Notes under the pieces: generated by a model
Told to the model about the DNA's origin: nothing
Database searches by the model: none
The model's input: the letters and a program-made list of their open reading frames with translations, nothing else
Translations under genes and position numbers: made by a program
Shown here: positions 1 through 64,000 of the stretch, one piece after another
Position numbering within the stretch: the stretch's first letter is position 1
Layout of the letters: the number at the start of each line of letters is the position of its first letter
Assembly: GCA_000146045.2 (NCBI GenBank)
Contig: BK006934.2
Span: 288,001 to 352,000 of the forward strand
Direction of reading: 5' to 3'
Origin: TPA_inf: Saccharomyces
Taxonomy: Eukaryota
Length of the DNA: 64,000 nt

Positions 1-811
1 CAACTAAATAACGTGGAGATTCTGGAACGAATGTCATACCACCAATCATAAACAAAGCCCAAGCGAAACCTAGACCTAATGGAACTCTCCATTGGACAGA
101 ATTGGTGTAGGTCTTGGTACCGTAGTTTGTACAGTAACCCAAGAAAATACCCAAAGTAATCATAAGTTGGTAACATGAAACCAAAGTACCTCTAATATGC
201 TTTGGAGAGACTTCAGAAATCAACATAGGAGATAAAACGGCAATACCACCGACACCTAAACCAGAGATAATTCTACCAATGAAATATTGGTACCACTTGT
301 TGATTGAGGCAATTTGGATAATGATACCGATAATGTAGATGACAACAACGACAATCAAACCCATTTTACGACCATACATATCACCTAATTTTGCTAAAAT
401 AATACCACCAATGGCACAACCAATGTTGAAAATGGAGACAATTAAACCAGTTCTAACCTTAGACAAATAATAAGTACCATCGTGGTGCTTCATACCAAAT
501 CTTCTGATAAAATCAGTTTGAGCAACAAAACCAGAAATGGTACCAGTATCCCAACCGAAAACAAAACCACCGAAAGCAACCATTAAACAACAGATGGAAA
601 CTGTAACGTAGGCGGAGGCGGGCTTCTTTGGAATTTCAACGTAGTTATTAGATTCTTCGTGATTCTCGTCGAAATCTTTCATGTCATCTCTTTCAGCTTT
701 GTTGGATGGAGTAGACAAAGCGGAATTAGAATCGGATTCAACTGGCGACAAAGCATCAGCTGGAGTATTTTGGACTGCTGTATCCTCTTGATAGGCAGCT
801 TCTTCAGACAT
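1..811 (-). CDS. HXT4: Hexose transporter HXT4, N-terminal about 270 codons (3' part of gene lies left of window). MFS sugar porter.
   Basis: Reverse-strand ORF ends with ATG at 811..809 and reads [14 protein letters not shown]... The region is about 85% nt-identical to HXT1 (1..200 vs 3841..4040). It is the first member of the HXT4-HXT1-HXT5 array. Confidence 0.85.
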
Positions 812-1141
812 TTTTGGCAGATTTTATTGTAAAAGTGTTTCAAAACCAAACCTTGATAAGAGGCTTTGAATATATCTTTTCTTTATGGTTTCTATTACTC
901 ATGAAGAGGAATTGAAGTGAATGAATCGAGAATAATGAATAAAACACTGAGTATTTATATAAAATTTTTTCTAGATGACATATTATTCATTCCCCAGTGT
1001 TGAAGCTTTTCACCACTAATTGACTTGAAGATTATTTTAGTTGCTTTTCTTACCACCCCACCTTCATAAACTTAAAAATATTATATTAGAATTTGAGTTT
1101 TCCTCCGTTGTTTCTTAATCAGAATCGTTAGACGCCGAATA

Positions 1142-1690
1142 ATGGACTGTAAAATCAAAGCAGCTGGAAAAAACTCTGGAATTTTTCATGAAGGTGGCAC
1201 TAAATCGTCGAAGAGCTTCTTGACCGTTTTTATCCGAAGTGTTTTTCCTCTTTCCCCAAGTTTTCCTGCAGGCGGGGGAATATGGGGCCCCATGGAAAAA
1301 AAACCGGGGGGGGTGGGAAAAAAAAAGGGGTCAGAAAAAAAAACTGCTCAGGGAAATATCTTCTTCTCCACAGAAAGAGACGCAGGCCAGGAAAAATGTG
1401 GAATATTATATAAACATTGTTTTTCCATTTTGTACGGATTTTTTTGGAAGAAAGCGGATAAACCGAAAGAAAAAACGGGAAATGGTTCCGGTTTGGGCAT
1501 TGTTTTTCCTATTGGGCAAAAAAAAATCCCGGAACCAGCTGACTCGGATATTTTTCTTCCTTGTTTCCGCTATGCTGCTGCAAGTGACTTTACGAAGGCC
1601 AAGCGTTTCTTGGTGGAAATTACTGCAGTGTACTGGGTTTCGTTGGAGGCCCAGCCTTCATCTGCGTCTTGTTTATTCATTCTCATCTGA
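1142..1690 (+). other. Dubious 182-codon ORF in the HXT4 upstream region (AHT1/YHR093W in S288C). It overlaps the HXT4 promoter and its translation is low-complexity.
   Basis: The ORF spans the homopolymer G/A block 1290..1340 (translated GGGIWG...KKKG). Codon usage is not gene-like. Its length matches the annotated dubious ORF. Confidence 0.3.
1290..1340. promoter_or_regulatory. G/A homopolymer block with Mig1-like GC boxes (AAAAAAAACCGGGGGGGGTGGG, AAAAAAAAAGGGG) in the HXT4 promoter
   Basis: An A8 run followed by CCGGGG fits the Mig1 consensus (AT-rich flank plus SYGGRG). HXT4 is glucose-repressed via Mig1 (established). A CGGATAA Rgt1-type site lies at 1454..1460. Confidence 0.5.
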
Positions 1691-2912
1691 TTATTATATC
1701 TTGATCGGTGCAAAAAAATTTTGAGGTACTTAAAATTTATTTTGCATAGAGATATTCGCATAAATGGAAAACCTAAGCTTTTCAGGTACGACTATTTGGC
1801 AACATCGTTGAACCTGGCTTTTCGGTCCTAACTTTGCACCATCTAGGATGAGACTATCTTGACTGTTTTACTTTTACGCATCGCTAGAAAATACGTGCGC
1901 GTTGCCAAATCAAAATTCCCGCAAATTGATGCGGTAGCGTAGTTCTGTTCCAAAATGAAAGTGAAACAACATAATGTTCCTTCTAGTTTTCGTGTCTGAA
2001 AGCTAAACCTCAAAGTTGAAACTAAAGCATGATTCCCCACCTCCTTCCTATTAGTCTTTTTTCCCGTAAAAGTTGGAAAATATCTGGGGTACTTGCGTCA
2101 GCTGTTCAGATCTTCTCTTACCGCTGTCGTGTCTTGTCTACAATGTCAGGTTGGCAGCCTAAGTTTTGGATTTAATAACCCTAGGGCTTTTCATTCTTTT
2201 ATCAATCAGAACATTTACATGAAGAGGGCTGGAATAAAAAAAAAATATTCGGTTCTCCTCCATGCATAATGACGTAGTATTCTTATTGGCGCCAAACATA
2301 GTGTCATAATGCTTTTTCAACGATTTTAAAGTAACTCTTAGTGGATTGGAAAGGTCGCCTTTTCGATGGTAGCGTGCATTTTCTCGTCATTTTTTTTTTA
2401 CTTGTCGTCTTTTCTTTACTGCTTCACCTCTTATCAAGCAAGTGTTTTTCGTGTCTCCCTGTGCCAGTCAGAAAATACATATGATTGGCAACTGTATATC
2501 CATTGAGATCGACTCGGTTATCTGTTAATGGAAATTATTGCTAGTAATTATAAATACCTAAAAACAACATCCTAACAGGCTTAAGTAACACTACTAGATG
2601 TTGAAGCAGCAGCGTTGTCAATTTCTATTCATTTGACATTTTTCCGAAATCATAAGCGGGCGTTTGAACTATGTATAGCGCCTATGTGGTATTAACCCAT
2701 ACTATATCATATAAAATTTTTCCTCGGAAGAGTGCCAGAATGAAATTTCTTGTTCCTTGGTGAAGGTCAAGAACTAGCAAAGAAAAGAACATCTGTTTAT
2801 GAATTTGACAAGAATTTTGTTTTAACACCAATATAATATCACCTTTATAAAATTTACTGAGAAATTAAATACTGTATAAGTCATTAAAATATGCATATTG
2901 AGCTTGTTTAGT

Positions 2913-4625
2913 TTATTTCCTGCTAAACAAACTCTTGTAAAATGGTTGGTCATCATGCATTAGGTCATCAGCGTTGTAGTCAGCGCCTCTCTTGGATACT
3001 GGAACCCAGGAAGCTGATTTCCATGGTAGAACACCTTCGGCGTACATATCATTAACTTCTTCTAATGATAAACCTTTAGTTTCTGGAACGAAGAAAAAGA
3101 CGTAAAAGTAAGCGAAAACCATACAGCCCATGAAAACGTAACCGTAGTAGAAGTTGATGGCACCAGTAATAAATGGGGTGAAGAAACTAATCAAGAAACC
3201 CCAGATCCAGTTAGCAGCACTGGCAATAGACATACACTTGGATTTGACTCTTAATGGGAAACATTCTGAAATAACAACGTAAGCAATTGGGGCCCAGGTA
3301 GTAGCGAAACAGAAAATGTAGAAACATGCGAAAACAATCATACAGTTACCAGCACCCTTTGAAGATGGTTGATCTTGACCGTTTGGCCATAATCTGGTAA
3401 CACCAACAGAGGCATAGACAACATAACAGCAGACCATACCGACAGCACCCCACATCAAACAGTTACGACGGCCAAAACGGTCAACGGTGTACAGAGAACA
3501 ACAAGTGGAGAAGAAGTTGACGACACCAAAGACAATAGAAGTTTCAAAAGAGTCACTTAAACCGACAGCCTGGAAAACAATGGTACCGTAGTAGAAGAAA
3601 TAGTTATCACCAGTTAATTGTTGTAGAGATTGAATCATGATACCCATCATAGTACGTTGAAACATGGCTGGTTTACCAGTGAATAATTCGCCCCAAGATG
3701 CAGTACCAGCGGCTCTCATTTCTTCGACACTGGCTTCGATAGTTTCCAACTCATATTGAATGTATGGATGGTCAGGTGGGCATTTGTTAACTTTAGCTAA
3801 AGAAGCCCTGGCTTCGTCGATTCTGCCAGCTTCAACCAAATAACGTGGAGATTCAGGAACAAACATCATACCACCAATCATAAATAAGGCCCAGGCGAAA
3901 CACAAACCTAATGGAACTCTCCATTGGACAGAGTTTGAGTAATTCTTGGTACCAAAATTGGTACAGTAACCTAAGAAAATACCTAAAGTAATCATGACTT
4001 GGTAACATGAAACCAAGGTGCCTCTCATTTCACTGGGGGCGACCTCAGATATTAGCATGGGAGATAAAACTGTGATACCACCGACACCTAAACCAGAGAT
4101 AATTCTACCAATGAAATATTGGTACCACTTGTTGATCGAGGCTATTTGAATAATGATACCGATAGTGTAGATTACTACAACGACAATCAAACCGATTCTA
4201 CGACCATACATATCACCTAGCTTGGCTAAGACGATACCACCAATGGCACAACCAATGTTAAAAATAGAGACAATTAAACCAGTTCTCACCTTGGACAAGT
4301 AATGACTACCGTCGTGGTGCTTCATACCAAATCTTCTTAGAAAATCAGTTTGAGCAACAAAACCAGAAATGGTACCAGTATCCCATCCAAATATGAAACC
4401 ACCGAAAGCAACCATAACACAACAGATAGAAACCGTTACGTAGACACCTTTTCCGGTGTTTGGAGGGGCAACGGCGGGTTGCACTTGACTTTCACTTAAG
4501 TTGTCGTGAAAACTTTCATTTTTACCTTCTGGAGTATTCATGGCCTTTGAACGACCAGATTCCAATTCATATGAGTTGGATGAATTGGATTTCTGAGGAG
4601 ATATTAGATCGGGAGTTGAATTCAT
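2913..4625 (-). CDS. HXT1: Low-affinity hexose transporter HXT1 (570 aa). MFS sugar porter.
   Basis: 570-aa ORF with ATG at 4625. It has 12 TM segments and the sugar-porter motifs GRR/PESPR. Length and position (between HXT4 and HXT5) match. Confidence 0.9.
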
Positions 4626-5019
4626 GATTTTACGTATATCAACTAGTTGACGATTATGATATCTTTATAGATTTTAAGGTGGGGAAAGAACATGAGACCC
4701 CAGATGGAATTGATTATGGGGACATTGTTGCCTTTATATATAATTTCAATATACTAATTCAAATGATTAAAAACGTGAGGGGGACACGCAACTTCGGGTG
4801 TTAAGAAATATTTTGCTACATTAGATAATGGTGGAGTTTCCTGGCTTGTCGGATAAAAGCCATCAAATGTCGCAGCAGCTCATGTTTACGTTTGCTGTCT
4901 TCTGCCCACGTCATATGAGTGGTATTCTTCTATCAGCACTTGATGAATATTCTTTTTCTCATATATCTGAAAGACAAAAGATCGGCACGGCAATGCCCTG
5001 CAGCATTTCTTCCTAGTTT

Positions 5020-5271
5020 TTCCGAATTTCCATTACGTATTGGATCTTGTGCGCATATTTGTCAGTCCTTCACGGAAAAAAAAAAAGAGCACTGGGTCAC
5101 TTCGGAAAAACTTTTGACTCAATGCAACAGTGTCATAATCCTTTGCGCTGTCTCTTTGAAGAAAAATCAGGAGTGCAAGATATCGATTAATTCCTTGGAA
5201 GTTATGATGGTTAGTCTTAGTTTAACTCTCTTGAAGAAGGGTTTTTTCAGTTGGTCAACACTCTTTAGAGG

Positions 5272-5303
<32 letters not shown>

Positions 5304-5780
5304 TTCTTCATGTAATTTACCATGATTCTACGTTTTTGCAAGCAAAAATGAAGATAATCCGAGCGCATGCGCAAGTAGTCCCTGCCATGCCGCTTCGGAA
5401 AAACTTTCGAAACCAATACTCCTTACATCCGCCTTGAATTTAGGACCTACAATTGTTGTCTCTTCTGCTTGAACCAATAAGCCCTAGAAACCTTACACCC
5501 TAATTTGCACAAGAAAACTACGAAAAAATTTTTTCCTCTTTTTTCCGCAGCTCCAATCTCGCCCTGCTATTTTTTTGGTTCGGAGAAAAATAGTCGGTCG
5601 ATATGAATTGAAGTTTCATTGTGGCCACTCGTTTAGGAATGGAATAACCTCCGCGAATGGAAAAAAAGAACTCGGAATATCAAAAATTCCGGCTCAAAGG
5701 AAAAATTTGCTTCAGGAGGGGGGAATTATATTCCAGATGAGACCTGCAAGGATTTCTGTGTGAGGTTTTCTCGGAGGAAT
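5020..5780. promoter_or_regulatory. Cluster of Rgt1-type CGGANNA sites in the HXT1 promoter
   Basis: CGGAAAA occurs (either strand) near 5025, 5103, 5395 and 5545. CGGAGAA is near 5581, CGGAATA near 5673 and CGGAGGA near 5773. That makes at least 7 matches to the Rgt1 consensus within about 750 bp, 400-1150 bp upstream of the HXT1 ATG. Confidence 0.5.
5273..5298. repeat. A26 homopolymer, a poly(dA:dT) nucleosome-excluding tract in the HXT1 promoter
   Basis: 26 consecutive A residues, about 650 bp upstream of the HXT1 ATG. Confidence 0.9.
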
Positions 5781-6668
5781 AATAGTTTTCCAAAAATTAC
5801 TTTTGGCAACTACGTGAATATAATTGACTACGGATATCCTTCGAGAAGGCCATAAAAAGAACCGTGACAGGGCCAAACAGAAAAATAATGAAGACAAGTT
5901 TGCTTTTTCTCTCACTGTATTTGAGGATCGGAAGCTTTTTGCACTGAAAATATTCTGGGTTAACAAGGTTTAAAGAAGCAAACTGCCACAAAGTATATGA
6001 GAGTATAACCGGACGGTACCTATACTTTGAAGTTGGAATAAATACGGGGTAGACAAAAAGGATGTGTTTCTGTATGTCTGATGAGAATGATGTCATCAAA
6101 GAACGTAAACAACAGTAACTGTCTATATTCTTGCTTTTTATTATGCGCTGTTACAGCAGGTAGCGGAGTTTTCAGTTCTTTCCCTAGTATGTAGTATGAA
6201 GGATAATACGGTAAAAGAACGGGGCTCTTGATTCATCATATAAATTTATTTTCCCCTGTTGAAACCTCGAGTAACCGTCCTCACTGTTTTATTACCAAGG
6301 ATGAGCTCGAGCAGTTGTAAGAGAGAAGTGGGCAGAAAAGTATAAGTAACAAGAAACGATATACAAGTTCTTGTTGTTAGGCGTAGCAACCCTTTCTCCC
6401 CTGGTTTGATCCTACTTAAAATAAAGAAAAAAAACAAAAACGTCATGATGATTTTGATATTATTAGACATACGTAATTTAGTTGAATTAAAGGAATAACA
6501 GGCAGCCCTATTAACCACGGACAAAATATCTCTGCATATGATTGCATTATTTGTAAACTATGAATGAACATATGAACGAAAACGATTAATATTAATATTA
6601 AAATTTGAAATGGTGCAATGCTGAACATTGCAAGTATGCGAAAATAGTTGATCCTACACTACAAGAGA

Positions 6669-8447
6669 TTATTTTTCTTTAGTGAACATCCTTTTATAAA
6701 ATGGTCTCGGATCATTTCTAGTAGCGTCTAGGTCATAATCTGTTGTTCTCCTAGATGGTGGGATCCATTTGGTAGACTTCCAAGGTAGCACATTTTCTTC
6801 ATACATTTCGTTGACTTCTTCTAATGTTAAGCCCTTTGTCTCTGGAACAAAGAAGAACACATAAAAGTATGCGAACACCATACAACCCATAAAGACATAG
6901 CCATAATAGAAATTGATTGCTGAAGTAATAAATGGAGTGAAAAAACTGATCAAGAACCCCCAAATCCAGTTACAGGCACTTGCAATCGACATTGCTTTAC
7001 CACGTACTCTTAAGGGATACGACTCAGAGATAAGGACATAGGCAACGGGGGCCCAAGTGGTAGCGAAACAGAAAATGTAGAAACATGCGAAAACAATCAT
7101 ACAGTTACCAGCACCCTTTGAAGATGGTTGATCTTGACCGTTTGGCCATAATCTGGTAACACCAACAGAGGCATAGACGACATAGCAACAAATCATACCT
7201 ACACAGCCCCATAACAAACAATTACGACGACCAAAACGATCGACGGTATATAGCGAGAAAAAAGTCGAAACAAAATTAACAACACCCAAAACAATAGCAG
7301 TTTCAAATGAATCTTCCAAACCAACAGCCTGGAAAATTGTAGTACCATAGTAAAAGAAGTAATTGTCACCTGTCAGCTGTTGTAAAGATTGAATCATCAT
7401 ACCCATTAGTGTACGTCTGAACATCTGGGGCTTACCAGTAACCAATTCCCCCCAAGAAGCAGAGCCCGCCAATCTCTCAGCTTCAATAGAAGACTGATAG
7501 TTCTCCATTTCTAAAGTTACTAAAGGAGAGTCTTCAGTGGTTTTGTTAGCTCTTGCTAAGGACCGCTTGGCCTCTTCAATTTTTCCCACTTCTACCAGAT
7601 AACGTGGGGATTCAGGAACGAACGTCATACCAACAATCATAAAAATAGACCATGCAAAGCATAAGCCTAATGGTACCCTCCATTGGACAGAGTTTGAGTA
7701 ATTCTTGGTACCAAAATTAGTACAATATCCCAAAAAGATACCGAAAGTGATCATTAATTGGTAACATGAAACCAGAGTACCACGCAACTGCTTAGGCGAC
7801 ACTTCAGAAATTAGCATAGGCGCCAAAACTGTAATACCACCAACGCCCAGTCCTGAGATGATTCTTCCAATGAAATATTGATACCATTTGTCAATGGAGG
7901 CGATTTGGATGATGATCCCAATTGAGTAAATGACGACAACAGTCATCAGACCAATCTTACGTCCATACATATCACCGAGCTTTGACAAAACTATACCTCC
8001 GATAGCGCAGCCGATGTTGAAAATAGAAACCATCAAACCGGTTCTGACATCGGAAAGATAGGTAGTCCCGTTTGCACGGGTGCTGCCAAATCGCCTAATG
8101 AAGTCTGTTTGCCTGACAAAACCAGATATAGTACCAGTATCCCACCCAAACACGAACCCACCAAAAGCAACCATCAAACAGCAGACGGATACAAATAGTA
8201 AATCCGACTTCGATTTCTTCTCTAGTTGTTTGTCAACCTCCTTCTGAAGCTCTTCCAGTTCGTCTTTGGGAGGGCCTTCATGGGAAATGTAACTTGAGAC
8301 GGGTTTAGCTTGTGCCAAATTATCGTTGTAACCGGCGGTACCAGGAGCAGTCGAGTTTCCTGACTTCTCGTTGTATGAGTTAGAATTTGTGCTCACAGTA
8401 GCAGACCCTTCCAAGGGGCCTTGATGAGCGTTTTCAAGTTCCGACAT
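6669..8447 (-). CDS. HXT5: Hexose transporter HXT5 (592 aa), the growth-rate and stress-regulated member
   Basis: 592-aa ORF with ATG at 8447. It has a longer hydrophilic N-terminus ([18 protein letters not shown]) than HXT1/HXT4. The sugar-porter core is about 80% identical to HXT1. Confidence 0.9.
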
Positions 8448-8746
8448 TCTTTCTTTACCTCTAATATATTCTTTTTTCTAGAAAAATAATATTTTTTGCT
8501 GGTTTTAACAAAGCTATGAAGTAAAATTGCAAAGTGAAAGCGAATCTTGTTTGCGTATATTATATATAGAAAAATTATTCAATCGACTTTTCTCTTTCTT
8601 TTGATAGTTTCTTATTCTTAGAGGGAGAACCGTTCGACTAGCATGAAAAGAAAAGAGAGAGACTCTTTTATACGTGAAATCAAAAAGAAACCAAACTTGA
8701 GGTACTCTACTAATGATTCTGGCCCTCCTTTCTTGTTTACTCCGTG

Positions 8747-8751
8747 CCCCT
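8747..8751. promoter_or_regulatory. STRE (CCCCT) in the HXT5 promoter. A second copy lies at 8915..8919.
   Basis: Two CCCCT pentamers, about 300 and 470 bp upstream of the HXT5 ATG. HXT5 is known to be controlled by STRE/Msn2/4 (established knowledge). Confidence 0.45.
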
Positions 8752-9384
8752 AAAACTAATTAACCCATGCCCATATATTCATCCACACGACCATTAATAT
8801 TGAACATAAAGATATCATTTCACCAAGCAGTACTTCACTCAATAACAAGGTGTGAAATCCGGTATATTATTCCATCGCTATGAGTGCGGGATCAGAAAGT
8901 GAATTACTTACTGTCCCCTAATGTGCACAGCCACGGGGAATGCGGATCAACTGCAGAGAAAAGGGCGCACAGAGTTAGAATGCATCCCTTAATCCGGGAA
9001 GTAACAGTAACACGTCATGCGGATGTTTCTTCGGTGGGTATGGGTCACAATTTCGTCCACCAGTACATCACAGCATGCTCTCATTTCTTTACTTTTTGCT
9101 AGCAGATGATTACTTTCATTTCGGGTGGGATGGGCCACCTTTTTAGTTTATCCTCCGGGATGCCTTAAACAAGAAAATGGAACAGTGGGGATAAGACCCA
9201 TAAAAAATCCGAAGTGATAAGTATTGATTGGTATATTCCCGTATCGGAGACCTTAACATAACATAGTGTAGTGATTTTGCGTATAGAAAAGTAACCAATA
9301 AAATAAGGTAAATATTGCTATATGAATGTAATAAATAAAATAATATATGGGCGCAACAAAAAGAACGCAAGAAAGAAGCATTGA

Positions 9385-10360
9385 TCAGTGCTTTTTACTA
9401 GTTTTCAAGCTTTTCACCCTCCTTAATAGCTTGTTGCCGGTGTTTTCCTTTTTAACAACATCTTCGTGACCGCTTCCTTGGGTGGCAGTGACCGGAACAG
9501 AAGTTCTATTATCGTCTACGTCCTTTTGCTCCAAGTGTCCACTATGTGTTTTCACTAGCTTTAAATTGTTGTTGTTCACTTGTAGATGTCTTCTTGAGGG
9601 GAGAGACTTTTTTCTTGCTATGCTGTTTTTCCTACGAGATTCTTGTGCGTGGTTGATAACATCTTGCTCTATGGCAGCGGAAGACGCTGGTGCGCCATCC
9701 AGGAACGTCGTTGAGCCTAGACCCATCGTAATGGGCCCATGGACTAGTTCAGTTTTCATTTTGGAATCGAACTGGGTAATATTTTTTGAATTCGGTTTAA
9801 TCGCATCCAAAGTCGTAGTACTGGAATTGGCCTTATTGAATAAATATGCTCTATCTTGTAGTTGGTTCAGCGTCTCAGAATCGTCGTCTACTGTTTCCCT
9901 ACCAAACACCTCATCTAAGGTAGACTTCTTACTTGTGCGGCCGCCTACTGTATTATTTGGACCATCTGCTGGGAAGGCCAGTACAGGCGCCACTTTATTA
10001 TTCTTATTTCTCTGTGGAGTGCATGCATCAAAGGGGCCGTCATGATGGAAAGATCCGCCAAATAATCCTGTAACATCCATCTTGTCAATAGTGTCTACAT
10101 TTTTAGGGGGCTTAACCTTGGTTCTGCTTTTGCTCTTCTGCTTATCTTTGTCCCTATGTCCGTGTGATGTACGACGATGGTGGTGGTGGTTGTGTTGGTG
10201 ACTATTTGAACCACTACTGCGTTTCTTTTCTTTTGGGTATGGAGCTTGCTGTTTCGGTGTCCCCGCAGCTTCTTCATATGATGGGAGTCTTTCTTGTCTA
10301 GAATTGGAAACGCTACTGTTATGGGCCCTCCTAGTGTCATCTTCATTTAAAAATGGGTTA
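9385..10360 (-). CDS. YHR097C exon 2 (976 nt). Protein of unknown function, PAL1 paralog (PAL family).
   Basis: Joins in frame to exon 1 (10485..10609). Total CDS is 1101 nt = 366 aa + stop, matching the annotated size. It contains a His-rich run (HQHNHHHH) and the PAL-family DGPFDA motif. Confidence 0.7.
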
Positions 10361-10484
10361 CTGCAATAATTATGGATTATCTCAATCGATTTTGAAAGGA
10401 GAAAAAGAGTTAAGTTAGTATTCTGAAGTAGTCATGACTGTTAGTTACACTGTAGTGCAATTTTGGGAGTGGAGCTACACATAC
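10361..10484 (-). other. Intron of YHR097C (124 nt). 5'SS GTATGT, branchpoint TACTAAC, 3'SS TTGCAG.
   Basis: Reverse strand reads GTATGT at 10484..10479, TACTAAC at 10420..10414 and CAG at 10363..10361. An upstream GAG at 10383..10381 would give an immediate TAA stop, so the CAG is used. Confidence 0.65.
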
Positions 10485-10609
10485 TTATAATTCCTGGGCG
10501 TTTCATCCCTGCTTGATACTCTGTCCTCTGAAGGAGAAACTCTGAAGGGGTTAATCACTGTATTCACGCCATTTTGAGGACCGCCTATGGTCCTTCCTGT
10601 TTGATTCAT
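10485..10609 (-). CDS. YHR097C exon 1 (125 nt, MNQTGRTIGGPQNGVNTVINPFRVSPSEDRVSSRDETPRNY + 2 nt)
   Basis: ATG at 10609..10607. The exon ends in phase 2 immediately before GTATGT. Confidence 0.6.
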
Positions 10610-11144
10610 TTGCGTCTGTTTGATATAGTATTCTTTGGAAAAAACGCTTCTGAAATACAAAATAGTAGTAATTTTGCAAGATTTACCAGAAGACAGTCAA
10701 GAAAAAATAAAGATAAAAGAGGAAGCAAAGCTACAGTTTTATCCCTGTAATTATGAGATTCTCTCATCCTATGTAGAATTTCACCCTTTCTCTGCCTGCG
10801 TTTCACATACTGCCTTTTTTTTTTTTTTGGCAGTATTCTCAGCATAGTCAGCGTTTCGCTGCCGAGAGCCCTTCTGTGGCTGGAACCCCACCAAAACACG
10901 AACCCAAAAATACTTCTCCTGTATTCCCCTTGATCAACGCCTTTCTACATGAGGAGGCGCAGGTGAATGCAGAAAGGCACAATATAGCCAACACGTAAAA
11001 ATCACAATCATATCAGTCTATTCATTCATTTACGTATTTAATTATTTAGTAATGGATATACGAACCGCATCGGCCACAGCCACAACAATATGTCGTTATT
11101 TCCAGTTTTCTGCGTGTAAGCACAGGGTCTCCTTTGAGCGAGGC

Positions 11145-13934
11145 TCAAAACTGCACAAATTTTTGATGGATATTTTCGTGAGTTGCGGCAGTCGAGACTT
11201 TAATGAAATCGTCTTTTTGAAGTTTTTCTTGAATTTTTTTATGCATTATCACCAAGTAATTGTCATATGATTCGATTCTGTTGACGGTCTTGTCCTCGCA
11301 AAGCAATTGACTCATCACATTACTGTAATATTGATCAACATTAGGCCTCAACAAGACTAACGGCAATGATGACTTGTTGACTACTTGTTGCCAGTTTTTA
11401 ATGACGTTTGAAGCCTTTTGATTAATACTAGTGCCCGTCTCAGGCAATGTTCCACTAAATAACGAAATTTGGCTGACGGGCAAGGATTCATCCACTGACA
11501 GCAGGTCTTGCAAGAGCATTCTATTGGTGTTCTCATTAAACCATAGATAGATAGTATCACCTTGGAAAATCAAGTAGCAACCGCCGTTAATGAAATTAGA
11601 GTGTGAGGCTCTTACAGATAGATTATTAATAGAGCTGGAGTTGATCTGTAATAATTTATCATTAGCATCGTAAAAGGTCAGATCAGTTTCCTCTAATAAT
11701 ACATGGAATGGCACAATTTGTGGATAAAGTTTGTAGCAAAGTTGTGCTGAGTTCAATGAATCGTACTTCAATAAATCATAAATTCGTTCATTACCACGGG
11801 TACTTTGAGCGTTTGGCTTCATTAATTCGCTTTTTTCAAATGCTAACATGTAAGCAGGCAATGTCTTTATAGAATCCGGCAGTATCAATTGCGTTGATGA
11901 GTTACTGCTAACCAATCCTCTATATTGGGTCAAGATTTCGACCATCTTGTCATCAATTAATCTTCTGATCTTTACAAAGTCACAATCACCGAGCGTCTTT
12001 ATGACATCTTTGATCATTATTCTCATGACAGGATTTTGATTTATAAACTTGAAAATTTCACGAATGTTATTAGATACCGCACCTGACGTGTTAATAGAAC
12101 GAACTTTTCTGACACCATCAATATCAGTATATAACAATGCAGTTTGGAAATGAACATCGGTTCCTGTTTTTATTTTACTGTCATATTTTAGTAAGACATC
12201 TAAGGTGGTATCTCTAGTCAATACAGGAATAATTGGATCATGATCCGTATTATCAGATGAATCGCAGTAGTACTGTTCCACAGATAGCCCAGTAGAACAG
12301 CGAACTTTCAATAAAGCTTGATAACCAACAATATTGGAGACATTTGTAACCATGTCGTTAACCAAAGTGAAGGCATCCGTCTCTTGTTGAAAGTGGGGAT
12401 AATATTTCAAAATACCGGAAGTCATCTCTACAGGATGGCCCACAGTGGCCATATCAATGAATCCCGCATTGGTCACATATAAATCTAAAGAAATGTAGGA
12501 TTTCAAAAAATCCGATGCTAATTTCTTATAGAACCCATTGTCGCATTTAACATGAGCAATGTGTGCATTGTCCCTTTTTAGCGATAAATTCCCGTTGCCG
12601 ATCGTTGGCAAGCTGTTCAAAGAACAAATAATCTTACCACCTTGCCCGCCAGTTACTGTGTCTAACGCTAATTTTGCGGCTTGTAAAGCAGAACCATAAC
12701 AGACTTGGGGTACGTGACTATACTTGTCGGTGGAGATGTAACCACTAATTTTTATCAATGTGTCATTAATGATTTTCATCGAGTTTCCGGGTTTAACAAA
12801 TAATCCATTATAAAATGGTAAGAAAACATCGTCCAATTCACTTACAATGTACTCTTGTGCATTATCTAAATCTGGTCTCAAATTAAAGAACCGCAACTTA
12901 TTATCATAAACGATTATAGCAACCTCACAATTTGGCTGGAAATCTGAAATATACTCAATACATGACCTGACACCTTCCACCATGGCTAAAGAACTTCCGT
13001 TCTCATTAGCTAACAATGAAACATCAATCAAAAACACGTAGTGTAGTGGTAAAAGCTCCTTCTCCTGAATAGCATTGTAAATACTTGGCACCAAGAAATC
13101 GACTGTTCCGTGCAATAACTCTGATTTTTCGTTCAAATCACTTCGTTGCCCATTGGGACCCATGGGCGCAAAATGCTCACCTGGAACTTGCATCTTAACT
13201 CTACAAATATTACAAATAACACTTGAATCATAAGTGAACTGAAATTTAGGATTAGCATACGCACGACAACGTCTACAACGCAAAGGCGTACCATCCATTG
13301 GTAATGGAATTGTGGGAACTTCTGCATCATTCGGTGTCAAAGTGGAAAATGGTTGGATGGTTAATCCAAGTGGTAGCTTCGTGGCGGCTCTCAAGTGTTC
13401 ACTTTCGGGGATGTTGTACATGGATAAACTCATCAAGTGCGGATCACATGAACCTTGGTCAACACAATAAAACTGGGTGGTCGGCAAGGGCGGAACAGAA
13501 TCTCTACAAGTTTCGAAAGATCGTTGTAAATATTGAGCTTGATCTTCAAATCTTTGAGTTGGAACAATGTGAGATGTAGGTTGAGGCGCTGTCATATCAA
13601 GCATAGATTGACCATATGGCGAGGAGGCCTCACTCGCACCGAATCGCTCTTGACTCACCATTACAGGCGTGGACATAACGGAACCCGAACCGTTGTTGAA
13701 GCCACCAAATTGCTTAGGGGTAAAGGCTTGAGGTTGTTGAAAACCATCCTGCTGATTCAATTGGGGTGTAGTGTAGGGTGAATTGCCCAAAGTAGGAACA
13801 GTGCCCGAGGAAAAGTTATGATATGCTCTGTGAGGTCTTCTACTTTTTTTGGAAGATGCTCCGCCCGTATGCACAGTAGATTCATCAAGAGAGAGCGCTG
13901 AAACACTAGCTGCCAAAATATTCTGCTGAGACAT
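11145..13934 (-). CDS. SFB3: Sec24-family COPII coat component SFB3/LST1 (929 aa)
   Basis: 929-aa ORF. It has a Sec23/24 zinc finger (CRRCRAYANP...CNIC) and the trunk/beta-sandwich/helical layout. Pro/Gln-rich N-terminus. Confidence 0.88.
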   Translation of the reverse strand: MSQQNILAASVSALSLDESTVHTGGASSKKSRRPHRAYHNFSSGTVPTLGNSPYTTPQLNQQDGFQQPQAFTPKQFGGFNNGSGSVMSTPVMVSQERFGASEASSPYGQSMLDMTAPQPTSHIVPTQRFEDQAQYLQRSFETCRDSVPPLPTTQFYCVDQGSCDPHLMSLSMYNIPESEHLRAATKLPLGLTIQPFSTLTPNDAEVPTIPLPMDGTPLRCRRCRAYANPKFQFTYDSSVICNICRVKMQVPGEHFAPMGPNGQRSDLNEKSELLHGTVDFLVPSIYNAIQEKELLPLHYVFLIDVSLLANENGSSLAMVEGVRSCIEYISDFQPNCEVAIIVYDNKLRFFNLRPDLDNAQEYIVSELDDVFLPFYNGLFVKPGNSMKIINDTLIKISGYISTDKYSHVPQVCYGSALQAAKLALDTVTGGQGGKIICSLNSLPTIGNGNLSLKRDNAHIAHVKCDNGFYKKLASDFLKSYISLDLYVTNAGFIDMATVGHPVEMTSGILKYYPHFQQETDAFTLVNDMVTNVSNIVGYQALLKVRCSTGLSVEQYYCDSSDNTDHDPIIPVLTRDTTLDVLLKYDSKIKTGTDVHFQTALLYTDIDGVRKVRSINTSGAVSNNIREIFKFINQNPVMRIMIKDVIKTLGDCDFVKIRRLIDDKMVEILTQYRGLVSSNSSTQLILPDSIKTLPAYMLAFEKSELMKPNAQSTRGNERIYDLLKYDSLNSAQLCYKLYPQIVPFHVLLEETDLTFYDANDKLLQINSSSINNLSVRASHSNFINGGCYLIFQGDTIYLWFNENTNRMLLQDLLSVDESLPVSQISLFSGTLPETGTSINQKASNVIKNWQQVVNKSSLPLVLLRPNVDQYYSNVMSQLLCEDKTVNRIESYDNYLVIMHKKIQEKLQKDDFIKVSTAATHENIHQKFVQF

Positions 13935-14760
13935 GATGGTCCAATATTCTTCTGCAAATGGCCTCCTTAGTAACCCTCAAAATTACTAATTTCTTCAGTT
14001 GCAAGCTCCGATTTGGTTGAATCAGACCTAAGTTGTTACAGCGTACGTGTTTTTTTTATTTATTTATTTTCTAACATTTTTCTCTTTGGTTTTTCCAGTT
14101 TGATCGTTCCCACGTTGAGACGAAACGAAGGAAAAAAAAGAACATTTTTTTCGCATTGTGCACGGAAGGCTTCACCTTCAATAGGGCAAACAGAAGGACG
14201 AGCTGCATCACTTTTAGCCGCCACTAATCAACTCCTTCAGATAGATCGCCAGAACGCAAATAAGTGAAATTTGAAGATCAACTTGAATCAAAAAGCCAAA
14301 ACTAAGAATTGTACGCTACTCTGCCAGACAATATTTTACGGACACGCGCATTTCAAGACAAAGCCATAATTCATGCCTTTTCAACTAGCATCTGGACGCC
14401 GCTGAGATCATAGGAACAAACAAAACGCACGAAAATAGCTAACGCACGTATCGAATACCAAATCAGTCTGCATTTATTGTACCCTCAAATTACAAATTCA
14501 ACCAACAATTGTTCAAAAGACCACCTTGAATCTTGTGTTTCCTAATTTGGTAAGTGATCACGTGGTCAGACAGTTTTCCAGGTCAAACTGAAAAAAAAGC
14601 TCAAGAACCATTTTTCTTTAATAGCCTTTTTTAGTTGTATTCTAATAAACAACACCAACAAAATCGGAGGTATCACACGTAATTACATAAAGAAGATTAA
14701 ATTCAGAGAAGATCTATCACACGATATCTCCATAGTTACAAAGAATACCGCATTTTGCCG

Positions 14761-17700
14761 ATGTCACTCACTGAGCAGATCGAGCAATTCGCCAGTAGGT
14801 TTCGCGATGATGATGCCACTCTACAATCGAGATATTCCACTCTATCGGAATTGTACGACATAATGGAATTACTGAATTCTCCTGAGGATTACCATTTTTT
14901 CTTACAAGCTGTGATACCTTTACTTCTAAACCAGCTAAAGGAAGTTCCTATTTCATATGATGCGCATTCACCGGAACAAAAGTTGAGAAACTCTATGCTT
15001 GATATTTTCAACAGGTGTCTCATGAACCAAACCTTTCAACCCTACGCAATGGAAGTGCTCGAGTTTTTACTTTCAGTACTACCAAAGGAAAACGAAGAAA
15101 ATGGGATATTATGTATGAAAGTGCTGACGACACTTTTCAAATCATTCAAATCAATACTACAGGACAAACTCGACTCCTTCATACGAATAATTATTCAGAT
15201 TTATAAAAATACACCAAACCTTATAAACCAGACGTTTTATGAAGCCGGGAAAGCAGAACAGGGTGATTTGGATTCACCAAAAGAACCACAGGCAGATGAA
15301 CTTCTCGATGAATTCTCCAAAAATGATGAAGAAAAGGACTTTCCATCGAAACAATCATCCACGGAGCCAAGGTTTGAAAACTCTACCTCATCAAACGGGT
15401 TGAGGTCATCTATGTTTTCCTTTAAAATCCTTTCTGAATGCCCTATTACAATGGTCACTTTATATTCGTCTTACAAGCAGTTGACTAGCACCTCGCTTCC
15501 GGAATTCACTCCTCTTATTATGAATCTATTGAATATACAAATTAAACAACAACAGGAAGCGAGAGAACAGGCGGAATCACGGGGAGAACATTTCACTTCT
15601 ATATCGACGGAGATTATCAACAGACCGGCTTACTGTGATTTTATATTAGCCCAGATCAAGGCCACGTCTTTCTTGGCTTACGTATTCATTAGAGGATACG
15701 CTCCTGAATTTTTGCAGGATTATGTGAATTTTGTTCCTGATTTAATCATAAGGCTTTTACAAGACTGCCCTTCTGAACTATCATCTGCTAGGAAGGAACT
15801 TTTGCATGCCACTAGACACATTCTATCTACAAACTACAAAAAGCTCTTTTTACCCAAATTGGACTATCTGTTTGACGAACGTATACTTATTGGTAACGGT
15901 TTTACTATGCATGAAACATTAAGGCCCCTGGCTTATAGTACTGTGGCAGATTTCATTCATAATATAAGATCTGAATTACAACTAAGTGAAATTGAAAAAA
16001 CAATAAAGATTTACACTGGATATCTATTGGATGAGTCATTAGCCTTAACTGTACAAATCATGAGTGCAAAATTGCTGCTTAATTTAGTTGAAAGAATATT
16101 AAAATTGGGAAAGGAGAACCCACAAGAGGCCCCTAGAGCAAAGAAATTGTTAATGATAATCATTGACTCATATATGAATAGATTTAAAACCTTAAACAGA
16201 CAGTACGATACAATAATGAAGTACTATGGAAGATACGAAACGCATAAGAAGGAGAAAGCAGAAAAGCTCAAAAACTCTATACAGGATAATGACAAAGAGA
16301 GTGAGGAATTTATGAGGAAGGTACTGGAACCATCCGATGACGACCATTTGATGCCACAGCCTAAAAAAGAAGATATCAATGATAGTCCCGATGTTGAAAT
16401 GACAGAATCTGACAAAGTGGTGAAGAATGACGTTGAAATGTTTGACATAAAAAACTACGCACCTATATTATTACTACCCACACCAACAAATGATCCCATC
16501 AAGGATGCTTTTTACTTATACAGAACTTTAATGTCTTTCTTAAAAACAATAATTCATGACTTAAAAGTCTTTAACCCACCTCCTAACGAATATACGGTTG
16601 CTAATCCTAAATTGTGGGCTTCTGTTTCTAGAGTTTTTTCATATGAGGAAGTCATTGTTTTCAAGGATTTATTTCACGAATGTATTATTGGTTTGAAATT
16701 TTTTAAAGATCATAATGAAAAATTATCTCCAGAAACAACAAAAAAACATTTTGATATATCAATGCCCAGCCTACCGGTCTCAGCCACCAAAGATGCTCGT
16801 GAGTTAATGGACTATTTGGCATTTATGTTTATGCAGATGGATAATGCCACTTTTAATGAAATAATTGAACAGGAACTGCCATTTGTCTATGAAAGAATGC
16901 TGGAGGATTCTGGGCTGCTACATGTCGCGCAATCCTTTTTAACAAGTGAAATAACCTCCCCAAATTTTGCTGGCATCCTTTTAAGATTCTTGAAAGGGAA
17001 ATTGAAAGATTTAGGAAACGTTGATTTTAACACTTCTAATGTCCTAATACGACTTTTCAAATTGTCCTTTATGTCCGTCAATCTTTTCCCCAATATCAAT
17101 GAGGTTGTTCTTCTTCCACACTTAAACGATCTAATTCTAAACTCCCTGAAATACTCAACTACAGCAGAAGAGCCTCTAGTATACTTTTATCTTATTAGAA
17201 CTCTTTTTAGAAGTATAGGTGGGGGCAGATTTGAAAACTTATATAGATCGATTAAGCCCATACTACAGGTGCTATTACAATCTTTAAACCAAATGATACT
17301 TACTGCACGATTGCCCCACGAGAGAGAACTTTATGTGGAATTATGCATCACTGTACCAGTTCGGTTAAGTGTGCTTGCTCCTTATTTGCCATTTTTGATG
17401 AAACCATTGGTATTTGCATTACAGCAATATCCTGATCTCGTTTCGCAGGGTTTAAGGACCTTAGAATTATGTATTGATAATTTGACCGCCGAGTATTTTG
17501 ATCCTATAATCGAACCGGTAATCGATGACGTTTCGAAGGCCTTGTTTAACCTTCTGCAACCTCAACCATTTAATCATGCTATCAGCCACAACGTAGTCAG
17601 AATACTGGGCAAATTAGGAGGTAGAAATCGTCAATTTTTAAAGCCACCAACGGACCTCACGGAAAAAACGGAACTAGACATTGATGCGATAGCAGATTTC

Positions 17701-20700
17701 AAAATCAATGGTATGCCGGAAGATGTACCGCTTTCTGTAACGCCAGGAATCCAGTCCGCTTTGAATATATTGCAAAGCTACAAAAGTGATATTCACTACA
17801 GGAAGAGTGCTTACAAGTATCTAACCTGTGTACTACTGTTAATGACAAAATCATCAGCAGAGTTTCCTACGAATTACACGGAACTGTTGAAGACAGCAGT
17901 GAATTCTATAAAGCTAGAGAGGATTGGAATAGAAAAAAACTTTGATTTGGAACCAACTGTAAATAAGAGAGATTATTCGAACCAAGAAAATTTGTTTTTG
18001 AGGTTACTGGAGAGCGTTTTTTACGCAACTTCGATAAAGGAACTAAAAGATGACGCAATGGACCTACTGAATAACCTTTTGGATCATTTCTGCCTATTAC
18101 AAGTAAACACTACGTTGCTTAATAAGAGAAACTATAATGGGACATTTAACATCGATCTAAAGAACCCAAACTTCATGCTAGATAGCTCATTGATTCTAGA
18201 TGCTATTCCCTTTGCCCTTTCGTACTACATTCCAGAAGTTCGTGAGGTGGGTGTTTTGGCGTACAAAAGAATATACGAAAAAAGTTGTCTGATATATGGG
18301 GAGGAACTAGCTTTAAGTCACTCCTTCATACCGGAATTAGCTAAACAGTTTATCCATTTGTGTTACGACGAAACATATTACAACAAAAGAGGCGGTGTCT
18401 TGGGTATAAAAGTTCTCATTGATAATGTTAAGTCGTCCTCAGTTTTCCTAAAAAAGTATCAGTATAACCTAGCCAATGGTCTATTATTTGTGCTGAAGGA
18501 CACTCAGAGCGAGGCCCCATCTGCTATAACAGATAGCGCTGAGAAATTACTAATAGATCTATTAAGTATTACGTTCGCGGATGTAAAAGAAGAGGATTTG
18601 GGTAACAAAGTCTTGGAGAACACACTGACGGACATAGTATGCGAATTAAGTAATGCAAATCCTAAGGTAAGAAATGCCTGCCAGAAGTCCTTACATACAA
18701 TTTCAAACCTCACTGGAATTCCTATAGTAAAATTGATGGATCATTCCAAACAATTTCTTCTATCACCAATATTTGCAAAACCTTTAAGAGCATTACCTTT
18801 CACTATGCAAATCGGTAATGTCGATGCTATCACATTCTGTTTAAGTCTACCAAACACATTTCTAACATTTAATGAAGAACTGTTTAGGTTACTCCAAGAA
18901 TCTATTGTCTTGGCAGATGCAGAAGATGAATCACTATCCACCAATATCCAAAAGACAACCGAATATAGTACTTCCGAGCAATTAGTACAATTAAGAATAG
19001 CGTGCATAAAATTACTTGCGATTGCTCTTAAAAATGAAGAATTTGCCACAGCTCAACAAGGAAACATCAGAATTCGAATTCTAGCTGTTTTTTTCAAAAC
19101 AATGCTGAAAACTTCACCAGAAATTATTAATACTACATATGAAGCTTTGAAAGGTTCCTTAGCAGAAAACTCTAAATTGCCGAAAGAATTACTTCAGAAC
19201 GGATTAAAACCTCTTTTAATGAATTTATCTGACCACCAAAAGCTGACGGTCCCTGGTCTGGATGCTTTATCGAAGCTTCTCGAGTTATTGATTGCATACT
19301 TTAAAGTAGAAATCGGAAGAAAGTTGTTAGATCACCTCACGGCATGGTGCCGTGTTGAAGTTCTTGACACATTATTTGGCCAAGATTTAGCAGAGCAGAT
19401 GCCAACTAAAATAATAGTAAGCATTATTAATATATTTCATCTACTGCCACCACAAGCTGATATGTTTTTAAATGATTTGTTGCTCAAAGTTATGCTTCTA
19501 GAGAGAAAACTACGTCTTCAACTGGATTCTCCATTTCGTACACCACTAGCGAGGTACCTGAACCGTTTCCATAACCCCGTAACAGAGTACTTCAAGAAAA
19601 ATATGACGTTAAGGCAATTAGTGCTTTTCATGTGCAATATTGTGCAAAGACCTGAAGCAAAGGAGCTGGCCGAAGATTTTGAGAAAGAACTCGACAACTT
19701 CTATGACTTTTACATTTCCAATATACCAAAAAACCAAGTACGTGTTGTTAGTTTTTTTACTAATATGGTTGATCTCTTTAATACAATGGTGATCACGAAT
19801 GGGGACGAATGGCTAAAGAAAAAAGGCAACATGATTTTGAAATTAAAAGATATGCTGAACTTGACATTAAAAACAATAAAGGAAAACTCGTTTTACATCG
19901 ACCATCTACAATTAAATCAAAGTATTGCAAAATTCCAAGCTCTTTACCTGCGTTTCACTGAATTATCCGAAAGGGATCAAAATCCTCTGCTCCTAGATTT
20001 CATTGATTTTTCTTTTTCAAATGGTATCAAAGCCTCATATTCCCTCAAGAAATTCATCTTCCATAATATAATAGCAAGTTCAAATAAAGAAAAGCAGAAT
20101 AACTTCATAAATGATGCAACACTTTTCGTTCTATCTGACAAATGTTTGGATGCTAGAATATTTGTACTTAAAAATGTCATAAATTCAACTTTGATTTATG
20201 AAGTGGCAACATCTGGATCTTTGAAAAGCTATCTTGTGGAGGATAAAAAACCTAAATGGTTAGAGTTACTCCACAATAAAATTTGGAAGAACTCAAATGC
20301 AATTTTAGCATATGACGTTCTAGACCATCATGATTTATTCCGTTTTGAACTCTTACAACTGTCAGCAATTTTCATTAAGGCAGATCCAGAAATTATAGCC
20401 GAGATAAAGAAAGATATAATAAAATTCTGCTGGAATTTCATAAAGCTCGAAGATACCCTTATCAAACAATCCGCGTACCTGGTTACATCATATTTCATAT
20501 CCAAGTTTGATTTCCCTATTAAAGTTGTCACCCAGGTTTTTGTTGCCCTATTACGTTCTTCTCATGTCGAAGCTAGGTACTTAGTTAAGCAATCGCTGGA
20601 CGTTCTCACCCCTGTTCTCCATGAACGTATGAACGCAGCTGGGACGCCCGATACCTGGATTAACTGGGTTAAAAGGGTAATGGTAGAAAATTCTTCTAGT

Positions 20701-23700
20701 CAGAACAACATTTTATACCAATTTTTGATAAGCCACCCTGATTTATTTTTCAATTCAAGAGATTTGTTCATATCAAATATTATTCATCATATGAATAAGA
20801 TAACGTTCATGTCAAATTCAAACTCTGATAGTCATACTTTAGCTATTGATTTGGCGTCATTAATTCTTTATTGGGAGAACAAGACCTTAGAAATTACGAA
20901 TGTAAATAATACCAAGACCGATTCCGACGGAGATGTTGTAATGTCCGATTCTAAAAGTGATATTAATCCAGTTGAGGCTGACACAACCGCAATAATTGTA
21001 GACGCTAATAACAACTCGCCTATATCTTTACATTTACGCGAGGCTTGTACGGCGTTTTTGATAAGATACGTGTGTGCAAGTAATCACCGTGCCATAGAAA
21101 CAGAACTAGGATTAAGAGCTATCAATATTTTATCAGAATTAATCTCAGATAAGCATTGGACAAACGTCAATGTTAAACTGGTTTACTTCGAGAAGTTTTT
21201 GATATTTCAAGATCTCGATTCCGAAAATATTCTTTACTACTGCATGAATGCTTTGGATGTGCTTTATGTATTCTTCAAAAATAAGACAAAAGAATGGATA
21301 ATGGAAAACTTACCTACCATTCAAAATCTTCTAGAAAAATGTATCAAATCTGATCATCACGATGTACAGGAAGCTCTGCAAAAAGTTTTGCAGGTAATAA
21401 TGAAGGCAATAAAAGCTCAGGGTGTATCAGTGATAATTGAAGAAGAAAGCCCTGGTAAGACATTTATCCAAATGTTAACCTCCGTGATAACTCAGGATCT
21501 TCAGGAAACCTCATCAGTTACAGCTGGTGTAACTCTAGCTTGGGTACTCTTCATGAACTTTCCGGATAACATCGTCCCATTATTAACGCCTTTGATGAAG
21601 ACGTTCAGTAAGTTATGCAAAGATCACTTAAGCATTTCACAACCGAAGGACGCCATGGCTCTGGAAGAGGCAAGGATTACGACGAAACTTTTAGAGAAAG
21701 TTTTATATATATTATCTTTGAAAGTCTCACTCTTGGGTGACTCCCGTCGTCCTTTCCTCTCCACTGTGGCACTTCTGATTGATCACTCCATGGATCAAAA
21801 TTTTTTGAGGAAAATTGTCAATATGTCCAGAAGCTGGATATTCAATACTGAAATTTTTCCAACTGTTAAAGAAAAAGCGGCTATATTAACGAAGATGCTG
21901 GCGTTTGAGATTAGAGGGGAACCTTCATTGTCAAAGCTATTCTACGAAATAGTCTTGAAACTATTTGATCAAGAACATTTTAATAACACAGAAATTACCG
22001 TTAGAATGGAACAACCTTTCCTCGTAGGAACGCGTGTTGAAGACATCGGTATAAGGAAAAGATTCATGACAATTTTGGATAATAGTTTGGAAAGAGATAT
22101 CAAAGAGAGACTATATTATGTTATACGGGACCAAAACTGGGAATTTATTGCTGATTATCCATGGTTAAATCAAGCTTTACAATTACTATATGGTTCTTTT
22201 AATAGAGAGAAGGAATTATCTTTAAAGAACATTTATTGTTTGTCTCCACCATCGATTTTACAAGAGTACCTCCCAGAAAATGCTGAAATGGTAACCGAAG
22301 TAAACGATCTGGAATTATCAAACTTTGTTAAAGGTCATATAGCTTCCATGCAAGGTTTATGTCGAATAATCTCTTCGGATTTCATCGATTCTTTGATTGA
22401 AATATTTTACCAAGATCCAAAAGCAATTCATAGAGCGTGGGTTACGTTATTTCCCCAGGTATACAAAAGTATTCCAAAGAATGAAAAATACGGGTTTGTT
22501 CGATCTATCATTACATTGCTTTCTAAACCTTATCATACCAGACAAATTTCCTCTAGGACAAATGTGATTAATATGCTATTGGACTCAATAAGTAAAATTG
22601 AATCGTTAGAATTACCCCCTCATTTGGTCAAATACTTGGCGATATCATACAACGCTTGGTATCAATCGATTAACATCTTGGAATCCATTCAAAGCAATAC
22701 TAGCATCGACAATACAAAAATTATCGAAGCCAACGAAGATGCGCTATTAGAACTATACGTCAATCTACAAGAAGAAGACATGTTTTATGGTCTTTGGAGA
22801 CGTAGAGCAAAATACACAGAGACTAACATTGGTTTATCATATGAACAAATTGGCCTTTGGGACAAAGCTCAACAACTTTATGAAGTGGCACAGGTCAAAG
22901 CTCGTAGTGGTGCCTTGCCCTACTCACAGTCTGAGTATGCACTATGGGAAGATAACTGGATACAGTGTGCTGAAAAATTACAACATTGGGACGTATTAAC
23001 TGAATTAGCGAAGCATGAAGGGTTCACGGACTTATTATTAGAATGTGGTTGGCGTGTTGCTGATTGGAACAGTGATCGTGATGCACTTGAGCAATCAGTA
23101 AAAAGCGTTATGGACGTTCCAACTCCACGAAGGCAAATGTTTAAGACCTTTTTGGCTCTTCAAAATTTCGCAGAAAGCAGAAAAGGAGATCAAGAAGTTA
23201 GAAAGCTATGCGATGAAGGAATACAATTAAGTCTAATAAAGTGGGTGTCTCTGCCAATTAGATATACACCAGCTCATAAGTGGCTATTACATGGGTTTCA
23301 ACAGTACATGGAATTTTTGGAAGCGACACAGATATATGCTAACTTGCATACAACAACAGTACAGAATCTGGATTCTAAAGCCCAAGAGATTAAGCGCATC
23401 TTGCAAGCTTGGAGAGACCGTCTACCAAACACATGGGATGATGTCAATATGTGGAATGACCTAGTAACATGGAGACAACATGCATTCCAGGTTATTAACA
23501 ACGCATATCTCCCATTAATACCGGCACTTCAACAATCAAACAGTAATAGCAATATTAATACTCATGCATATAGGGGATATCATGAAATTGCCTGGGTAAT
23601 CAACAGGTTTGCACATGTTGCAAGGAAGCACAACATGCCTGACGTGTGTATCAGTCAGCTGGCACGTATTTACACCCTACCGAATATAGAAATTCAGGAG

Positions 23701-25995
23701 GCTTTCCTAAAGTTAAGGGAGCAAGCTAAATGTCATTACCAAAACATGAACGAATTAACAACGGGTCTGGATGTTATTAGTAATACTAATTTGGTTTACT
23801 TTGGTACTGTCCAAAAAGCTGAATTCTTCACATTGAAGGGTATGTTTTTGTCTAAATTACGCGCATATGAAGAGGCAAATCAAGCCTTTGCAACAGCTGT
23901 TCAGATAGACTTGAACTTGGCTAAAGCATGGGCCCAATGGGGTTTCTTCAATGACCGTCGTTTGTCAGAAGAGCCAAACAACATTAGTTTTGCTAGTAAT
24001 GCAATAAGCTGTTATTTACAAGCCGCCGGCCTGTATAAGAACTCGAAGATTAGGGAGTTATTGTGCAGGATTTTATGGCTCATCAGTATAGATGATGCTT
24101 CGGGCATGCTCACAAACGCATTTGACTCCTTTAGAGGCGAAATACCCGTTTGGTACTGGATTACTTTCATTCCTCAACTATTAACCTCTCTATCACATAA
24201 GGAGGCCAATATGGTTCGTCATATCTTAATCAGAATTGCTAAAAGTTATCCTCAAGCTCTTCACTTCCAATTAAGAACGACAAAGGAAGATTTCGCCGTT
24301 ATCCAACGACAGACAATGGCTGTTATGGGGGATAAACCAGATACAAACGATCGGAATGGACGGCGCCAGCCTTGGGAATATTTACAAGAGTTAAACAATA
24401 TTCTAAAGACAGCTTATCCATTGTTGGCCTTATCCTTAGAGTCTCTTGTTGCCCAAATAAACGACCGTTTCAAATCTACTACTGACGAAGATCTTTTCAG
24501 GTTGATAAATGTCCTATTGATCGATGGAACGCTGAACTACAATCGCTTACCATTTCCTAGGAAAAATCCAAAACTTCCTGAAAATACAGAAAAAAATTTG
24601 GTCAAATTTTCTACAACTTTGTTGGCGCCTTATATAAGACCAAAGTTCAATGCCGACTTTATTGACAATAAACCGGATTACGAAACTTATATCAAGAGAT
24701 TACGTTACTGGCGAAGGAGGTTGGAAAACAAGCTTGATAGAGCATCAAAAAAAGAAAATCTAGAAGTATTATGTCCACATTTAAGCAACTTCCATCACCA
24801 AAAATTCGAGGATATTGAAATTCCTGGCCAGTATCTTTTGAACAAGGATAATAATGTTCACTTTATTAAAATTGCCAGATTTTTACCCACGGTCGATTTT
24901 GTTCGCGGAACACATTCTTCATATAGGCGTTTAATGATTCGGGGCCATGATGGCAGTGTACATTCATTTGCTGTTCAATATCCAGCTGTTCGCCATTCAA
25001 GAAGAGAAGAAAGGATGTTTCAATTGTACAGATTATTCAACAAGTCATTATCCAAGAATGTGGAAACAAGACGTCGCAGTATACAGTTCAATCTACCAAT
25101 AGCAATCCCGCTATCTCCACAAGTCCGTATCATGAATGATAGTGTTTCTTTTACTACCCTTCATGAAATTCACAATGAATTTTGCAAGAAAAAAGGATTT
25201 GACCCGGATGATATCCAAGATTTTATGGCAGATAAACTAAACGCAGCGCATGATGATGCTCTGCCTGCGCCAGATATGACCATATTGAAAGTTGAAATTT
25301 TCAATTCAATTCAAACAATGTTTGTACCATCAAATGTTTTAAAAGACCATTTTACCTCGTTGTTTACTCAATTTGAAGATTTCTGGTTATTCCGTAAACA
25401 ATTTGCGTCACAATACAGTTCGTTTGTCTTCATGTCTTACATGATGATGATCAATAACCGTACTCCTCACAAAATCCATGTTGACAAAACCTCTGGTAAT
25501 GTATTTACTTTAGAAATGTTACCCTCAAGATTTCCATATGAAAGGGTGAAACCATTGCTAAAGAATCATGACTTAAGTCTTCCACCAGATTCTCCGATAT
25601 TTCATAATAATGAACCAGTTCCATTCAGACTGACGCCTAATATTCAATCTTTGATAGGTGATTCTGCTTTAGAAGGTATATTTGCGGTAAATTTATTTAC
25701 CATATCACGTGCATTAATTGAACCTGATAATGAACTGAACACATACTTGGCCCTATTCATCCGTGACGAGATCATATCATGGTTTAGCAACCTTCACCGG
25801 CCAATCATTGAAAATCCACAGTTACGTGAGATGGTTCAAACCAACGTTGACCTAATTATTAGAAAGGTGGCACAATTGGGCCATTTGAATTCAACACCTA
25901 CAGTCACAACCCAGTTCATCCTAGACTGTATTGGCAGCGCTGTCAGTCCAAGAAACTTAGCAAGAACAGACGTGAACTTCATGCCATGGTTCTAG
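14761..25995 (+). CDS. TRA1: TRA1, the 3744-aa PIKK-family pseudokinase scaffold of SAGA and NuA4
   Basis: First ATG at 14761 (the ORF track's earlier start is TTG). 11235 nt = 3744 aa + stop. It has HEAT/FAT repeats, a C-terminal PI3K-like domain and a FATC tail ending ...NFMPWF. Confidence 0.95.
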   Translation: MSLTEQIEQFASRFRDDDATLQSRYSTLSELYDIMELLNSPEDYHFFLQAVIPLLLNQLKEVPISYDAHSPEQKLRNSMLDIFNRCLMNQTFQPYAMEVLEFLLSVLPKENEENGILCMKVLTTLFKSFKSILQDKLDSFIRIIIQIYKNTPNLINQTFYEAGKAEQGDLDSPKEPQADELLDEFSKNDEEKDFPSKQSSTEPRFENSTSSNGLRSSMFSFKILSECPITMVTLYSSYKQLTSTSLPEFTPLIMNLLNIQIKQQQEAREQAESRGEHFTSISTEIINRPAYCDFILAQIKATSFLAYVFIRGYAPEFLQDYVNFVPDLIIRLLQDCPSELSSARKELLHATRHILSTNYKKLFLPKLDYLFDERILIGNGFTMHETLRPLAYSTVADFIHNIRSELQLSEIEKTIKIYTGYLLDESLALTVQIMSAKLLLNLVERILKLGKENPQEAPRAKKLLMIIIDSYMNRFKTLNRQYDTIMKYYGRYETHKKEKAEKLKNSIQDNDKESEEFMRKVLEPSDDDHLMPQPKKEDINDSPDVEMTESDKVVKNDVEMFDIKNYAPILLLPTPTNDPIKDAFYLYRTLMSFLKTIIHDLKVFNPPPNEYTVANPKLWASVSRVFSYEEVIVFKDLFHECIIGLKFFKDHNEKLSPETTKKHFDISMPSLPVSATKDARELMDYLAFMFMQMDNATFNEIIEQELPFVYERMLEDSGLLHVAQSFLTSEITSPNFAGILLRFLKGKLKDLGNVDFNTSNVLIRLFKLSFMSVNLFPNINEVVLLPHLNDLILNSLKYSTTAEEPLVYFYLIRTLFRSIGGGRFENLYRSIKPILQVLLQSLNQMILTARLPHERELYVELCITVPVRLSVLAPYLPFLMKPLVFALQQYPDLVSQGLRTLELCIDNLTAEYFDPIIEPVIDDVSKALFNLLQPQPFNHAISHNVVRILGKLGGRNRQFLKPPTDLTEKTELDIDAIADFKINGMPEDVPLSVTPGIQSALNILQSYKSDIHYRKSAYKYLTCVLLLMTKSSAEFPTNYTELLKTAVNSIKLERIGIEKNFDLEPTVNKRDYSNQENLFLRLLESVFYATSIKELKDDAMDLLNNLLDHFCLLQVNTTLLNKRNYNGTFNIDLKNPNFMLDSSLILDAIPFALSYYIPEVREVGVLAYKRIYEKSCLIYGEELALSHSFIPELAKQFIHLCYDETYYNKRGGVLGIKVLIDNVKSSSVFLKKYQYNLANGLLFVLKDTQSEAPSAITDSAEKLLIDLLSITFADVKEEDLGNKVLENTLTDIVCELSNANPKVRNACQKSLHTISNLTGIPIVKLMDHSKQFLLSPIFAKPLRALPFTMQIGNVDAITFCLSLPNTFLTFNEELFRLLQESIVLADAEDESLSTNIQKTTEYSTSEQLVQLRIACIKLLAIALKNEEFATAQQGNIRIRILAVFFKTMLKTSPEIINTTYEALKGSLAENSKLPKELLQNGLKPLLMNLSDHQKLTVPGLDALSKLLELLIAYFKVEIGRKLLDHLTAWCRVEVLDTLFGQDLAEQMPTKIIVSIINIFHLLPPQADMFLNDLLLKVMLLERKLRLQLDSPFRTPLARYLNRFHNPVTEYFKKNMTLRQLVLFMCNIVQRPEAKELAEDFEKELDNFYDFYISNIPKNQVRVVSFFTNMVDLFNTMVITNGDEWLKKKGNMILKLKDMLNLTLKTIKENSFYIDHLQLNQSIAKFQALYLRFTELSERDQNPLLLDFIDFSFSNGIKASYSLKKFIFHNIIASSNKEKQNNFINDATLFVLSDKCLDARIFVLKNVINSTLIYEVATSGSLKSYLVEDKKPKWLELLHNKIWKNSNAILAYDVLDHHDLFRFELLQLSAIFIKADPEIIAEIKKDIIKFCWNFIKLEDTLIKQSAYLVTSYFISKFDFPIKVVTQVFVALLRSSHVEARYLVKQSLDVLTPVLHERMNAAGTPDTWINWVKRVMVENSSSQNNILYQFLISHPDLFFNSRDLFISNIIHHMNKITFMSNSNSDSHTLAIDLASLILYWENKTLEITNVNNTKTDSDGDVVMSDSKSDINPVEADTTAIIVDANNNSPISLHLREACTAFLIRYVCASNHRAIETELGLRAINILSELISDKHWTNVNVKLVYFEKFLIFQDLDSENILYYCMNALDVLYVFFKNKTKEWIMENLPTIQNLLEKCIKSDHHDVQEALQKVLQVIMKAIKAQGVSVIIEEESPGKTFIQMLTSVITQDLQETSSVTAGVTLAWVLFMNFPDNIVPLLTPLMKTFSKLCKDHLSISQPKDAMALEEARITTKLLEKVLYILSLKVSLLGDSRRPFLSTVALLIDHSMDQNFLRKIVNMSRSWIFNTEIFPTVKEKAAILTKMLAFEIRGEPSLSKLFYEIVLKLFDQEHFNNTEITVRMEQPFLVGTRVEDIGIRKRFMTILDNSLERDIKERLYYVIRDQNWEFIADYPWLNQALQLLYGSFNREKELSLKNIYCLSPPSILQEYLPENAEMVTEVNDLELSNFVKGHIASMQGLCRIISSDFIDSLIEIFYQDPKAIHRAWVTLFPQVYKSIPKNEKYGFVRSIITLLSKPYHTRQISSRTNVINMLLDSISKIESLELPPHLVKYLAISYNAWYQSINILESIQSNTSIDNTKIIEANEDALLELYVNLQEEDMFYGLWRRRAKYTETNIGLSYEQIGLWDKAQQLYEVAQVKARSGALPYSQSEYALWEDNWIQCAEKLQHWDVLTELAKHEGFTDLLLECGWRVADWNSDRDALEQSVKSVMDVPTPRRQMFKTFLALQNFAESRKGDQEVRKLCDEGIQLSLIKWVSLPIRYTPAHKWLLHGFQQYMEFLEATQIYANLHTTTVQNLDSKAQEIKRILQAWRDRLPNTWDDVNMWNDLVTWRQHAFQVINNAYLPLIPALQQSNSNSNINTHAYRGYHEIAWVINRFAHVARKHNMPDVCISQLARIYTLPNIEIQEAFLKLREQAKCHYQNMNELTTGLDVISNTNLVYFGTVQKAEFFTLKGMFLSKLRAYEEANQAFATAVQIDLNLAKAWAQWGFFNDRRLSEEPNNISFASNAISCYLQAAGLYKNSKIRELLCRILWLISIDDASGMLTNAFDSFRGEIPVWYWITFIPQLLTSLSHKEANMVRHILIRIAKSYPQALHFQLRTTKEDFAVIQRQTMAVMGDKPDTNDRNGRRQPWEYLQELNNILKTAYPLLALSLESLVAQINDRFKSTTDEDLFRLINVLLIDGTLNYNRLPFPRKNPKLPENTEKNLVKFSTTLLAPYIRPKFNADFIDNKPDYETYIKRLRYWRRRLENKLDRASKKENLEVLCPHLSNFHHQKFEDIEIPGQYLLNKDNNVHFIKIARFLPTVDFVRGTHSSYRRLMIRGHDGSVHSFAVQYPAVRHSRREERMFQLYRLFNKSLSKNVETRRRSIQFNLPIAIPLSPQVRIMNDSVSFTTLHEIHNEFCKKKGFDPDDIQDFMADKLNAAHDDALPAPDMTILKVEIFNSIQTMFVPSNVLKDHFTSLFTQFEDFWLFRKQFASQYSSFVFMSYMMMINNRTPHKIHVDKTSGNVFTLEMLPSRFPYERVKPLLKNHDLSLPPDSPIFHNNEPVPFRLTPNIQSLIGDSALEGIFAVNLFTISRALIEPDNELNTYLALFIRDEIISWFSNLHRPIIENPQLREMVQTNVDLIIRKVAQLGHLNSTPTVTTQFILDCIGSAVSPRNLARTDVNFMPWF

Positions 25996-26115
25996 AGCTG
26001 ATACATGGGTTAGTTTCCGGCCTTTTCTCTGTATTTAATGAAGGTAGAGAAAGCCTCAAAAAATATGTACTATATAAAAAATTAAAATGTTTTACTTTTT
26101 ATTAAAGTTGCCTAA

Positions 26116-26673
26116 TCAAAATCCCAAAAAGTTGTATAATTTTTTTTCGAACTTGGAGAGAGGATTTGCCGAAACTTTAACACCATCTCGAATCCACACC
26201 CCGTATGAACCCATTAGGTTTGCCATCAAGATGTCAGTAAAAAGCCTATCTCCAACAACAGCAACCTCTTTTGGATTTGTTATGGTTTTGTTTCTATAAA
26301 AATAATCTAATATTTCGTTGTGACAACCTGGTTTCTTTGTAGAGTGCCGCAAAACAGGTATACCTGTCTTATCTTCCAAAAGTTTTGCTTGCGAATAGTC
26401 CTTATCAGAATTGGAACCGGCGGTATTGCTAACAATCAAGAGTGCTTTGTTAGAGTATTTCGACCTTAAGGTTTCCCAGTGTTGCAAGTAATCTGGCCAT
26501 ATTTTGTCATCATGAGGGAAGGCGATGCAGTTGTCCTTATCCAAGACCACGGCCTTTATAGAATCGTGGATTGGTATAGGAAGATCGTTAAAAGTGGGGA
26601 CAACTAGACTAGGCTTACACAGTGATGGGTTATAAAGCAACCGGAGCGTATTTAAGGTGCCACTGATGTTCAT
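26116..26673 (-). CDS. GEP4: GEP4, mitochondrial phosphatidylglycerophosphatase (185 aa, HAD-like)
   Basis: 185-aa ORF with a HAD motif I (VVLDKDNC). Size and position between TRA1 and BIG1 match. Confidence 0.85.
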   Translation of the reverse strand: MNISGTLNTLRLLYNPSLCKPSLVVPTFNDLPIPIHDSIKAVVLDKDNCIAFPHDDKIWPDYLQHWETLRSKYSNKALLIVSNTAGSNSDKDYSQAKLLEDKTGIPVLRHSTKKPGCHNEILDYFYRNKTITNPKEVAVVGDRLFTDILMANLMGSYGVWIRDGVKVSANPLSKFEKKLYNFLGF

Positions 26674-26725
26674 GACTAGGTAGAGGAGACGATGTAATGT
26701 AACTGCCGCCTTTCAGTTTGGCCCC

Positions 26726-26742
26726 ATATATATATATATATA
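26726..26742. repeat. (AT)8 microsatellite in the GEP4 promoter / BIG1 3' region
   Basis: atatatatatatatata. Confidence 0.9.
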
Positions 26743-26873
26743 AACAGACGGATAATTATATCATATTAAATGCGATAGCATAAATTTCTCGATGCGCATT
26801 GGTAAATTGTAGCATGGCGCGAAGTCTCTCATGGATAATTTTGCAAAGAATCGATGTATATAACGAACCATAA

Positions 26874-27771
26874 TCAAGATACTTGCTGGGATGGCTTTTT
26901 CTGGATCTCTTGCACTTTTTTGAGCAGTTGTGGTGACGTCTGTTTCACGTTGTCCTTTTTATTAGTAATCTTCTCATCTACAATAGTTTTTTTTGTGAAA
27001 AAAAACTGAATAAGAATATACCCAACCAAAATTGTGAAAATCAGCTGTAATAAACCTCTGTTATTCTCAATTAATTGTGAATCAAATATTGAGACATACT
27101 CCGAAGGTGGCTCTGAAAATCGTGGAGTATAGTCATTAAACGACAGACGAGGCACATCCAAAACTCTATTATTTTGTTCCACTTCACCCACTCTGGATTT
27201 TATGTCAAAGATATCTGGAAATATTTGGATAGGGATGATCGACTCGTGAGCCAGCGTAGTTCCTGGGTTTAACGAGGTGTAAATGACATTTTGTTCTGGC
27301 GACGGAATCTGCGCCAGTATAGTCCTCAAATACTTGTCATAATGGCGGAATGCTTCTTTACGTTCATTAGTGTCCTCTGGTAACTTAGGGTACTCTATTA
27401 TAATCACTCTTTTTTCGCTATCAATAAAGGGCTGGAAATCTTCTGTATTATTACCTCGTAAGTTCAACACCTGGTCTACGTTACAATACTCCTTTACAAA
27501 CTCTGCAAGATCATAGTATAAATCTTGAGGCAATAGGTCTACCTTTTCGAACTTAATCGCGGTTGAACTCCGTCTTATATATCTCTGTAACGAAACAAAC
27601 TCTGTTTCAAATTCCAAGAAGTCCAATTTCCTCAGGCCTGGTTGATTAATAAACACATAAGTGTCAGCATTACATACACCTAAGAATTTCTCAGCCGCTT
27701 CAATAAAGGTGTCTCTTGGTAAAGTCACAGCCCTATCATAATCCTCTTGATACTTTAAAATACCGGGAGTT
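26874..27771 (-). CDS. BIG1: BIG1 exon 2 (898 nt). ER integral membrane protein needed for beta-1,6-glucan levels.
   Basis: Continues the reading frame from exon 1 (...FFSYKL|TPGILKYQEDYDR...). The C-terminal TM segment is LLQLIFTILVGYILIQFFF. Exon 1 + exon 2 = 1008 nt = 335 aa + stop. Confidence 0.8.
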
Positions 27772-27858
27772 CTATCCAAAAGTACAAATATGTGTATAAC
27801 ATCTAGTTAGTAAGAAAAATGAAAGTTACTAAAGATTAATGTTTCTTGTTCTACATAC
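27772..27858 (-). other. BIG1 intron (87 nt). GTATGT ... TACTAAC ... AG.
   Basis: Reverse strand reads GTATGT at 27858..27853 and TACTAAC at 27812..27806. The TAG 1 nt after the branchpoint is too close to be used. The next AG, at 27773..27772, restores the frame. Confidence 0.7.
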
Positions 27859-27968
27859 AGTTTGTAAGAGAAGAATATTGCAGGAACATTGGTCTGGTTT
27901 TGCAATTCCTCCGAAGCACAAAAGCTTCCACACATAATAAGCAACAAATATTTCAACACAGTTTGCAT
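27859..27968 (-). CDS. BIG1: BIG1 exon 1 (110 nt, MQTVLKYLLLIMCGSFCASEELQNQTNVPAIFFSYK + 2 nt). Signal peptide.
   Basis: ATG at 27968..27966. Hydrophobic signal-peptide-like N-terminus. Confidence 0.75.
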
Positions 27969-28571
27969 CTTGCCTTGCTACTCCTAATTAGTATGCGCCT
28001 ACGTTTCCTAACTACAAAACAGATAGGTATAACCTGCAACTTAACCTCCGCTGCTGATATTCTTGGCCGTAGTTAAGAGAGGTTTACATTACTACAGAGC
28101 TAACCCGTGTTGCATGATATCATCGATATAATTAAAGAATGCACATATGTCAGCGGTACTATCGCATACAATGCTCTATCAGAACTCTAGATAACGTTAG
28201 AACATATCCTCCCAGGTTTCGCCACATCTGTGGCCTCGTTACTCTATTCGTTTCACTCTTTCTTATCTATTTACAGCCCATCGAGCAACATTATCATGCC
28301 ACACGTCGATCTCAGGCCGATCTGACAATCTTTAAAGGCATCAACAAGAGCAGCAGCTTGCCGACGTGGCAAAAGTCAAAGAAGAACAGAGGCAACTCGT
28401 CCTACGTGAAGCCACATACAACAAGTTAGGAACTATTAGGCGGAACCGCTTTCTAAGGAGCTTACTACTTTTAACAGTACTACTTTTAACAGTACACAGA
28501 TAAAGAAACAAAAAGTATAAATTTGGGCGCCATCGACTGGCAAGCAAAACACGTATAGAGAACAGGCAGTA

Positions 28572-31500
28572 ATGACGACGAAGCCACAAAATAGTAAGCA
28601 GGGTTTAGCCGAAGGAGAGATGGATGTGAGTTCACTTTTCAAGAGAACGGAAGTTATTGGGCGAGGGAAATTTGGTGTGGTTTATAAGGGCTATAACGTG
28701 AAGACTGGACGAGTGTATGCTATCAAAGTCTTAAATTTAGATTCTGATTCTGACGAGGTGGAGGATGTGCAGCGAGAAATTCAGTTTTTGGCCTCCTTGA
28801 AACAGATTTCCAATATCACGCGGTATTATGGGTCGTATTTGAAAGACACAAGCCTTTGGATCATAATGGAACACTGCGCTGGTGGTTCACTGCGTTCGTT
28901 GTTAAGGCCAGGCAAAATCGATGAAAAGTACATTGGGGTTATTATGAGAGAACTGCTTGTAGCATTAAAATGCATTCATAAAGATAACGTCATTCATCGA
29001 GATATCAAAGCAGCAAACGTTCTGATCACTAACGAAGGTAATGTTAAACTATGCGATTTTGGTGTCGCTGCACAAGTAAACCAAACTTCTTTACGACGTC
29101 AAACTATGGCTGGGACCCCCTACTGGATGGCTCCAGAAGTGATCATGGAAGGCGTTTATTACGACACTAAAGTAGATATATGGTCTTTAGGTATTACAAC
29201 GTACGAGATTGCCACCGGAAATCCGCCATACTGCGATGTGGAGGCCCTAAGGGCAATGCAACTAATCATCAAATCGAAACCACCGAGGCTTGAGGACAGA
29301 TCATACAGTACATCTTTGAAAGAATTTATTGCGCTTTGTCTTGATGAGGATCCAAAGGAGAGATTGTCAGCAGACGATCTTTTAAAATCAAAATTTATCA
29401 GGGCCCACAAGGCGACGCCAACGTCCATTTTGAAAGAACTAATATCACGATATCTACTATTTAGGGACAAGAATAAAAACAAATATAAAATAGAGGGCAG
29501 TATACCGGAAAATGAGCCATCAAAACCCAGTGAAGCTCCAAAACCATCACAAAATGGCGGGGGTGATGAAGCACAAAAGTCAATAGCATCAAATGATAAT
29601 GAAATTAAGAGAGTGAACGAAGGCGATGTGGAAATGAAATGGGATTTTGATTCATTGAGTTCGTCGGATTATATTATTGAAAATAATATCAACCTCGATG
29701 CTTTGGCTGAGGACAACAACGAGTGGGCTACTGCCCAACATGACCTGTTCAACTATGCATACCCTGACGAAGATTCTTATTACTTTGACCCTACAAGTCA
29801 TAATACTAGACCCTTTGTTTATCAAGGGACAACGATAGGAAAGGGCTATCCTGGTACAATAGCTCAAAATTCTACTTTGAATGCACCAGTAACAAATAAC
29901 TATACGAACTCAAAATACCCTTCCAAAATGGTAGCTGGAACTACAAACACCTCTGGAACACATACGGCCGGTCCAATGACATCATCTAAGAGGCTGGAAA
30001 GTAAGGCTCCAAAACAATTACTTGAACTTTTTGAAGACAATGAAATTATTACTGCTGAAAATGATGTCAATACAGAAGCTCCTAAAATAAGCAAATCCAT
30101 TTCATCTCTAAATGCTGGTAATAGTTCACGAGATGATTTCATTCCCTCAATATCCAACGAGGTCAACGGAAATATCAATAATAATAAAATGCGACCACAC
30201 CTTCCACCTTTATCCAGTGGGAACAATTATTATAGCCAGAGTACACCTGCTTTGCCGCTACTCCAAACAAAATTTAACAAGACGTCAAAGGGCCCTCCAA
30301 CAAGTGGATTAACTACTGCTCCAACGTCTATTGAAATAGAAATTCCTGAAGAACTACCGAATAGTGCTCTACCAACGCCTGCGAGCGCAGATCCGGTTTT
30401 AATACCAAGCACAAAGGCCAGGTCATCTACAGTGACGGCTGGCACTCCTTCGTCATCTAGCTCAATACAATATAAATCACCTTCAAACGTGCCCAGGCGG
30501 TTGACAGTCAGTAACAATAGGCCAGAACATTGCCCAAGCACCATAACAAATCAAAAATTGGGGTCCGCAGTTGCTTCTAATTCCGGAATCAGCTCCACTC
30601 CGAACAACAGTAATAACTATAACAACAACACTGATAGTGAGAACTCAAGAGGAAGCAGCGGTAGTAACACTGCAAATAGCACACAAATGGGCATAACCAA
30701 TCCAGGTAATGTAACAAAGTTATCTACTCATAAGGCTTCTTCACCCTCAAGGCCACTATTTGGAGTTGGAACTTCTCCCAATAGAAAGCCTGCCGGTTCC
30801 CCAACCCAAAACATTGGTCATAATTCTACTCACACGAACCTCGCGCCTCCTCCTACGATGAAACCAATGGCCAATAGCAAAGATAACAAGGACATTCTCT
30901 TGCAACCTCTGAACAGCATACCTAGTTCTTCTACACTTAACACTATTAGTGGTAATAGCAGCAATAATTTAACCTCATCAAACTACTTTTCCAACGAAAA
31001 GGAAGGCTCAAGGGTCAATGGTGACTTTAAACGCAACAACCCAAACTTAAAACTACAAATGCCACTACCTACACCTGTTGTGAGAAATAAACTTCTTGAT
31101 CCAAATACAGCAACCTCACAGAATAACAATGGCATGCCGGGGAGCGCTGGCATATCCACGAACGAAAATATTAATCAATTTGGATTTAACACAAGCAGTG
31201 CGTCCAACATCCCTGTCTCAATGACTCCAATTAGTGAGAAACACATTGATTTTGGGGGCAAGATCAAGAGAAGTCAAAGCATTTCTAACAGGAAGAACTC
31301 TTCTGCCTCGGAACACCCATTGAATATTCTTGGCTCATCTGTTTCCGGCAATGTTTCCGGTATCGGTAACAACAATGTTGGCTCTAACAACAACAGCGGC
31401 CCTAATAACAGTGTTCCTCTTTCTGCTAATACAGGAAACACTACTATCAAAGCCAATTCTACGACTATCGCAACTTCAAGTTCTGCCGCGGCATCAACGA

Positions 31501-31814
31501 CTGCACCAATTTCACAACAGACTATTCCATCCGGAACACAATTCAATCATATTCTGAGTTCCGCCGCAACAGCTGCAAACTCGGTTAATTCTTTAGGCTT
31601 TGGCATGTGTCCTCCTCCACAGAGTTTACAAATGGAAATGTTCTTGGACTTAGAATCGTTTCTGCCAGGAAAACAGAGGCGGGTAGACAGGAAACCCCAG
31701 GTTCTGAAAGAACTGGAAAATCTTTTACAAATGTTCGAAGAAGGTTTGCCCTGCATTGAACACGCTTTAAAGGAACAACTTATTTCAACGCCTATCAAGG
31801 ATAATGAGCATTAA
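28572..31814 (+). CDS. KIC1: KIC1, PAK/GCK-family Ser/Thr kinase of the RAM network (1080 aa)
   Basis: N-terminal kinase domain (GRGKFGVVYKG, HRDIKAANVL, DFG, GTPYWMAPEV). The C-terminal ~700 aa is Ser/Asn/Thr-rich low complexity. Confidence 0.9.
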   Translation: MTTKPQNSKQGLAEGEMDVSSLFKRTEVIGRGKFGVVYKGYNVKTGRVYAIKVLNLDSDSDEVEDVQREIQFLASLKQISNITRYYGSYLKDTSLWIIMEHCAGGSLRSLLRPGKIDEKYIGVIMRELLVALKCIHKDNVIHRDIKAANVLITNEGNVKLCDFGVAAQVNQTSLRRQTMAGTPYWMAPEVIMEGVYYDTKVDIWSLGITTYEIATGNPPYCDVEALRAMQLIIKSKPPRLEDRSYSTSLKEFIALCLDEDPKERLSADDLLKSKFIRAHKATPTSILKELISRYLLFRDKNKNKYKIEGSIPENEPSKPSEAPKPSQNGGGDEAQKSIASNDNEIKRVNEGDVEMKWDFDSLSSSDYIIENNINLDALAEDNNEWATAQHDLFNYAYPDEDSYYFDPTSHNTRPFVYQGTTIGKGYPGTIAQNSTLNAPVTNNYTNSKYPSKMVAGTTNTSGTHTAGPMTSSKRLESKAPKQLLELFEDNEIITAENDVNTEAPKISKSISSLNAGNSSRDDFIPSISNEVNGNINNNKMRPHLPPLSSGNNYYSQSTPALPLLQTKFNKTSKGPPTSGLTTAPTSIEIEIPEELPNSALPTPASADPVLIPSTKARSSTVTAGTPSSSSSIQYKSPSNVPRRLTVSNNRPEHCPSTITNQKLGSAVASNSGISSTPNNSNNYNNNTDSENSRGSSGSNTANSTQMGITNPGNVTKLSTHKASSPSRPLFGVGTSPNRKPAGSPTQNIGHNSTHTNLAPPPTMKPMANSKDNKDILLQPLNSIPSSSTLNTISGNSSNNLTSSNYFSNEKEGSRVNGDFKRNNPNLKLQMPLPTPVVRNKLLDPNTATSQNNNGMPGSAGISTNENINQFGFNTSSASNIPVSMTPISEKHIDFGGKIKRSQSISNRKNSSASEHPLNILGSSVSGNVSGIGNNNVGSNNNSGPNNSVPLSANTGNTTIKANSTTIATSSSAAASTTAPISQQTIPSGTQFNHILSSAATAANSVNSLGFGMCPPPQSLQMEMFLDLESFLPGKQRRVDRKPQVLKELENLLQMFEEGLPCIEHALKEQLISTPIKDNEH

Positions 31815-32413
31815 AAGCATCGTCTAGTTTATTCTTTTGTTTATGTACATATTCAAGAAAAATAAGCAAGATGTAAGAAAAGTGAAAGTATATATTTTCT
31901 ACAGAACTTAACAAGTCCCTTTAAGCACCACATGGAACTCGACTGCGCAAGGTTAGCGCTTTACGGACTTTATTGCTATTCTAGTTCAAAGAAAGCAAAT
32001 GGCGCAGTTACCAAACCTCGCCATTTGTTTTTTCCGTTATTTTTTCTTCTTATAAACGCGCCTAGAAGAAAAAACCGTGCGAAGCGCAAATCCTGAGAAA
32101 GCGCTAAGGAGGTTTCAACCAATGTTTACCACTTGAAATTTTAGCATTCTCATCACTGTAAGAGAGATAATTATCCTGTAAACATTCCAAAATACCTTTT
32201 GTAACGCTGATTGTTGTATTTGTTACCCCAGAATTGCCATATATAGTGGAGAAGAAATCGAAAAGGTCATATACAGCAGAACCAAAAAAAATAATACATT
32301 CGTTGATCCTTTACCGTTTTCAAGAGTGAAACGTGATCGTGTTTATACTTTTTCGACTCAAATTTGTCCTTATCTTTAGTTAATACGGTCTAACTTGCCA
32401 CGCTACTCAAGAA

Positions 32414-34972
32414 ATGACCTCGATTCAGGAGCGAGGCACAAGCGCTCATCTGCATTCGCTTAAAGAAGGTGAGGCTAGTGATCGTTCCAGCGAGATGCTT
32501 CCTAAACAAAGAAGTATCATAGGATCCCACGTGCAACGTCCACCGTCTCAAACAACTTTAGGAAGGTCAAGGGCTGGAAGCAATACAATGAATAAAGTTT
32601 CAGGCTTAGATATTGCTCGAAGACCAAGTGAGAATTTATTATCAAACATGAACTGTAGCGACAACGGCAATGGGGGAAATATGCTAAATTCATTCGTTAA
32701 CTCGGCTTTACCACCGCCAAAAGTCAACCCTGCTCAAACAAGACGTGAACGTCCCGCTTCAAATAGCTCAATAGGTACCAAGACTACCGAGGTATTTTCA
32801 TCCACTTCTGCATCTTCCTCCTTGGGAGATACCAGCGATGAGGGAGAAGGCAGTGATGCCGACAAATCTAAAATAAATACTTTTCCCAGCATATTGATGG
32901 AAAAGGCTACTCAAGGTAGAGGCGCTGATGGAAATGGAATGAGAAGCGCAAGCAATAATACCATTGTGGAAGCAACTACGGACGGTTCCAAAATGGCACT
33001 GCAAAAAAGCATGTCGTTTGATGATACAGCCGCAGAGAAAACTATGAATAAATCTAGACATTCTTACCAAGAACAGTTCTCCTCGAAGAAAAGCCAGTCA
33101 TCTTTACTGAACAGCAAGCAAAGATCACGTGCTAAATCGCAAACATGCTCGTCTACGGGTTATAACAACAGCAGCATTCTGAAAACGTTTGGCATAAGCT
33201 CCAAAATTTCTAATTCAAGTGATCGGATAGAGGCTTCGTCATTAGAATTTAACGTTCCATCTCAGAAACCTTTGAATTGCAAGCCATTAACTCCGTCTCA
33301 GAAATACAGACTTCGTAAAGAGCAATCGGAGATGAATTTAAGAAATACAATCAAAAGAAAAGAGAAATTTTATGATAGTCAAGAACAAATTCTTGAGTTA
33401 CAAGAGGGAGACGTTGATGATTCGTTGATTTGGAACGTTCCTATGGCATCATTATCTACTAATTCATTTCTAGCGTCTGCTAAGCCCGATGATATGAATA
33501 ACTTGGCTGGCAAGAATGACTTATCAGAATATACCGGAGGTTTGGTAAATGATAACTCTGAAATTTCTTATACAAAACAAAATCATAGGTACTCGAACAT
33601 CTCTTTTGCGAGTACAACATCAAACGCCTCATTATTGGACTTTAATGAGATGCCTACGTCTCCGATTCCAGGTTTGAACAAAGTAACTGATTTTCAGTTC
33701 ATTCAAGACACAACCAAGAGTCTAGCCTCTGTTTATTTGCATTCTTCCAATAGGCTTTCAAGATCTAAGCTGTCCGAAAGAACAAAGTCTTCCGATTTCT
33801 TGCCAATTGAACTAAAAGAAGCTCAAAATCAAGGCATGGAAGATTTGATACTTGTCTCGGAGAACAAACTAGATGTGGTCAGCCATTCAAGACCGAGTTG
33901 GTTACCACCCAAGGATCGCCAGGAAAAAAAGCTTCATGAAAGGCAAATTAACAAAAGCATGAGTGTTGCTTCCCTTGACCAACTAGGAAAAAATAAAGAC
34001 AGAGAAGAAAAGTTGATTAGAGATGAAACAAATAGGCAAAAATATGTGTTATTATTGGACAGAGATATAACTAGAAACTCCTCCTTACAAAGCCTAAGTA
34101 AAATGGTTTGGGACACTCCATTTAGTGACGAAACTAGGTCAACAATTTACAGCGAAATTTTACAGAGCAAGACTAGGTTTATTACCAAAAACTATATTCA
34201 ACCATTTCATGAGCTACAGGAGCTTTTAACAAAAATGGGAGACTTTCCTAAAAACAAGGAAATTGAAATATCGCAGCTAATCGAAACAAGTTTGAGGCGA
34301 AAAGTGAGCGGTTTACATGATATATGTCCTGATTTGATGCTTTTATTGAAGATAAAATCTATCTCATCACAGGGTATAGTCACCGGTGATGAACTCCTTT
34401 TCCATCATTTCTTGGTGAGTGAATCATTTCAGAACCTGGGGCTAAACGAGATTTGGAATATTGTTAATTTAGTACAAATGACGTGTTTTAATGATCTTTG
34501 TAAAGAAAAGTTCGATGCAAAGGTTTTAGAACGTAAGGGTGTCGTAGCCGGTTATTTATCGCAAAACGAGGAGTTCAAGGATGAATTTAATACGGAGTGT
34601 ATAAACTCTACCACCTGGTGGAACATCCTAGAACGTATTGATCATAAGCTTTTTATGTGGATCATGGATATTATAGTAGTCAACAATTCCCAGAGCTACA
34701 AAAATAGCCCAATCAACGAAGATGAGTTTGTTAACAAGGATTGGGAATATTACCGCTCGAAGAAAGTGGTAATAAACTACAAGATCTTGATTTCATTTGC
34801 ATTAAATGTATTGTTAAATTACCACTTTGGATTCACTGATTTAAGAAGTCTTTGTAACGTGAATGACCAGAGATTTTGCATTCCAGTATTCATCAATGAT
34901 GAATTCGTAGACGCAGATACTGTAAATGCCGTGTTCATCAAGAAATGGGCGCATTACTACAAGAAGTTTTGA
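32414..34972 (+). CDS. SBE22: SBE22, Golgi protein involved in cell-wall component transport (852 aa), SBE2 paralog
   Basis: 852-aa ORF. Size and neighbourhood match. Ser-rich N-terminal half. Confidence 0.8.
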
Positions 34973-35265
34973 TATTTTTTGTAACTGTAATTTCACTCAT
35001 GCACAAGAAAAAAAAAACTGGATTAAAAGGGAGCCCAAGGAAAACTCCTCAGCATATATTTAGAAGTCTCCTCAGCATATAGTTGTTTGTTTTCTTTACA
35101 CATTCACTGTTTAATAAAACTTTTATAATATTTCATTATCGGAACTCTAGATTCTATACTTGTTTCCCAATTGTTGCTGGTAGTAAACGTATACGTCATA
35201 AAAGGGAAAAGCCACATGCGGAAGAATTTTATGGAAAAAAAAAAAACCTCGAAGTTACTACTTCT

Positions 35266-35270
35266 AGGGG
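35266..35270. promoter_or_regulatory. STRE (AGGGG) about 140 bp upstream of GRE3
   Basis: tctagggggcc. GRE3 is an Msn2/4 stress-induced gene (established). Confidence 0.45.
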
Positions 35271-35408
35271 GCCTATCAAGTAAATTACTCCTGGTACACT
35301 GAAGTATATAAGGGATATAGAAGCAAATAGTTGTCAGTGCAATCCTTCAAGACGATTGGGAAAATACTGTAATATAAATCGTAAAGGAAAATTGGAAATT
35401 TTTTAAAG

Positions 35409-36392
35409 ATGTCTTCACTGGTTACTCTTAATAACGGTCTGAAAATGCCCCTAGTCGGCTTAGGGTGCTGGAAAATTGACAAAAAAGTCTGTGCGAATCA
35501 AATTTATGAAGCTATCAAATTAGGCTACCGTTTATTCGATGGTGCTTGCGACTACGGCAACGAAAAGGAAGTTGGTGAAGGTATCAGGAAAGCCATCTCC
35601 GAAGGTCTTGTTTCTAGAAAGGATATATTTGTTGTTTCAAAGTTATGGAACAATTTTCACCATCCTGATCATGTAAAATTAGCTTTAAAGAAGACCTTAA
35701 GCGATATGGGACTTGATTATTTAGACCTGTATTATATTCACTTCCCAATCGCCTTCAAATATGTTCCATTTGAAGAGAAATACCCTCCAGGATTCTATAC
35801 GGGCGCAGATGACGAGAAGAAAGGTCACATCACCGAAGCACATGTACCAATCATAGATACGTACCGGGCTCTGGAAGAATGTGTTGATGAAGGCTTGATT
35901 AAGTCTATTGGTGTTTCCAACTTTCAGGGAAGCTTGATTCAAGATTTATTACGTGGTTGTAGAATCAAGCCCGTGGCTTTGCAAATTGAACACCATCCTT
36001 ATTTGACTCAAGAACACCTAGTTGAGTTTTGTAAATTACACGATATCCAAGTAGTTGCTTACTCCTCCTTCGGTCCTCAATCATTCATTGAGATGGACTT
36101 ACAGTTGGCAAAAACCACGCCAACTCTGTTCGAGAATGATGTAATCAAGAAGGTCTCACAAAACCATCCAGGCAGTACCACTTCCCAAGTATTGCTTAGA
36201 TGGGCAACTCAGAGAGGCATTGCCGTCATTCCAAAATCTTCCAAGAAGGAAAGGTTACTTGGCAACCTAGAAATCGAAAAAAAGTTCACTTTAACGGAGC
36301 AAGAATTGAAGGATATTTCTGCACTAAATGCCAACATCAGATTTAATGATCCATGGACCTGGTTGGATGGTAAATTCCCCACTTTTGCCTGA
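35409..36392 (+). CDS. GRE3: GRE3, NADPH-dependent aldose reductase (aldo-keto reductase family, 327 aa)
   Basis: AKR motifs (GxGxW, D-Y-K-H catalytic tetrad context). Length 327 aa. Confidence 0.92.
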
Positions 36393-36765
36393 TCCAGCCA
36401 GTAAAATCCATACTCAACGACGATATGAACAAATTTCCCTCATTCCGATGCTGTATATGTGTATAAATTTTTACATGCTCTTCTGTTTAGACACAGAACA
36501 GCTTTAAATAAAATGTTGGATATACTTTTTCTGCCTGTGGTGTCATCCACGCTTTTAATTCATCTCTTGTATGGTTGACAATTTGGCTATTTTTTAACAG
36601 AACCCAACGGTAATTGAAATTAAAAGGGAAACGAGTGGGGGCGATGAGTGAGTGATACTAAAATAGACACCAAGAGAGCAAAGCGGTCCCAAAATCATTT
36701 GAGTAACCGGATATCTATCGGGATATTAATAGCAGCTTCCATTTCAACTAAAACAACAGCAAGAT

Positions 36766-37410
36766 ATGAGCGACAAGATATCCTTTCTACCTCCCGAACC
36801 CATCCAACTACTTGACGAAGACTCCACGGAGCCTGAACTCGACATTGACTCACAACAAGAAAATGAGGGACCCATCAGTGCGTCAAACAGCAATGATAGC
36901 ACTAGCCATAGTAATGATTGCGGTGCCACAATTACCAGAACAAGACCTAGACGAAGCAGTTCTATCAATGCAAACTTTAGTTTTCAAAAGGCTCATGTCA
37001 GCGATTGCACCATAGTCAATGGCGACCATGGAACAAAGTTTGCTGTCTGGAGAATTACCGTATTTCTTGAACCCAACTTGAAGGCTTTTGCGGCCAAGAG
37101 GGAAAGCTATAAAATCCAAACCTATAAACGATACTCCGATTTCGTCAGATTACGAGAGAATTTGCTCACAAGAATCAAGACAGCGAAACCTGAGAAACTT
37201 AACTGTTTGCAGATTCCACACCTTCCCCCTTCAGTGCAGTGGTACAGTTCTTGGAAATATCAAGAAGTGAATCTGAACAAGGACTGGCTGGCAAAAAGAC
37301 AGAGAGGGCTCGAGTACTTCCTCAATCACATCATCCTTAACAGCAGCCTCGTAGAAATGACCAAAGATATACTCATACAGTTTCTAGAGCCTTCAAAACG
37401 AGTTGCATAG
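36766..37410 (+). CDS. YPT35: YPT35, endosomal PX-domain protein (214 aa)
   Basis: PX-domain signature ([13 protein letters not shown] ... PPxxW-like region). Length 214 aa. Confidence 0.85.
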
Positions 37411-37597
37411 CTCACCATCCCTATCCAACCGACTATTCTTCTCATCGACTACTACTATCCCATTTAACTCGGGCGCGTTGTTAATTAATCACTCGATGGG
37501 GAATGCCTTGAGCTGACCGCAATGAAAACTTTTAGGGGATCGTCCAACATTAAAGGAAGAACGAAACGGACTCCACAGTTTCTAATATAAATAAACA

Positions 37598-38626
37598 ATG
37601 ATAAAACATATAGTTTCGCCATTCAGGACGAATTTTGTTGGCATCAGCAAGTCCGTGCTGTCAAGGATGATTCATCACAAGGTTACAATCATAGGTTCTG
37701 GCCCCGCTGCCCACACCGCTGCTATATACTTGGCAAGAGCAGAGATGAAGCCCACATTATATGAGGGAATGATGGCCAACGGAATTGCTGCTGGTGGCCA
37801 ATTGACAACAACCACCGATATCGAAAATTTCCCAGGGTTTCCTGAATCGTTGAGTGGCAGTGAACTGATGGAGAGGATGAGGAAACAATCTGCCAAGTTT
37901 GGCACTAACATAATTACCGAGACTGTCTCTAAAGTCGATTTATCTTCAAAACCATTCAGATTATGGACCGAATTTAATGAGGATGCAGAGCCTGTGACCA
38001 CTGATGCTATAATCTTGGCCACGGGTGCTTCCGCTAAGAGAATGCATTTACCAGGGGAGGAAACCTACTGGCAGCAGGGAATATCTGCCTGTGCTGTATG
38101 TGATGGTGCAGTCCCTATCTTTAGAAACAAGCCATTGGCCGTTATTGGTGGTGGTGACTCTGCGTGTGAGGAAGCGGAATTTCTTACGAAGTATGCGTCG
38201 AAAGTATATATATTAGTAAGAAAGGATCATTTTCGTGCATCTGTAATAATGCAGAGACGAATTGAGAAAAATCCAAACATCATTGTTTTGTTCAACACAG
38301 TTGCATTAGAAGCTAAGGGTGATGGTAAGTTATTGAATATGTTGAGAATTAAGAATACTAAAAGTAATGTGGAGAACGATTTAGAAGTAAATGGACTATT
38401 TTACGCAATAGGTCACAGCCCTGCCACAGATATAGTTAAAGGACAAGTAGATGAAGAAGAGACGGGGTATATAAAAACTGTGCCTGGATCGTCTCTGACT
38501 TCTGTGCCAGGTTTTTTTGCTGCAGGTGACGTTCAGGACTCTAGGTATAGACAAGCAGTTACTTCTGCTGGTTCCGGATGCATTGCTGCTTTGGATGCAG
38601 AACGGTACCTAAGTGCCCAAGAGTAA
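37598..38626 (+). CDS. TRR2: TRR2, mitochondrial thioredoxin reductase (342 aa)
   Basis: FAD-binding [10 protein letters not shown], the redox CAVC motif and NADPH-binding GGGDSA. Its N-terminal extension is consistent with a mitochondrial presequence. Confidence 0.92.
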
Positions 38627-38812
38627 CGTGAAAAAACCGGTTTATTTTTGTTTTTACTGTTCGATTGTGTTACGTATTCTATGTTTTTTGAGATATATTT
38701 GAAATATTTTTATAAGATACATATATATATGTGCGTATTGCTGCGACAAAAGAAGAGACAAAGAGATAGGCGTTGAAATTGACGAGACAAAGAGGAAGAC
38801 ATTAATTAATCA

Positions 38813-40036
38813 TCATTTTAAATGGGATTTTTTTACTTGCAAGCTTTTGACCTGCTCTTCTAGTTTTTTTACCTTTCCTTGAATTTCTTCCAAGTCACCG
38901 TTCAGTCTGATTCTTTCGTTAACAATGTTTTGCTCCCATTGTCTAAATCTTTGCTCCTCAGCTTTGACTTGGTCAGTGAAATACTTCTTCAATGCATTTT
39001 CTTCTTCTTTGTATCTAGGATTGTGTGACAATTTCCTTGCTGGTGCAATTGCTGGAAGAGTGAAATCTTCATTCCCCTCCCCGGTGTTCTCGTGACCCTC
39101 AAGTCTTAATCTTCTGTATGTTTCGTAATGCATTTCTTGGGTGGTAGAAATCAAATCTAATAGATAAGTCCTCAGTAACAGGGCTCTGAGCTTACGGAAA
39201 TCACAATGAGAATCGTTTTCGATTTCCACAAGTCCCCAAGGATACTTCCTTGCAACTACCTGAGTGCCTTGCCCATTGTCAAATTTTTTTTCAGACCCTA
39301 CTATGGCAAATGGCATTGCTTCTATCAACTGTCTTGCATGTTCAACAGCGGCAGAATCTGGATTACTGCCACTTTTGGCATCTTCCTTAGAATCAGCGTC
39401 TAATGGAGGCGTGAAAATACGAATTTCTTGAGCTTCTATTACTTGCCTGATTCTGGACTTGAACTGTTGTAATTCTTGGGCAGTCAATGTATCAGCTTTC
39501 GCAATAACTGGAATCAGATTGGCTCTGGTTGACAATCTCTTCATAGTCTCAATGTCAATTGGCTTTAAACCATGTCCAGTGGGCCTGATGAAGTACAGAA
39601 CGGCATGAACTCTCAAGTCAAATTTCTTAGTACGGTACGGTTGCTGCTCTTGACGCATATAAGAATCGTGTTGATCATCAATAAAATCCACCAATGGTTG
39701 CCAGGCTTTGTTGTTATTCACGTTATCTCCAAAACCTGGGGTGTCGATGACATTAACGCGTAATTCGAAATGCTTCTCTTCCAGCAAAGCTCTTGTGATG
39801 TCGATTTCTACAGTCTTTCTGATGGGTTCTTGGCGGTGTTGCTGACCATCTGCCCTTTTCAAGACAGTCTGAAATAAGGTATTAATAAATGTAGTTTTAC
39901 CCAATCCGCTCTCACCACATAACATCACGGTGAATGTACCACCTTCTTCATTAACAATTTTATAACGCTGGTTGGGAAGATTGGATATCCCTACAGGAGG
40001 AGGAACAGGGGCAGCAGTCGCAGTGGCAGCACTCAT
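38813..40036 (-). CDS. CDC12: CDC12 septin (407 aa)
   Basis: First ATG at 40036 (the ORF track start at 40048 is TTG). It has the P-loop GESGLGKTT, a septin G domain and a C-terminal coiled coil. Confidence 0.92.
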   Translation of the reverse strand: MSAATATAAPVPPPVGISNLPNQRYKIVNEEGGTFTVMLCGESGLGKTTFINTLFQTVLKRADGQQHRQEPIRKTVEIDITRALLEEKHFELRVNVIDTPGFGDNVNNNKAWQPLVDFIDDQHDSYMRQEQQPYRTKKFDLRVHAVLYFIRPTGHGLKPIDIETMKRLSTRANLIPVIAKADTLTAQELQQFKSRIRQVIEAQEIRIFTPPLDADSKEDAKSGSNPDSAAVEHARQLIEAMPFAIVGSEKKFDNGQGTQVVARKYPWGLVEIENDSHCDFRKLRALLLRTYLLDLISTTQEMHYETYRRLRLEGHENTGEGNEDFTLPAIAPARKLSHNPRYKEEENALKKYFTDQVKAEEQRFRQWEQNIVNERIRLNGDLEEIQGKVKKLEEQVKSLQVKKSHLK

Positions 40037-40302
40037 TATTTGATACAATATGTGATGTAGTTCGTTATCAATACTCTTCAGGTCAAGATCCTATATCTTG
40101 CTGCACCTTTCAAGACTTTGATCTACTCAAAACAAACAATGGTGATTTCGAAAAAAATTTCGGATTCTTCACTTTTCCAGCGCCCTGTTTTTTTTCTGTA
40201 ATCACGATTGCAAAAAAAAGAGACTTACCATAGGACAATTTCCATAAACAAAACAAAGAGCAACATAACTCATAGCTGAATTGCTAATCGTGATACTGCA
40301 TC

Positions 40303-42060
40303 ATGTCCCATCCGCACTCACATAGCATATATTTGTCTGAGTTGCCCGTCAGGAAACCTCAAGCCTTGGGCAATCCTCTTTTGAGGAAGATTCAAAGAGC
40401 TTGCAGAATGTCACTTGCTGAACCAGACTTGGCGTTGAATCTTGACATTGCTGACTACATTAATGAAAAACAGGGCGCTGCCCCTAGGGATGCTGCCATT
40501 GCACTTGCTAAACTGATCAACAATAGAGAATCGCACGTGGCAATATTCGCGTTATCTCTATTAGACGTGCTTGTCAAGAATTGTGGATACCCATTCCACT
40601 TGCAAATTTCTAGAAAGGAATTTTTGAATGAACTGGTCAAGAGATTTCCAGGTCACCCACCATTACGTTATTCTAAGATTCAGAGATTGATTTTAACTGC
40701 TATTGAAGAATGGTATCAAACAATTTGTAAACACTCAAGCTACAAGAATGATATGGGTTATATTAGAGACATGCACCGTTTGTTGAAATATAAGGGTTAT
40801 GCATTCCCCAAAATCAGTGAATCCGACCTAGCAGTTTTGAAGCCTAGTAATCAATTGAAGACCGCTAGTGAAATTCAAAAGGAGCAGGAAATTGCTCAAG
40901 CTGCAAAACTCGAAGAATTGATCAGGCGTGGTAAACCTGAAGATTTGAGGGAAGCTAACAAATTAATGAAAATCATGGCAGGGTTCAAAGAAGACAATGC
41001 CGTTCAAGCTAAACAGGCTATTTCCAGTGAATTGAACAAATTGAAGCGTAAAGCCGATTTGCTGAATGAAATGCTGGAATCACCTGACTCACAAAACTGG
41101 GATAACGAAACTACACAAGAACTTCACAGTGCATTAAAGGTAGCTCAACCAAAATTTCAAAAGATCATTGAGGAAGAACAGGAAGACGATGCGTTAGTGC
41201 AGGATCTATTGAAGTTTAATGATACAGTTAATCAACTATTGGAAAAATTCAACTTATTGAAAAACGGTGACTCCAACGCTGCTTCGCAGATACATCCAAG
41301 TCATGTTTCTGCTCCGTTACAACAATCTTCTGGTGCTTTAACGAATGAAATCAACTTAATCGATTTCAATGATTTGGACGAAGCGCCCTCTCAAGGCAAC
41401 AACAATACCAACGGCACGGGTACACCAGCAGCAGCGGAAACATCTGTCAATGACTTATTGGGCGATTTGACCGATTTATCTATTTCGAACCCTTCAACCG
41501 CTAACCAAGCATCCTTTGGTCTGGGAGGCGATATCGTGTTGGGGTCCTCTCAACCCGCACCACCAGTTACTACTACTAACAACTCGAACAACACTTTAGA
41601 TCTTTTGGGACTTTCAACTCCTCAATCGCCAACTAATTCCCAAGCAGTAAACAGTAGTGGGTTCGATCTTTTGATGGGATTTAATCCAACAACAGGTACT
41701 ACTACTGCGCCCGCAAGAACCCTAGTCAATCAGTCTCCTAACTTGAAGATTGAGTTCGAAATATCTAGGGAGTCAAACTCAGTTATAAGGATAAAATCGT
41801 TCTTTACAAACTTAAGTTCGTCACCGATCTCCAACTTAGTGTTCTTATTAGCAGTCCCTAAGTCAATGTCTTTGAAATTGCAACCCCAATCGAGTAACTT
41901 TATGATTGGCAACGCTAAAGATGGTATCTCTCAAGAAGGTACAATTGAAAATGCGCCAGCTAACCCTTCAAAGGCTTTGAAAGTCAAGTGGAAGGTCAAC
42001 TATTCTGTCAACTCCACCCAAGCTGAAGAAACTGCTGTTTTTACGTTACCTAATGTATAA
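40303..42060 (+). CDS. GGA2: GGA2, Golgi-localised gamma-ear ARF-binding clathrin adaptor (585 aa)
   Basis: VHS, GAT, hinge and GAE architecture. 585 aa. Confidence 0.88.
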   Translation: MSHPHSHSIYLSELPVRKPQALGNPLLRKIQRACRMSLAEPDLALNLDIADYINEKQGAAPRDAAIALAKLINNRESHVAIFALSLLDVLVKNCGYPFHLQISRKEFLNELVKRFPGHPPLRYSKIQRLILTAIEEWYQTICKHSSYKNDMGYIRDMHRLLKYKGYAFPKISESDLAVLKPSNQLKTASEIQKEQEIAQAAKLEELIRRGKPEDLREANKLMKIMAGFKEDNAVQAKQAISSELNKLKRKADLLNEMLESPDSQNWDNETTQELHSALKVAQPKFQKIIEEEQEDDALVQDLLKFNDTVNQLLEKFNLLKNGDSNAASQIHPSHVSAPLQQSSGALTNEINLIDFNDLDEAPSQGNNNTNGTGTPAAAETSVNDLLGDLTDLSISNPSTANQASFGLGGDIVLGSSQPAPPVTTTNNSNNTLDLLGLSTPQSPTNSQAVNSSGFDLLMGFNPTTGTTTAPARTLVNQSPNLKIEFEISRESNSVIRIKSFFTNLSSSPISNLVFLLAVPKSMSLKLQPQSSNFMIGNAKDGISQEGTIENAPANPSKALKVKWKVNYSVNSTQAEETAVFTLPNV

Positions 42061-42309
42061 TCCTCTGGCGTTTCTTATCAATCCTTTCTCTTCTCTATGT
42101 ATATTTTTAGAAGGATAATACCTCTATGTAGACAATCTTATAAAGATCTTCGCAACAATACATATTTCACTTACTAATATATGTTGCGTTTTCATGCATC
42201 AAAAGTAGTTAGCAATGCTAGATCGTGTAAAGGAAAAAAAAGAGAAATAGTATAATTCGCCATCCTCATAACCACTGAAAAATCGAAGTTAACCAAAAGG
42301 AAAGTTGAA

Positions 42310-44067
42310 ATGGAGGAAGTGTTCCGTTTTTACTCGAACTCTAGAAATATCTTCATTCATAAAAGCCTTTCATTAAAACCATCCACCATTGATGACCCCA
42401 AAAGTGGATATGGCCTTTTCGTAGAACCTTCGAAGTTCAAGAATGATGAATTGAAAAGTGAAACTATCCAATTGCTCCGAATCCCTAAGCGCTGCACGTT
42501 TAATATAAACACACTTCTGGCTCTCTTGGGAGATGAGGACGAATTTTCTTCAAAGGAAGAATTTCAAAGAACTAATGACAAAATTAAGATTGCTCTTCGT
42601 GAAATAATGGCTCATCCGAATTTCAGTGTGTTCCTGACAGAAACAAATTTACTCATAATTTATTTCATGATATTTCAAACTATTCGTAGTCGTTATGAGA
42701 TTCCCGAAAATATCCAATATTATTTAGAAAATGTTTTAATGAGCATTGAAGTAGAAACAGCCATGGATTCTATTGAAAACTTAGCTACTGATTATGGACA
42801 TTATCCACAGATTTTTGGCCTTCGAGAGACGCTAAATTTATTTAAAGAACTGTTTCACGACGTCTTGAATTTAAGTGATATCAAACATCTTTATTCTGCA
42901 ATAATTTCACGTTGTTTAGAGATACCAGAAAGGGCCGATACCAAAAGTGAAGAATTCACGGTCCATTCTACTTTAGTCCCTATTGTAGATTTTGCCAACC
43001 ATGAAGGCACCCAAAAAAATGCTTATTTTGACATCGACCCTTCAAATAATGACGTTTTACTTCTATTGGATACAAAAGCGGTCCAAAGTGAACTCACAAA
43101 ACCTATTGAAGTTTTCATTAGTTACTCACCAACAGAGGATTTATTTTCCATGCTTGTAACATATGGATTCACCCCAGATTTTAGAGGGAATTCCCAATTT
43201 TGGACTGTATCCTTTGACAGGTGCTTTTTAAGAAACTATGATGGACCAGATAAAACTACAAATTTAAGATTGTTTTACAAATGGATGCACATAAATCCAG
43301 TGGTACCACTAGTTAAATACGAGCACAACGGAAAGACTCGCTGGTTTCTCAATGACACCACGCCTGAATTTGATATGCTTTTGCTCCCATTCATTCCATC
43401 GATAGATGATGGCAAAATTGCTCGGTGGGCGTACGATTCCACATGTCATTTGATGTTCACGAAAATCCATTGTCTGATAAATCCCGAGGCCAACGAACAT
43501 GCGTTAATGATTGCAGAAAACTACCGCTCTCTCATTAAAGAGAAAGAGTCAAATGGTGACGATTTCATAAATTTACCGCCACTAGCTTGGTCATTGCGTT
43601 ACAAAGATACAGAAAACGATTGTGTACGGCAAAGACATATATGCAGTGAAGATGCGGTCGCTGTACTTAAACAAGAAGAAATGCAAGACTCAACCAAAAC
43701 CAAATCCCAGTTTACCAGTTTCTTTCGTAAATTTTTAGAGTTTCGTAGATCCAAAATTATTAGGCCTACCAGTGATTCAAAAGTTGCAAGCATATTATAC
43801 CAGCAGGAACTGGAAATAATTGCTGACTTAGCAAAAGCTATCGATAGCAGCTCTACCATTTTTTTCAGCGATCTGAATGTTACATTGGACACCGAACCAG
43901 AACGGCTCCCCCCTCTAAGGTTTTTAGATGATTACATAGAGATCTCTGCGGATAAGCAGGAGCCAAGCCCAATTTGTGAGGATCTTTCTTATTATACACC
44001 CAGCAGGTTTACTGATTTTTTTCAAGAAGAGGTAAGCCAATATGCGGCTTTCTTTCAGGATGACTAG
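42310..44067 (+). CDS. CTM1: CTM1, cytochrome c lysine N-methyltransferase (SET-related, 585 aa)
   Basis: 585-aa ORF. Size and position match. Confidence 0.8.
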   Translation: MEEVFRFYSNSRNIFIHKSLSLKPSTIDDPKSGYGLFVEPSKFKNDELKSETIQLLRIPKRCTFNINTLLALLGDEDEFSSKEEFQRTNDKIKIALREIMAHPNFSVFLTETNLLIIYFMIFQTIRSRYEIPENIQYYLENVLMSIEVETAMDSIENLATDYGHYPQIFGLRETLNLFKELFHDVLNLSDIKHLYSAIISRCLEIPERADTKSEEFTVHSTLVPIVDFANHEGTQKNAYFDIDPSNNDVLLLLDTKAVQSELTKPIEVFISYSPTEDLFSMLVTYGFTPDFRGNSQFWTVSFDRCFLRNYDGPDKTTNLRLFYKWMHINPVVPLVKYEHNGKTRWFLNDTTPEFDMLLLPFIPSIDDGKIARWAYDSTCHLMFTKIHCLINPEANEHALMIAENYRSLIKEKESNGDDFINLPPLAWSLRYKDTENDCVRQRHICSEDAVAVLKQEEMQDSTKTKSQFTSFFRKFLEFRRSKIIRPTSDSKVASILYQQELEIIADLAKAIDSSSTIFFSDLNVTLDTEPERLPPLRFLDDYIEISADKQEPSPICEDLSYYTPSRFTDFFQEEVSQYAAFFQDD

Positions 44068-44281
44068 ATGAGTACCACTTACGATCTTGTATATAAATGT
44101 TTTTAGTTGTCCTTTCTTCTACATTAAAAGCATCACAAAGAACAATCTGACGCGTTTTTCCACTGTCTCTTTCTCGCGTTTTATTCTTTTCCGTTTGAGA
44201 CAAAAAAAGAGGAGCTTTGTAGTGTAATACTACTAGTTACTTAAGGGAACACATCAAGCATTCGGTGTCTCACAGGCTACT

Positions 44282-44920
44282 ATGAAATATAATATAGTGC
44301 ATGGAATTTGCCTATTATTTGCTATTACCCAAGCTGTAGGGGCTGTCCATTTTTATGCGAAGTCCGGGGAAACCAAATGCTTCTATGAACACTTATCCCG
44401 GGGAAACCTACTGATTGGGGATTTAGACCTATATGTAGAAAAGGATGGTCTGTTTGAAGAGGACCCTGAATCCAGTCTGACAATAACTGTCGATGAAACA
44501 TTCGATAACGACCATCGTGTCCTAAATCAAAAAAACTCACACACAGGTGATGTTACTTTTACAGCTTTAGACACAGGTGAACATAGATTTTGCTTCACTC
44601 CATTCTACAGCAAGAAATCAGCCACACTAAGAGTATTCATCGAACTAGAAATTGGCAATGTTGAAGCGCTTGACAGCAAGAAAAAAGAAGATATGAATTC
44701 ACTTAAGGGGAGGGTAGGCCAGTTGACTCAAAGGCTATCTTCTATTCGTAAGGAGCAAGACGCTATCAGAGAAAAAGAGGCAGAATTCAGAAATCAAAGT
44801 GAATCAGCTAACAGCAAGATAATGACGTGGTCTGTGTTCCAACTTCTCATATTGCTGGGCACCTGTGCCTTCCAGCTACGCTATCTCAAGAATTTCTTTG
44901 TCAAACAGAAGGTAGTATAA
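44282..44920 (+). CDS. ERP5: ERP5, p24-family cargo receptor (212 aa)
   Basis: Signal peptide, GOLD domain, coiled coil and a C-terminal TM segment (WSVFQLLILLGTCAFQLRYL). Confidence 0.85.
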   Translation: MKYNIVHGICLLFAITQAVGAVHFYAKSGETKCFYEHLSRGNLLIGDLDLYVEKDGLFEEDPESSLTITVDETFDNDHRVLNQKNSHTGDVTFTALDTGEHRFCFTPFYSKKSATLRVFIELEIGNVEALDSKKKEDMNSLKGRVGQLTQRLSSIRKEQDAIREKEAEFRNQSESANSKIMTWSVFQLLILLGTCAFQLRYLKNFFVKQKVV

Positions 44921-45071
44921 TATACCATGTTTGTTATATAGAGTTTATATATCGCTCATTACGAATCGGTGCAATGAGCTCTTCGATATGAAATATTCCT
45001 TAGCTTAGTAATAAGAGTGACTTAAGCTGATGCCGTTGACTGCAAAAGGAAGTAAATAGAAGTCAATAACA

Positions 45072-46394
45072 ATGAATGACTACCATCTCGAGGATACCAC
45101 GTCTGAACTTGAAGCATTAAGATTGGAGAATGCACAATTAAGAGAGCAGCTTGCCAAGAGAGAAGACAGCAGCCGCGACTACCCATTATCTTTGGAAGAA
45201 TACCAACGTTACGGAAGACAAATGATTGTTGAAGAAACAGGTGGTGTAGCAGGTCAAGTCAAGTTGAAAAATACAAAAGTTTTGGTAGTTGGTGCTGGAG
45301 GTTTGGGATGTCCCGCCTTGCCCTACTTAGCGGGCGCTGGCGTGGGCCAAATAGGCATAGTAGATAACGATGTGGTGGAGACTTCCAATTTGCATAGGCA
45401 GGTTCTTCATGATTCTAGCAGAGTTGGAATGTTGAAATGTGAGTCGGCCAGGCAATATATCACGAAACTGAACCCACACATTAACGTCGTTACCTATCCC
45501 GTTAGATTGAACTCCAGTAATGCTTTTGACATTTTCAAAGGTTACAATTATATATTAGACTGCACAGATTCTCCATTAACGAGATACCTGGTGTCTGATG
45601 TTGCAGTTAATCTGGGAATAACAGTAGTGTCTGCATCCGGTTTGGGAACAGAGGGCCAGCTAACTATATTGAATTTTAACAATATAGGGCCATGCTACAG
45701 ATGCTTTTATCCAACACCTCCGCCACCAAATGCCGTGACCTCTTGCCAAGAAGGCGGTGTGATAGGACCTTGCATTGGACTAGTTGGAACAATGATGGCT
45801 GTAGAAACTTTGAAGCTTATCCTAGGAATCTACACCAATGAAAATTTTAGTCCCTTTTTGATGTTATATTCAGGTTTCCCACAGCAGAGCCTGCGCACTT
45901 TCAAAATGAGAGGCAGACAAGAAAAGTGTCTATGCTGTGGTAAGAATCGAACGATAACAAAAGAAGCCATCGAAAAAGGTGAGATCAATTACGAACTGTT
46001 TTGTGGCGCACGAAACTATAATGTATGCGAGCCTGATGAGAGAATCAGTGTGGACGCATTTCAGCGTATCTACAAGGATGATGAATTTCTAGCAAAACAT
46101 ATATTTCTTGATGTTAGGCCATCCCATCATTACGAGATATCTCATTTCCCTGAAGCAGTTAATATTCCAATCAAAAATCTAAGAGATATGAACGGTGATC
46201 TTAAGAAACTGCAAGAAAAACTTCCCAGTGTAGAAAAAGACAGTAATATAGTGATTCTTTGCCGCTACGGTAACGACTCTCAGCTAGCTACAAGATTATT
46301 GAAGGATAAATTTGGGTTTTCTAATGTACGAGACGTGAGAGGAGGATACTTCAAATACATAGACGATATTGATCAAACCATTCCTAAATATTAG
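45072..46394 (+). CDS. UBA4: UBA4, Urm1-activating E1-like enzyme (MoeB/ThiF plus rhodanese domains, 440 aa)
   Basis: Nucleotide-binding GAGGLGCPA, CxxC pairs and a C-terminal rhodanese fold with the catalytic Cys (LCRYGNDSQ). Confidence 0.92.
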   Translation: MNDYHLEDTTSELEALRLENAQLREQLAKREDSSRDYPLSLEEYQRYGRQMIVEETGGVAGQVKLKNTKVLVVGAGGLGCPALPYLAGAGVGQIGIVDNDVVETSNLHRQVLHDSSRVGMLKCESARQYITKLNPHINVVTYPVRLNSSNAFDIFKGYNYILDCTDSPLTRYLVSDVAVNLGITVVSASGLGTEGQLTILNFNNIGPCYRCFYPTPPPPNAVTSCQEGGVIGPCIGLVGTMMAVETLKLILGIYTNENFSPFLMLYSGFPQQSLRTFKMRGRQEKCLCCGKNRTITKEAIEKGEINYELFCGARNYNVCEPDERISVDAFQRIYKDDEFLAKHIFLDVRPSHHYEISHFPEAVNIPIKNLRDMNGDLKKLQEKLPSVEKDSNIVILCRYGNDSQLATRLLKDKFGFSNVRDVRGGYFKYIDDIDQTIPKY

Positions 46395-46526
46395 TTGACC
46401 TATACATGTATAACGTGTATATGTAACTTTATTTTTTTTTATCCCTTTCCCTCCTTTCATTATTTCTTCTTGTCTGTCACTTATGCTCTATAACAGGAAT
46501 GTTTTCGACACACTTGAGCAATTTAT

Positions 46527-47663
46527 TCAGGCTGCATCCTGCAATTCTTTCAAGGCCGAAGCCAAATCCTTAATCAAATCATTAGCGGATTCACAGCCCA
46601 CAGATACTCTTATTAAAGTTTGGTCGATATATGGGTCAGTCATTGCTCTCCATTCCACAAGGGATTCAATTCCACCCAGTGAGGTCGCATGATGGAAATA
46701 TTTCAGCTTGAGGGGTAATTGTTTACACTGCTCTTTGGTGTACAAAGTGATAGCAAAAACGGGACCATATCCTCCTACCAGTTGCTTTTTAACGAACTCT
46801 TCTGTTTGTAAAGAAGAGTGGTAAATCGTCTTCAATACTTTGTCAAATTCAGATTGGTGATCTGACAAAAATCTAACTAATTTCGTAGCATTTTCTGATT
46901 GTTTGGTTATTCTCATTTCGTAGGTTCTCAGGGATCGCAACAACATGAAACTTTCCAAATTTGCCACGTTTGTACCCAAGTAGATTCTGTCGTCTTTTAG
47001 TTGTCGGGAAGTTGCTTCCTCTTTGACTACAAGGACGCCACTTAACAAGTCAGAATGACCACCAAAGTACTTAGTAGCAGAGTATAGGACAATATCGGCT
47101 CCGAAATTCCATGCGTATTGCAATGGAGGAGATGCGAATGTGGAATCCACTATAAGCAGGGCGCCTTTTGCATGAGCTCTGCGGGCCAAACTCTCGATAT
47201 CAGAAGAGGTACCATATGGGTTTACAGGAGATTCCAGATGGACAATGTCACCTTCAGAAGCACATTTTTCAATATCTTCCAAGGGGTGTTGCTCAATGCC
47301 GTAATTACGGGTCAATATGTTAGCAATTGCTCGAACACCATGGTAGCTCTGTCCGATAAAGATCTTCTTAGGGTTGTAATGTACCATTGCCGCATAGAAC
47401 GCAGCTAACCCTGAAGAATAAATGACAGCATAACCATCGAGGATCTCTGAGAAGATACTCTCTAATCTGGTGCTATTTGGATGCGCTAGCCGTGAATATA
47501 CGGGCTTCTTCTCCATAAAGTCCAAGTTTTCACGCTCTGTCCATGGAATTAGGTCGTCATCGTCGTAACGGAAGGTTGTAGAGACATTAATTGGGGGCGC
47601 CACGTCAGTAACCCTGTTATCTTTATCATCGCCATGAATCAAAGCTGTTGACAAGTCCACCAT
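46527..47663 (-). CDS. YHR112C, PLP-dependent cystathionine gamma-synthase / beta-lyase-like enzyme of unknown role (378 aa)
   Basis: Cys/Met-metabolism PLP-enzyme fold with the PLP-lysine region ([11 protein letters not shown]). 378 aa. Confidence 0.85.
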
Positions 47664-47831
47664 CTTACGTACTCTTTTCGTGCAATCTTTCCTTTATAGC
47701 ATGTACTACAACATTTGAAGAGATGGAGGGATTGCAACGATCTATTGTTGCGCAATATGCTTATATATCGCGTGTTGCATAAACCCATCAAGTGATCGCA
47801 CTCTGAATTAAACACCGCAAAAAAATAGAAA

Positions 47832-47840
47832 CCACAGTTT
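47832..47840 (-). promoter_or_regulatory. Met31/Met32 core site AAACTGTGG (reverse strand), about 170 bp upstream of YHR112C
   Basis: The plus strand reads CCACAGTTT, whose reverse complement is AAACTGTGG, an exact match to the Met31/32 core. Confidence 0.5.
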
Positions 47841-48022
47841 CACCATTTGACAAGAACTCACAAGATATCCTTGAGGTCTATCAGTAAGTGGTTAATCCCG
47901 TACCAAAGCGTATGTGAAGGACTTCAGAAACAGTTATTTCACGTACTACAATTATTACAACTGGCCCTCTTTCCCTTATATATACTGTAAATATTGCGAC
48001 TGACATGGAGACCACATAATCA

Positions 48023-48029
48023 CACGTGA
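48023..48029. promoter_or_regulatory. CACGTGA E-box (Cbf1/Pho4-type) in the YHR112C-APE4 divergent intergenic region
   Basis: acaCACGTGAtaa. It lies 360 bp upstream of YHR112C and 310 bp upstream of APE4. Confidence 0.4.
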
Positions 48030-48336
48030 TAAATAGTCCCGTTCAACTTACGTATATAATGTGATTCAGTGTTCCGCCAAGGAGTAAACTCCTTTAGTTT
48101 AAGGTCTGCTTATTTTTGCAACAGAAGCCTGCCTTGGCTTTCGAGATACTAGTTTCTGGCTACGGTTTTCTATTCCTTATCATTTTAGCCTTATCATACT
48201 TGCTGAAAAGTTGCAGATATCTCCACGCTCTTAAATGAAAGAAAAAAGGGCGTTTTCCTCCTGTATGAATGAAAGAAAAAATTCATGTTATGTGAGCAAG
48301 TAGGTAAAAAGAAAGAATAAAAGGTTCAGCTTTTCT

Positions 48337-49809
48337 ATGTTCAGGATACAACTGAGAACTATGTCCAGCAAAACATGCAAGAGTGATTACCCAAAGGAGT
48401 TTGTCAGTTTCTTAAATAGCTCACACTCTCCTTACCATACAGTTCATAACATCAAAAAGCATCTGGTGTCAAATGGCTTCAAAGAGTTGAGCGAACGTGA
48501 CTCGTGGGCTGGCCACGTCGCACAAAAAGGAAAGTACTTTGTGACAAGAAATGGCTCTTCCATTATTGCGTTTGCTGTTGGTGGAAAGTGGGAGCCTGGT
48601 AATCCAATTGCCATTACGGGTGCTCACACCGACTCCCCCGCATTAAGGATTAAGCCTATTTCTAAAAGAGTCAGTGAGAAGTATTTACAAGTGGGCGTGG
48701 AAACTTATGGTGGCGCTATTTGGCATTCATGGTTTGATAAGGATTTGGGCGTTGCCGGAAGAGTTTTCGTAAAGGATGCGAAAACTGGCAAATCCATTGC
48801 TAGATTGGTGGATTTGAATAGACCTCTGTTAAAGATTCCTACTTTGGCTATTCATCTGGACAGAGACGTAAATCAAAAATTCGAGTTTAATAGAGAAACT
48901 CAACTGTTGCCGATTGGTGGTCTGCAAGAAGACAAAACTGAAGCGAAAACTGAAAAGGAAATTAATAACGGTGAGTTTACCTCCATAAAAACGATAGTAC
49001 AGAGGCATCACGCAGAACTTTTGGGGCTAATAGCCAAAGAACTCGCCATTGATACAATTGAAGACATTGAAGACTTCGAATTGATCCTTTATGATCATAA
49101 TGCATCCACTCTAGGTGGGTTCAACGATGAGTTTGTCTTCTCTGGTCGATTGGATAATTTGACATCTTGTTTCACATCAATGCACGGTTTAACGTTGGCG
49201 GCTGACACAGAAATTGACCGAGAATCAGGCATTAGATTGATGGCATGCTTTGATCATGAGGAGATTGGCTCATCCTCCGCCCAAGGGGCAGATTCTAACT
49301 TCTTGCCTAATATATTGGAAAGGTTGTCCATCCTGAAGGGGGACGGTTCTGATCAAACTAAACCTTTGTTTCACTCGGCAATATTGGAAACTTCCGCTAA
49401 GTCGTTTTTCCTTTCATCTGATGTTGCTCATGCAGTTCATCCAAACTATGCAAACAAATACGAAAGCCAACACAAACCCTTATTGGGTGGTGGTCCCGTA
49501 ATCAAGATTAACGCGAATCAACGTTACATGACCAATTCACCAGGGTTGGTCTTGGTGAAAAGACTAGCAGAGGCTGCTAAAGTCCCTTTGCAATTGTTTG
49601 TCGTAGCTAACGACTCACCATGCGGTTCTACCATCGGCCCCATTTTGGCCTCAAAGACAGGTATTAGAACTCTAGACTTGGGTAATCCTGTGTTGAGTAT
49701 GCATTCGATTAGAGAGACCGGTGGCTCTGCAGACCTGGAGTTCCAAATCAAGTTATTTAAGGAATTTTTTGAACGCTACACTTCCATAGAATCTGAAATT
49801 GTTGTCTAA
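48337..49809 (+). CDS. APE4: APE4, M18-family aspartyl aminopeptidase (490 aa)
   Basis: M18 metal-binding His/Asp/Glu motifs (HTDSP, DHEEIGS). 490 aa. Confidence 0.9.
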   Translation: MFRIQLRTMSSKTCKSDYPKEFVSFLNSSHSPYHTVHNIKKHLVSNGFKELSERDSWAGHVAQKGKYFVTRNGSSIIAFAVGGKWEPGNPIAITGAHTDSPALRIKPISKRVSEKYLQVGVETYGGAIWHSWFDKDLGVAGRVFVKDAKTGKSIARLVDLNRPLLKIPTLAIHLDRDVNQKFEFNRETQLLPIGGLQEDKTEAKTEKEINNGEFTSIKTIVQRHHAELLGLIAKELAIDTIEDIEDFELILYDHNASTLGGFNDEFVFSGRLDNLTSCFTSMHGLTLAADTEIDRESGIRLMACFDHEEIGSSSAQGADSNFLPNILERLSILKGDGSDQTKPLFHSAILETSAKSFFLSSDVAHAVHPNYANKYESQHKPLLGGGPVIKINANQRYMTNSPGLVLVKRLAEAAKVPLQLFVVANDSPCGSTIGPILASKTGIRTLDLGNPVLSMHSIRETGGSADLEFQIKLFKEFFERYTSIESEIVV

Positions 49810-50082
49810 ACTGCAATTGTTAGATGATTCATAATCCGGTATATTTATTGCCCTCTTTTGTATTTTACAAATAGTAAATATATATAATATCTTGTGATCT
49901 ACATAAGCTTTCGCGGGGTCTTCAGAAAAATAAAAAGTTTTTAAAAGAATATACGCTTAGCAAAGGAATAGACAGATTTAGTTTGTACGCAAATAGTTTT
50001 TGAAGAAGGTAGCAGATTGATCAATTTTGTATGAGCGGAAATCTATCCTTAAACGCCAACTACTACATTACTTGCAATAAAA

Positions 50083-51984
50083 ATGAGTGCAGATTTATCG
50101 ATTGGTAATGAAATTAAAGATTCATTTAAGGAAACCCATAAATGGGTCCAAAATAACTTAAAATGGTTGAAGGACATTGAGCAATTTTATCGGGAAAGGG
50201 CTAAGTTAGAAAAAGACTACAGCGAGAGATTATCTCGCTTATCAGCAGAGTACTTTAATAAGAAGTCTTCGACCTCAGTTCCTATCTCGGTAGGTGACAC
50301 ACCTACTACCACGCCAGGGTCCATTGAAGCTGCAGGTGTGGTTGCATGGAATGAAATTCTATCTCAGACTGATATGATTTCCAAGGATCATGATCAGTTA
50401 TCAACCGACTTTGAAAATCATGTAGCAAATCAATTGAGTGGATTATTCACTAAACTTGATATGACTTTGAGCAAGATAAATGGATTTAACAATGACATGG
50501 TTAATAAAAAGGATAACATTTACCACGAACTGGAAAAAGCGAAGAAGGACTATGATGAAGCCTGTTCCACTATGGAAATGGCAAGAAATAGGTATACCAA
50601 GGCATCTAATGATAGAAATAAAAAGAAGTTGGATGAAAAAGAAATGGAGATGAACAAGTGTAAAAATGAATATTTAATCAAGATCAACCAGGCAAATAGA
50701 ACTAAGGATAAATACTATTTTCAAGATGTTCCTGAAGTGCTAGATCTTCTACAAGACGTAAATGAGGCAAAGACCCTTTTCTTAAATGATCTGTGGTTGA
50801 AGGCGGCTTCTGTCGAGAACGATCTGGGTGCAAATGTCAGCAAAAGACTCCAGGCGGCAAATTCTGTTGTCAAGCAGAATAAACCCTCTTTAAACACGGC
50901 CATCTTTATCAAGCACAATCTAAAGAATTGGAAAGAACCACAAGACTTTGTCTATAAGCCATCTCCAGTATGGCATGATGATGAAAAATTTGCTGTTCCC
51001 TCGTCGTTGGAAGTTGAAGACTTGAGAATAAAACTGGCAAAAGCAGAAAATGATTACAATTCATTGCAAGATAAAACTCAAAATGAGTTATCCAAACTGT
51101 CTACTTTGAACAAGATAAAGCACGAAATGAAAACTAATGAAGATAATATCAATGCCACTAAGTTTTATGATACACTAAAGGAATACTTAAATGTCGTTTC
51201 ACCCTTTACCTCACACGAAACATTAAAATTGCAAGCCGAAGTTCAAATCGAAAGTATTCAGAATAATGTTCCTGAAGAATACGATTTATCCACAGACAAT
51301 ATTGATCTTTCCAAAACAAAGAAGAAATCCGGGATATTCAGTAAGTTCAAACACAACATCCTGAACGTCGACTCGAAGCCTTCGAGTGGAGGGAGCACTG
51401 GTAATGGCAACGGAGGACCCTTGCATATAACAAGTCTCTTCAACACATCAAGAAGAACTAGGCTAGGCTCTGCCCCTAACAACGCTGGTGAAGATTCAGA
51501 TAATAATTCTATACGCACCACTAGTACCAACAATACAAAAAAGACCACACAAAATTCCAGTGATGACGGCAAGAATAAAGTGTTGTATGCATACGTACAA
51601 AAGGATGATGACGAAATCACCATTACGCCAGGAGACAAAATCTCTTTGGTTGCACGCGATACGGGTTCTGGATGGACTAAGATAAATAACGACACCACTG
51701 GGGAAACCGGCCTTGTACCCACCACATATATTCGCATATCTAGCGCGGCTACAGTTAAAGCAAATGATAGAGGCCCTGCACCAGAAGTACCACCACCAAG
51801 AAGGAGTACACTACCTGTTAGGACGATGGAGGCCATATATGCCTACGAAGCACAGGGAGATGATGAGATTTCAATTGATCCGGGGGACATAATTACTGTT
51901 ATCAGAGGCGATGACGGTAGCGGGTGGACATATGGTGAATGTGACGGATTGAAAGGTCTATTTCCTACAAGTTACTGTAAATGA
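50083..51984 (+). CDS. BZZ1: BZZ1, F-BAR protein with two C-terminal SH3 domains (633 aa), an actin-patch regulator
   Basis: N-terminal FCH/F-BAR coiled coil. Two SH3 domains (ALYAYVQKDDDEITI... and AIYAYEAQGDDEISI...). Confidence 0.9.
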   Translation: MSADLSIGNEIKDSFKETHKWVQNNLKWLKDIEQFYRERAKLEKDYSERLSRLSAEYFNKKSSTSVPISVGDTPTTTPGSIEAAGVVAWNEILSQTDMISKDHDQLSTDFENHVANQLSGLFTKLDMTLSKINGFNNDMVNKKDNIYHELEKAKKDYDEACSTMEMARNRYTKASNDRNKKKLDEKEMEMNKCKNEYLIKINQANRTKDKYYFQDVPEVLDLLQDVNEAKTLFLNDLWLKAASVENDLGANVSKRLQAANSVVKQNKPSLNTAIFIKHNLKNWKEPQDFVYKPSPVWHDDEKFAVPSSLEVEDLRIKLAKAENDYNSLQDKTQNELSKLSTLNKIKHEMKTNEDNINATKFYDTLKEYLNVVSPFTSHETLKLQAEVQIESIQNNVPEEYDLSTDNIDLSKTKKKSGIFSKFKHNILNVDSKPSSGGSTGNGNGGPLHITSLFNTSRRTRLGSAPNNAGEDSDNNSIRTTSTNNTKKTTQNSSDDGKNKVLYAYVQKDDDEITITPGDKISLVARDTGSGWTKINNDTTGETGLVPTTYIRISSAATVKANDRGPAPEVPPPRRSTLPVRTMEAIYAYEAQGDDEISIDPGDIITVIRGDDGSGWTYGECDGLKGLFPTSYCK

Positions 51985-52057
51985 ACGAAGGAATGAACTG
52001 AAACTATTAAATATTTTCCCTGGCCGCCACTTTTTTGAGAGGTATGACGACTCTATG

Positions 52058-52058
<1 letters not shown>

Positions 52059-52090
<32 letters not shown>
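52059..52090. repeat. (TA)16 microsatellite in the 124-bp convergent BZZ1/DMA1 3' intergenic region
   Basis: A perfect 32-bp TA repeat. TATATA is the yeast 3'-end efficiency element, so it likely serves both terminators. Confidence 0.9.
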
Positions 52091-52091
<1 letters not shown>

Positions 52092-52108
52092 CACAAAATT
52101 TCATGTGA

Positions 52109-53359
52109 TCAATCTACTAGGCGAACACCTAAATTGTTATTTATTTCCATGTCTATATCCATTTCAATGTCTGGCTCATCTTCGTCCTCGTTTTCGAATT
52201 CGGATTCAGATTCGGATTCCAAGGTAGTCTCCAAATCACAGTTTGTCCTACAGTTCGGACACATGAATTGAGGATAATTCATAATAACCAATCTTCTTAC
52301 ACAATGAAAATGCCAACTATGGGCACATGGTGATATAAAAATGGCTTGGCAAGGTTTTATTTTGTTTAGACAAATGGAACAGTCTTCTTGTTCTAAACCA
52401 GTAGTTAGTTTCTGTAGATTTTTTATTCGGCTCAAGGCTTCTTTATTAAATGCATTGGCCTTTAATTTCCAAGACTTGTTCAATTCTATTTTCATCTTAA
52501 CACAACGATATATCTCTTCCGTCCCGCCGCGAAAGTCCATACCCAGCTGTATGATATCTCCGTCATGTAAAAGGTAGTCCTTAGAAGTGGTAGACGCAGA
52601 AGATAGACGCTGGTGGTTCAAAAAGGTCCCACTGGAAGACTTGACATCTTTCAAAAACCAGTTTCCTTGGTCATCAACTTTGAAACACCCATGGGTCCTG
52701 GATATCACTTTTGATTTGAACACTACGGGATGATACTGATCTGGAATTTTGGAAATTGCCTCTCTTACTCTTTCGGTGTATCTTCCGATGATAATTTGCG
52801 AGCCTGCGCCCGCAGTCCTGATAATGGGGTCAAAGAAAAGACCCTGGTTAGCCACAGACGTGGATGAAGTATCTATAAACGGGGTTAGCCTAATGCTGAA
52901 AAGCCCGTGCTTGTCCATTCTGCGTTTCAAAGTAGATTGGTCTATCCGTTCCGGTAGCGAGGTATTTGGTGGGAGATGTATATCAAGTGAAAACTCCGTC
53001 TGATTGACTTGGTTTGGAGGATATATGAAATGGCGGATACTCTTTGTAGTGTTCACCGCGGGGGCTGTATTCGTCTCCACAGTGGCAGCAGCAGCAGCAG
53101 TAGCACCAACATTGCCGTTTGCGCTACCGTTATTTGCAACGACTAAAGAAGTAGCCGTACGCGAGGGCAAAATACCTAAACCATTGCTAACGCTATTATT
53201 ATTGCTGTTATTGTTAGGCGTATCGTTAATGGTGAGAGAGATGGATATCGGTAGTCTGATGGGATTGTTGAACTTGGTGTGATCGTGAGAGGTAGCGATG
53301 CCAGAAGCAGCAGGTGGCGTCTGGTTTGGGGGAGATGAGGGAACAGTATTAGTAGACAT
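52109..53359 (-). CDS. DMA1: DMA1, FHA-RING E3 ubiquitin ligase (416 aa)
   Basis: First ATG at 53359 (the ORF track start is GTG). It has an FHA domain and a C-terminal RING finger (CSICLNKI...CAHSWHFHC...CPNC). Confidence 0.88.
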   Translation of the reverse strand: MSTNTVPSSPPNQTPPAASGIATSHDHTKFNNPIRLPISISLTINDTPNNNSNNNSVSNGLGILPSRTATSLVVANNGSANGNVGATAAAAATVETNTAPAVNTTKSIRHFIYPPNQVNQTEFSLDIHLPPNTSLPERIDQSTLKRRMDKHGLFSIRLTPFIDTSSTSVANQGLFFDPIIRTAGAGSQIIIGRYTERVREAISKIPDQYHPVVFKSKVISRTHGCFKVDDQGNWFLKDVKSSSGTFLNHQRLSSASTTSKDYLLHDGDIIQLGMDFRGGTEEIYRCVKMKIELNKSWKLKANAFNKEALSRIKNLQKLTTGLEQEDCSICLNKIKPCQAIFISPCAHSWHFHCVRRLVIMNYPQFMCPNCRTNCDLETTLESESESEFENEDEDEPDIEMDIDMEINNNLGVRLVD

Positions 53360-53664
53360 CCAGGAATAACCACTATACAGAACGTATGTGCACAGGAAAT
53401 CGACACTGTAAGAAGAAAAGCTCACGGCACAAGAGTCAGAAACAGGGCAGTGAACAAAGAACGAGAAGTACGGTTTACAGTTGAGCCGTACACCGAGTTC
53501 CTCTTTGAATAATATCGAACCTATACACTAATGCACTAATGTGTTTCTGTTCACACCCAGAATTCTAAGGCTCCTGCTGATCCCAATGCTAAGGTTTATC
53601 AATTTTCTCATTCTCTTTGTGGGCCGTAAACAGTGATATTCTCTCACGAGAGCGCTTAAAGAGA

Positions 53665-54120
53665 ATGGAGAAGCCCAGCCCCACCAGGCGGCAAACTAGT
53701 AGTCTCTCCACTATCTCCAACGGTATGACCATGACCAACGATAATAGGGATACCACAAATACCAACAGTGGCTCTACAAGCAGCAACAATTCACAACCAT
53801 CTTCGTCTTCCACGCCACCAGCGGCCAGTGGACCCGTAACGGACAGAACCAAAGTCAACTATGTACCAAAGAGCGACGATCCGTCGTCATTTCAATACTA
53901 CCCAGACGACCCGGAGAACCCGGTCAATAAGTATAAATTCGCGTTAAAGGCTGACAGTCAGTACTATGATCCTTGTGAGGAGTCCTCCAAGCTCAGTTTT
54001 CAGTGCCTCGAGCGCAACGATTACGACCGATCCAAGTGCCAAGAATATTTTGACGCATACCGCGAATGCAAGAAACAATGGCTGACAGCCAGGAGGAAAA
54101 ACAGACAGCAGTGGGAATGA
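53665..54120 (+). CDS. COX23: COX23, mitochondrial IMS twin-Cx9C protein for cytochrome oxidase assembly (151 aa)
   Basis: First ATG at 53665 (the ORF track start is TTG). CHCH twin Cx9C: [11 protein letters not shown] ... [11 protein letters not shown]. Confidence 0.88.
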
Positions 54121-54348
54121 GGCAGCCTTTTCTTCTTGTTTGTTCAGCTGTGATCTGTTTTCTATATAGATCGCCACTACGCGACGTAGTGTTCCGACAG
54201 GCAGCCACAGCACACTCTAGTGCAATGTGAAAAACTAATTCGCAATGGTATGTAAATAAGCAAGCTAAATTGGATTTTCAAAGTGCGAATAAAGAATTTT
54301 TTGTATATATCTCTACATACTTGTATATACCGAACATAAGAAGCTCTT

Positions 54349-56268
54349 ATGGCCGAAAACTCCCTCCTGAGGTTTATCACCAAGAACAAAGTGGCCATCC
54401 TAGCAACGGTCTCTGCGGGGACTGCTGCTGTGGGTGCTTATGTTTACTACCAGCAAATTAAGCAGCAGCAACAGCAGCAATTGAAGGGTACAAAAGACAA
54501 CCGACGTCAAAGTGAGGCCTTTGCTGGTCAAAATGAAGACGAGGCGGACTTAAAGGACGACGGCAGCGTCGTAAGTGGAAGTAATAAGAGGAAGAAGAAG
54601 AAGAATAAACGCAAGAGGAACAATAAGGCAAAATCGGGAGAAGGGTTTGACTATCCCTCCTTGCCCAATGGCGAGCCTGATATTGCCCAATTGAAAGGCC
54701 TATCACCCTCCCAGAGACAAGCGTATGCCGTGCAACTGAAGAACAGAGGTAACCACTTCTTCACTGCTAAGAATTTTAATGAGGCCATCAAATACTACCA
54801 GTATGCCATTGAGCTGGACCCGAATGAACCAGTGTTCTATTCCAACATATCTGCTTGTTACATTTCTACGGGCGACTTAGAGAAGGTTATAGAGTTCACT
54901 ACAAAGGCACTTGAGATAAAACCTGACCATTCTAAAGCCTTGCTGAGACGTGCATCTGCCAACGAGTCACTGGGCAACTTCACTGATGCTATGTTTGATC
55001 TATCTGTTTTGTCATTGAATGGTGACTTTGATGGAGCCTCCATTGAACCTATGCTGGAAAGAAATTTAAATAAGCAAGCAATGAAAGTACTAAATGAAAA
55101 CCTATCGAAGGATGAAGGCAGAGGCTCGCAGGTTTTGCCGTCTAACACATCTCTGGCGTCATTTTTTGGGATTTTTGACTCTCACTTAGAAGTTTCTAGT
55201 GTGAACACCAGTTCAAACTACGATACTGCATACGCTCTATTGTCAGATGCTTTGCAAAGACTATATTCTGCAACAGATGAAGGTTACTTAGTAGCAAACG
55301 ATCTTTTAACAAAGTCCACTGACATGTACCACTCTCTACTTTCTGCAAATACAGTGGACGATCCTTTAAGAGAGAATGCTGCCTTGGCATTGTGCTACAC
55401 GGGTATTTTCCATTTCTTAAAAAATAACCTGTTAGATGCCCAAGTTCTTTTACAAGAATCTATAAACCTGCATCCAACACCAAATTCGTACATATTTTTG
55501 GCATTGACCTTGGCCGATAAAGAAAACTCTCAAGAATTTTTCAAATTTTTCCAAAAAGCTGTTGATCTAAACCCTGAGTATCCGCCAACCTATTACCACC
55601 GTGGGCAGATGTATTTTATTCTACAAGATTATAAAAATGCCAAGGAAGATTTCCAAAAGGCCCAAAGCTTGAACCCTGAAAATGTTTATCCCTACATTCA
55701 ATTAGCCTGTTTGTTGTACAAGCAAGGTAAATTTACCGAATCTGAAGCTTTTTTCAATGAAACAAAGTTGAAGTTTCCTACCTTACCTGAGGTGCCCACC
55801 TTTTTCGCTGAAATCTTGACAGATAGGGGCGATTTTGATACTGCAATTAAACAATATGATATTGCTAAAAGGTTGGAAGAAGTGCAAGAAAAAATACATG
55901 TGGGTATAGGACCCTTGATTGGGAAAGCAACTATATTAGCTAGACAATCCTCTCAAGATCCAACCCAGTTGGATGAAGAGAAATTCAACGCAGCCATTAA
56001 GCTGCTGACAAAAGCCTGTGAATTAGATCCACGATCTGAACAAGCGAAGATCGGGTTAGCACAACTAAAATTACAAATGGAAAAAATTGACGAGGCCATA
56101 GAATTGTTTGAAGATTCTGCAATTTTAGCAAGAACTATGGATGAAAAACTTCAAGCTACTACCTTCGCGGAAGCTGCAAAGATACAAAAGCGTTTGAGGG
56201 CTGATCCAATCATAAGTGCAAAGATGGAGCTAACATTAGCTCGTTATAGGGCTAAAGGCATGCTTTAG
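54349..56268 (+). CDS. TOM71: TOM71, mitochondrial outer-membrane TPR receptor (639 aa), TOM70 paralog
   Basis: N-terminal TM anchor ([20 protein letters not shown]), a Lys-rich linker and multiple TPR repeats. Confidence 0.9.
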
Positions 56269-56320
56269 AAGATATGTCAGGTATTGGTCAAATATATACT
56301 TTTAGTTAATACTGGATATG

Positions 56321-57628
56321 TTATAAAGGTTCTGTTAATGCCAAATCCATTTCAATTCTTTTCTTCCAAATATTGTACTGGTCGTCTGTGACCAAAATAT
56401 TGGTGGTTTGTAACATCGATCCCAGTTTCCTAAATATAATTTCATCGTATCTGATGCCATCAAAATCATCATACCTAATTTGCAAATCTCTGAACCATTT
56501 TTCACCGATAATTAATTCCTTCACTAATTTTACACATTCAATAACATCATCCACTTTTGACGTCAACATCAAGCTGCACATCTTACTGACTATAAAATGG
56601 TCAATTCTTGGATCCTTGCGTCTTCTTTCATTAAATACAATGAATGTACAATTTAATACTAACCCACACACTAATTGCCATGGGCAAACCAATCTTGACG
56701 CGTTTATGTTGTACTCATCCACAATTTTATATGCTACTTCTCTTGGTAATTCAAAATCGTTGCAAAGCCGTATTATTTCTTCAGTAGTCATTTTGCAATA
56801 CTTCTTTACTAACAAAGAATTTGGTATTCTGCCCCTTTTCCTCAGGGCTTTTGCCGTCTTCAATTCTGATTGCGGTTTTCCAACTGCCTTATTTTGTTTC
56901 GTTCTCCCGCTTCTGCTTTCTTGCACACCTAATGGCTCTTCCTCACTTGTAGGGTCACTTTCATGGTTTTCATACTCATCAGAATCTACATTTCTGGTTC
57001 CAGTAATGCTCTTATTACTATGGCTTTTTAAAGACAAACCGTCGTTTCCTGGTTCCTCTTCATCCTCATCCTCATCCTCTTCAAATGCTAACTTTCTCCT
57101 AGTAATAGACGGCGATTCATTGGTTTGCATGGGGGGTAGTTCTGGTATTACGAACGAATCATTATTTTGGCTTTTCCTAACTTTAGTTGGTGTACCAAAC
57201 AGTTGATTCCTCAACTCTTTCGGATCAGAAGAAGTAAACCTCCCACCGTTCTTTACTGGACTGCGTTTGTTCTTTTTGGGGCTCGGTGTCCAAGCAAATT
57301 GTTTCATAGGTGAAGAATTAGATAAACTTTGTCTGAAAAGGTTCATTAAATGCTTGGCTTTTTTCGGCTCCAAGGGAATACTGTCTATATAATAGCAAAG
57401 GTCAGGCATGTGTTTTTCATTCATTTTCTGTGACGCTATGTATGCACATATGTGACATCTAGCAACCTCTTCATCTTGTTTCAGCATTACCTTGTTCAGT
57501 GAAGTATTATATAAAATCGATGTCGCATTAGTCAACTTCTTCAAATATCCGCTCGACCAGTCCGGTTTTTCTTGTGGATCTAGTCGAAGTACTTCTGCGA
57601 CACAATGTTGGACTTGTTGCATGGACAT
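56321..57628 (-). CDS. ORC6: ORC6, origin recognition complex subunit 6 (435 aa)
   Basis: First ATG at 57628 (the track start is TTG). It has S/TPxK CDK sites (SPKK, TPTK) and an acidic [10 protein letters not shown] block. 435 aa. Confidence 0.88.
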
Positions 57629-58042
57629 GACTGGTTTTAATGGTATTGTTTTGGCCAATTTTATTTACTGATATTGTACACTTTTTTCTGCAATTTTAGT
57701 GTGAGATTTTTTTTTTCAATGCCGATTTCTTACTAACGTAAACAACGGCAAAGAACAAAGAAATACACAGTTTTATCACAAAGAGTTGATTTTTGCTGAA
57801 GAGAAGCGTGAGGAGTGTATTCGAAAGCCTTGCATATTCTGGACACTTGCGATTCTAGCTCTTTACGGACGCCCGCATTCTTTTTTCATACTCTGTTTCG
57901 TGCTGCTTTCACACAATATTTTTCAAAAGTTTCTTCTCATCGTTTTTCTGTTAGCAACCCTCAACTTACGAGAGAGTTGCGACTAGCATAGGTAACATTC
58001 CTTATTTGTTGAATCTTTATAAGAGGTCTCTGCGTTTAGAGA

Positions 58043-61000
58043 ATGTCAAATTACTATAGAAGAGCACACGCGTCTTCTGGTTCATACAGACAACCCCAGG
58101 AACAGCCTCAATATTCGCGTTCTGGTCACTATCAGTATTCAAACGGCCATTCTCACCAACAATATTCTAGTCAATATAATCAACGTCGACGTTATAACCA
58201 TAATGATGGTACAAGGCGACGCTATAATGACGATCGCCCACATAGTTCAAACAATGCAAGTACGCGACAGTACTATGCTACTAACAACAGCCAAAGCGGC
58301 CCATATGTAAATAAGAAATCTGACATCAGTAGTCGGAGGGGCATGTCTCAATCACGGTATTCAAATAGCAATGTTCACAATACATTAGCGTCTTCGAGTG
58401 GATCTCTTCCCACAGAATCTGCTCTGCTTTTGCAACAAAGACCACCTTCAGTTTTGAGATACAACACAGATAATTTGAAGTCTAAGTTTCATTATTTTGA
58501 TCCCATAAAAGGCGAGTTCTTCAATAAGGATAAGATGCTTTCGTGGAAGGCTACAGATAAAGAATTTTCTGAAACAGGTTATTACGTAGTCAAAGAGTTA
58601 CAAGATGGACAGTTTAAGTTCAAAATAAAACACAGACATCCGGAGATAAAAGCATCCGACCCACGTAATGAAAACGGTATCATGACTAGCGGAAAAGTGG
58701 CAACCCACAGAAAATGCAGGAACTCACTAATTCTATTGCCTCGCATATCTTATGACAGGTACTCCTTAGGGCCTCCCCCTTCATGTGAAATAGTTGTCTA
58801 TCCAGCGCAAGATTCAACAACAACCAATATCCAAGACATATCAATAAAAAACTATTTTAAAAAGTATGGAGAAATTTCTCATTTTGAAGCATTTAATGAT
58901 CCTAATAGCGCTTTACCTTTGCATGTTTATCTTATAAAGTATGCCAGTTCTGATGGAAAAATTAATGATGCAGCAAAAGCAGCCTTTAGTGCCGTTAGAA
59001 AGCACGAATCTTCGGGTTGCTTTATCATGGGCTTCAAGTTCGAAGTGATTTTAAACAAGCATTCCATTTTGAATAATATCATTTCTAAATTTGTTGAAAT
59101 AAATGTCAAAAAGCTACAGAAGTTACAAGAGAACCTGAAGAAGGCTAAAGAGAAAGAAGCAGAAAACGAAAAAGCAAAGGAATTACAGGGCAAAGATATT
59201 ACCTTGCCCAAGGAACCTAAGGTAGACACATTATCTCATTCGTCCGGAAGTGAAAAAAGAATTCCATATGATCTCTTGGGGGTAGTTAATAACAGACCTG
59301 TTTTACATGTCTCCAAAATATTTGTTGCCAAACATAGGTTCTGCGTTGAGGACTTTAAATACAAGTTAAGGGGATACAGATGTGCGAAATTTATTGATCA
59401 TCCAACTGGTATCTATATTATTTTTAATGACATTGCCCATGCGCAAACATGTTCGAATGCAGAGTCAGGAAATTTAACAATAATGTCTCGGAGCAGAAGA
59501 ATTCCTATTCTAATAAAGTTTCATCTCATTCTCCCTAGGTTCCAAAACAGAACTAGATTCAATAAATCTAGCTCATCTTCAAATTCTACAAATGTACCTA
59601 TAAAATACGAGTCCAAAGAGGAGTTCATTGAAGCTACAGCAAAACAAATATTAAAAGATTTGGAAAAGACTTTACATGTTGATATTAAGAAGAGATTGAT
59701 TGGTCCTACGGTATTTGATGCTTTGGACCATGCAAATTTTCCTGAATTGTTAGCTAAAAGAGAACTAAAGGAGAAAGAGAAGAGACAACAGATTGCATCT
59801 AAAATTGCTGAAGATGAATTGAAACGTAAAGAAGAAGCCAAAAGAGATTTTGATTTGTTTGGTTTATATGGTGGCTATGCAAAATCTAATAAAAGAAATT
59901 TAAAAAGGCATAATTCACTCGCGTTGGATCATACTTCTTTAAAGAGGAAAAAGCTATCCAATGGTATCAAACCAATGGCACATTTACTGAACGAAGAAAC
60001 CGATTCCAAAGAAACTACCCCATTGAACGATGAAGGGATCACTCGCGTATCAAAAGAACATGATGAAGAAGACGAAAATATGACATCTTCATCTTCTGAA
60101 GAAGAGGAAGAAGAAGCTCCAGATAAGAAATTCAAGAGTGAGTCTGAGCCAACCACCCCCGAATCTGATCACCTTCATGGTATTAAGCCGTTAGTACCCG
60201 ATCAAAATGGGTCGTCTGACGTACTGGATGCTTCTTCGATGTATAAACCTACTGCTACCGAAATTCCCGAACCTGTATATCCACCTGAGGAATATGACTT
60301 GAAATATAGTCAGACTTTATCTTCTATGGATTTGCAGAATGCTATCAAAGATGAGGAAGATATGCTAATTTTAAAGCAGTTATTGAGCACATATACTCCT
60401 ACCGTCACACCAGAAACAAGCGCAGCTCTGGAATATAAAATTTGGCAATCTCGCCGAAAAGTTCTTGAAGAAGAGAAGGCTTCCGATTGGCAAATAGAGC
60501 TTAATGGAACTTTATTTGATAGTGAACTACAACCAGGTAGCTCTTTTAAAGCTGAAGGGTTCAGGAAAATTGCGGATAAATTAAAAATTAATTACCTACC
60601 CCATCGTCGCAGAGTTCACCAACCTTTAAATACGGTGAATATTCACAATGAAAGGAATGAGTACACACCTGAACTTTGTCAAAGAGAAGAATCCTCGAAT
60701 AAAGAACCTTCAGACTCAGTTCCTCAAGAAGTTTCATCCTCTAGAGATAATAGGGCATCAAATAGAAGATTTCAGCAGGACATAGAGGCACAGAAAGCCG
60801 CAATTGGTACGGAATCTGAGCTGCTATCACTAAATCAATTAAATAAAAGAAAAAAGCCAGTTATGTTCGCTCGTTCAGCAATTCACAACTGGGGTTTATA
60901 TGCTCTAGACTCTATCGCAGCAAAGGAAATGATTATCGAGTACGTTGGTGAAAGGATCAGGCAACCTGTAGCAGAAATGAGAGAGAAAAGATATCTGAAA

Positions 61001-61285
61001 AATGGGATTGGATCCAGTTACCTTTTTAGGGTTGATGAAAACACGGTTATTGATGCCACCAAGAAAGGTGGTATAGCCCGTTTCATTAATCATTGTTGTG
61101 ATCCAAATTGTACGGCAAAGATTATAAAGGTTGGCGGGAGAAGGAGAATTGTTATCTATGCACTGCGTGATATCGCGGCAAGCGAAGAGTTGACATATGA
61201 TTACAAATTTGAGAGAGAAAAGGATGACGAGGAAAGACTTCCTTGTTTATGTGGAGCACCTAATTGTAAAGGTTTCTTGAACTGA
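58043..61285 (+). CDS. SET1: SET1, H3K4 methyltransferase, catalytic subunit of COMPASS (1080 aa)
   Basis: C-terminal N-SET, SET ([20 protein letters not shown]) and post-SET ([13 protein letters not shown]) domains. Central RRM. Confidence 0.93.
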
Positions 61286-61573
61286 CGATGATACATTGAT
61301 TTGTTTGGAGCTTCCTGATTTAACATATCGTTGCTTTCCAGCAAAAGGTAAAGATAAATACTAAACTGTATACATCTATAAGTAATCTCGGCCATTATTT
61401 TAACGATTAGTACTTTTGTTCGTGTCATTTTTTTGGAAAATTTTGCGATCTCTCACTGTTGAAGAATAAAGATTTCGCGATGACTTTTGCTTGCAGAGAA
61501 ATGCCTGAAAACACGAACATTCAATAATATAGATGGTACATAACATATGCGCAAGAAAACGTAAAGGCCACGG

Positions 61574-64000
61574 ATGAAGCATTTCTTTAGGCTACCGACA
61601 GCATTCCGGCCCATTTCTAGGGTTTCCTTACGATATTCTAGTACTGATACCGCTCAACCAAAAATATCAAAACTCAAAATTAGTTTTAATAAAATTTCTG
61701 AATCAAATAGCGAAAAAAAAGATAATTTGGGTTCAATTGACACACGAAATTGTCTTTCGACTCAGCAAGATGACAAACTATCAAGCACTGAGCCCTCGAA
61801 GGCTTCCCTTCCACCATCATTACAATATGTTCGTGACTTGATGGATTTGTATAAGGATCATGTGGTTTTAACACAAATGGGGTCATTTTATGAACTTTAC
61901 TTTGAACAAGCAATTAGATACGCTCCAGAATTAAATATATCATTGACGAATCGAGCTTATAGTCATGGCAAAGTTCCATTTGCTGGGTTTCCTGTACACC
62001 AGTTAAGTCGACATTTAAAAATGCTTGTTAACAATTGCGGATACAGTGTAACTATCGCAGAGCAATTCAAAAAAAAGGACGTGGCAGATAATGAAGCCAA
62101 TAAATTCTATAGGAGAGTGACTAGAATCGTTACTCCCGGCACTTTTATTGATGAAGCATTTGAAAATTTGAGGGAAAATACATATCTCCTGAACATCGAA
62201 TTTCCTGAAAACTGTATGAGTCAAGTGGCAGACACGAGTCTAAAAGTTGGTATATGTTGGTGTGATGTGAGTACTGGGGAGATATTTGTTCAACAAGTGT
62301 ATCTTAGAGATTTGGTTTCTGCAATAACAAGAATTCAACCTAAGGAGATTTTATTAGATGAAAGATTACTTGAGTTTCATATCGAGTCAGGGACGTGGTA
62401 TCCTGAACTTGTTGAGCTTAAAAAATTTTTTATAAAATATCAGAAAATGCCCAGTCAACATCGCACTATTGAATCATTCTATGGGCTGTTTAATTTGGGA
62501 GGTAAAGAAGCAACGGAAAGGCAATTGAAAATCCAATTTCAAACTTTTACTCAGAAGGAGTTAGCTGCTTTGAGGAATACATTAATATACGTAAGTAATC
62601 ATCTACCTGATTTCTCTATTAATTTTCAGATTCCTCAGAGACAATTAGCAACGGCGATAATGCAAATTGATTCAAGAACCAGCACTGCACTTGAATTGCA
62701 TTCTACTGTAAGAGACAACAATAAAAAAGGCTCTCTGTTATCATCTATAAGAAGGACAGTTACACCTTCAGGAACAAGACTTCTGTCTCAATGGTTGAGT
62801 GGACCTTCCCTTGATTTGAAAGAAATTAAAAAGCGTCAGAAAATTGTAGCATTTTTCAAAGACAACCGTGATATCACTGAAACACTACGGACTATGTTGA
62901 AAAAAGTAAATGATCTATCCCGTATACTTCAAAAGTTTAGTTTCGGAAGGGGCGAGGCATTAGAACTTATTCAAATGGCACGTTCACTAGAGGTTTCAAG
63001 AGAAATAAGAAAATATTTACTAAATAACACGTCGTTGATGAAAGCTACATTAAAGAGTCAAATCACACAGCTGACTGAGTCTTTAAATTTTGAAAAAAAT
63101 TTGATTGATGATATTTTGAAGTTTTTAAATGAGGAAGAGCTAGCAAAGTCACAAGATGCTAAACAGAATGCAGATGTAACTAGAATGCTTGACATAGATG
63201 TAAAAGACAAGAAAGAAAGTAACAAAGATGAGATTTTTGAATTAAGAGATTTTATCGTAAACCCTTCGTTCAATACCAAACTTAGGAAATTGCATGACAC
63301 TTATCAGGGCGTTTGGCAAAAAAAAACTGAGTACAATGCTTTATTAAAAGGTTTTTTTGTTGGCGACCTAGGTGCTAAGACTTTCACCTTGAAGGAAAGG
63401 CAAAACGGTGAGTATGCCCTCCATGTGACAGGAACAGCCTCTAGTTTAAAGAAAATTGATGAGTTAATTAGTAAATCGACGGAGTACCACGGAAGTTGCT
63501 TCCATATTTTGCAAAAATCAAGCCAAACACGATGGTTGAGTCACAAAATTTGGACAGACTTGGGGCACGAGTTGGAATTATTAAATTTAAAGATTAGGAA
63601 TGAAGAGGCTAATATTATTGATCTTTTTAAAAGGAAATTTATTGATAGAAGTAACGAGGTCAGACAAGTTGCAACTACACTGGGCTATCTTGATACCTTA
63701 TCGTCCTTTGCTGTGTTAGCTAACGAGAGAAATTTAGTCTGCCCAAAAGTGGATGAGAGCAATAAACTAGAAGTAGTGAATGGGAGACATCTAATGGTTG
63801 AAGAGGGTCTTTCCGCGCGCTCTTTGGAGACATTCACGGCCAATAACTGCGAATTGGCGAAGGACAATTTATGGGTAATTACCGGACCGAATATGGGTGG
63901 TAAATCTACATTCTTAAGACAGAATGCAATTATAGTCATTCTGGCGCAAATTGGATGTTTTGTTCCATGCAGTAAGGCGCGTGTGGGTATTGTAGATAAG
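61574..64000 (+). CDS. MSH1: MSH1, mitochondrial MutS homolog, N-terminal 809 codons (the gene continues beyond the window end)
   Basis: ATG at 61574. The frame stays open to position 64000. It has a mitochondrial presequence-like N-terminus, a MutS mismatch-binding region and the Walker A motif GPNMGGKST at about 63885. Confidence 0.85.

Follow-up and report, generated by a model that had tools for sequence, protein, structure and literature searches.

The window, a 64-kb stretch of S. cerevisiae chromosome VIII, includes at its low-numbered end the hexose transporter genes HXT5 and HXT1 and the beginning of HXT4 (Table 1). HXT1 lies downstream of HXT5, in direct orientation and at a distance of 3.76 kb. 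A tRNA scan returned no tRNA genes in the 64-kb window. The HXT1 product is matched by the Pfam domains Sugar_tr (PF00083) and MFS_1 (PF07690), and in a structure-database comparison the top solved-structure matches were STP10, XylE and GLUT1. The arrays of S. mikatae, S. kudriavzevii and S. uvarum (HXT5-HXT1-HXT4) were compared with that of the window, and in all three the order PAL1-like gene, HXT5, HXT1, HXT4, arginyl-tRNA synthetase gene was found to be kept. Domains, identity to a named protein and synteny all fit the identification of HXT1 and HXT5 as hexose transporters of the sugar-porter (MFS) type. The HXT5 coding sequence of the window is the same, base for base, as that of four other loci compared (L006, L008, L009 and L010).

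Table 1. Genes of the array and parts of the shared tract, in window coordinates
Feature	Positions	Strand	Description
HXT5 coding sequence	6669..8447	minus	592 aa; donor gene in the proposed conversion; syntenic in S. mikatae, S. kudriavzevii and S. uvarum
HXT1 coding sequence	2913..4625	minus	570 aa; translation identical to P0137 (S288C Hxt1p)
HXT4, first 811 nt only	1..811	minus	rest of the gene outside the window
Converted tract in HXT1, maximal extent	3301..3419	minus	CDS nt 1207-1325, codons 403-442; exact match to 7060..7178
Donor copy in HXT5	7060..7178	minus	CDS nt 1270-1388, codons 424-463
Minimal converted segment	3312..3411	minus	HXT1 CDS 1215-1314; holds all 22 clustered differences
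5' junction interval	3412..3419	minus	CDS 1207-1214, GTCTATGC; 8 nt shared before the event
3' junction interval	3301..3311	minus	CDS 1315-1325, TGTTTCGCTAC; 11 nt shared before the event
23-nt block	3337..3359	minus	AAGGGTGCTGGTAACTGTATGAT, encodes KGAGNCMI; candidate pairing nucleus

A 119-nt tract shared by HXT1 and HXT5

A run of 119 nt is identical between the two genes. This 119-mer occurs exactly twice in the 64-kb window, each time in phase within a minus-strand open reading frame, and the match is maximal, the bases bordering it differing at both ends (T in HXT1, C in HXT5). The earlier note had located the HXT1 copy correctly, while the position it gave for the HXT5 copy, 7061..7179, is off by one. 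Over the core coding sequences outside the tract, HXT1 and HXT5 are 72.7% identical and the second-longest exact run measures 41 nt; when the codon columns were shuffled 20,000 times, the longest run obtained was 57 nt and one of 119 nt never occurred.

Synonymous divergence between the two genes was followed in 40-codon Nei-Gojobori windows sliding along the alignment. As observed in these windows, pS falls to 0.04 in the tract from 0.76 elsewhere, which is near saturation; the drop is confined to the tract and its edges are sharp, so that a uniform dS along the two genes is excluded. Identity in the 60-nt windows flanking the tract ranges from 62 to 85%, roughly in line with the 75-85% claimed before. 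The synonymous background had also been put at one differing site in four and was found to be about three in four; since it was thus understated about threefold, the contrast is stronger than first claimed.

HXT1 tracts in strains and related species

The commonest HXT1 allele (loci L006-L011) differs from the HXT1 of the window at 23 sites, 22 of them at CDS 1215-1314 and one at CDS 895. Other S. cerevisiae strains carry an unconverted HXT1 that departs from that of the window almost solely inside the tract. Against HXT5, the tract of the commonest allele has a pS of 0.61, an ordinary value, and most S. cerevisiae HXT1 alleles lie 22-23 tract sites apart from HXT5. At the protein level, the HXT5-type peptide QDQPSS...MIVF was found in only one of the listed HXT1 protein variants, the S288C-type P0137. 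Hxt1 variants with NGQNNGSS...MICF carry the labels EC1118, K7, CEN.PK113-7D, Vin13 and S. pastorianus, as well as those of many YJM and panel strains; the cerevisiae-type Hxt1 copy of S. pastorianus is thus also of the unconverted type. The converted HXT1 was present in nine independent assemblies, three of which (L019, L020 and L023) have flanking SNPs relative to the window. Because converted and unconverted loci were both retrieved through exact protein identity, the sample of alleles is biased and true allele frequencies cannot be read from it; the converted variant accounts for 40 of the 263 contigs among 15 listed protein variants, likewise a biased count and not a population frequency. 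Taken together, the allele comparisons indicate that the converted tract is still polymorphic within S. cerevisiae and that the S288C-type HXT1 is a derived minority allele. As the tract is still polymorphic, the event is even more recent than the earlier note implied.

The tract was also compared in related species. In S. mikatae, S. kudriavzevii and S. uvarum, HXT1 and HXT5 are non-identical across the tract. HXT5 of these species encodes ...NGQ(D/S)QPSS...MIVF, and their HXT1 encodes another loop (QENG, QDNG or PDGP) together with MICF. Since the orthologous HXT1 tracts keep the HXT1 type in all three species, the identical block is specific to the lineage and the change took place in HXT1. 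As a closer outgroup we used L027 and L028, two loci labelled S. cerevisiae which are called S. paradoxus-like here from their divergence level alone: the locus is diverged by 5.8% in HXT1, 7.9% in HXT5 and 6.5% in HXT4, with 79% identity in the HXT5-HXT1 intergenic region, and its divergence falls between S. cerevisiae and S. mikatae. It may well be an introgression from S. paradoxus. The S. paradoxus-like HXT1 tract is of the unconverted type: 8 of its 119 sites (6.7%, close to the 5.8% found gene-wide) differ from the common S. cerevisiae allele, 20 from the window and 22 from the HXT5 tract of the same locus. The identical block is absent from every outgroup lineage compared, and the comparisons mark the common S. 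cerevisiae HXT1 tract, which the majority of sequenced strains retain, as the ancestral state.

To identify the donor, the HXT1 tract of the window was compared with those of orthologues and paralogues. It shows no difference from S. cerevisiae HXT5 (0/119). The HXT5 tracts of the S. paradoxus-like locus, S. kudriavzevii and S. mikatae differ from it at 4, 7 and 11 sites, respectively, and among the S. cerevisiae paralogues 12 differences were counted for HXT6/7, 20-21 for HXT3 and 23-24 for HXT4; this nucleotide-level comparison of paralogues covered HXT3, HXT4, HXT5 and HXT6/7, and not HXT2, GAL2 or HXT8-17. The HXT1 orthologues stand at 20-25 differences. Outside the tract, the HXT1 of the window lies 10-14% from the HXT1 orthologues and 26% from HXT5. 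By these counts the tract places HXT1 with the donor paralogue HXT5 and not with its own orthologues, a phylogenetic incongruence. The HXT5 119-mer is present in every S. cerevisiae HXT5 examined, bar one SNP in L007, and it is the same where HXT1 is unconverted (L006, L008-L011) as in the window with its converted HXT1; it follows that the donor was left unaltered and that the event was non-reciprocal. Assembly GCA_000977295.3 has a converted HXT1 (L016), and the HXT3 and HXT6 that it carries on chromosome IV (L013) do not match the tract. The orthologue, strain, paralogue and S. paradoxus-like comparisons together show that the direction was from HXT5 to HXT1, that S. cerevisiae's own HXT5 was the donor, and that the conversion postdates the split of S. 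cerevisiae from the S. paradoxus-like lineage.

The 22 nucleotide changes of the patch alter residues N418D, N419Q, G420P and C431V of Hxt1. Sugar porters have a standard 12-helix topology. Placed by alignment to STP10 and by the general sugar-porter topology, the tract is predicted to run from the end of TM9 through the extracellular 9-10 loop into TM10, most of which it would encode, with residues 418-420 probably in that loop and residue 431 in helix 10. The difference at nt 895 concerns residue 299, which is Ser (AGT) in the HXT1 of the window and Gly (GGT) in the 14 other listed variants and in the S. paradoxus-like locus; in the HXT1 of S. mikatae, S. kudriavzevii and S. uvarum it is Ser. 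This S299/G299 difference misfits a simple history of the common allele plus one conversion. A second patch of the same event at nt 895 was considered and rejected, as HXT5 has TCT at this codon and is thereby ruled out as the source of AGT. Synonymous differences from HXT3 situated 3 nt on each side of codon 299 were left unconverted. G299S looks like a separate point mutation on the converted haplotype.

Extent of the patch and its possible origins

With donor, recipient, ancestral allele and both junction intervals identified, the length of the tract can be bounded: the converted segment is 100-119 bp. Before the event, HXT1 and HXT5 were identical at 97 of the 119 tract positions (81.5%), and less so in the flanks; the longest perfect pre-conversion match near the tract (HXT1 CDS nt 1100-1449) was the 23-nt AAGGGTGCTGGTAACTGTATGAT. 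The patch is in perfect register and without indels, and both of its flanks are HXT1-type, departing from the common allele at a single site. Order and spacing of HXT5, HXT1 and HXT4 were normal in 9/9 converted loci, and as the array is unchanged the tract is a non-crossover patch and not a chimeric fusion.

The tract very probably represents one short, non-reciprocal, non-crossover interlocus gene conversion from HXT5 to HXT1, which took place within S. cerevisiae and is still segregating. Recent non-allelic gene conversion in the HXT array was also what the earlier note had proposed, and the sliding dS, the outgroups and the other strains all agree with it. The most likely course of events is that HXT1 suffered a lesion and that HXT5, 3.76 kb off on the same or the sister chromatid, served as template for its repair, either by synthesis-dependent strand annealing or through a short heteroduplex in which mismatches were corrected in favour of the donor. 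Pairing may have been nucleated on the 23-nt perfect match, despite a local identity of about 81%, and resolution would have occurred within the 8- and 11-nt microhomologies at the junctions. In yeast, ectopic conversion between genes 83-85% identical was measured at about 5-8e-9 per division, conversion tracts are estimated at ~50 to a few hundred bp, and the efficient homology requirement is ~200 bp, although rare events on much shorter identities are possible (PMC3924818). The HXT tract is within the reported range of length and at or below that of identity. Given a longest match of 23 nt and 81.5% identity, as against a segment of ~200 bp, classical heteroduplex conversion is expected to be very rare here.

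The same patch may have been produced by replication-associated, microhomology-mediated template switching and not by double-strand break repair with heteroduplex and mismatch correction. The junction identities of 8 and 11 nt point in that direction, as do surroundings which, at ~73-81% identity, are a poor substrate for Rad51-dependent homologous recombination, and the short distance of 3.76 kb and direct orientation of donor and recipient. Conversely, the perfect register of the patch and its lack of indels argue against template switching, and in yeast, measurements exist of homeologous conversion between genes that are 83-85% identical (PMC3924818). Nothing was seen in the tract or its junctions that separates the two processes. 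Since the tract lies at or below the reported identity range, we accord template switching a real, though clearly the lesser, share of the mechanistic probability.

The other explanations do not concern the mechanism of a transfer from HXT5 to HXT1 but deny the transfer itself, its donor or its direction. In one of them, the S288C-type tract is the older and the common NGQNNGSS...MICF allele was derived from it, by introgression or by back-conversion from an HXT1/HXT3-like donor. This is suggested by Ser299 (AGT) of the window, which matches S. mikatae, S. kudriavzevii and S. uvarum where the common allele has Gly299. However, the two HXT1 alleles are ~99.9% identical outside the tract, which excludes introgression; the common tract matches none of the paralogues examined, with 18-27 differences; and its 8/119 differences are from an S. 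paradoxus-like HXT1 that is itself Gly299. In addition, P0143, the variant labelled with strains BAH and YJM1418, is unconverted, and we assume BAH to belong to a deep-branching Chinese wild lineage. We consider this history very unlikely. Even less credit is due to a conversion from another donor (HXT6, HXT7 or HXT3) or to one in the reverse direction, from HXT1 to HXT5. The peptide QDQPSS...MIVF is indeed found in HXT6/7 and in several HXT3 alleles as well, but both HXT6/7 and HXT3 were rejected as donors on the nucleotide counts given above, in which HXT5 alone shows no differences, and the HXT5 tract resembles those of the HXT5 orthologues (4-11 differences), contrary to the reverse direction.

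An ancient constraint at the nucleotide level that keeps the 119 nt identical in HXT1 and HXT5, exerted for instance by an RNA structure or by a regulatory element within the coding sequence, has a negligible chance of being correct. In its favour are the high conservation of the encoded peptide and the central 23 nt, in which even unconverted alleles match HXT5; the explanation is nevertheless refuted, since the tracts of unconverted alleles and of orthologues diverge at normal synonymous rates and HXT1 and HXT5 are non-identical here in four other lineages. Paralogous genes can be mis-assembled, but an artefact of the assembly or of the laboratory lineage of the reference strain is hardly conceivable with the same 22 variants in nine independent assemblies, three of them distinguished from the window by flanking SNPs.

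Related recombination events and implications

The HXT5-to-HXT1 tract belongs to the well-known class of interlocus conversions between yeast paralogues, and it displays all of the defining features tested. Within the HXT family, the chimeras and amplifications of HXT6/7 that arise in glucose-limited evolution experiments, like natural HXT fusions, are unequal-crossover fusions which delete or duplicate the interval between the genes. They share with the HXT1 patch the family and ectopic recombination between tandem HXT paralogues; in the HXT1 case, unlike these chimeras, both flanks are HXT1 and all three genes are intact. An unequal-crossover chimeric HXT gene was rejected for the tract on these same grounds. 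The suggestion that the tract arose by the same mechanism as the HXT chimeras of evolution experiments is therefore only loosely right, since the chimeras result from unequal crossover and alter copy number, which the HXT1 patch does not. A true fusion was observed in L026, where a 5' part from HXT1 is joined to a 3' part from HXT4 and the arginyl-tRNA synthetase gene comes next.

The conversions from SAM2 to SAM1 (83% identity) and from PMA1 to PMA2 (85%) are, similarly to the HXT tract, short one-way patches that leave copy number and donor unchanged (PMC3924818). Those events were selected in the laboratory and involve different chromosomes (PMC3924818), whereas the HXT5-to-HXT1 conversion is natural and segregating, at a local identity of ~73-81%, between tandem neighbours 3.76 kb apart. 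Among sugar porters, MalT434 of S. eubayanus is a chimeric maltotriose transporter in which ~230 bp of MALT3 were copied into MALT4 (PMC6448821, PMC11291069). In both cases a patch of at most a few hundred bp between sugar-porter paralogues changed several residues at once; MalT434 was shown to have gained a new transport function, while the residues imported into Hxt1 are mostly in a predicted extracellular loop. A further conversion was found in strain YJM1460 (L025), from HXT6/7 to HXT3 on chromosome IV, with HXT3 differences that span nt 1240-1413. Like that of HXT1 it affects the 9-10 loop and TM10 onward and is polymorphic among strains; unlike it, it has another donor and another recipient, and its tract is longer.

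Several mixed tract types also occur among the HXT3, HXT4 and HXT6/7 proteins. These and the independent YJM1460 conversion raise the speculative idea that the 9-10 loop/TM10 segment is a module which HXT genes exchange recurrently, the exchanges being kept because such swaps tune the transporter, and that the reference Hxt1 was selected; we think it rather improbable. Were it true, affinity, substrate range or turnover would be tuned by the exchange, and the reference Hxt1 would be functionally distinct and not the bearer of a neutral patch.

No published account of the tract, or of the Hxt1 residues specific to S288C, was found in a search that did not extend to surveys in subscription journals; in papers naming HXT1, HXT5 and "gene conversion", the phrase was used only for Ty elements, in definitions or in reference lists.

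The tract is a clean but ordinary conversion between duplicated genes, and it opens no new biology. It is at the same time an unusually complete natural case, in which donor, recipient, ancestral allele and both junction intervals are known, and it could serve in teaching and in calibrating the natural reach of homeologous conversion at ~73-81% identity. In practical terms, the clustered residues 418-420 and 431, together with residue 299, set the Hxt1 of S288C apart from that of EC1118, K7, Vin13, CEN.PK and the S. pastorianus cerevisiae-type copy, and transport kinetics or engineering results may not compare directly between HXT1 alleles of different backgrounds. Variant callers working on short reads can mistake the 22 clustered "SNPs" for a mutation hotspot or a mapping error, and HXT-family phylogenies or dN/dS estimates that include the S288C HXT1 will be distorted in the segment covered by the tract.

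Donor haplotype and HXT1 positions outside the converted tract

Some S. cerevisiae HXT5 alleles vary in amino-acid sequence within the segment that corresponds to the converted tract of HXT1 (window 3301..3419). Five of the protein variants carry Y457F (P0122, P0114, P0126, P0128 and P0133) and one carries C449S (P0131), both substitutions lying within the donor tract. Converted HXT1 agrees with the Y457/C449 form; the HXT1 patch therefore came from an HXT5 haplotype of that form.

Upstream of the tract in the gene, the window copy of HXT1 encodes Ser299 (AGT; window 3731, CDS nt 895, codon 299), a residue also found in HXT1 of S. mikatae, S. kudriavzevii and S. uvarum. Among the protein variants listed for the S. 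cerevisiae HXT1 cluster, the other 14 have Gly299 (GGT), as does the S. paradoxus-like locus of two assemblies (L027 and L028). Ser299 and the converted tract are completely associated within the sample, which was selected by protein identity, and the association is for that reason not independent evidence. As a separate observation, a poly(T) tract precedes the HXT1 start codon by approximately 650-670 nt (26 consecutive A on the plus strand, window 5273..5298). S. cerevisiae strains differ in the length of this tract, from none in the L007 locus to about 5 to 23 residues elsewhere.

The entire HXT5-HXT1-HXT4 locus of L027 and L028 diverges from that of other S. cerevisiae by 6-8% in coding and about 21% in intergenic sequence; S. 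mikatae lies further from S. cerevisiae than this locus does. These values fit introgression of the segment from S. paradoxus.

Features described in this part and their locations
Feature	Location	Strand	Details
41-nt exact run, HXT1 copy	window 3919..3959		HXT1 CDS 667-707
41-nt exact run, HXT5 copy	window 7678..7718		HXT5 CDS 730-770
HXT4 5' 811 nt	window 1..811	minus	protein start [10 protein letters not shown]...
Converted HXT3 allele, S. cerevisiae YJM1460	L025 10001..11704		patch at HXT3 CDS about 1240-1413
HXT1/HXT4 fusion gene, 570 aa	L026 644..2356		5' part HXT1, 3' part HXT4
Diverged loci L027, L028	GCA_947370875.1, GCA_947370465.1		labelled S. cerevisiae

A second run shared by HXT1 and HXT5

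HXT1 and HXT5 also share an exact run of 41 nt, encoding the peptide [14 protein letters not shown], which is found in converted and unconverted S. cerevisiae HXT1 alleles alike. HXT1 and HXT5 differ at two sites of this region in the S. paradoxus-like locus, and S. mikatae departs from the S. cerevisiae sequence at three sites in HXT1 and likewise at three in HXT5. Among the shuffled HXT1/HXT5 alignments, 0.4% gave an exact run of 40 nt or more. The run could represent an older, fixed micro-conversion, or merely strong conservation.

Exchanges among other HXT paralogues

Over approximately 175 nt, HXT3 of S. cerevisiae YJM1460 agrees with the same strain's HXT6/7 gene rather than with other HXT3 alleles, and the patch spans the same loop and TM10 region as the HXT1 tract. 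This allele is an independent HXT6/7-to-HXT3 conversion, polymorphic among strains.

HXT4 is truncated by the start of the window, so comparison with it has to draw on copies from elsewhere. At the retrieved locus L026, the gene is an HXT1/HXT4 fusion from which the interval has been lost; the arginyl-tRNA synthetase gene follows immediately, and proteins P0021 and P0026-P0028 are of the same fusion type. P0035 looks like the opposite arrangement, an HXT4 N-terminus with an HXT1-type tract.

At the protein level, S. cerevisiae strains also carry the MICF tract behind an HXT6/7 N-terminus (P0059, P0065, P0077 and others), and in P0091 the sequence QDQPSS...[10 protein letters not shown] occurs together with an HXT4 N-terminus. 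As compared between proteins, these mixed tract types in HXT6/7 and HXT4 suggest further inter-paralogue exchanges in the loop/TM10 segment.

Follow-up and report, generated by a model that had tools for sequence, protein, structure and literature searches.

As restated in later work, Lee et al. (2010) defined the Met4 core regulon as 45 genes, all of which have Met31/32 motifs. According to that restatement, met4 mutants and met31 met32 mutants lose the induction of all of the core-regulon genes, and the Class 1 genes additionally require Cbf1 and Met28. Siggers et al. 2011 (Mol Syst Biol 7:555, PMC3737730) discovered the RYAAT recruitment motif: its spacing of 2 bp from the E-box is strict, and its recognition requires the whole Met4-Met28-Cbf1 complex. 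The promoter of YHR112C was one of the two that they used to validate the motif. In that paper, YHR112C and MET14 are Class 1 genes of the core regulon, in the classes of Lee et al., with high-scoring recruitment sites. Endogenous YHR112C was induced upon a switch to low sulfur, as was a reporter with the YHR112C promoter cloned upstream of LYS2 (pYHR112C-LYS2). When RYAAT in this reporter was changed to RYTTA, the low-sulfur induction fell by about 2-fold (P = 3.2e-6).

Other published data mostly point the same way. An information-theory study of motifs from 2007 (PMC2077805) predicted a Met4 site at YHR112C and found the expected expression profile, and Van Oss et al. 2022 (PMC9763685) include YHR112C among the Met4 targets, with its function given as unknown. 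In transcriptomes from cisplatin exposure and from low temperature, YHR112C clusters with MET genes. [quoted passage not shown] Methionine should repress a Met4 target, yet Jia et al. 2021 found more YHR112C mRNA when 5 g/l L-methionine was added, in a measurement taken 2 days into fermentation. The regulation of YHR112C by Met4 is already established, and its promoter was dissected in 2010-2011. Here we describe how the promoter compares with the described Met4 promoters and how its elements have fared in related yeasts.

We analyzed a stretch of 64 kb (the window) that includes YHR112C. It corresponds to S. cerevisiae chrVIII 288001..352000, as judged from a published SNP table in which chrVIII:335011 is T218 of YHR112C. 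The coding sequence of this regulated gene lies at 46527..47663 on the minus strand, with the ATG at 47663, and encodes 378 amino acids. The protein predicted from the window is identical in sequence to YHR112C of strain S288C, and it matches the family of Cys/Met-metabolism PLP-dependent enzymes (PF01053) over nearly its full length (residues 6-372) and well above the gathering score (E = 3.1e-66; 223.9 bits vs. a cut-off of 27). Its neighbor at 48337..49809 on the plus strand encodes an M18 aspartyl aminopeptidase (PF02127, E = 1.5e-190), which we identify as APE4 from its position. These results agree with the initial annotation of the locus, which had named YHR112C and APE4 as the flanking genes. 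The two genes form a divergent pair with a common intergenic region of 673 bp. A ThiF/rhodanese gene (45072..46394) lies downstream of YHR112C.

The first of the regulatory elements is the site for Met31 or Met32. The initial annotation had claimed a Met31/Met32 core about 170 bp upstream of YHR112C, and we found an exact match to AAACTGTGG, including the core TGTGG, at 47832..47840 on the minus strand, which is 169-177 bp upstream of the ATG. It forms part of a slightly longer element, GAAACTGTGG (47832..47841, minus strand). Siggers et al. (PMC3737730) described the Met31/32 site of this promoter as a distal site of moderate affinity, 186 bp from the recruitment site. By our measurement, the distance between the centers of the Met31/32 site and the recruitment site is 186.5 bp (47836 to 48022.5), which identifies them as the pair in that paper.

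Two exact copies of AAACTGTGG occur in the window, compared to an expectation of 0.64, and 15 of 100 shuffled sequences reach two copies. Within shuffles of the 673-bp intergenic region, the motif is expected just 0.003 times. The only other exact copy in the window (37573..37581, minus strand) comes 17 bp before the ATG of an open reading frame (37598..38626, plus strand) whose product is a pyridine-nucleotide-disulphide oxidoreductase that resembles thioredoxin reductase. We considered this copy as a sign of a further Met4 target and set it aside because a distance of 17 bp from the ATG is probably too short for an upstream activating sequence.

The second element is the Cbf1 site. An exact CACGTGA E-box lies at 48023..48029 on the plus strand, where the initial annotation had placed it; this is 360-366 bp from the YHR112C ATG and 308-314 bp from the APE4 ATG, upstream of both. 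On the minus strand the E-box reads aTCACGTG, with the T flank, and its wider context is A-T-CACGTG-T-G on that strand and CA-CACGTG-AT on the other. The Met4 recruitment motif RYAAT, in the form ATAAT, precedes the E-box on the plus strand (48016..48020) with a spacer of exactly 2 bp. The E-box is therefore part of a complete Met4 recruitment site, ATAAT-CA-CACGTGA (48016..48029), which the initial annotation overlooked. This 14-bp composite, RYAATNNCACGTGA, has the sequence ATAATCACACGTGA.

Unlike the E-box taken by itself, the composite exceeds chance. CACGTGA occurs four times in the window, compared to 4.36 expected, so that, counted singly across the window, neither it nor AAACTGTGG is above chance. 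RYAATNNCACGTGA occurs once in the window, compared to 0.03 expected, and a 13-bp form of it, RYAATNNCACGTG, is expected 0.001 times per shuffle of the 673-bp intergenic region. The three further CACGTGA sites in the window all lack RYAAT, and two of them are inside open reading frames. The YHR112C/APE4 region is also the sole intergenic region of the window with both types of motif.

Taken with the published experiments, these features make it very probable that the intergenic region is the upstream activating sequence of a Class 1 Met4-regulon promoter, with a Cbf1/RYAAT site and a Met31/32 site. A homodimer of Cbf1 would bind the CACGTG of the E-box (48023..48028), and the ATAAT at 2 bp from it would let a Met4-Met28 pair dock on Cbf1 to give a trimeric complex. 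Met31 or Met32, bound to AAACTGTGG about 186 bp nearer to YHR112C, would offer Met4 another tether. When sulfur runs short (low cysteine or S-adenosylmethionine, or exposure to cadmium), Met4 would escape inhibition by SCF-Met30, a step that we take from general knowledge of the pathway. Active Met4 would then drive transcription of YHR112C from a conserved TATA box. The candidate for the latter, judged by its sequence and position, is ATATATAAG (47760..47768, minus strand), which precedes the ATG by about 100 bp. The motifs and their spacing are plain in the sequence; the proteins presumably occupy these sites in vivo, and the AAACTGTGG site itself is probably needed for induction.

The initial annotation had argued from the promoter architecture that YHR112C is a Met4-dependent sulfur-limitation gene. 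Published experiments bear this out: the gene is induced by low sulfur, and mutating RYAAT in the reporter has its roughly 2-fold effect (PMC3737730). The same mutagenesis, together with the T flank and with RYAAT at 2 bp, upholds the view of the E-box as a Cbf1-type site that recruits Met4 with Met28. Reading the sequence alone had thus recovered a real, experimentally validated regulatory architecture. As a point against this reading, the RYAAT mutation took away only about half of the induction of the reporter.

To our account of the S. cerevisiae promoter we can add a cross-species footprint. We aligned the window with the syntenic loci of S. kudriavzevii (L005), S. uvarum (L004), S. eubayanus (L006), and another Saccharomyces (L001), which is the closest relative in the set (its YHR112C protein is 97% identical). 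In S. uvarum, the APE4 orthologue (374..2140 of its locus) was called at 588 amino acids, compared to 490 in the other species. The longer call is probably due to the gene caller's choice of an upstream in-frame start, which would intrude on the intergenic region, and we aligned the S. uvarum intergenic region from the APE4 start that is equivalent to the 490-residue form.

In the alignment of the five Saccharomyces, pairwise identity of the intergenic region to that of S. cerevisiae is 51-70%. Against this background, the longest runs that are invariant in all five species are ATGCAACACGC (11 bp), GAAACTGTGG (10 bp), and ATATATAAG (9 bp). The second-longest invariant run is thus the Met31/32 element, and the third is the putative TATA box. 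AAACTGTGG is on the same strand and in the same place in all five promoters, 171-177 bp from the ATG; its first base is 174-177 bp away in every one of them.

The longest invariant run belongs to the block that is best conserved in the intergenic region (47770..47800, minus strand), which is directly upstream of the putative TATA box of YHR112C and is not a site for the Met4 complex. It contains ATGCAACACGC at 47770..47780 and a near-palindromic variant E-box, ATCACTTGAT, at 47787..47796 (both on the minus strand); the variant E-box reads ATCATCTGAT in S. kudriavzevii. The block from ATCACTTGAT to ATGCAACACGC (47770..47796) could be a regulatory site that has not been described before.

The Cbf1/RYAAT composite is more variable. 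It reads ATAAT-CA-CACGTGA in both S. cerevisiae and L001, GCAAT-TG-CATGTGA in S. kudriavzevii, and ACAAT-AA-CATGTGG in S. eubayanus, so that RYAAT, 2 bp, and CAYRTG are kept in four of the five Saccharomyces. The fifth, S. uvarum, has the degenerate form ACACT-AA-CATGTGG, in which RYAAT has one mismatch. The aligned E-box, CATGTG in the blocks of S. kudriavzevii, S. uvarum, and S. eubayanus, corresponds to CACATG, and its T flank is lost in S. uvarum and S. eubayanus. The Met31/32 site is fully conserved in the orthologous Saccharomyces promoters, and the composite is relaxed or degenerate in three species. Because the canonical, high-affinity CACGTG is found only in S. cerevisiae and L001 (two of five), we conclude that the Cbf1 arm is less constrained than the Met31/32 arm. 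This is a small addition to what was known of the promoter: constraint falls on the Met31/32 site, and the Cbf1/RYAAT composite is the more plastic of the two.

More distant yeasts show further variation. In the promoter of N. castellii (L007), a strong AAAACTGTGGC lies 227-231 bp before the likely start codon (near position 2079 of its locus), and the promoter of K. africana carries CTGTGGC. We found no E-box in the promoters of N. castellii, K. africana, or T. globosa. In K. dobzhanskii (L010), the promoter that is shared with the peptidase gene carries a pair of TCACGTGA sites that are 22 bp apart and lie some 291-319 bp before the gene start (position 2001); a search of the same promoter found no RYAAT and no good Met31/32 site. 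The T. globosa promoter (L009, 1363..2000) has neither motif, though the divergent M18 peptidase neighbor is kept. Judged by these motif matches, the sulfur cis-elements turn over among the orthologous promoters of YHR112C.

The divergent arrangement itself is ancient: YHR112C and APE4 are paired in this way in Saccharomyces, Torulaspora globosa, and Kluyveromyces dobzhanskii. This raises the question of which gene is served by the Cbf1/RYAAT element. Upstream activating sequences in yeast act in either orientation, and the E-box is about as near to the ATG of APE4 (308 bp) as to that of YHR112C (360 bp). The element might be a shared bidirectional activating sequence that also, or instead, drives APE4 when sulfur is limiting, and the two TCACGTGA sites in the shared promoter of K. 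dobzhanskii, in which the ancient pairing is kept, fit with this. However, the published fragment acts towards YHR112C, and our literature searches on APE4 (YHR113W) with Met4 or sulfur returned no report of sulfur control of APE4.

In addition, the half of the region that is closer to APE4 has conserved elements of its own. Two GATAAG sites (48176..48181 and 48190..48195, both on the minus strand) are 14 bp apart and 142-161 bp upstream of the ATG of APE4. S. cerevisiae, L001, S. uvarum, and S. eubayanus retain both copies, whereas S. kudriavzevii has only one. From its sequence, the pair resembles a GATA-factor (nitrogen-regulated) element that would serve APE4; a literature search on APE4/YHR113W returned nothing on it.

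Since the pYHR112C-LYS2 reporter works in the direction of YHR112C, control of APE4 instead of YHR112C, which the initial annotation had offered as an alternative, is excluded. Control of APE4 as well as YHR112C retains some probability because of the 308-bp distance and the age of the gene pairing. Overall, we consider the sharing of the element with APE4 to be unlikely.

The second alternative concerns the protein that binds the E-box. The CACGTG core is common to the sites of Cbf1, Pho4, and Tye7, and Cbf1 sites without RYAAT have been reported as repressive or as independent of Met4 (PMC3408425). The site might therefore belong to Pho4, as the initial annotation had also suggested, or to Cbf1 in its default mode, in which it represses or organizes chromatin without Met4. 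The sequence around the core bears on this in two ways. The E-box at 48023..48029 (aTCACGTGtg on the minus strand) has a 5' T and has neither the CACGTGGG nor the CACGTTT type of flank. A 5' T is preferred by Cbf1, and CACGTGGG or CACGTTT is typical of Pho4. The site also has RYAAT at the strict 2-bp spacing that binding by Met4-Met28-Cbf1 demands, and mutating RYAAT cuts the induction by low sulfur. A Pho4 site fits poorly with the T flank and RYAAT, and we consider it very unlikely that the E-box acts through Pho4 or through Cbf1 without Met4.

That both motifs arose by chance and regulate nothing has almost no probability: the counts of AAACTGTGG and CACGTGA in the 64 kb are, motif by motif, no higher than in shuffled sequences, but the low expectations for the composite (0.03 per window) and for AAACTGTGG (0.003 per 673 bp, yet invariant in five species) stand against it, and the conservation and the functional effect of mutating RYAAT in the reporter refute it.

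We return to the Class 1 promoter with Cbf1/RYAAT and Met31/32 sites as the preferred reading. Its comparison across species and the gene pairing lead to a tentative suggestion, in which we have little confidence: either the Cbf1/Met28 arm is evolutionarily labile and the Met31/32 arm is fixed, or the ancient pairing with APE4 puts the peptidase under the same sulfur control. If the Cbf1/Met28 arm is labile, then the Class 1 dependence of YHR112C on Cbf1 would be a recent, lineage-specific state.

What the promoter says about the enzyme is more limited. In phmmer searches, the nearest relatives of YHR112C with solved structures were yMGL of Yarrowia lipolytica (YALI0C22088g; PDB 9UUW, E = 6.7e-128) and SPAC23A1.14c of S. 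pombe (PDB 7YEO, E = 5e-88), which are in the same subgroup of Cys/Met-metabolism PLP enzymes. The published identity of YHR112C to yMGL is about 54%. Unlike yMGL, purified YHR112C depleted L-methionine only weakly in a published assay. In met17 cells, growth that depends on H2S survives the deletion of YHR112C and is abolished by the deletion of YLL058W; YHR112C is not the H2S-fixing bypass enzyme. The initial annotation had ended by narrowing the role of YHR112C, from its regulation, to transsulfuration or sulfur salvage. This last step is only an inference and adds little: YHR112C already carried an annotation as a trans-sulfuration enzyme, and subsequent studies named no substrate. The remaining question is biochemical: what does a Met4-induced, methionine-gamma-lyase-like PLP enzyme do during sulfur starvation? 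The promoter evidence, which dates from 2010-2011, has not settled it.

As a promoter, the YHR112C upstream region is close to those of the described Class 1 genes. As in MET14, MET16, and MET3, CACGTGA has RYAAT exactly 2 bp to its 5' side. Also as in Class 1 promoters, the site for Met31/Met32 is a moderate one, with AAACTGTGG followed by T rather than C. The gene shares with Class 1 its induction on sulfur limitation, and it is itself a listed member in the 2011 paper. There are three differences. First, the two sites are 186 bp apart, unlike those of MET14, which are 30 bp apart. Second, the upstream activating sequence of YHR112C, unlike the Class 1 examples, lies in a divergent promoter that is common to a peptidase gene. 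Third, the product of YHR112C, unlike those of the Class 1 examples, has no assigned step in a sulfur pathway. Promoters of the MET17/MET25 type, which have the classical sulfur-regulon architecture of TCACGTG plus AAACTGTGG, use the same cis-elements and the same proteins (Cbf1, Met28, Met31/32, and Met4), and the promoter of YHR112C would not differ from them in kind.
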